From Macrostomum lignano (lineage: Eukaryota): DNA of 64,000 nt. A program made the translations under genes and the position numbers. The notes under the pieces are model-generated. The model did not search any database, was not told where the DNA came from, and saw only the letters and a list, made by a program, of their open reading frames with translations. The stretch spans positions 196,026-260,025 of the forward strand of contig NIVC01001611.1 in NCBI GenBank assembly GCA_002269645.1, read 5' to 3'. Positions 1 through 64,000 of the stretch are shown piece by piece; position 1 is the stretch's first letter, and each line of letters begins with the position of its first letter.

Positions 1-171
1 GGTTGCAAGTTGGCTAAATCAAGCAGCTTCAACCATAGACCACAAAGTGTGCTTTGTGCTGCAAAAACACTGTGGTGCTAGAAGAACCACAATAAGATGA
101 CTGCATATATAACCAGCAAGGCCAAATGCTGATGACAGAAGATTATTAAAACTCAGGATGGAATGGAATGT

Positions 172-965
172 TCATACACTAAGATGGTCACCTAAGGCTA
201 TCATCAACTCAATGCCTGCTGACAAGGCCAATTTAAGTGTGGATCTGATATTGCGACTAGCATGCCTAATCTCTAATTCAGAATCCAACTCTGAGTCACT
301 GCTCAAGTCACTGTCACTGTCACTAATATGCTGGCACCTATAGTCCAAAATACACCAAGAAACAGTGGTGGTTATGGCCAAATCAACGTCATTGTAGACA
401 CCCTGCTGTAGGTCAGTTAGGTTGGTAAACAGCAATGGCAGATGCTGCTGGATATTGTGATTTGCTGCAGTAGTTGATGCAAATGAATCAAGCTCTCTAT
501 CCATGTTCACGAGCTTGTATAATTGAGATAAAGCCATTTTTTGCTCTAGCTCTATAGACAGCCTTAAGATATCCTCGACCATGCTCCAGTCAGGCAGCTA
601 TAGATCCTGGCAGCATAGCAGAATGATTTCATCACTTCACTGAAGATCAGCAACTCAGTAACAAAAACCATGGATTGTAGGTAGGCTACAACTCTGCAGT
701 CTTTGCCAGACTGAGGCGTCTTATTTAGTGTTATCAGCCTAATTTGGAGCTCCGTTACAGTAGCCTGCACCATGGTAAAGCTTGATAAGACAAAACATGT
801 TTTGCTGAAAGCTTTTATCTTTCTAGTGCACCTGTCATGAATTTGTTTACCAACTTTTAAATGTTTGAATTGCCAAAAGCCCCTGCCTTTAGTGCATTGT
901 CTGTAGGTTTCAAGGCAATCAGAAGACAAAATCAGTCCACCACCTTCTAGTGGATCTACTTGCAC
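172..965 (-). pseudogene. Two overlapping minus-strand ORFs (133 and 136 aa), possibly one frameshifted or decayed coding sequence of unknown origin
   Basis: ORFs 564..965 and 172..582 overlap by 19 nt in different frames in non-repetitive, moderately GC sequence. No family recognised. Confidence 0.25.
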
Positions 966-2577
966 TCATTTTTGGTTTTTGAGCAGCCATGTGTAGCACA
1001 AAGTGTAGCACAAAATTGCAGGTGCATTGATGCTGCTGGCGGTACCTTCTTCTTTATGTTGGCCTTCAATTAGTGTCAGGAAGCTGTATTGCAATCGTTA
1101 TGGTATTGTTATGGTTACCTTATGGTAATTATCTTAGATGACAAGCTGTTCAGTCAATTGTAGGTTAAAGGTTAAAGCATGCCATTAAAATTTGCAATAA
1201 ACTAGATTAAAATTATTTTATATTTTTCTTTGAAACCTATTTGTCCAGTGTCTTAATAGACTTCATTTTTGCCCCTCAATTGGTGCTTTGTAATTGTGTC
1301 ATATTGCTATACTGCTATACTGCCTTTATATTCAGACTGTATATGGTCTGCTTCTTAAGCTAGTTGAACACAGATAGCATTAAGCTTTTCTGTTTTCTAA
1401 TTGACATTAATGCTGATTTTAGCAGTAAGATTAGTAATAATCTTTGAATAGACAGCTTCAAATAAGTCAATCTTATTAATAGGATAGATAGTAAAAGGCA
1501 CATAGGTAAATCTTTTGTCACTTGGAGAATAAAGAAGTAAATAAAGGCCTAACTTTCTTTATTAAATGCTAATATATCACCTAGGCACTGAAAAGGAAAT
1601 AAGGAAAAGAAAGTCATTAAAGTTTAACAAATTTTTTAAAGATGCAAAAAAGTACATGTAAGCTTGACTAAAGTATTTATTTGAATTGAGTAATAAAGGA
1701 ATAAAGAATTTATTTGACACATCAAATCATATAAATCATGTACTTATATATAATATATAAGTATATATTACCACTATATATATTGTCATATACATATCAT
1801 AGGAAAGATTAAATCCTAGCACTGCTAACAGCCTAGAATGTTCCCTTTATTATATATAAAGCCTACTCATAGTCATAGACAATATCTTATATAAAATATA
1901 TGCAGTACCATAATACCCATAATAACCAACCATAATAGCCCTATATACCAAAACTTTCTCCTAGCCATTTTCTTTTCAGAAAGCCAATTTTTTGTTTGCA
2001 TAAAATTTTAACAAATACTTTTTTTTCCTTTTCTATTTTGCTAAAATTATATAAAATATAATTATATAAAATTGAATTTATTTATGAGAATTGAAATTTT
2101 CCTATAACTGTCACTAATTTAATCTAAAAAAAATTTGAAGCTACAGTTAATTAATATACTTAACAAATACAGAAAAATATAATTAAAAAAGATATTAGAA
2201 TAAAACAAAGACTAAGTAGATTTTTTTATGTGAAATGGAAATTTTATTTTTATAGGATTTTTTATAGTGTATAATACAGCACCATTGTAAGAAAAAAATT
2301 AAAGATTTCATCTAAAATAAAAAATCCTCAGAAGAAATTTCATCCAAGCCTTGAAGTTTATTTAAATTTCCTCATAGAGGGTCCCTTCAGTCTGGCAACA
2401 TATCTACAAACTTGTGTGGCAATGCCGCTTTAGGAGAAAACAGAAAAAAACTTGCGTTAAGTAATTAATAAGCAGCATTAAATAGTTGAATCCAGAGTGA
2501 GAAAAGATTGAAATTGCATGCAGAGCAGAGTAAACCCTGGGTGACTGTGTGCCTCAATGTGCCATACCCGATTTCAG

Positions 2578-5500
2578 GCCAAGCCAAAGTCAGCTGACCA
2601 ATCAAACAAAGCCGGCAAATCTTTAAAGGCCAAAGCCAAATTGGCCAAAGGTTCGTCTGGCAATGGCGTTTCTAAGAAACGCCGGCACTGGAAACAGCCG
2701 CCATCAGACAGAGGCGTTGACGAAGCTCTGGCTTTGTCTGTTGACGCCAAGTCAGTTGCTAAGCAACTGCGATCGACTGATAGGCCGCCATCCAGGGCCA
2801 CCCTGCGACTGGCCACCGCCTGTCTGATGCAGTGCGTCAGGCATGTGAATAAAGAGCCGCGTGCCTTTAATAGCATTGTGCGTGCCTGTCTGCGGCACTG
2901 GGTTCGCGCCGCTGACTCTGTGCTTGGACGTATTGCTAATGATAATGATGCTGGCGATGAGCAAGAGCGAGATGATGAAGACGAAGACGCTGGATTGCGG
3001 GTATTTAATTTTCTGTTTATCACTTTTAAGCTTAAAGATAAAAAACAAATATTTTTTTCGATGAGATACTACTCGCCACTATACTTTCACAAGTATCATT
3101 ATTTTACCTAAAAATCTGCTTAATTAGAATCACTGATTGCCCTGAGAATCTGCTCCATCAGAATCACTGATTGTCCTGAGAATCTGCTCCATCAGAATCA
3201 CTGATCACCCTGAGAATCTGCTCCATTAGAATCACTGATTGCCCTGAGAATCTGCTCCATTAGAATCACTGATTGCCCTGAGAATCTGCTCCATCAGAAT
3301 CACGGATTGCCCTGAGAATCTGCTCCATCAGAATCACGGATTGCCCTGAGAATCTGCTCCATCAGAATCACGGATTGCCCTGAGAATCTGCTCCATCAGA
3401 ATCACTGATCACCCTGAGAATCTGCTCCATTAGAATCACTGATCACCCTGAGAATCTGCTCCATCAGAATCACGGATTGCCCTGAGAATCTGCTCCATCA
3501 GAATCACTGATCACCCTGAGAATCTGCTCCATTAGAATCACTGATTGCCCTGAGAATCTGCTCCATTAGAATGACTGATTGCCCTGAGAATCTGCTCCAT
3601 TAGAATCACTGATTGCCCTGAGAATCTGCTCCATCAGAATCACTGATCACCCTGAGAATCTGCTCCATTAGAATCACTGATTGCCCTGAGAATCTGCTCC
3701 ATTAGAATGACTGATTGCCCTGAGAATCTGCTCCATTAGAATCACTGATTGCCCTGAGAATCTGCTCCATTAGAATCACTGATTGCCCTGAGAATCTGCT
3801 CCATTAGAATGACTGATTGCCCTGAGAATCTGCTCCATTAGAATCACTGATCACCCTGAGAATCTGCTCCATCAGAATCACGGATTGCCCTGAGAATCTG
3901 CTCCATCAGAATCACTGATCACCCTGAGAATCTGCTCCATTAGAATCACTGATCACCCTGAGAATCTGCTCCATTAGAATCACACAAACTATTCCTATCC
4001 CCTACAGACTCCTTCATCCTATCCGAGATGGGAGAAGATTCGCGTCACCTGCAAGCAGTACCTGAACTGCGTATTGCTACTGTTAGACAAGCTCAGAGAT
4101 CAGGAAGCTGTACGCGCCATCGCGCAGCACTGCCTACCATTGCTGCCCTACTTTCTGTGTCTGCCTCGCACTCTGAAGCCGCTATTAAAATCTTTGATTA
4201 GCCGCTGGAGTCAAGGCCCGGCTCCCATCACTGTGCTAGCCTTTCTAGCCTGTCATCGAGTTGTTAAATCGAGAAAGTCTCTGTGCGAACAGGCCTGCAA
4301 ATGGATGCTAGCCAACTATTTGCAGTCGGCCAGGCTAGGCGACTCGGCATTAGCCGTGCTGCAACAGCGAACCCTTTGCGAGATGCTGTTATTGCAGCCT
4401 AATTTAGCTTATAAACTGGCATTTGTGCACCTGCGCCAGTGCGCCGCCGCTCTGGGACGAGAGTCGCAACAGGGCGGCACCGGGGAGAAGAGCGGCAGAA
4501 AAACAAAGACTACTAGTAGTAGCAGCGGGTCTTTGTTGCAAAAAGCGCCACTGTATGCCGGCCTGTGGCTATGGAGCCGGCTGGTGGCTGCTAGCGATGA
4601 GCTGACCAGTTTGGTAAGAGTCACTTTAGTATCCACCCTAAATCACTGCAAGAATCGCCCTAAATTGCTCCAAGAATCGCCCCTAAATCACTGCAAAAAT
4701 CCCCCTAAATCACTGCAAGAATCGCACCTGAATCACTGCAAGAATCGCCCCTAAATATCTATAAACATCGCCCCTAAACGAAGCAACAATCGGACGAACT
4801 CGCAGGTGTACCCGCTGACCCAAATACTGGAGGCTCTCTGTCGAACGCTGGCCGCTGCTCGCCACCTGCCGTTGCGGGTGCACTGCCTTCGAATGCTGCT
4901 GCACTTGGCCAGGCAGACCGGCGCCGCCACGGCGCTACTGCCTGGCGCTCTGGCGCTGCTCGATTTGGCAGATTTCAACAAAGGCGTCGCCAGTCGGGCC
5001 CTGAGCTTAGAAGGCATCACCAAGCTGAGCCAGTCGCAGCTGAAAAGCCCGTCTTTTCGAGCCGCCGTTTCGGACGTTGCCTACGAACTGCTGGCCGGCT
5101 GGGTTCGATCAGCCTGTCAGCTGACCGCCTTTCCTGAGCTCTGTCTGCCTTTAACTCGGCGATTGAAACGATTAGCAAAGGTTTGTACTGGCTTTGGGGA
5201 TGCTCTGATTTGCTGTTTGCATCTGATTGATTAGTAATTCTCTGATTGGCTGTAAGAATATGCGTAAATATAAGCTATTCTCTCATTGGCTGAAAGACAA
5301 ATAGCTATTCTCTCATTGGCTCGAAGGCCAATAACTTGCTATTCTCTCATTGGCTGGAAGGCAGCTATTTGCTGATTGGCTGAGAGACAATGCCAAATAT
5401 CCCACCCCCATATTCTTCTCTTAGGACTGCCGTTGCCGGGCAGTTGCTAAGCCGGCTGCCCAGCTCCTCCGTCTAACCATGGAAGCGGCCAGTTGGACCC

Positions 5501-5817
5501 GACAGCAGCGGGCCACAGTGCGCCCTATTGGCGGTGGCACCGACGTAGGCGGCATCCAAGAGGCCGACCGTCTGAACGGACGCAGCCCGTTCCAGGCCTA
5601 CTACCTGCGCTATCGCTCCATGCGCCGCGAAGAATTAGCCAGAGCTAGGCCTGGCGACGACCAGGAGGTGAACGGCGAAGACGAGGATAAAGAAGAGAAC
5701 GGCGAGAAGGAGCCCATGGAGGTCGCCGAGCTGCAGGATGAGGAAGAGGAGCCGGAGCTGTCGGATCTGCCCTCAACTGATGAGGAAGATGAGATAGGCG
5801 ATTATGAAGAGGACTAA
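2578..5817 (+). CDS. NOC2L: Nucleolar complex protein 2 homolog (NOC2L/Noc2), 4 coding exons
   Basis: join(2578..3000,4008..4613,4806..5180,5425..5817); all GT-AG, all phase 0. Translation follows Noc2 family motifs (RW..I/V...K.YL, VLAFL, LAYKLAFVHLRQ, VYPLTQIL, PLRVHCLR.L, FPEL.LP) and ends in an acidic tail. AATAAA at ~5880. The start is uncertain: in-frame ATG at 2557, or a splice acceptor at 2577/2578. Confidence 0.92.
3123..3982. repeat. 34-bp minisatellite (ATCAGAATCACTGATTGCCCTGAGAATCTGCTCC), ~25 copies, NOC2L intron
   Basis: Direct reading of tandem units. Confidence 0.95.
4636..4780. repeat. 22-bp minisatellite (TAAATCACTGCAAGAATCGCCC), NOC2L intron
   Basis: About 6 tandem units. 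Confidence 0.85.
5240..5390. repeat. Degenerate GCTATTCTCTCATTGGCT repeats, NOC2L intron
   Basis: Five ATTGGCT-containing units. Confidence 0.7.
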
Positions 5818-6031
5818 TAGGATAATTAAGACTTATGCTTCTTGTATTTGATCTGTCAACTGTGTTGCGTATATATGAGAATAAAACAAGCATTTGAACT
5901 GTTTGTTGTTGCATTGCTGCTACTGCTGCTGCTGCTATCATTGAAATTTGAAAGAACTCAAATTTGAGTTCTTTGGTTAAGGTCGAAATTCTACGATTCT
6001 TTTTCCCAGGTCCACCGCCCCACTCCCAGAC

Positions 6032-6696
6032 CCTCGTTGCTGGGCCAGCCTCCCAGATCCCCAGTTGCTGGGCCAGTCTCACGGATCCTCAGTTGCTAGG
6101 CCAGCCTCCCATATTCTCAGTTGCTGGGCCAGCCTCCCAGATCATCAGTTGCTGGGCCAGCCTCTCAGATCCTCACTCGGTTGCTGGGCCAGCCTCCCAG
6201 ATCCTCACTCGGTTGCTGGGCCAGCCTCCCAGAGTGTCAGTTGCCGGGCCAGCTTTCTAGATCCTCAGTTGCTGGGCCAGCCTCCCAGATCCTCAGTTGC
6301 TGGGCCAGCCTCCCAGATCCTCAGTTGCTGGGCGAGCCTCCCTGATCCTCAGTTGCTGGGCCAGCCTCCCAGATCCTCAGTTGCTGGGCCAGCCTCTCAG
6401 ATCCCCACTCGGTTGCTGGGCCAGCCTCCCAGATCTTCACTCGGTTGCTGGGCCAGCCTCCCAGAGTGTCAGTTGCCGGGCCAGCTTTCTAGATCCTCAG
6501 TTGCTGGGCCAGCCTCCCAGATCCTCAGTTGCTGGGCCAGCCTCCCAGATCCTCAGTTGCTGGGCCAGCCTCCCAGATCCTCAGTTGCTGGGCCAGCCTC
6601 TCAGATCCTCAGTTGCTGGGTCAGCCTCCCATATCCCCAGTTGCTGGGCCAGCCTCGCAGATCGTCAGCTGCTGGGTCAGCCTCCCAGATCCTCAG
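6032..6696. repeat. 28-30-bp GC-rich minisatellite (CTCAGTTGCTGGGCCAGCCTCCCAGATC) between convergent NOC2L and TMEM39
   Basis: About 23 tandem units; source of several spurious ORFs. Confidence 0.95.
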
Positions 6697-7055
6697 TATG
6701 GCCACTCAGCATGGCCACTGCCACAATCAATGGAATTTAACAAAGGCCAATTACAAGTCCTTTTCAGATACAGATTAGAAGCAAGCAATAAACGACGCTT
6801 CAATGTACAAGAGTTAATCTTATATTAATTCTAGCAAAACACTTAATGGTGCACATCAATTGAATATACTACATAAAGACATCAATTATAGATAGAAAGC
6901 TGCTTCAAATTTTAACGTATCCGCCACAGAAGGATCAATTAACGAAGAGATCAAGGAGTCAGTCGAGGCATCTGAAAACACACACTGATAAGGGATGAAT
7001 TGCACATCGAATTACAGGCCGCTACAGAAAACAAGCACGCTATCAGGTCAGTGAG

Positions 7056-9756
7056 TCAGTCGCCGTGGATCTCATCCTCCAGATCGGCATAGCAGCGCTT
7101 AAAGACCAGGCGGTTCCTAGTGAGCTTGTACAGCGACACGAGGTTAAACAGCATCATGATGGCCGAGGACAGCACCTTGTACCATTCGTGGCACTGCAGC
7201 AACACGGCAAACTGCAGCACCAGCAGCAGGGCGATGGCGCACTGCAGTCCGTCAGCCAGACGCATAGGGCTGTAGAAGAGGCTGTGGAATCTGGAGTGCA
7301 TGGAGTTGCCCGGCTCGGCGCTGTTGGTGATGCCCTCCGCTTTGAACAGGCCTTTCACGTGTTTCACCAAGGCGCCCTGCTGCCACACCTGAACAAATCG
7401 GAATTGCAAAAATTCGAATGCAGCTACTGAGAGTCAGATTTTGCTACTAAAATTGCCTGCCGGTGATTTTTGGGGGCGCCTGCTACAATGGGTTGCGCCA
7501 TCTACAGAGGGAGGCGCCAGCTAAAGAGGGAGGCGCCAGCAAAAGAGAGAGGCGCCAGCTACAGAGGGGGCGCCAGCTACAGAGAGAGGCGCCAGCTACA
7601 GAGGGGCGCCAGCTACAGAGAGAGGCGCCATCTACAGAGGGGCGCCAGCTACAGAGAGAGGCGCCAGCTACAGAGGGGCGCCAGCTACAGAGAGAGGCGC
7701 CATCTACAGAGGGGCGCCAGCTACAGAGGGAGGCGCCAGCTACAGAGGCAAAAGTTCAGCGCCCTATAAAAGGCGGATTAAATACCTTAGCGCAAAAACA
7801 ACGCCTCTCACCTGCAGCTCAGACCAGGGAATATACGGCACCTGGGCGCTGCCTCTACCCTCAACTCTGACCCAGCAGCCCAGATGCAGGGCGCAGCGAT
7901 GCAGGGTGTCAATCCGATGAGGCGGCAGATGATGCTGGGTGTAAAATAGGAAAGCAGAAGCCACAGTGACGGCTACGTGAACACCGCAGAACCAGGGCTC
8001 CAGGTAGATTGTGTTCTGCGAATAATTATTAAATTACATCTAAATCAGGAGACATAAGTTTACCATGCACATACATTACATTGGAATTATTGCTTATTAA
8101 ACACTTAAATTTGTTGGCCATTTGAAATTTTCTCCAATATAATGAGAATAAAAACGCGCCTAAGACACAATATAAAATACTACAGAGTTACAGTAATATG
8201 TAATTAAGCAGAATTTTATATTGCGGCAAAGCGATTTGTAATAAAAGCACTTCTGTAGAACTATTAATTAAATTATTTTATTCCAACGATTTCAAACTAA
8301 TTTAGAATTTGTTTTATCATGCACTCAGATTTATAGCTGAGAAATTCTATCCTGACTACTTTTAGTCTCATATTTATTTAAGTAGGACGTTAAAATCAAT
8401 AATTTGAAAGTATTATAGTCTCAGACACTTGAGTAAATAGATGTCACTCGCAATTACAGTTGTGAAAAAGCAGAGCGTCTATCTACTCTGTTAATAGCCC
8501 AATCTACGAGTAGCTCAGTTATTGAGAGAGCAGTAAGGAGAGAGATCAGTCAGAATAGTTCAGCCAATGAGAGAGCAGTAAAGATTAGATGACTTAGTCA
8601 GACAAACAAACGAGGCTGGCTCAGCCAATGAGTGAGCAGTAAGGAGAGAGATCTGTCCGAATAGTTCAGCCAATGAGAGAGCAGTAAGGATTAGATGACT
8701 TAGTCAGACGAACAAACGAGGCTGGCTCAGCCAATGAGAGAGCGGTGAGGAGAGAGATCAGTCAGACGGACGAAAATCCTTAGGGACCAGGCCCAATCTA
8801 GCTAAGCCAATGAGAGTTGTAAGGAGAGAGGTCAACGTTTGACGACAAATCTCGGTATTTAATTTTTTGTTGCAATGATCAATATTAAATTATTTTTAAT
8901 GTTATAAAGACAAAAACGTAAATTTAGCTAGCAAAAAAAGTGATAAGCGCATTTTTTGCCAGTATTTATACATATCTAACTGTTATATTATAGTGATTAT
9001 AATTTATAGCTGAGCATTGGACGTTAAAATTTCTTAGCAAAATCTATTATTTTTTTACAGAAATACAAACAAGTGGATTAGATAAGCCTGTGCAATGGTA
9101 CATGGTAGGCAAGATATTAGAGTAATAAGCACACGCTAATCTTATAAAGTGCACACACTTGTTTTCTTAGAAACAAATTGTAAGCTCAGTTTAGCAGAAA
9201 AGATGACAATCTTCTACGAACTAAGAAAGCACAGAGTGAAGTTATTAGAACGTCAAGGTTCAACCCACTTTAATTTAATCGCGCGGCTGACAATTTCTAT
9301 TAGCTTGTTAAATTGAATCCTAATTGAATAACCAATCGGACTTACCCAGCAATCGGTTTCACAATAGGCAGTTTGTATCTGGGAGCGAATTGAGCAGCGT
9401 ATGTGGGGGATTAAGCATTATTATTATCATAAGATTTGATAATGACCGATGACGCCAATTTTATGCTATCAGGTGACATTAGTAAAAATATTATACTACT
9501 AGCAGTAAGATATCAATATGGGAGACTTGACGAACAACAATTTAACCATAAGCCGGAATACTGCAAAATGTATTGCGAATGGATGGTTAGTAGAGACAGG
9601 AGAAGCTGCAGCTTGTAATCGTAAACAAAAGGGAAACAATATTCAAATGCCAACTGTACTACTGTAGTAATATCATCGAACAATGATTGTACATTTATCA
9701 AGTGTTAGCTGCCATATTCGATAAATCTGTCTGTCTGTTGTCTATCTCTATATCTG

Positions 9757-9811
<55 letters not shown>

Positions 9812-10595
9812 GTCTATCCATCTATCTATCTATCTGTCTATCAACGTGGAATATTTATTAAAACATAATATATAATATATGTACACTAAAAAATGCCTAA
9901 TAGTAATGAAAACAAAGCATTCGCAACCAAAACCATTGAATGCAACAAACCAAATAAACAGCAGTAATGGATGAACTTACAGAATACCGGATTCTACTAC
10001 CGTTGGCGGATAATTAAACGGTAAACCAAAGCCAGTGAAGCAACTCACCTGCACAAACAGCAGCGGCACAAAGGCCGAATGAAACGAGCTGAACAGGGTA
10101 GAGAACAGTATAATCTTCAATCGGCCATTGAAATCCGATTTCAACGCTTCGGTTTCGTCGCGGATTTTCTCCGGATCGCGAGAACAGCTGTGCCTGGGGC
10201 TGAAGCTGCCCTGGCCATTGGCGGCGGATTCTGAGCTTGATATGGCACCAGAAGCTGTGGCTGAGGACTTTTGATGCTGCGGAGTTGACCCACCGCCGCC
10301 GCTGAGCCAGTTACGGCTCAGCAAAGTGCCAGGCACGTGACCATAAAAGACCAGAGCGTAAGTGATGCAGCTGCAAGATAAACCGGGTGGCCAAGGTTTA
10401 TTAGTTAATATATACTCATTAAACCTCCCATATCACAGCTAGGTTTCTAGAAATATGCTTAGCAGCTTAGTCTGATTAGTGAAGTACTTGTATGTACATC
10501 TGTGCATTGCTTGATAACATTATATTAGTACTACTACTGTACTACTATTACCAATATTAATACTACCTACTACTACAATCATAACAACAACTACC

Positions 10596-10632
<37 letters not shown>

Positions 10633-10678
10633 ATACTACTACAACTAACTACTACTACTTATACTACTACTACAACTA

Positions 10679-10760
<82 letters not shown>

Positions 10761-10778
10761 ATACTACTACTACAACTA

Positions 10779-10831
<53 letters not shown>

Positions 10832-13707
10832 GAACTACTTCTACTACTACTTCTACTACTACTACTACAACTAACTACTACTACTACTACTACTACTACT
10901 ATTATTATTGTTGTTAAACGAGGGTGGGAAGCATTGCTACCCGCGGATCAGCCCGGGGTGGGCTCTGCCGCAGAGGGGCACTACCAGGGGCCAAGGCATT
11001 AGCTGTCCAGGGCCCGAGATACCCCATGGATGCATTGGGATTGGACCCGGCTCAAAGCGCGGGTGGGCGAGTTGACCCAAGCCTACGGTACAAGACACCG
11101 CCAACCCAAACAGTGGAATCAGGGACGGTGCTAGGACCGAGTCCACCCAGGCCACCCTCCAGCAGACAAGTTCTTAGGAGTGCGCGAAAAACAGAATTGG
11201 AATAATTACTGAAAAGCCGTCCAAGAGCGGGGAAACCCCAGTAGTCTTGGAAAGGGCTAACTATTGGAGAGAGTCTGGGCAGCTACTAACCAAGGCGATC
11301 CTCACTGGGCTCTCGAGCCTCAAGGCTTCTTCACTACCCAGCTCTACTTTGGAGTGAGTCTGGAAGGCTTGTATCCGAGGGGGAGACTCCAGGCGAGGCC
11401 AGGACTCCAACGCCTATATTGCTACCAACCCAAGGGCATCGCCTATCCAGCTCAATATTGGGGGCCAGGCCAAGGGGTCGGGAGAAGAGGCACCCAGGGC
11501 AAGAGGACTCCGGACTCAGCCGGTTGTCCCCGGTTCGGGACGAACATCCTTCCCAGGACACCAATCCACTGTCAGGATGAGAGCCAGAGACACGCAAGCA
11601 GGGACCGTCAGCAGGAGCCAGGAGATGGACCCGAGGTCAGGGCAAGATGGACCGGGCAAGGGCAGAGCTCATAACTCCGAATATTGGAAGGCTTCTAGTG
11701 GCCAGATAAAAGATTAAAAGAATAAAAAGCCACAAAGGCACAAAGCTAAAGGGATAAAACCGCGCTGGGATGCCAGCCCAGAAAAAAAGAATGGCAGAAA
11801 GGAGGAGCACCATAGCCCTAAAGCAGGCAGCTTGCCGACCTGCAGCCCGGGTGCTCAGCCTCAGGGCTGGCAGTCTACTGGGTCTACCGTACACCTTTGT
11901 GAATTGGTCATTTTCTTTCCTGCAGGGCGGGTACGACCGGGGGGCTCAGTCCCGTCCTAGCCACACTGCAGTCCAGATATCCAACTCACTCCGGGCACCC
12001 CCCCCCCCCTAACCCAGGGCCGATGGCCAAAATTATTGGAGTACGAAAAAAGAATAGGGTTATTTTTAGAATGGGCACAGCCCCTCCGGGGCGGACCCTT
12101 AGTTATTGGGCTAGCCGAAGCTAGGCCAATCGGATTGCGCACAACCCTTAGACAAGCTACCAGAGAGGCAACCAGGGTAAAAACAGTCAGAGACTATTAT
12201 TATTACAACTACTATTACAACAACTACTACTAATTACTACTATTTCTACTACTACTACTTCTGCTACTAAGATGCGACTACTAAAGCTCACGGATAAACC
12301 AGCAGTATGCAGTAGAGCAGCGAGGTCCTGCAGTACACAAAGTAGCTCATCCAGCAGAAAAGCGCCGCCCAACAACAAGACAGCGCGCATAGCAGGGCCA
12401 GACAGGCAGTGAAGCAGCATCTGTTAGGGATGTTTCTAAGCTGCCGGAACAGAGTTAGCAGCAGCGGCAGGCACAGCATTGAGACCAGGTACCCGACCAG
12501 CTTGTAGTCGATAAGACGAAAATTCTGTAGAGGGGGTTTGACAGGTTAACCGCAAGTTTTGCAATCAAATTTATCTACCATGGTTTCTTGCACATTTGCA
12601 CATTAATTGTACTTTTGTAATGCAGATAGAACATGCCGACAAAGAAGGGCACCCAACACCCAAGAGACAGGGGCGCCCACCTAAGAGACAGGGGCGCCCA
12701 CCTGAGAGGACAGGGGCGCCCATCTGAGAGACAGGGGCGCCATCTAAGAGACAGGAGCGCCCACCTAAGAGGACAGGAGCGCCCACCTAAGAAGACAGGA
12801 GCGCCCACCTAAGAGGACAGGAGCGCCCACCTGAGAGGACAGGGGCGCCATCTAAGAGACAGGAGCGCCCACCTAAGAGGACAGGAGCGCCCACCTAAGA
12901 AGACAGGAGCGCCCACCTAAGAGGACAGGAGCGCCCACCTGAGAGGACAGGAGCGCCCACCTGAGAGGACAGGAGCGCCCACCTGAGAGGACAGGAGCGC
13001 CCACCTGAGAGGACAGGAGCGCCCACCTGAGAGGACAGGGGCGCCCATCTGAGAGACAGGGGCGCCATCTAAGAGACAGGAGCGCCCACCTAAGAGGACA
13101 GGAGCGCCCACCTAAGAGGACAGGAGCGCCCACCTAAGAAGACAGGAGCGCCCACCTAAGAGGACAGGAGCGCCCACCTAAGAAGACAGGAGCGCCCACC
13201 TAAGAAGACAGGAGCGCCCACCTAAGAGGACAGGAGCGCCCACCTGAGAGGACAGGAGCGCCCACCTGAGAGGACAGGAGCGCCCACCTGAGAGGACAGG
13301 AGCGCCCACCTGAGAGGACAGGAGCGCCCACCTAAGAGACAGGCGCGCCCACCTGAGAGACAGGGGTGCCGTGCCAATTTAAGAGAGAGGGGTGCCCTCC
13401 TGAGAGACAGGGGCGCCCACCTGAGAGACAGCCAGGTGGATAACGAGGCAGTGATAAAAAAGGAACAAAACTACATAATGTACTTACAATGGCATACTGA
13501 TGATGCGAATTAGGCAGCCACCAGGTTGTCTTGTACAGGTGAATGTACTGCAGTGACATACAGCTGAAGCTGAAGAAGAGCATAAAAACTGAAAATGACA
13601 GCTCACTATCTGCTGGAATATGAGGAATCCTGGCGTGCTTCGGCTGCACCAGCAGAGTTGCTGAGCTTGCTGACTGGTTGCTATGAGGCGAATTGTCATC
13701 TCCGGCA
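7056..13707 (-). CDS. TMEM39: Transmembrane protein 39 (TMEM39A/B family)
   Basis: complement join(7056..7388,7812..8015,10049..10370,12292..12524,13488..~13673/13707); phases consistent (0,0,2,0). Matches family motifs [70 protein letters not shown]. No in-frame ATG in the 5'-most exon found. Confidence 0.93.
7485..7748. repeat. 18-21-bp minisatellite (GGCGCCAGCTACAGAGAGAG), TMEM39 intron
   Basis: Tandem units. Confidence 0.9.
8520..8825. repeat. Degenerate AGCCAATGAGAGAGCAGTAAGGA repeats with a ~110-bp higher-order duplication
   Basis: Repeated CCAAT-containing blocks. Confidence 0.7.
9346..9378 (-). CDS. TMEM39: Candidate 33-nt cassette exon in a phase-0 TMEM39 intron ([11 protein letters not shown])
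   Basis: ctcccag|ATACAAACTGCCTATTGTGAAACCGATTGCTGG|gtaagt. Consensus splice sites, frame-preserving and stop-free in the needed frame. Confidence 0.4.
9753..9841. repeat. (TCTA)n microsatellite
   Basis: Direct reading. Confidence 0.95.
10526..10909. repeat. (TAC)n microsatellite; continues degenerately at 12193-12270 beyond the insertion
   Basis: Direct reading. Confidence 0.95.
10910..12192. mobile_element. Unclassified 1.28-kb GC-rich insertion inside a (TAC/TAT)n microsatellite
   Basis: Flanked by an exact 12-bp direct repeat ACTATTATTATT (10898-10909 and 12193-12204). Composition differs sharply from the host intron. No intact recognisable ORF. Confidence 0.6.
12664..13430. repeat. 22-bp minisatellite (GGAGCGCCCACCTAAGAGGACA), TMEM39 intron
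   Basis: About 35 tandem units. Confidence 0.95.
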
Positions 13708-14306
13708 CTGAGTGGAATTGGTTGTTCATATTTATGTGTATGATTTTAATTTTTTTTAAATCTCAATTCTAAGACAAAGCAAGTTATAAAACTTGCTAGA
13801 AAACAGCTCATTTGCTAAATGCTTATATAAGGCTTGAAAAGAGTTTCTAAGATGCCAAGGCTGAAAGGAGATACTGATATCTTAGGCTAAATTGCTAGCT
13901 TTGAGGGCTATTTTTTTTGCTTTAAACATTCTACAAATAAGAAGCTGACAATAGTGACAGTAAAATGCTTTCTATATAATTTCATCTTTTTTCTTAAAAA
14001 GAAAAAACACAATCTAGAAGGTTACAAGAAAATAGCTTTTTCCAATACCTTAGTTATCCAGAGATGGGTATAGATATAGAATATAACTAATAGATGCATT
14101 TTGGTACAATTTATCAATATCTAATACTATAATTTTTATAAATTCTAACATTTTAGCATATAGTCAGTTAAGTAAAGGACAACTTAAAATATCATTCTGC
14201 TTGAATTTATTTAACATTTAGGTTCCTATTGCAATCAATGGCTATTATTGCAGCATGGATTTCCCTTTAATGTTAGTATAGGGCCATAGTTTGGAACACC
14301 CTAAAT

Positions 14307-14745
14307 GTACGCCAGACTAAAATCTTGCACAATTTATTTGGTATGCCAGTGTATGCCAATTTTTCCCAACCTGGAAAAATTGTAATCCCAGAAAAAATAA
14401 GGCTCATTACAAGCTTCATTTTGAATGTCATGGTGCATTAAAAGACCTTTTTTGCTTTTTTTTACTTTTTTGCTTTTTTACTGATACTCTTTATAGCGAG
14501 AAGTGAATATATGCCAAGATTTCTTTAATTCTTTTAAAATAGTTACTTTCCATTTAAATTTACTCTTATTTCACAATTTAATTCTGCAACTGCAGGAACA
14601 TGTACATCACTTTTTTACTATCCATTTTTATATGCCAGATAGTACCTATGCCAGATTTCAAAAGGAAAAAATTTGTATGCCAAGTTTATATGCCTAAAGT
14701 CATGAGTGTATGCCGGCATATGCCAACGAGATTAATCCGGCGTAC
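14307..14745. mobile_element. Possible decayed non-autonomous DNA transposon
   Basis: Imperfect terminal inverted repeats (GTACGCCAGACTAAAATCT vs reverse complement GTACGCCGGATTAATCT) and multiple internal TATGCCA motifs. No clear TSD. Confidence 0.3.
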
Positions 14746-16765
14746 CACCCCTCTTCTAGACTATGGGTATAGGACCCTTTTTAATTTCTTTTTTTAATTT
14801 ATAATATATAAAATATAATTTTTTAAAAACTATACAATGAAAACTTCTTTTGCATTAATAATTTTATGGCTATAATTTTATGGGCCCATAAGTATAAACA
14901 TATATCTGTTAATAGTTTAAGAAAATGGTTAGCCTAATTAATAGTTGAACAATTTGAATATGACTAGATGTATACCATTAACACATGGTCTTACTTAGCA
15001 TTAGGCAATATTTTTTTAAACTCAAATTTAAACACCATTAGTATCAGTAAACGTTTCCATTGTCTACATCAGCTTTTTATCAGCTTGACTACAAAAGCAT
15101 TTTTGCTAAATGAGTCTACAAGATTAAGTCTATGACTATGACTATAGTCAACTTCTCTGAAATGACAAAAAGTTTATTACAAAAAATTGTAACGAGCTAT
15201 GGACAGTGGACATAGCAGTTTTTTACCAATACTTACACGTATGAATGTGATATGCGCGATATATTGCGTTTTATCGCAGGCATCGTCTGTTTGACCAAGA
15301 CAATAAATTAAGAAACTTCTGAGTCCTGAAACTATTAATGTAATAATGTACAACTACAGGTACAAAGTAGTAGTCACAACCACTGTTTAGATTTATTTTA
15401 TATTAAGTCTTGACAAGTTCGCAAAAGTACAACATAACTAGGAGGTACAATGCTGAAAGTCAGACAAGGTAATTGAGTTTTCGCTAGCTATTCTTTATTT
15501 ATTGATTAATGTTTTTTTTATTTTAGGCACAAAGATATCTAAATAGATTGTTCTTAGAAACATCACACTTAAATTGCCGCCTCCGACAATTTATAAAAAT
15601 TAGTGCATATCTAAACAAAAAAATGATTATTAACACCCATGGTATACAGAAAACATATTGAAAGCTAAAGTTTTTTTAACGGCGTAAAATTTTATCTCTC
15701 TTGACCGAAAAAATGCTAAATAATCCTAAATACTGAAAATGAATACGCTTTATGCGAGTGTATGTCGGACATTTAAGAGCCCGCTACCCGATGTGCCTGA
15801 GAACTGTATGGCAAAATTTATATTGCGCCAGTCTGGAATCAAGTATTTTAGTAGTTTTTAACAAATAATAATGCAGTAGCAAACAGAATTAGCTACACAG
15901 AAATAACGTTAAGAGTTATTGATATTCAAATCTGTCTGAAAGTATGACAGGTGAAAGTCAAAGTCAACCTTAACAAGGAAAAAATGAAATCAAACACGCT
16001 ATAATTTGTTAGTCGTACCAATTCGAGAATGTATACTTGGTCACATAACTCTAATGCATGCTGGACTTAGTGTATTTTTGAGTCGCACAAACAATTAAGT
16101 TAAATTAAAAAAAACTAAATAAGGATCACGAGCTAGTTACGATAAACCTTGCAGAAGTTAGCTGCTAAGAAAACAAAAGAGGGGCACCTATAAATACTTA
16201 CTCAGGTAAACGGGAAAAACAATTATTAATCAATAATTGCAAAGAAGCTAACAAAAAACAGGCAAGATTGTGCAAATTAGTAATATCTAAGGGCAAAGTG
16301 CACAGAAGCATGCAGTTAGAAAGCAAAGCAAGCAGATAAAGTGGATGATAAGTGAGGAAATAAATAAGCAAGCAGTTATTTAGCATTATATTTGAACAAT
16401 ATTACAAATTACAACAGCAAAGTAAGTGGGGAAATAAAACAACAAATTGCTATTTGCAGAAACAGAAATGAGATATAGATAAAAACATGAACTATTTGTT
16501 CAAAAAAGTATTGGGCCAACAAGCGGTGTATTTGAATGTTGATTGGCTTAAATAAAATATTACCATTAAAAACCAAATATTGAAAGAATCAAGTAGAAAA
16601 CGCCAACTCTGCAATAGGCAGACTATGGAAAAAGTTCCACTGACAAAATTTATTCTCAGACTTGGAATTTGAAGAAAAACTGTGTTGATAAATTAAACAA
16701 AGTTTATTACATTATTCGCCTACTAAAAGTAGGCTAATCGTGACATCTTACAAATCAGATTAGAG

Positions 16766-17222
16766 TGAGACAGAGATAGACCAGACTGAGACAGAGATAG
16801 ACCAGACTGAGACAGAAATAGACCAGACTGAGACAGAGATAGACCAGACTGAGACAGAGATAGACCAGACTGAGAGAGAGATAGACCAGACTGAGGCAGA
16901 GATAGACCAGACTGAGAGAGAGATAGACCAGACTGAGAGAGAGATAGACCAGACTGAGACGGAGATAGACCAGACTGAGAGAGAGATAGACCAGACTGAG
17001 ACAGAGATAGACCAGACTGAGAGAGAGATAGACCAGACTGAGACGGAGATAGACCAGACTGAGACGGAGATAGACCAGACTGAGACGGAGATAGACCAGA
17101 CTGAGACGGAGATAGACCAGACTGAGAGAGATAGACCAGACTGAGACGGAGATAGACCAGACTGAGGCAGAGATAGACCAGACTGAGACGGAGATAGACC
17201 AGACTGAGACGGAGATAGACAG
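16766..17222. repeat. 21-bp minisatellite (GAGATAGACCAGACTGAGACG)
   Basis: About 22 units immediately downstream of the LOTUS-only ORF. Confidence 0.95.
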
Positions 17223-17238
17223 GCCACAAAAATCTAAC

Positions 17239-17655
17239 CTAAGCCGCTGGGGCAGGACTAAACGGATCTAAAACGGGCGGCGGCGGCGGCGGCGGCGGTG
17301 GCGGAGGCGGCGGTCGCCTCGGTCGCTCGGCCCGAATCAGACTGACAATATGAGCAGTCCTGGGAGTGACAACTCCGTGACAGACAATCCGACGACCTGA
17401 GACCTCAATTTGGACAACGTGCGGCAGAGACTCCAGATATTGGCGCAGATTGGCGTATTGACCGCCGAAGCTCCAGTCTAGCGGTCGATGGCACAGTCGT
17501 AAATATTGCCGTTCAAGCGACGGCAGAGGGACACCCCGTCGAGCTGATAACAGAACAGCCCTAAGTTGGCTCTCCTGTTCAAGGATACGAGCGTGCTGCT
17601 GCTGCCGTTCCGCGTCTGGAACTGGCGCCGCTTCCACTGCCGCCGCTTGAGCCAT
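17239..17655 (-). CDS. Small LOTUS (OST-HTH) domain protein with poly-Pro tail, 138 aa
   Basis: ATG at 17655. LRAVLLSARRGVPLPSLERQYLRL...LRQYLESLPHVVQIE...CHGVVTPRTAHIVSLIRAER aligns by eye with the N-terminal extended LOTUS domain of TDRD7/TDRD5. GC-rich codon usage like the other exons. Confidence 0.8.
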   Translation of the reverse strand: MAQAAAVEAAPVPDAERQQQHARILEQESQLRAVLLSARRGVPLPSLERQYLRLCHRPLDWSFGGQYANLRQYLESLPHVVQIEVSGRRIVCHGVVTPRTAHIVSLIRAERPRRPPPPPPPPPPPPPVLDPFSPAPAA

Positions 17656-17775
17656 GCAAAATATAGGCAATTTCACTTGCTATTAGGCATTTCACAGATT
17701 GGAAACTACTATAAGTAGAAAGAATGCGATGCGAAACTAACTATGATTACAACATTCAATGTTTGTGTGATGAGA

Positions 17776-18176
17776 CTGACTGACTGACTGACTGACTAAC
17801 TGACTAACTGACTGACTGACTGACTGACTGACTGACTGACTGACTGACTGACTGACTGACTGACTGACTGACTGACTGACTGACTGACTGACTGACTGAC
17901 TGACTGACTGACTGACTGACTGACTGACTGACTGACTGACTGACTGACTGACTGACTGACTGACTGACTGACTGACTGACTGACTGACTGACTGACTGAC
18001 TGACTGACTGACTGACTGACTGACTGACTGACTGAGCGATTGAGTGAGAGGGTGAGCGATTGAGAGAGTGAGAGAATGAGTTAGTGAGCGAGAGTCGGTG
18101 AGTGAGTGAGCGAGAGTCGGTGAGTGAGTGAGTGAGAGTCGGTGAGTGAGTGAGCGACAGTCAGTGAGTGAGTGAT
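17776..18176. repeat. (CTGA)n microsatellite followed by a degenerate (GTGA)n tract
   Basis: Near-perfect CTGA run 17776-18034. Confidence 0.95.
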
Positions 18177-18655
18177 CAAATAAATGAGTGATAAGTAATT
18201 AAATAAACATTTTGAAATTTCTCAAACAGAAAAATAAACGCAAATGAAACACCACAGGAAATTTTATTTCGTTTATTAAAAAAAATGTAATAATTGGTAT
18301 AGTAATAATGATGACAGTCTGAAGATTTATTAGTATACTTTTTATATTATTATTATATAATACTCATATTTATACCTATATTTAAAACTAATTATTTAAG
18401 AACACCGGAAAAAAAAGCTATTTAACAAAATAAACAAAAATAGTTAGGATATATAATTGGCAGTTAATATACTTTTTTCTAAAAATAAACTTATAAATCG
18501 ACCTTTGCAACAGAAACTGGCAAAGATAATTATAGTTAGTAAATGCTTTATGCACACAAATTTGCACTACGCATGTACAATATTATGAAGGCGTCTTGGA
18601 GCAAATCAAATGAAATCGCATAATATTATTTTATCGAGAGTTGAATAAACCACTC

Positions 18656-19262
18656 ACTAGCCAATCAAAAAATTGCATATCTTATCAAACTTTCTTTATC
18701 AGCCAATCAGAGAATCACAAATCTTATCTAACTTTCTTTATCAGCCAATTAGAGAATCGCATGTCTTATCTAACTTTCTACATCAGCCAATGAGAGAATC
18801 GCAAGTCTTATCTAACTTTCTACATCAGCCAATGAGAGAATCGCAAGTCTTATCTAACTTTCTACATCAGCCAATCAGAGAATCGCATGTCTTATCTAAC
18901 TTTCTACATCAGCCAATGAGAGAATCGCAAGTCTTATCTAACTTTCTACATCAGCCAATCAGAGAATCGCATGTCTTAACTAACTTTCTACATCAGCCAA
19001 TGAGAGAATCGCAAGTCTTATCTAACTTTCTACATCAGCCAATCAGAGAATCGCATGTCTTAACTAACTTTCTACATCAGCCAATCAGAGAATCGCTTGT
19101 CTTATCTAACTTTCTTTACCAGCCAATCAGAGAATCGCATGTCTTATCTAACTTTCTTCATCAGCCAATCAGAAAATCGCATATCTTATCTAACTTTCTT
19201 TATCAGCCAATCAGAGAATCGCATATCTCATCTAACTTTCTTCATCAGCCAATCAGAGAATC
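18656..19262. repeat. 42-bp minisatellite (TCTTATCTAACTTTCTACATCAGCCAATCAGAGAATCGCATG)
   Basis: About 14 units, each with AGCCAATSAG. Confidence 0.95.
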
Positions 19263-19326
19263 TCGTTATTTTTCCTTCATCAGATGACTTTCAGGTCAAG
19301 TTGGTTTACTATGCTCAACTGTCTTC

Positions 19327-20163
19327 TCAATTGACCAGCTCAACCAATGGCAGCAAGCCGGCAGTCTCACTGCCTTTAGTCAGCAGCCGAAAATTCCTGG
19401 CCGGCAGCCAGCCGTCATCACTGGAACAGCCGCCAGTCAGCACCCTACTGACGCTGCGCCGCTGACACCTGACAAAACCGCAGGCTGGCGGCAAATTAGC
19501 CAATCGCAATCGAATGAAGCCAAGTTCGCGAGCCATTTGTTTTATTAAATCTTCGTTCGCCTGCCGCCTAGATAAGTGCAATATAAGGCGACACACAGGC
19601 GGCAGGCGAATCAGCTGATCTAGCTGGATTCGCTGACAGCTGCTGCTGCTGCTGTTGAATGGCCAGTCCATCAGCACAATGTCGCCTAATTCAGCCGAAT
19701 AGTCCACGTCTAGCAGTGAGCATCGAGCCAGACAGCCGTCCGCTTCAACTAGATAGATTTCGTCCGATAGAATGACATCGGCTTGGCAGCGAACTCGACA
19801 GTGAAGAGCCGGCTCGGCAGTCAGGCGATTCAGTAACTGCCCGGCTTCGTCCAGTGTCGACTCAATTGAGCGGCGAAGCTCGACGATCGGGATGGTTTCT
19901 ATAGCAACAAGATCTTCGGCGGCGGCCTCGTCAGAGTTCAAGAGGCGATAGCGGGCGGTAAACTGTTGGCCAGAGCGAAGCGCTGATAGGTTGATGAAGC
20001 TCGTCTCGATGAAGCCGGGAGTCTGCGGCGGCGGAGACGGCGGCATGAGCAGGTTTGGTTGCTGCTGCTGTTGCTGCTGCTGCGATGGATTTCTTGTGTA
20101 GATGTACGGCCTGCAAAGGGCAGTGTGAAAATACAGGCGCAAAAATAGACAGACACACAGACT

Positions 20164-20203
<40 letters not shown>

Positions 20204-20255
20204 CAGACAGACAGACACTAAGACAGCCGGACAGACAGAGACACACAGACAGAAG

Positions 20256-20348
<93 letters not shown>

Positions 20349-20374
20349 CAGACAGACAGACACACAGACAGACA

Positions 20375-20439
<65 letters not shown>

Positions 20440-20451
20440 CACAGACAGACA

Positions 20452-20524
<73 letters not shown>

Positions 20525-20551
20525 GGCGGACAGACAGACAGACAGACAGAC

Positions 20552-20620
<69 letters not shown>

Positions 20621-21303
20621 GGCAACTCACGGCAGAGTTTGCAGCGACTCTCTGGCTGCTGCTGGTCGGGGCGGAGGCGGTGGATTTTGCGACAGCTTCG
20701 TCTTTTGAGACGGCCGCATGAGCGGCTTTGGTTGCTTCTGCTGTTGCTGGGATGGAATTCTGTAGATGTATGGGTTGCAAAGACCGGTTTGCAAATACAC
20801 ACTCTTGGAACGATACTTTGGCTTGAGGACAAATAAACAGATGGACAAACACACAAACAGACGCAGACAACTCACGGTAGAGACTGTCTGGCTGCTGGTT
20901 GGGGCGGAGGCGGCGCATTTTGCGACACCTTTGCCTTCTGAGGCGGCGGCCGCCTAGAGACGGGAGCCGAGCCCGCGCCCCTGTTTCGCTTTCGCTTTTT
21001 ATTAGACTTCTGCTTGTTGATCAGTTCCACAATAGCGCGAGAGGACTCCGTGACCACGCCGAAGCACCTGTAGCCGCCGCTGGACATTGGGTCCCGGCTG
21101 AGTCGGACCACATGCGGCAGGCCGGAAAGGTACTCCAGCAGAGTGCCCCGGCCTTGAAGGTCGAGCTGTTTTGAAGCCAGTACGCGATAATCTCTGAGCA
21201 CTTCGCCAAGAGGCACGCCCTCCTTTGACGAGAGCAGCAGACAGCGGAGATTTACTTCTTGTTCTTCCTGGAATGCCAGCAGCGGTGACGATTTCCGGGG
21301 CAT
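19327..21303 (-). CDS. LOTUS + degenerate extended-Tudor protein (TDRD5/Tejas-like architecture), ~446 aa
   Basis: complement join(19327..20110,20631..20759,20876..21303); phases 2,2; total 1341 nt. N-terminal eLOTUS: [20 protein letters not shown]...TLLEYL..LPHVVRL...[20 protein letters not shown] Pro/Gln linker follows, then the Tudor-like [17 protein letters not shown]....DIVLMDW....[11 protein letters not shown]. Confidence 0.78.
20146..20620. repeat. (GACA)n microsatellite in a LOTUS-Tudor gene intron
   Basis: Direct reading. Confidence 0.97.
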
Positions 21304-21310
21304 CGATGAG

Positions 21311-21757
21311 CCACTGATGACCTAAGGGGAACTGATGACCTACTAAGGATCTCAGGGTACTGATTACATACCTATGACCTAATTGATGACCTACTGATGA
21401 ACTTAAGAGAAGCGATGACCCACTAATGACCTTAGGGGAATCGATGACCTATACTGATGACCTTAGGGGATTCGATGACCTATACTGATGACCATAGGGG
21501 ATTCGATGACCTATACTGATGACCTTAGGCCTTAGGGGAATCGATGACCTATACTGATGACCATAGGCCTTAGGGGAATCGATGACCTATACTGATGACC
21601 TTAGGGGATTCGATGACCTATACTGATGACCATAGGGGATTCGATGACCTATACTGATGACCATAGGGGATTCGATGACCTATACTGATGACCTTAGGGG
21701 ATTCGGTGACCTATACTGATGACCTTAGGGGATTCGGTGACCTATACTGATGACCTT
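21311..21757. repeat. ~31-bp minisatellite (GATGACCTATACTGATGACCTTAGGGGATTC) abutting the LOTUS-Tudor start
   Basis: Tandem units, degenerate toward the ATG. Confidence 0.9.
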
Positions 21758-23434
21758 TTTAATTAGCTAATTCAATTAACGAAGGTCCAGCTATAAAGCC
21801 AGAACCAACAAACTCGATATTTTGATTAAATTGCAAGACTTAAAAAAGATTGAATAACAAATCAAACAGTACTTTTTCAAGTGTCAATATGTACTGTCGA
21901 GGTGAAAGAATTATACTTATAAATAAATATAAATATAGCCTATTTTGATATAACTGGTTTTAGAAAACGTTCATACTTACACTTAATAAGCATATGTATT
22001 GATTAAGGTGATAACTGTGTCCAAATAATATAAGTAAGTACAAAAGGAGCACATGTACTTTAAATATCTATTTTAGATTTAAGTACTACTACTACAGATA
22101 TTATATAGTGCAATATATTAATATATAACACCATTTGCTATATTTCCCACTTTGAGTATATCCATAAATATAGAAGTGTACTATAAAAAAGGTGCCATAT
22201 AAAAGTGGATTAGAGCCAATCGTTTACTTGTGCAAATAAATAAGTATATATAAGTAATATAGCATCAATTGGTGCAATTGGCACTGCACAGACATAAAAA
22301 CAATAACCAATAGAAATAATTATTAATTAACAAATCTTTTACAAGTCAAAATTTTGATGGAATGTTATAATAAATTAATAAATAACTATTATGTGCTATC
22401 TTCAATATTAGAAAACACATCTAATCTGACTACTAACAATCGGTTATCAACGAGTAGTATGGAAAGAAAACTTACACGTCAAACAGTTATAAATTTATTA
22501 TATTAGTAATATAATATTAGTATTAGAATTACCGAATAATAGTTTTTATTCACTAGAGTGTGCGAAAAACACAAAAAGTGAACACACAGACTACTATTAG
22601 TAGATTTCTAAAGGCGCAAATTTAAACTTAAGAATAATTAAATAAAGCAATAGCAAGTGGCAAATAAAACAAAAAGCGGCTACCAAGAAACAGAACTGAT
22701 GAGAAATGAAATAAGAATAAAACAAACCATAAAGCCGGCTTCATCTTGGAATGCTTTTAGAAGCAATGCCGATTTTCTTCTTCAACACTACATTCGCGCG
22801 CATATTAATAAAACTTGTTTCCGAATATTAAAATTAAAAAATTAACAAAGCATTTGTGCTGGATATCTTAACTGGCTACTGTGGAGAGTAGCCAGTGGCA
22901 AATATAACGTGAGTAAGTTGTGCTAAATATGAAAAAGATATTTGCTTTAGAAAAAAAGCTTGGAATAAAGCGTGCAATGTGCGAAAAAAATAAAGAAATT
23001 ACTACTGACAACTCTATAGTTGGTAGGTTGAAAAGAAAAAAATGTAATAAATGGTTATTATTTTAAGACATTTAAGCCAAAAAGGCCTATTAAAAACAGA
23101 AATATTGTGTAAATAAAATTTAAGAACCAATGTCCTTATCACACGCAAAAGAACAAAAGTGGGGAAAAGTGGAAAATCAAATATCCAATTACTTAGTTCG
23201 TGTTTTGTGCCTATTGGTCCTAAACATTATCCAGCTAATAGAATGCTTCTAGAAACTCGTAGATTTTCTTTCCTTACATTTTTGAGAAACTAGCGTAGAA
23301 ATATCCAAAACACTCCACTAATACTACTTTAGGGAACAAGTAGCAAAATATGCTTATATATTTTTCTAAACCATAAAAAACTCAGAACAAGTTCATATAT
23401 CCTACAGCCAGAAACGGTGCAATAAGTAGTATTT

Positions 23435-39989
<16,555 letters not shown>

Positions 39990-40555
39990 GGCTGACTTGC
40001 TGAGTCCAAGATAGTGGTTTTTGAGCAAATTACAGCGACTCAAGAAGCCTCTTAGGGCTGGAAATTGAATAAAAGATAAATAAAGTTTTTAATATTATAC
40101 CAAACTACCAATAATATACTCATTAATACTTGACATAAGATCTTGGTCCTTTTCCTGGTAGTAAAATAGAACTTTATTAAAAGTGCTAAATTTTAATATG
40201 AAGCTTATATGTCAAAAAAAATTCATGGCATAAAAATGACCACATTAGCTAATGAAATGACTTTATAAATACTTGAAGACTAAACAAAAGGTAACAAAAA
40301 AATAACAATTAAAAATCATTTGATAAAATAGTAGATAATGAATGAGATCTATTTAGTCACTTCAACTAGCAAAGCATTTTATTAATTTAAATAAACAATA
40401 TTGCTATGCACTAGCCCTACTTTTATATAAGCCTAAATTAAATTTAAATTAAAATAAAAAAGCTTGATAAAACATTGCAACTTATGAGTCAACATGATAT
40501 ATATATATAGGCCCTACAAATAAACTATACTTTTTGTCATGACTGGAGCTATTTC

Positions 40556-40757
40556 CAGGCACCGCAGAACAAGTTTTTGCCAGGGGGGGGGGGCAGGACC
40601 AAGTTTCCGAAACTCAAGCCCAGACCCTGTCTTGGACAGTGACCAAAAATTTTAGCAAAATTATGCTGTTGAATGGTAGTTGAGGGGGGCAATGCCCCCC
40701 CAACTCAATGTCAGGGGGCAGCTGCCCCCTTTGCCCCCCCCTGTTCTGTGGTGCCTG
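40556..40757. mobile_element. hAT-type MITE
   Basis: TIR CAGGCACCGCAGAACAAG / reverse complement CAGGCACCACAGAACAGG (16 of 18 match); 8-bp TSD GCTATTTC / GCTATTCC. Confidence 0.7.
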
Positions 40758-40879
40758 GCTATTCCCTTTTATTTATTTTAAGGGCCTAGGTAGCTATAAT
40801 ATATTACTATCATAGATTCATTTCTAATCTTTCTTTTTTGGAATCTATATACAAACTAAATATTTATTTATTTATTTTA

Positions 40880-41282
40880 GCTGCCCAATTGCCAGAGGGC
40901 TCGGCTATGGCAGGCAGTGGTCAAAACCATCCTGCTATACAATGCTAAGATGTGGATGCTGATGGCTACGCTAGAGCGGCAGCTGGACTCGGTGCACACA
41001 GGGTTGCTCCATGCCCAAGGCCCAAGGCCCTGTACAATTGGGCCAAGCTGCAGCGCCTGTCCACTATCCTGCGCCGGCGGCGACTTCAACCGGTGGGCCA
41101 CCTGATCCAGGCCAAGGGCTACTGCCCCCAACCTGTTCAGGATGTCCTGCTGCTTACCTTGTGGGGTCTGTTTAGGCGAGGTCAGGCCCGAACCCGTCGA
41201 TATGTGGACTGCCTGCTGTGTGATGCTGGGGCACCCAACACTGCCAATGGAGCTGACTTTGTTCACTTCCAGGCTCTGCTGC
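40880..41282 (+). mobile_element. 5'-truncated RTE-type non-LTR retrotransposon fragment (post-RT C-terminal region), frameshifted
   Basis: VKTILLYNAKMW.L...LERQLDS.HT.LL and KALYN.AKLQRLSTILRRRRLQ.VGHLI...YCPQPVQDVLLL...FRRGQARTRRYVDCLL resemble the C-terminal RT region of RTE-clade LINEs. Confidence 0.75.
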
Positions 41283-41467
41283 ACAGTGGTGGATCCTGGG
41301 GGGGGGGGGGGGGGGCATGGCCCCCTTTAGCTGCCTCGAAAAAATTCTGCTCTTGGCATTTGGCCCCCTTCTAAGTAAAGAAAGGGCTTGGGCCTTGGGG
41401 TGGGTTCCTACTCGGGGCAGAATGAAAAAAGTTGCCCCCCTCTCAAGAAATTCCTGGATCCATGCCT
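41283..41467. mobile_element. GC-rich MITE inserted at the end of the RTE ORF
   Basis: Ends AGTGGTGGATCC...GGATCCATGCCT are degenerate inverted repeats. The flanks rejoin as continuous RTE-like sequence (CTGCTGCAC|TGCCGCGCG). Confidence 0.5.
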
Positions 41468-42518
41468 ACTGCCGCGCGCCATCTGATATGCCCTGCTTTA
41501 ACTGTGACTATGCATGTAGGGTTGCATATTTTGTTGTTGTTATTTTAGTTTATTGTTAAACAGTTGCTAGTTATTTAGTCATTGTTTAAAGTAAAACAAA
41601 CAAACAAAATAAAACAAATTGTGCTTTATATTCTACTATTTAATTTAATCTTATATTATTACCATTTTATATAGTAGCCCTAGGCTTGTTGCCTTATCTT
41701 AGTAGCTAGTCTTTAGGTTGGAATAAAATGGTTTCTTACCAAGTTAAATGATGTTTTCCTTGCTATCTATAGCTACATATGCTGCAGCTTAATTAGCAAT
41801 ATTGGTCAAAGTTCCCACACTTTTTTTATCTTTAAAATGACATCCAGATGAACATTGTAAATTAAATATTAAAAGAGATATGACCAAAAATACAAAAAAG
41901 TGAAATTCATTTATGGCAATCAAAAGGCACCAACCTATAGTATATTTTTCCTATCTGAAAAACACCATTTTTTAACACAAAAAAATGTTATATAACTTTT
42001 TATTCTTTGATCAAATTAGACAAATAAGACCATTTTAGAATGGTATTACTAGGCCTACTCCTCTATCAAATGTATCTATCAAAAATATAAAACAAATTTC
42101 AAAACCTCATTGGAGTCTTTACCAAAAGTTACTTTTTTAAAATGGCACTCTGGTTGTTTTTTTAGAATGCTAGACTTTGGTAATCCAGTTTCTTTTAAAT
42201 TAATCCAATATTATCAATGTTCAAATATGAAAATTTAAGTGCCAAACTAGCAATTTAGCATTAAACTTAGAGATTTAGTGTATTTAGATATACCCCAAAA
42301 ATGCAATTTTTTAAACAATTTTATAATGATAAAAAAGATAATAGTCAATAGATCATGTTTTTTTAAGTTAGAATGAAAGCACACTTTTATGGTATCTATT
42401 AGGCCTGTCTTGATCATGAATGAATGGATTATTGGTAATTTTGGCATCCATTTAAACAAGTTAATAGAATTACAGCTCTAGTGAAATACAAAAGATTAAT
42501 TAGGCAATATCATATCAA

Positions 42519-42698
42519 TGGCACAACTAGGAGGGAGGGTGGGGAGGCAATCACTTCCCTCCCCCTTAGTTAGAGACCAAAAAAATAAAAGGGAGGACCA
42601 AGCAAATTTTTGCCAAGAACAGAGCCACCCCATAACCCCTTCTCCTAGGTCTTTACTCTCAAGAAACCACCCCCTTCAAAAAAATTCTAGTTGCACTA
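42519..42698. mobile_element. Degenerate GC-rich MITE-like element
   Basis: GCACAACTAG ... CTAGTTGCAC-like inverted ends around G/C-run-rich sequence in an AT-rich background. Confidence 0.3.
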
Positions 42699-44124
42699 CT
42701 AAGCAATATCTTAGGCTTTGATACACTGTAAACTAAACTTTTGGCCTCAAAATGGTATGCAAATAAATTTTCTATGAGTATTGACAAATATTCTCCATTT
42801 GTTCTTCTTTGTTTTTTTTGCTAATAAATTTTGTTCAACCCAACTAATACAGAAATAGAACACATTTAAAACAATCAACATCCTTGTTTAAAAAGCTTAA
42901 AGTCTTATCTTATAAATACTGTATAATGTTAACTATTAAATATTTAATTATTGTTATTTAATTCCTGAAATTATGATAGTTAAGATTAAATAAGTTTGAT
43001 TACAAAAGTTTTGAGAGTAACCCATAGCATTTGCCATTAGTCAAGACGAGACAACAAAGAGAAAACATTAAAAATCAATACAATTTACAATATTTAGTGT
43101 GAATATAGTTATTGTTAAAATGAGTTTTGATATATTATATTTTAATTTGCTGAAGATGGTTCAGAAAAAGCTCTTCTTTCTTCATTGTTCAGTGGACCTA
43201 CTTACGTACTTCGAAGAAATGGTCTGATTCCCACGAAGTTTCCAGCAGTTAAATTTTTTACGCAACTCAATTTAACAAACTTTGTACTAAATAGATAGTT
43301 TTGTTTTTAAGCCCGACCTTTTATTGTAAAATATGTAAACAAGAAATGCAAAAAATTTTGCGATGCAGTCACTGTTTTGATGTTTTGATGTTCGATGTTT
43401 TGATGTTTGATGTTTTGAGTTGGACATGGTTCTGGCCTCTGGGGTTATTTCTAGCTACATCAACTTGCACTGTAGAGGAATTTGACGGTCGTTCGCACAT
43501 TTTATGCAGAACAATACATTACTACAAACAATGCATTGTTGTAGGATCCTCAAAAACAGACAAAAACTGCAATAAGAATCAGCGGTCACGAGCACTGGGA
43601 CGCAAATTATTTATCCATTGTGTGTTTGATCGAATTTCTGCCTCGAGGTGATATTTTTCAGATCTTTTTAAGCCTAGTGGCCATACATTCCTTTATATGA
43701 TTTCACTGCGCTTTCATGTACAATCATTATTACCTAAAACTTCTTACGCAGTACATTATGCAAGCGTAGAATGGTCGCACCCTTAACCTTGAAATACAAT
43801 ACAAATACATGTTTACCCACATTTACATATCTTAGGTGATATGTTTTCATTGTTACATGTACACATTATTATATTCGTCTCTGAAATATTCATGCATTGC
43901 ATGCACAGTACGAAAACATAAATCAGGATAATTAGTAATAATTATAATTTTGGAGTAAATCATTTACTTATCTCAGCTTTGAGAGTCAGCAGGTTTTTTA
44001 ATTACTCATATCGTCTGCGAATTCTGTTTTCATCTCTGCTGCTTGAGTCCGTAAAAAACCCTCAAATATATATACGTAAAATGCTTACTTAAACATTTAC
44101 CAATTCTACGTATTAAAACAGTAA

Positions 44125-44278
44125 ATAATATTGAACCCAATTTTTATGCAGAAAGGGTTATGCTTTTAAAAAATGAAAAAACCGATTGAATTTACTGGCA
44201 CGCAAATGAAATTTAGGAAAAATTTTATTTTTTTTAAAAGCATAACCCTTTCTGCATAAAAATTGGGTTCAATATTAT
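44125..44278. mobile_element. Small foldback element / MITE
   Basis: About 49-bp perfect inverted arms (ATAATATTGAACCCAATTTTTATGCAGAAAGGGTTATGCTTTTAAAAAA and its reverse complement) around a ~55-bp spacer. Confidence 0.7.
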
Positions 44279-46712
44279 AGTTGAATAAACTAAACAGCTT
44301 GTCGAATAAAATATGTATGTAACTCGTAGTCACCTGGTGTAATCTGTTGAAGGAGCCGACGGCGTCAGGATGATGACGGAATGCTTGAGAGACTAGCTGA
44401 GAATGTCTGACGGTCGATTCTTGCCCACTGTCGAGGCTTGATCGGCGAAACTAGAGAAATCCGCATCAGGGTGTCCATAGTCACCTGGTGCCACAGCTGT
44501 TGAGGGTCCAGAAGCTCCACTTGGGTGAAGGCTAGTGACCAACGAAGTCAGAACTGATGCAGACACATGTGGTCGACGTGCTGATGAAATTTGGAAACTT
44601 GGCAAGGCTGCACTGAGGCGCAGTGCTGCTGATAGGCGCACAGGGGTGTACTGAATACACTGGCGCTTATGGAAAAATTCCGACCTTCTGGCAGAATCTT
44701 CGAATATCTCGACGGTCCGGAGGGCTGGCGACTTGATTCTTGTTTGAGAAGGTGCGCAACAAAAAGTTAGCCCGTGTTCTTGAATTTCGTGTGCCTGCGT
44801 TGCTCCGTTCCGGCGCAGCAAAAAATTGTCGGGGGGGGGGGGGGGGGGAATTTCACCCCTCTTGGTAGTTCAACGGGCGGAAAATGGCTTGGCATTCCTA
44901 CTGTTAATCACGTTTATTTGCCTTGCAGAAAATATGCGTAAAAATGTAACAAAATTTTCCCTCAAAAAACGTCTAAGCTAGCAAGCATCGTGGATACTCC
45001 TGAAGGTTGATATTGTTATGGTTGTATGTCTGCTTAAACACGTACGTGTAGTCTTAAAATCCTAAAGTGAAACACACGCGTAGAATATTTACGTAACAAA
45101 ATTCATAATTTTTTACGAATAAAAAAGGTAAAACATTTTGTGCGTCATTTACGAATTTAGTTTCTGAATATTTTTCCATCTTAAATACTTAAGTATATAT
45201 TGAATATTTGGTCCACTAATGTGCCCTCTGTTCAAAGAAAATTTTAGGCATAAATTAATGTAGAAAATAGTTATTTGTGAAAAAATTTCCTAACTTTTTC
45301 GAATTCTTTCGTAAAGAAACTGCCTAAGAGTGACGTAAAAAAATCCCAAAAACTTACGAACTTCCGAAGCATCATTGATGCATCAGTTCGAAATCCATGT
45401 ACTTTTGATGGGTTTCGACCTTTCAGCCCCCTTGTGGGGAAGCCTTCGGGCCTCAGGTCTCAGAAATTAATCAATTAGAGTCCTGGCCCCCCACTCCTGT
45501 CAGATGGTCAGCCCCATGGTAGCTTGATCGTGTGGCGAGCAGCCTAGGTCCTATAGCTAAGAGAGGGACAGCGAGAGACAAGCAGGGAGAATTTTGAAGG
45601 TAGAGATCAGCTAATCCGCAGATTAACTAACCCGCTGCCACCAGCCCGTGCGTCCTGGCTCACCACACCGGAACTTTCGAAATCGGGCTTCCGACTAGAG
45701 GGCACTATGAGCACTAGACTAGAGCACTAGAGCTTTTCCGATTAGAGCACTTACCTGCCAACTAGTGTCTTTTTGCTGTCAATCTCAAAGTCATAGCCGA
45801 TGATAAGGGACACTGCTGGGACTAGATCGCATTGGCCATGCAGGTACAGAGGGGACTTGTGCAGGGGATTCTTGCAGTGGCGAGACTATGGGGTAGTTAC
45901 ATGTACTATTACATTGCTAAATACGAAGAATTGTACTTTTGGCCTTCAACGCGCCAACTAGCCTCTCATAGCGCTGATGATAGACTAAATCTAACCTCAG
46001 AGACCGCATGATTCATTACCGGAGCCGCTTGGCAAACCTAGAGTGCACAAAGTACACCTCTGGCGCCGATTCTGCACTACTGGCAGTTTCGCTAACTGAT
46101 TCGATAGATTGATCGACTGAGAACTGCCTTGCCATTGGTCCACTATGACCGGCGCCTACTAGCTTAGCCACTCATCTGAGCCATCGGCGAACAAAGAAAT
46201 AAAACCGATAAAAATAACTGTCAGATTTAACCTTCTCCTTGAATCACTTCACACCTCAGATTAAATTGGAGCTTCAGACTACTAGCAGTATTATTGAATG
46301 ATTTCTGCCTCAGTAGCAGCACTACTGAACAAAATGAGCAAAAGTGTGCGCCTAATCCAGCCACTGAAACAGGGGACAGATAGGGAATCACCCAATCAAG
46401 CAAGTCTAGGTAGCCTCTCGCCCAACCAATCAGAAACTCAACAGCCTGAGACCAGGTAATCCACAGTTGACCGAATCGGCTTAGTGCTTCGCAGCTGTAG
46501 ACCCGGCATGATGCTGATGTCACAACCTTCGCAGATAGCTAGCAGGTGATGCTCTTAACTTTGTTCACTGCTGATGACCGGCGGAATTTGTCCTTGATGA
46601 TGATGGGGGGAGTCGCAATCCGGGGATCAAGAAACGACGGTCGGGCCAGGGAGAGAGCAAGTTCCTGGCCGGTCTCCAGAAAGGGTTAGTCCGAGCGGGC
46701 CAAAAACACCGG

Positions 46713-46850
46713 TTTAAATAGCCGCCAACTGGACCGCAGTTTGTTATAATGGAACACGTCGATTCTGATTGGCTGAGCCGATTTGTTAAAATTGAGCGTC
46801 GAATTTTCTGATTGGCTGAGCTTGTTGCCACCAAAAGTCACGTGTCTGGG
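46713..46850 (-). promoter_or_regulatory. Putative leftward Pol II promoter: tandem CCAAT boxes plus TATA-like box
   Basis: 16-bp direct repeat TTCTGATTGGCTGAGC at 46763 and 46806 (CCAAT on the minus strand), TATTTAAA on the minus strand at 46720-46713, and a CACGTG E-box near 46840. Confidence 0.4.
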
Positions 46851-47978
46851 AGATCCTATCAGTTCCCTCGGGGTCGTAAAAACATGACAGGTGCGGCCAT
46901 AAATCAATCAAAATCGCAACAAAATGATTTATGACCTTTCGTGTAGAATTACAAAAATTAATGAGAAAATATACATTAGAAAGCTCTTATCAAGTAGAAA
47001 GTGAAGGTAATGAAGAGAAATCGCTAATCGCTAATCCCAACGTACTTTTAGGGGTAAAACGCATAGCTGTCAAAGCTGTCACACGCTTGAGTGAACACGA
47101 ACAATAGGCCCTGACCTCATAAATCTTGATGGCCTGTCAAAATGATGAGAAAAAAGCTATCATTCGCATCCTCTCAGACCATCTGGCGCCAGCCCCAGCA
47201 CTGAGTGAGGCGCGGGTGGCTGTCAGACCAGCTCAGACGCAATGATTTATGACCCAAAAGCAGCAAAAAGCCGCGCCTATGTTATTATAACTACAAGTAT
47301 GGAAGATTAACATAGCTACAGAAGTCCTACTAGTACGCTCGTATGAATTCTAGAAAAATTACAAAAGAGGGAGAAAAACGCCCATAGCCTGCTGTTAGTA
47401 GGCTAGCAAGTTTGGAACCCATGTGCGAGCGTGAAATTTGGAAAAAAGTGCGTCCTCATCACTTTACCATATCCATCTTTGCTTTTGTTAATCTTCTTGA
47501 GTCGGTAAAACCCTCAGTAAAATACGTAAAAAAATTCGAAAAAAGTTGCACCAATTTTTTACGTACGATTTCGTTTATTTGTCAGGCGGGCGAGCGGGCA
47601 CGACACGAGAGAGAGGATAAAAATATCATTACATGTATGTAAAATAATTAAAATAGCTATTCATGCTTGTACGCCAAATGTAATTCCAAAAGTATGTGCA
47701 TGTTGTTAGTGCGACATTTAATTTGAAATAATGAAAATCGACCTCGTGTATATTTTTAATATATAATACATTTAATAACCTATAATATAGATCGCTGCTG
47801 AATCGCTCCTCTTGTACAGGTACCCGTGCAGGATGAAGAACTATCGTGTCTCTACATTGTCCAGGTTAAAAGTAACTATAGATACGGAGTTAAGCGATCA
47901 AAAATCGTTTATTAGCGTTCAGTAGCATTCGCTTCGCTGTCAGAGAGTAGCGAATATGCTAAAAAGAATGTACATTAG

Positions 47979-48302
47979 CTACTCGTAGTCAATTTTCAGG
48001 TCAAGGCGCAGATCTTTGCAGCGCCTGAAATAGGCCGAGTAGCTGGACAGGCCCTGAAACCAGGTCTTTACATCGTCGTTGCATCCCGGATCGCAGATGC
48101 TGGCCTCGGCTCGATTGCATTTGCACTCCTTGCCGCAGATGTTTGTGTAGGTGAAGCTGGAGCCTTTGATTTTGCACAGCAGAACCGGATGGAAACAAGC
48201 CGGAACATTGTCGTCCTCGAGGGAAAGCTGGAAGGATGGCTCCGGCAGGACTGAAAGCAGCAGACCAAAGCACAGAAGCAGCGAGACTGTAGCAGTTTTC
48301 AT
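47979..48302 (-). CDS. Secreted cysteine-rich protein of unknown family, 107 aa, intronless CDS
   Basis: MKTATVSLLLCFGLLLSVLPEPSFQ is a typical signal peptide, followed by 8 Cys in the predicted mature part. Strong C/G third-position bias like the bona fide exons. AATAAA (TTTATT at 47908-47913) lies 66 nt after the stop. Confidence 0.75.
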   Translation of the reverse strand: MKTATVSLLLCFGLLLSVLPEPSFQLSLEDDNVPACFHPVLLCKIKGSSFTYTNICGKECKCNRAEASICDPGCNDDVKTWFQGLSSYSAYFRRCKDLRLDLKIDYE

Positions 48303-49054
48303 TTTGACAGTGCAGTTTTTTGCAGTTTTCCTGTTTTTAGTTAACACCGGCTGCAAAAAATTAACTAGATAGTTTCTGCTAGCTGAAGCCTGCACTGATA
48401 TGTAGGCCTCTAACCAATCCTGCCTGCTGCAGTTATGCAGAGCTTTGAGGATTGGCTAAACATGTAATCAAGGGGTTTTTGCGGTTCGATCGCCATCAGC
48501 TTAGTTCTGGTTTACCAAGCAAATTGTATGGTCAGCATCTTTCTTCACTGCATCAGTCAAGATTTACTATCTATCCAGCTAGCTAAGTCAAGGCCAAGTT
48601 TTTAGCTGCACGCAAAGTAATTATAGACGCGCAGAAGATGGAGAGGAAAGGAGAAACCTGGAACTGCAATTTGTTCTTGTATTCTATCAACACTTGTAGC
48701 AAGCCTAACAGCTTACACTTCTTCACTTCCTGTGTTGGGCGAAGAATCTCGAAATTCTTGCATTTTTTACCGGACTTGCGCTACATGTACAAGATGCATG
48801 TAGAAACTGATGGTGGAAACCAGCAACGGAAGAAGTGAAACAATGAATGCTTTTACAGTACATAAAACGCTTTGTTAAGTTATTATTTTTAAAAATATCA
48901 AATCTTTCAGTAGAGCAACGTTACGAAACTGCGAACTGCTGACGTATTTCATTTGTCTATTTACAAAAAGCTGTTAAATATGCATGTAGAAAGATAAAAA
49001 TTGAATAAAATTTCCAATATCAGCACAACATTACGAGCGTATCGATGTACACGA

Positions 49055-49960
49055 TCTGGCAGATTAGGGCGATTCCCTGTGGCAGATTAGGGCGATTTCC
49101 TGTGGCAGATTAGGGCGATTCCCCGTGGCAGATTAGGGCAATTCCCCGTGGCAGATTAGGGCGATTCCCCGTGGCAGATTAGGGCGATTCCCCGTGGCAG
49201 ATTAGGGCAATTCCCTGCGGCAGATTAGGGCGATTCCCTGTGGCAGATTAGGGCGATTCCCTGTGGAAGATTAGGGCGATTCCCTGTGGCAGATTAGGGC
49301 GATTCCCTGTGGCAGATTAGGGCGATTCCCTGCGGCAGATTAGGGCGATTCCCTGTGGCAGATTAGGGTGATTTCTGTGGCAGATTAGGGCGAATCCCTG
49401 TGGCAGATTAGGGCGATTCCCTGTGGCAGGTTAGGGCGATTTCTATGGCAGATTAGGGCGATTCCCTGCGGCAGATTAGGGCAATTCCCTGTGGCAGATT
49501 AGGGCAATTCCCTGTGGCAGATTAGGGCAATTCCCTGTGGCAGATTAGGGCGATTCCCTGTGGCAGATTAGGGCAATTCCCTGTGGCAGATTAGGGCAAT
49601 TCCCTGTGGCAGATTAGGGCGATTCCCTGTGGCAGGTTAGGGCGATTTCTATGGCAGATTAGGGCGATTCCCTGCGGCAGATTAGGGCAATTCCCTGTGG
49701 CAGATTAGGGCAATTCCCTGTGGCAGATTAGGGCGATTCCCTGCGGCAGATTAGGGCGATTCCCTGCGGCAGATTAGGGCGATTCCCTGTGGCAGATTAG
49801 GGCGATTCCCTGCGGCAGATTAGGGCAATTCCCAGTGGAAGATTAGGGCGATTCCCTGCGGCAGATTAGGGCAATTCCCTGTGGCAGATTAGGGCGATTC
49901 CCTGCGGCAGATTAGGGCAATTCCCAGTGGAAGATTAGGGCGATTCCCTGTGGCAGATTA
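49055..49960. repeat. 23-bp minisatellite containing TTAGGG (GTGGCAGATTAGGGCGATTCCCT)
   Basis: About 39 units. Confidence 0.95.
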
Positions 49961-50754
49961 CGCCTGCAACTTACCGTATTTTACAAACTCGAGTTTAGAA
50001 AAATAAAAGTCCGACACGGGATGGATTGTGGGAAGAAAAAAAGAAAATGCTCGATTAGGGATAGAATTATCAGATTAAAATATAAGTATATGATCAAGGC
50101 ACAAAGTGCATCGAATGAAAACTCAAGATACAAAATAAGCATAAAAGTGATGCATCAGCTATAACTTTTTCTTATAAAAAAATCAGCCGAAATAATTTTG
50201 TTCGAAAGAAAACGCCAACCAAATTACTTACAGTAGCGTAGAATGCCTACTGAATAAGATATTGAATGAAGTGACTCGCTAATAATAAAGTAATTATAAG
50301 GGGAAATGCTGACACAGGAACTGTATAAAACTTACAATAAAATTTAGAAGAGACTCATGTACATAATAAATCAAACAATTTACAGGACTAGATTAAATAG
50401 GTAAACCGGATACGAAAAAAGATCATATGTTATGCTATGATATTGACAGTTTTTAAATAAAATATTCCAAGGAAATGAAACCGCGTTCAGCTGTGTAAAT
50501 AATTGGATACTTTAATCGACACAGGTAACTGAAAACTGTGCAAATTTGAGATTCTTTTATAAATACGAGCTAATTTCAGCTAAAACTTACAATTAATTAT
50601 GAAGCTTATAGCGAATTGAATAAAAGAATTATGAAAACACTCTCGAATGATCTAAAGCAATCATGAAGACTTTCTGGAGTAATTAAAGAAGGCATGGCTA
50701 TTCACTTGTCCATGTACTAAAAATATAATCTAAATGATGTTGGAGTGATGACCA

Positions 50755-52185
50755 GTTACTGAAGAATCTGAGGGAGCCAAGATGACTTAATAATGAGGGA
50801 GCCATGACAACTGAAGAATCTGAGAGGGAGCCATGACAACTGAAGAATCTGAGTGAGAGCCATGACAACTGAAGAATCTGAGAGGGAGCCATGACAACTG
50901 AAGAATCTGAGTGAGAGCCATGACAACTGAAGAATCTGAGAGAGAGCCATGACAACTGAAGAATCTGAGTGAGAGCCATGACAACTGAAGAATCTGAGTG
51001 ACAGCCATGACAACTGAAGAATCTGAGAGAGAGCCATGACAACTGAAGAATCTGAGTGAGAGCCATGACAACTGAAGAATCTGAGTGACAGCCATGACAA
51101 CTGAAGAATCTGAGAGAGAGAGCCATGACAACTGAAGAATCTGAGTGAGAGCCATGAGAACTGAAGAATCTGAGGGAGAGCCATGACAACTGAAGAATCT
51201 GAGTGAGAGCCATGAGAACTGAAGAATCTGAGAGAGAGCCATGACAACTGAAGAATCTGAGTGAGAGCCATGAGAACTGAAGAATCTGAGAGAGAGCCAT
51301 GACAACTGAAGAATCTGAGTGAGAGCCATGAGAACTGAAGAATCTGAGAGAGAGCCATGACAACTGAAGAATCTGGGCGAGAGCCATGACAACTGAAGAA
51401 TCTGAGGGAGAGCCATGACAACTGAAGAATCTGAGGGAGAGCCATGACAACTGAAGAATCTGAGTGACAGCCATGACAACTGAAGAATCTGGGCGAGAGC
51501 CATGACAACTGAAGAATCTGAGTGAGAGCCATGACAACTGAAGAATCTGGGCGAGAGCCATGACAACTGAAGAATCTGAGGGAGAGCCATGACAACTGAA
51601 GAATCTGAGAGAGAGCCTTGATAACTGAAGAATCTGAGGGAGCCATGACAACTGAAGAATCTGAGAGAGAGCCTTGATAACTGAAGAATCTGAGGGAGCC
51701 ATGACAACTGAAGAATCTGGGCGAGAGCCATGAGAACTGAAGAATCTGAGTGAGAGCCATGAGAACTGAAGAATCTGAGAGAGAGAGAGAGCCATGACAA
51801 CTGAAGAATCTGAGGGAGAGCCATGACAACTGAAGAATCTGGGCGAGAGCCATGACAACTGAAGAATCTGAGGGAGAGCCATGACAACTGAAGAATCTGA
51901 GAGAGAGCCTTGATAACTGAAGAATCTGAGGGAGCCATGACAACTGAAGAATCTGAGAGAGAGCCTTGATAACTGAAGAATCTGAGGGAGCCATGACAAC
52001 TGAAGAATCTGAGAGAGAGCCTTGATAACTGAAGAATCTGAGGGAGCCATGACAACTGAAGAATCTGAGAGAGAGCCTTGATAACTGAAGAATCTGAGGG
52101 AGCCATGACAACTGAAGAATCTGGGCGAGAGCCATGACAACTGAAGAATCTGAGTGAGAGCCTTGATAACTGAAGAATCTGAGAG
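50755..52185. repeat. ~29-bp minisatellite (GAGCCATGACAACTGAAGAATCTGAGTGA) just downstream of the DCAF6 stop
   Basis: About 50 units. Confidence 0.96.
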
Positions 52186-52201
52186 TAAAACAGCTGACTA
52201 A

Positions 52202-55200
52202 TCAACTCGGCAACAGGCCAGCCTCGAGAAGGCCCGCAGGCGGTGGGACCGCCATATTTGGCATTGCGGCCACCCTGGCGCTGAGCAGATCTGAGCAGCC
52301 AAGCATTTGCTGGTTCCTTCTGGCCAGCTCTGTGGCATAAGCCAGATCCGACTGATCTCGCTGTCCAGCATCCTCGCCATGCTGCATCGGGGACCAGATT
52401 TTCACATCGCGCTCCATGCCGCTGGTTGCTAGGCACAATAATTGAGGATGCGCGGCAACCCTGTTCACCAGGCATTGGTCCGCTTGTCGAGCAGCAATCA
52501 AGCTTGAGTCGGAGATTCGCCAGACCATCAGATGGCCGCAGTCGCTGCCAGATAAAATGTGCTCGGAGCCCCAGAACGTGGCTTGTTGAATGCAGGTTCG
52601 AGAGTTTCTGTGACCGCGATACTCTCTGAGCAGGGCATAGCCAGCTGGACTTGACGAGCTGAAAATGATGCACATTTTTACTGCTAGATAGAATCAGAGT
52701 TTTGCGTACGAGTCACTGAATGATCAGAAAAATGAGTCACTGAATGATCAGAGGATATGAGTCACTGAATGATCAGAGGATATGAGTCACTGAATGATCA
52801 GAGGGATATGAGACACTGAATGATCAGAGGATATGAGTCACTGAATGATCAGAGGATATGAGTCACTGAATGATCAGAGGGATATGAGACACTGAATGAT
52901 CAGAGGGATATGAGTCACTGAATGATCAGAGGGATATGAGACACTGAATGATCAGAGGGATATGAGTCACTGAATGATCAGAGGGATATGAGTCACTGAA
53001 TGATCAGAGGGATATGAGTCACTGAATGATCAGAGGGATATGAGACACTGAATGATCAGAGGGATATGAGACACTGAATGATCAGAGGGATATGAGTCAC
53101 TGAATGATCAGAGGATATGAGTCACTGAATGATCAGAGGATATGAGTCACTGAATGATCAGAGGGATATGAGTCACTGAATGATCAGAGGATATGAGTCA
53201 CTGAATGATCAGAGGATATGAGTCACTGAATGATCAGAGGGATATGAGTCACTGAATGATCAGAGGATATGAGTCACTGAATGATCAGAGGATATGAGTC
53301 ACTGAATGATCAGAGGATATGAGTCACTGAATGATCAGAGGATATGAGTCACTGAATGATCAGAGGGATATGAGTCACTGAATGATCAGAGGGATATGAG
53401 TCACTGAATGATCAGAGGGATATGAGACACTGAATGATCAGAGGGATATGAGTCACTGAATGATCAGAGGGATATGAGTCACTGAATGATCAGAGGATAT
53501 GAGTCACGGAATGATCAAAGGGATATGAGACACTGAATGATCAGAGGGATATGAGTCACTGAATGATCAGAGAGATATGAGACACTGAATGATCAGAGGG
53601 ATATGAGTCACTGAATGATCAGAGGGATATGAGCCACTGAATGATCAGAGGGATATGAGTCACTGAATGATCAGAGGGATATGAGTCACTGAATGATCAG
53701 AGGGATATGAGACACTGAATGATCAGAGGGATATGAGACACTGAATGATCAGAGGGATATGAGACACTGAATGATCAGAGGGATATGAGTCACTGAATGA
53801 TCAGAGGGATATGAGTCACTGAATGATCAGAGGGATATGAGTCACTGAATGATCAGAGGATATGAGTCACTGAATGATCAGAGGGATATGAGACACTGAA
53901 TGATCAGAGGGATATGAGACACTGAATGATCAGAGGGATATGAGTCACTGAATGATCAGAGGGATATGAGTCACTGAATGATCAGAGGGATATGAGTCAC
54001 TGAATGATCAGAGGGATATGAGACACTGAATGATCAGAGGGATATGAGTCACTGAATGATCAGAGGGATATGAGTCACTGAATGATCAGAGGGATATGAG
54101 ACACTGAATGATCAGAGGGATATGAGACACTGAATGATCAGAGGGATATGAGTCACTGAATCATAAAGTCAGTAAAAATTATCACATTAATAAGCCATGG
54201 AATAAGTCGCTAAACCATCGGTAGAAGCTCAGACTAAAAGCTAAAAGAACAGAACCAACCTGCAGGCTATCTCAGCGTCTTTGCTTGACCCGGCCGCCAC
54301 GTCGAACAGGCAAATGGAGCCGCCAGCATAAGAGGCCAACAGTCTATGGCCAGAATGGTCAAATTCTAAGCTGCTAATTCGGCAATTACTGCCAGCTGAT
54401 TTCTGAGCAGTCCTGCTCAGCCAGACCGGCTCAGCTGAGGGCAGGCGGCGACGATCGAATTCCAAAATTTCTCCGTCCCGTGTGGCAACAAAGAGGCGAC
54501 GTCCGGCGCTGATTGGATGAAGAGCGGCGGCTGTGTAGCCAGAGGGGCTGTATTGCGAAGTGAGTTTGGGCAATTGGTTTTTAGGCTCTTTAGTTGAAAC
54601 TTTTTTTCGATCAATTTTTTGGTTAATGAATGACCCGAAGGTTTATCAGGGCACCCCTGATATAAATTGAATAAGATTCAAATAAATTGCTATGTGCGCA
54701 CACATACACCAAGGACCACTATAATATAACAGGAAGTAAAACTCTAAGATCGTACAATCTTTGAGGCCGATTTCTTGGAAAAAATACACTGCGGAGATAG
54801 GGAAAAATAGACGAAGATCGTTATTCTAATTTAGCATGCACAGCATGTTAATCTGCTGTATCTTATATAGCTGTGTAGTGAAAGTTTCATTATTATATTA
54901 ATATTCTTTTTATTGATAGATTTATGTCTCTGCCCCCCCCCTGACGTGAATCCTGGCTATGCGCCTGATTGCACTTGCACTTGCGAGTATTTAAAATTTT
55001 GGGCCAATAAAATATAACAGAATAACATGTTGTGTATGCTTAATTAAAATAATAGTAATCTTCACAGCCCCAGATCAAATGCGATAATTTATTTTGGAAT
55101 GAAAAATGACTAGCAATTAACGGCCCCGGTGGAGACGCGACGAGAATGAAATAAAAAATGTTGAATAAACTGCATGCGGCATCTGACCTCTGATCCTTGA

Positions 55201-56537
55201 CGTCTCAGCCATTCCCCCGTAAGTCTTGATATCTCAGCAATTCCCCCGTAAGTCTTGATATCTCAGCAATTCCCCCGTAAGTCTTGATATCTCAGCAATT
55301 TCCCCATAAAGCCTTGACATCTCATCAATTTCCCCGTAAAGCCTTGACATCTCAGCAATTCCCCAAGTCAGTCTTGAATTCTCAGCAATTCCCCTGTAAG
55401 CCGTAAACATACGCACTCACACTGATGTGTGAAAAAACTTTGTGTTAAAAACTCTGAATAAAAATAATAAATTGCTTCGCTCCCAGACTCAACTAGCTCA
55501 GGAAATACTATACGAGTATTAAAGCAGAAAAATGCTCAAACCTGCAGTGCTGATTGCCAAGCAGCAGCGAACAGCCGCAGTGCGCCTCTCTGACATCAAA
55601 CTGCCTGATGGTGCCGTCGCCGCTGACGCTAAAGAACACTCCGGCCTCCCACTGGCTGGTGACCAGATCGAACACGGCCGAGAGGTGGCTGGCAAACGAG
55701 CGAGCAACTTCGAGGCCATCGGCGACGCCTAAGTCTATTAGGCTGACTCGGCCATTGCCAGCCGCTGATGCCACCTTCTGATCGTCTGTGTGGGGCAGGA
55801 ACTTTGCGCTAAATATGTTCGCCTGGTGGCCGGAGAAGATTGTCTCGCCTTTTGGCTGCAATGGGTTCATGTTTTAATTTGGTTGGTAAATTTAAATCAA
55901 GTTAAGTATTCATTAAAATTAGTAAATATATATATTCCCACTCAGGCCATTAGAAAAATTACCTCTGAGTGAAATGGTGTTGAGATCACTAGATTTCGAT
56001 CATCAGATCCAGTGAGCAATTGCTGGCCTGTGGAGCTCCAGCAAACAGAATTGACCTAAATTAAAATTGGTATAAGTTAGATTGAAATAGTTAGACACAG
56101 TTGGTTTTTAAAATATATAACAATAGATAAGAGAAATATTTATATATTGAGCTTATAGATTTAGATGTAACAGCTTTACTTACAGGTCCTCTGTGAACAT
56201 TAAGCTTTTTTTCCAAAGATAGTTTTCCAACCGTCCATTCAAGATCTAAAAATTGCAAAAATTTAAATTTTTATAGCTACATCACATGTAAATATACATT
56301 GCAATTGAAAATTGTAATGAATGAAATAGTTTTGAAAGCTTAACTTCTTAAATATGTTAAGAATAAAAACCTCTTTAAGACTAAAGAGAAAATTTTATCT
56401 AAAAAACAACTTTTTACAGCAGTAACAGCCTCTGCAGACACAATACCTTTATGCAAACGCCAGGAGAAGTCACTTCGAACAAGAGTTCGATTAAGTTGTG
56501 CGCCACGTCCATTGAAATATACTGGACCAAAATTCAT
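52202..56537 (-). CDS. DCAF6: DDB1-CUL4 associated factor 6-like WD40 protein, ~434 aa
   Basis: complement join(52202..52658,54260..54547,55542..55855,55963..56055,56184..56245,56447..56537); 1305 nt, phases consistent. Motifs LEKKLNVH.G.VNSVCW..TG..LLTGSDD..LVIS, SGHQANIFSAKFLP, YRGHRNSRT.I..ATFWG...LSGSDCGH, LATSG...DVKIWSP match DCAF6. The first exon is the least certain. Confidence 0.88.
52712..54162. repeat. 25-26-bp minisatellite (ATGAGTCACTGAATGATCAGAGGGAT), DCAF6 intron
   Basis: About 56 units; most contain TGAGTCA and the rest TGAGACA. Confidence 0.97.
55200..55400. repeat. ~30-bp minisatellite (TCTCAGCAATTCCCCCGTAAGTCTTGATA)
   Basis: About 6-7 units. Confidence 0.85.
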
Positions 56538-57767
56538 TTCCAAAAAGATGCTTTATACTTATTTAGATTCGCCTCGCTTACCAATATTTTTATATTAAAG
56601 TGGAACAAATTCAACTGTACATGCAAAGAAAATTGTAATGCAATAAATAAATGTAAACAGTTTATCGTTATTTCGTGGAAAAAAACTATCTTTAAAAATG
56701 TAAACTTATCGAAAACTAAGAAGATTTTACTATGAACCAAAAATCTAGCAGCAGTAGAATATTAAAACTCTAATTATAACAATTTTTAATTAAATCGAGC
56801 AAGCTACCCAAAAAATTTAATAAAACTTACCATTTTGTTAATTTTTTGAAGCAAGTAAATCAAAAGTTTGAGGTCTCAAAAACAATATTTTCCGCGAACA
56901 GATTATGAATGAATCCAACTGAATGGAAGCCTACGCTCTATTACTACACTACGGTCGTTTTCGTTCTTAACATTACCTGCGGGCTGCGCAGTTGGCGGAA
57001 CTGAAGCAGCTGTTTATCATATTTACTATCGAATAATGAGTAGGGACAGGGTCTATTTGCTAAGTGATATGATTTCAATAAAGTTTGAAGACATACTATA
57101 CTAACATACATACCAAGGCCTAGGGGACATTATGGCTTATGCATAATACATTAATATGTTCTAATTTATTTTTATTATTCATTCATTATAAAAAGCATAA
57201 TGGTCTATAGCATACGAGCCTAATTGTAATTATATTCATATTCATGTGAGAACATTTATAATCTTAAATAGTGTGTATTCACAATTCTTGTGAATATTGC
57301 AAATGAATGCCATTTCTACTTTTGATTATAATGCCAATAGACATCAGACAATAGACAATAGATATATGCTTTGCTCATGCCTTGTTAATATCAAGCTTTA
57401 AAAATGAAATAGTTTTATAATCTAATCCAGCAACTTAAATTGAATATAGTTCTAATCTTTTTTCTTTATTCTTTGCCTTCAACTTTAAGCAGTTCAATTT
57501 GTTCTATTATCACTTTTTATCAGTCATATTATAATAATAATATATTTAGGGAATCAGGCTATGAGGAATAAATAATATATCATTGAGTATTTATTTATTT
57601 TAAATTTAAATAATTAATTATATAATTATTGTCAAGGTTTTTAATTATACAGAATTGTAGCTTTGTTTTTTATTCAAATTTTTCTAATATATATAAAAAC
57701 TCAATGTTAGGTAGGCTTGATACTTTTAATAGTTTAGTTAAAACTTCTTTTTGTTCTTTTATTGCAG

Positions 57768-62962
<5,195 letters not shown>

Positions 62963-62985
62963 GTGGGCGGCACATTTCATTAATG

Positions 62986-63905
62986 TGTGTATTGGCTAGA
63001 TTAGCAATCGATTACATTCCTTCAGCAGTGTGTATTGGCTAGATTAGCAATCGATTACATTCCTTCAGCAGTGTGTATTGGCTAGATTAGCAATCGATTA
63101 CATTCCTTCAGCAGTGTGTATTGGCTAGATTAGCAATCCATTCTATTCCTGCATCAGTGTGTATTGGCTAGATTAGCAATCCATTCTATTCCTGCATCAG
63201 TGTGTATTGGCTAGATTAGCAATTCATTCTATTCCTTCATCAGTGTGTATTGGCTAGATTAGCAATCCATTCTATTCCTTCATCAGTGTGTATTGGCTAG
63301 ATTAGCAATCCATTCTATTCCTGCATCAGTGTGTATTGGCTAGATTAGCGTCCATTCTATCCTGCATCAGTGTGTATTGGCTAGATTAGCAATCCATTCT
63401 ATTCCTTCATCAGTGTATATTGCTAGATTAGCAATCCATTCTATTCCTGCATCAGTGTGTATTGGCTGGATTAGCAGTCCATTCTATCCTGCATCAGTGT
63501 GTATTGGCTAGATTAGCAATCCATTCTATTCCTTCATCAGTGTATATTTGACTAGATTAGCAATCCATTCATTCCTGCATCAGTGTGTATTGGCTGGATT
63601 AGCAGTCCATTCTATTCCTGCATCAGTGTGTATTGCTAGATTAGCAATCCATTCTATTCCTTCATCAGTGTATATTGGCTAGATTAGCAACCCATTCTAT
63701 TCCTTCATCAGTGTATATTGGCTAGGTTAGCAATCCATTCTATTCCTGCATCAGTGTATATTGGCTAGGTTAGCAATCCATTCTATCCCTGCATCAGTGT
63801 GTATTGGCTGGATTAGCAATCCATTCTATCCTGCATCAGTGTGTATTGGCTAGATTAGCAATCCATTCTATTCTTCATCAGTGTGTATTGGCTAGAATTA
63901 GCAAT
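62986..63905. repeat. 43-bp minisatellite (AGTGTGTATTGGCTAGATTAGCAATCCATTCTATTCCTGCATC), DUSP intron
   Basis: About 21 units starting ~25 nt after the splice donor. Confidence 0.95.
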
Positions 63906-64000
63906 CCAGTCCACTTATAAAATCAGACTCGTTATAAAGTAAACAATTTTTTTCAGATAGATAAGGTCTCATTTTTGGTGCGAAAGATTTTTTTAAATAC

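Follow-up and report, generated by a model that had tools for sequence, protein, structure and literature searches.

On the minus strand of Macrostomum lignano contig NIVC01001611.1, the window (the whole 64-kb stretch of DNA that we analysed) carries two separate coding sequences, both of which encode an extended LOTUS (eLOTUS) domain at the N-terminus. The longer one, gene A, is already known: GenBank and UniProt list it as an OST-HTH protein. It is also transcript-supported, as its GenBank annotation derives from a transcriptome. The shorter one, gene B, is a LOTUS-only reading frame that is unannotated and that we treat as a candidate gene. As a whole, the locus is probably best explained as two eLOTUS genes from a lineage-specific expansion which would bind a Vasa-type helicase and act in granules.

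Two coding sequences on the minus strand

Exactly two LOTUS reading frames were found in the window, both on the minus strand, with the ATG of gene A at 21303 and the stop of gene B at 17239. The features of the locus, in the direction of transcription, are the following.

21303-20876, 20759-20631 and 20110-19327, minus strand: the three exons of gene A (446 aa)
20876-21303, minus strand: gene A exon 1 (open reading frame plus splice donor GTGAGT), with start codon, eLOTUS domain, KKRKRNR and the start of the Pro-rich linker
roughly 20989-21270, minus strand: gene A eLOTUS domain, aa ~12-105, within exon 1
20631-20759, minus strand: gene A exon 2, Pro/Gln-rich linker
20147-20620, no strand: (AGAC)n microsatellite, filling gene A intron 2
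19327-20110, minus strand: gene A exon 3, with poly-Q/Pro linker, C-terminal region and stop codon
roughly 19330-20052, minus strand: gene A C-terminal region of ~240 aa, fold not recognised
18659-19262, no strand: 42-bp minisatellite, 14 copies (Tandem Repeats Finder), between the gene A stop and gene B
17239-17655, minus strand: gene B, single-exon open reading frame of 138 aa, taken from the list of reading frames, with in-frame stops 5′ of its ATG
roughly 17320-17580, minus strand: gene B eLOTUS domain, aa 26-112
16762-17220, no strand: 21-bp minisatellite, 22 copies (Tandem Repeats Finder), directly 3′ of the gene B stop

The spliced model of gene A wholly contains the GenBank protein PAA65856.1 (BOX15_Mlig029870g2), labelled "HTH OST-type domain-containing" in UniProt. 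As read from this model, the protein runs from the eLOTUS domain through the basic patch KKRKRNR, which follows directly on the C-terminal side of the domain, and a disordered Pro/Gln-rich linker to the ~240-aa C-terminal region. Both introns flanking exon 2 are of the GT..AG type (116 and 520 nt). The tail of exon 1 with the start of its intron is 75% identical (E 1e-23) to the tail of exon 2 with the start of intron 2, and the end of intron 1 with the head of exon 2 is 69% identical (E 4e-11) to the end of intron 2 with the head of exon 3. Judged from the sequence, exon 2 is the product of an internal tandem duplication which fused the head of exon 3 to the tail of exon 1.

Since in-frame stops lie just 5′ of the gene B ATG, and since we looked for and did not find an AG acceptor that would carry the phase-2 splice donors of gene A into the gene B frame, the two are separate genes, and the objection that they might be exons of a single one is ruled out. 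Additional LOTUS or Tudor exons hidden in the window were likewise rejected by six-frame profile searches. An earlier reading of these letters, made from the sequence only, had described two same-strand, diverged LOTUS genes within these limits and had supposed a flatworm-like genome; it was right on each of these points.

Gene B consists of an eLOTUS domain and a poly-proline tail only (a run of 15 prolines, 13 of them past the 114-aa end of the query used with the eLOTUS profile), and looks like a copied first-exon module of a gene of the gene A type. Its GC content of 0.61, compared with 0.24-0.31 for the unique flanks, makes it a GC-rich island like those of the neighbouring exons. Every unit of the 42-bp minisatellite upstream bears the CCAAT-box-like motif AGCCAAT[C/G]AGAG by motif count. 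The 21-bp minisatellite downstream probably lies within the gene B 3′ UTR, because AATAAA signals follow beyond it at 16708 and 16654.

Extended LOTUS domains and a putative Vasa interface

The LOTUS/OST-HTH winged-helix core is present in both genes. An eLOTUS profile from which Macrostomum sequences had been left out gave 79.8 bits for gene B (E 1e-23) and 61.5 bits for gene A (E 5e-18); the next best six-frame fragment of the window reached 6.8 bits. Pfam OST-HTH, which the sequence-only reading had proposed as a check, did match both genes, although at 22.4 and 19.9 bits the matches are sub-threshold with respect to the gathering cut-off of 23.8 bits. Searches of the PDB with phmmer returned LOTUS chains of TDRD7, TDRD5 and Oskar. 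The two domains are clearly diverged, as they share only ~39% identity.

The eLOTUS subclass is defined by a C-terminal helix that contacts Vasa (Jeske 2017, PMC5458760), and this helix, alpha5, appears to be present in both proteins, as predicted by a structural model for gene B and by alignment for gene A. Both domains align to TDRD5, TDRD7 and Oskar through it. In gene A, the match to TDRD5 (3s93, E 1.5e-4) spans the helix, to residue 103, and the alignment to the eLOTUS profile runs through position 97; in gene B, the best match is TDRD7 (2lh9, E 2e-6) and the Oskar match covers alpha5. The motif GVVT-x(2,3)-[ST]-x2-IV-x-LI, in which the earlier reading had recognised an eLOTUS-type C-terminal helix, was indeed found in both proteins (one instance being GVVTPRTAHIVSLI) and, where gene B is modelled by AlphaFold, forms the C-terminal helix. 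This model has a pLDDT of 91.9 and places the helix at construct residues 82-91, a block with pLDDT 84; the predicted helix aligns with Oskar alpha5 in 5nt7. Foldseek with the same model recovered TDRD7 (E 1.5e-5), Vasa-bound Oskar (5nt7, E 1.7e-4, over all 92 residues), TDRD5 and Tejas. A HMMER search of 1.84 billion representatives gave 40 matches with alignments extending to query residues 108-113; when matches were scanned with Pfam, 25 of 25 carried OST-HTH/LOTUS, and those with names were all TDRD5/7-like or OST-HTH. In contrast, the minimal LOTUS domains of the MARF1 type have no extension and come with NYN/RRM domains, for which Pfam gave no match in the M. lignano proteins; MARF1 LOTUS (5yad) was a weak structural match to the gene B model (E 0.17).

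Two positions of the Vasa interface are known from Oskar, namely A162 (small, Ala/Ser) and L228 (Leu/Ile, in alpha5) (PMC5458760). In our alignment gene B has Ala at the equivalent of A162. Gene A has Cys there, a residue that is small but non-canonical and likewise found in spider TDRD7A and in a further M. lignano protein, Mlig016662; the equivalent of L228 is Ile in both genes. Gene B keeps each of the four columns that are invariant or nearly so (R, L, P, H) and also has the higher profile score, while gene A lacks the near-invariant His of alpha5. Both domains thus appear to keep alpha5, the small residue of the first interface helix and the alpha5 Ile, through which Oskar, Tejas and Tapas contact Vasa, and on this basis we consider binding to a Vasa-type helicase the most likely mechanism. 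The eLOTUS domains would then bind to the open state of a Vasa-type DEAD-box helicase (macvasa), on its C-terminal RecA domain, and stimulate its ATPase. Gene A would link helicase activation to a scaffold, formed by its linker and C-terminal domain, in germline or neoblast granules, and gene B, if expressed, would be an activator without a scaffold and might serve as a soluble modulator or competitor. The earlier reading had likewise proposed a candidate germ-granule/piRNA module, possibly in neoblast chromatoid bodies, in which the short paralogue would be a Vasa tuner or competitor.

Relatives within M. lignano and beyond

A third M. lignano LOTUS family, Mlig016662/Mlig011525 (GenBank PAA66381.1, PAA82620.1 and PAA75115.1), is located on other contigs. 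Its LOTUS domain is 51% identical to that of gene A and about 40% identical to that of gene B, and the C-terminus of Mlig011525g2 shares 33% identity with the gene A C-terminal region over 120 aa (E 1e-5), so that both LOTUS identity and a common C-terminal domain place this family nearer to gene A than gene B is. It differs from gene A in being longer (652 aa), with a linker rich in RG and an additional region in the middle. In a neighbour-joining tree of eLOTUS domains, the bootstrap is 92.5% for the group of gene A with Mlig016662 and 74.5% for the wider group that includes gene B. With all three M. lignano LOTUS domains in one cluster, the tree suggests a lineage-specific expansion of one ancestral gene of TDRD5/7 type. 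The idea of a lineage-specific pair is thus borne out as far as the M. lignano clade is concerned, but not as regards the pair itself, given that the closest relative of gene A is an unlinked third family. The phylogeny with TDRD5 and TDRD7 recovers this clade but attaches it, with 21% support only, to a sea-urchin TDRD7B-like protein; the clade falls on the TDRD7 side of the tree, its placement with respect to TDRD5 and TDRD7 being without support. The literature and supplements that we searched make no mention of the Mlig identifiers, and the accessible part of a 2025 Tudor-family survey does not give the TDRD5/7 status of M. lignano.

Among known systems, TDRD7/Tapas resembles both genes in its N-terminal eLOTUS domain with a C-terminal helix. 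It also provides the best matches of gene B in sequence and structure, with the human and mouse LOTUS domains (2lh9 as above; 3rco by Foldseek, rmsd 1.2), and shares with it the Ala at the Oskar-A162 position. It differs in its Tudor domains, none of which is detectable in gene A or present in gene B, and in additional minimal LOTUS domains that were not found in the M. lignano pair. TDRD5/Tejas, on the other hand, is more like gene A in layout (an eLOTUS domain, a disordered linker and a single C-terminal domain) and TDRD5 is its best PDB match, while the Tejas LOTUS domain (8wxs) is among the structural matches of gene B; in this case, however, the C-terminal domain is Tudor and the interface position holds Ser rather than Cys. 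For the eLOTUS domain of Drosophila Oskar there is a structure with the Vasa C-terminal domain (5NT7). Its fold, alpha5 included, is the same, with the gene B model covering all 92 residues of chain A, and the equivalents of A162 and L228 in the M. lignano domains are compatible with it, but identity is only about 21-25%. Oskar, which is insect-specific, also carries an OSK (SGNH-hydrolase-like) domain that has no counterpart here: gene A has no Pfam family besides OST-HTH, and gene B ends after its poly-Pro tail. Finally, in C. elegans the lineage-specific proteins MIP-1/MIP-2 (LOTUS plus disordered regions, without Tudor) and LOTR-1 bring the Vasa homologue GLH-1 to germ granules (PMC12138184). 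They may offer a functional analogy to gene A and the Mlig011525 family, the resemblance being architectural only.

Alternative explanations and candidate roles

The sequence-only reading had taken the longer gene for a LOTUS+Tudor protein, and this claim found no support. Pfam gave no Tudor match in gene A at E<=1, a PDB profile search none in its C-terminal region at E<=10, hhalign of this region against TDRD5/7 Tudor domains a probability of 0.1%, and hmmsearch for Tudor -1.5 bits against 236 bits for the positive control; there was no Tudor signal in the six-frame translation of the whole window either, and gene B has no room for such a domain. By these comparisons the C-terminal region is not recognisably Tudor. 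A weak form of the claim nevertheless deserves to be taken seriously, if with less confidence than the explanation we prefer, namely that in gene A and the Mlig011525 family we have ordinary TDRD5/TDRD7 orthologues whose extended Tudor has diverged past sequence detection. In TDRD5/7 homologues the Tudor likewise follows an N-terminal eLOTUS domain and a disordered linker, flatworm proteins are frequently fast-evolving, and the low-confidence model of the C-terminal region shows strands, a long helix and strands, an order compatible with the extended-Tudor layout. Set against this are the concordant negative searches and the scarcity of aromatics (7 F, 2 W and 3 Y in 241 aa), due to which an aromatic cage is not evident, and the single-sequence AlphaFold model itself (pLDDT 31.6) is too poor to be usable and was not taken to a fold search. 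A word-indexed search with the C-terminal region gave no match, a negative that is untrustworthy as it also missed the identical GenBank protein, and a search with full-length gene A returned its own cluster only, swamped by low-complexity words.

Gene B poses a different problem, as it could also be a non-functional relic, derived by partial duplication from the first-exon module of a LOTUS gene and not, or no longer, giving rise to a protein, a possibility to which we give real but minority weight. Neither of the two public annotations includes it, it has no match in GenBank, UniProt and the other protein collections searched (word-indexed search included), a look-up of its exact sequence in assemblies found nothing on record, and it is cut down to LOTUS and a low-complexity tail, set between minisatellites. 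The three copies of the locus in the assembly have the same open reading frame (0 differences in 417 nt), which is uninformative on constraint because the unique non-coding flanks are almost equally conserved (~0-1 variable sites per 100 nt), so there is no sign of constraint from this comparison. Absence from annotation could, however, be explained by the deliberate removal from the GenBank annotation of transcripts overlapping repeat annotations (PMC5730564). Moreover, its 138 codons have stayed intact despite ~60% amino-acid divergence from its paralogues, it tops the eLOTUS profile scores in the window with every near-invariant residue kept, and it has the GC-rich island, stops upstream of a plausible ATG, and AATAAA signals downstream. 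An improbable alternative concerns both genes, namely that their LOTUS domains are chiefly modules for binding G-rich or G-quadruplex RNA and not Vasa regulators. Binding of G-quadruplex RNA by LOTUS domains has been reported (Ding et al. 2020, as cited in PMC12138184) and the KKRKRNR patch of gene A directly follows the domain, but both domains belong to the extended subclass, in which the defining helix makes the contact to Vasa, and Jeske et al. did not detect RNA binding by the Oskar eLOTUS domain (PMC5458760); the two activities are not mutually exclusive.

We thus return to two eLOTUS genes with putative helicase-binding and granule roles as our preferred explanation. A stronger version, which we regard as rather unlikely, is that the TDRD5/7 system has been remodelled in this lineage into eLOTUS scaffolds with a new, non-Tudor C-terminal domain (gene A and Mlig011525) and an expressed, stand-alone Vasa activator or titrator of 138 aa (gene B). 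If true, gene B would regulate, as a soluble protein, the helicase activity of germ granules or chromatoid bodies in an animal rich in stem cells; otherwise, both the gene family and the place where it is found are as expected. Known eLOTUS proteins recruit and activate Vasa in germ plasm and nuage, and the neoblasts and germ cells of flatworms contain chromatoid bodies with Vasa and Piwi, for which, to our knowledge, LOTUS components are undescribed. The locus offers two concrete candidates, with Mlig011525/016662 as a third, in a species amenable to transgenesis and RNAi, and a natural LOTUS-only protein would be a useful probe for separating Vasa activation from scaffolding.

Two adjacent LOTUS genes and their setting

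Two adjacent, diverged LOTUS genes, as proposed in the sequence-only reading, were recovered with an eLOTUS (extended LOTUS) profile built from 30 HMMER matches, every Macrostomum sequence left out: run over the window translated in all six frames, it found exactly two fragments, one in a short LOTUS-only ORF (gene B, 79.8 bits) and one in a longer gene (gene A, 61.5 bits), and no further LOTUS fragment, all the rest scoring at most 6.8 bits. The two domains share 39% identity. Both lie under the gathering score of Pfam OST-HTH (gene A 19.9 bits and gene B 22.4 bits against 23.8), and PDB sequence matches are the stronger evidence of LOTUS identity: gene B matches the TDRD7 LOTUS domains 2lh9 (E 2e-6) and 3rco (E 6e-6), TDRD5 (E 0.01) and Oskar (E 0.012), and gene A matches TDRD5 (3s93, E 1.5e-4) and also TDRD7. 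An exhaustive HMMER search of 1.84 billion representatives with gene B gave 40 matches at E<1e-3; OST-HTH/LOTUS was present in all 25 that were Pfam-scanned, and the ones named at source are annotated as TDRD7A, TDRD7B-like, TDRD5 or 'HTH OST-type' proteins.

Features of the locus
23435-31261 and beyond, minus: myosin VI gene (Myosin_head, MYO6_lever, Myosin-VI_CBD domains), upstream flank
21303-20876, minus: gene A exon 1
20760-20875, minus: gene A intron 1 (116 nt, GTGAGT...AG)
20759-20631, minus: gene A exon 2
20111-20630, minus: gene A intron 2 (520 nt, GTGAGT...AG)
20110-19327, minus: gene A exon 3
18701-19258, plus: AGCCAAT[C/G]AGAG cluster 1
17655 (ATG) to 17239 (stop), minus: gene B, single ORF of 138 aa, in-frame TAA and TAG directly upstream
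below 15283, minus: Tmp39 family gene, downstream flank
8562-8816, plus: AGCCAAT[C/G]AGAG cluster 2
5240-5355, minus: AGCCAAT[C/G]AGAG cluster 3

The coding sequence of gene A (1341 nt, 446 aa) wholly contains, at 100% identity, the Macrostomum lignano protein PAA65856.1 ('hypothetical protein BOX15_Mlig029870g2, partial'), and over 21.9 kb the window agrees at every base with contig NIVC01001611.1 (assembly GCA_002269645.1); the earlier guess of a flatworm-like genome was correct. Gene A is already public as an OST-HTH protein, and an older UniProt model confirms its N-terminus. Exon 2, which GenBank's transcript-based model includes, arose when the unit running from the tail of exon 1 through the intron to the head of exon 3 was duplicated in tandem within the gene; it marks the junction, at which an exon 3 head meets an exon 1 tail. 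The arms are 69-75% identical, and both introns begin with GTGAGTTG. AATAAA signals follow gene A (18331/18277/18268) and gene B (16708/16654). Because no AG acceptor was found that would link the phase-2 donors of gene A into the frame of gene B, and because in-frame stops precede gene B, the two are separate coding sequences, and the refuting condition set in the sequence-only reading, that they are exons of one gene, is ruled out.

Exons in the window have a GC content of 0.57-0.61 within AT-rich DNA of 0.24-0.31 that is dense in micro- and minisatellites, a composition typical of the M. lignano genome. Mechanical ORF listing picks up spurious 'ORFs' of 400-500 aa that stem from long (GTCT)n/(AGAC)n arrays within the introns of the myosin gene. 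The 12-mer AGCCAAT[C/G]AGAG, which agrees with the extended NF-Y/CCAAT-box consensus, occurs 20 times in the window against 0.06 expected. Its copies form three clusters whose spacers are unrelated, and the 42-bp minisatellite that separates gene A from gene B is one of the three; the clusters could be transcription-factor site arrays or a dispersed repeat family. The block from myosin VI through gene A and gene B to Tmp39 exists in three near-identical syntenic copies (NIVC01001611.1, NIVC01001575.1, NIVC01002426.1) differing mainly in satellite copy number, with ~0-1 variable sites per 100 nt of unique sequence, which is consistent with the known redundancy of the DV1 line assembly (PMC5730564).

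The extended subclass and the Vasa interface

eLOTUS domains are defined by a C-terminal extension that folds into helix alpha5 upon Vasa binding (PMC5458760). The C-terminal helix motif pointed out from sequence is real in both genes (in gene B, GVVTPRTAHIVSLI), and every alignment of either gene covers it. An AlphaFold model of the gene B domain from a 33-sequence alignment (pLDDT 91.9) places the terminal helix at construct residues 82-91, and Foldseek matched this model to TDRD7 (E 1.5e-5, rmsd 1.2), to the Oskar LOTUS in its Vasa-bound form (5nt7, E 1.7e-4, aligned across the full 92 residues), and to TDRD5 and Tejas, whereas the minimal LOTUS of MARF1 matched weakly (E 0.17).

Two interface positions are named in the same paper: TDRD7/TDRD5 carry Ala or Ser in place of Oskar A162, and TDRD5/7 carry Ile in place of Oskar L228 (PMC5458760). 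By the chain numbering of the 5a48 alignment, gene B has Ala at the A162 equivalent and gene A has Cys, as do Mlig016662 (of a third, unlinked M. lignano LOTUS family) and one spider TDRD7A; at the L228 equivalent both genes have Ile. All four columns that are invariant or nearly so (R, L, P, H) are intact in gene B; in gene A, Ala replaces the alpha5 His. Gene A and gene B each encode an eLOTUS domain with interface-compatible residues.

The C-terminal region of gene A

Exon 3 of gene A encodes ~240 residues beyond a disordered linker, and the Tudor domain that the sequence-only reading had placed in this gene found no support: Pfam gave nothing at E<=1, a PDB search with a profile of the region and its paralogue nothing at E<=10, hhalign against a Tudor alignment of seven LOTUS+Tudor homologues a probability of 0.1%, and hmmsearch with a profile of those same Tudor domains -1.5 bits against 236 bits for the positive control; none of the six frames of the window held a Tudor-like fragment. 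A Tudor at the level of the fold would be reasonable by position, and since a single-sequence AlphaFold model of the region is unusable at pLDDT 31.6, we keep it as a possible but less likely reading. The region does match the C-terminus of another M. lignano protein, Mlig011525g2 (PAA75115.1, 652 aa; 33% identity over 120 aa, E 1e-5), whose LOTUS is 51% identical to that of gene A. In Mlig011525g2, the third M. lignano LOTUS protein, the linker is rich in RG/RGG, and there is a further middle segment (residues ~300-375), ordered in appearance, with no counterpart in gene A; a second LOTUS was not picked up there by the eLOTUS profile.

Origin, status and meaning of the pair

Neighbour joining of the eLOTUS domains pairs gene A with Mlig016662 (92.5% bootstrap) and adds gene B to the pair at 74.5%; outside them a sea-urchin TDRD7B-like protein comes closest, a placement that has negligible support. 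This topology fits expansion of one TDRD5/7-type gene within the lineage to at least three M. lignano families, the nearest relative of gene A (Mlig016662/011525) being unlinked to its locus and gene B, its neighbour, the earliest or fastest-diverging branch. The order LOTUS, Pro-rich tail and stop in gene B resembles that in exon 1 of gene A, where LOTUS is followed by a basic patch and a Pro-rich linker, and suggests that gene B arose by partial, first-exon duplication.

Evidence for gene B as a real gene is mixed. No entry for it was found in GenBank, UniProt or any other collection searched, and its identity in all three copies of the locus says nothing on constraint, because the unique flanks are almost equally conserved. 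On the other side, the ORF has stayed intact although its product differs from those of its paralogues at ~60% of amino acids, no other fragment in the window scores higher against the eLOTUS profile, all conserved residues are present, and the GC content is exon-like. GenBank annotation left out transcripts overlapping repeat annotations (PMC5730564), which possibly explains its omission, as a (GACT)n array and a 21-bp minisatellite flank it closely. On balance we lean modestly towards a functional gene.

In M. lignano, macvasa and macpiwi are expressed in the germline and neoblasts. The eLOTUS domains of Oskar, Tejas/TDRD5 and Tapas/TDRD7 bind the open state of the Vasa C-terminal RecA domain, stimulate its ATPase and bring Vasa to nuage or germ plasm (PMC5458760; PMC12138184), and M. 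lignano has a Vasa gene and Piwi genes, parasitic flatworms being without both (PMC5594548). A Vasa-linked account of the pair is plausible as a hypothesis: gene A would tie Vasa-directed activity to a disordered linker and C-terminal domain as a scaffold, and gene B, if made, would be the activator alone, scaffold-free, its poly-proline tail being a possible ligand for SH3, WW, EVH1 or profilin-type partners. The original observation was largely right, in that a flatworm carries two diverged eLOTUS genes side by side; what is new is the unannotated LOTUS-only ORF, together with a Tudor module that has apparently been replaced, or has diverged extremely, in the M. lignano LOTUS family.
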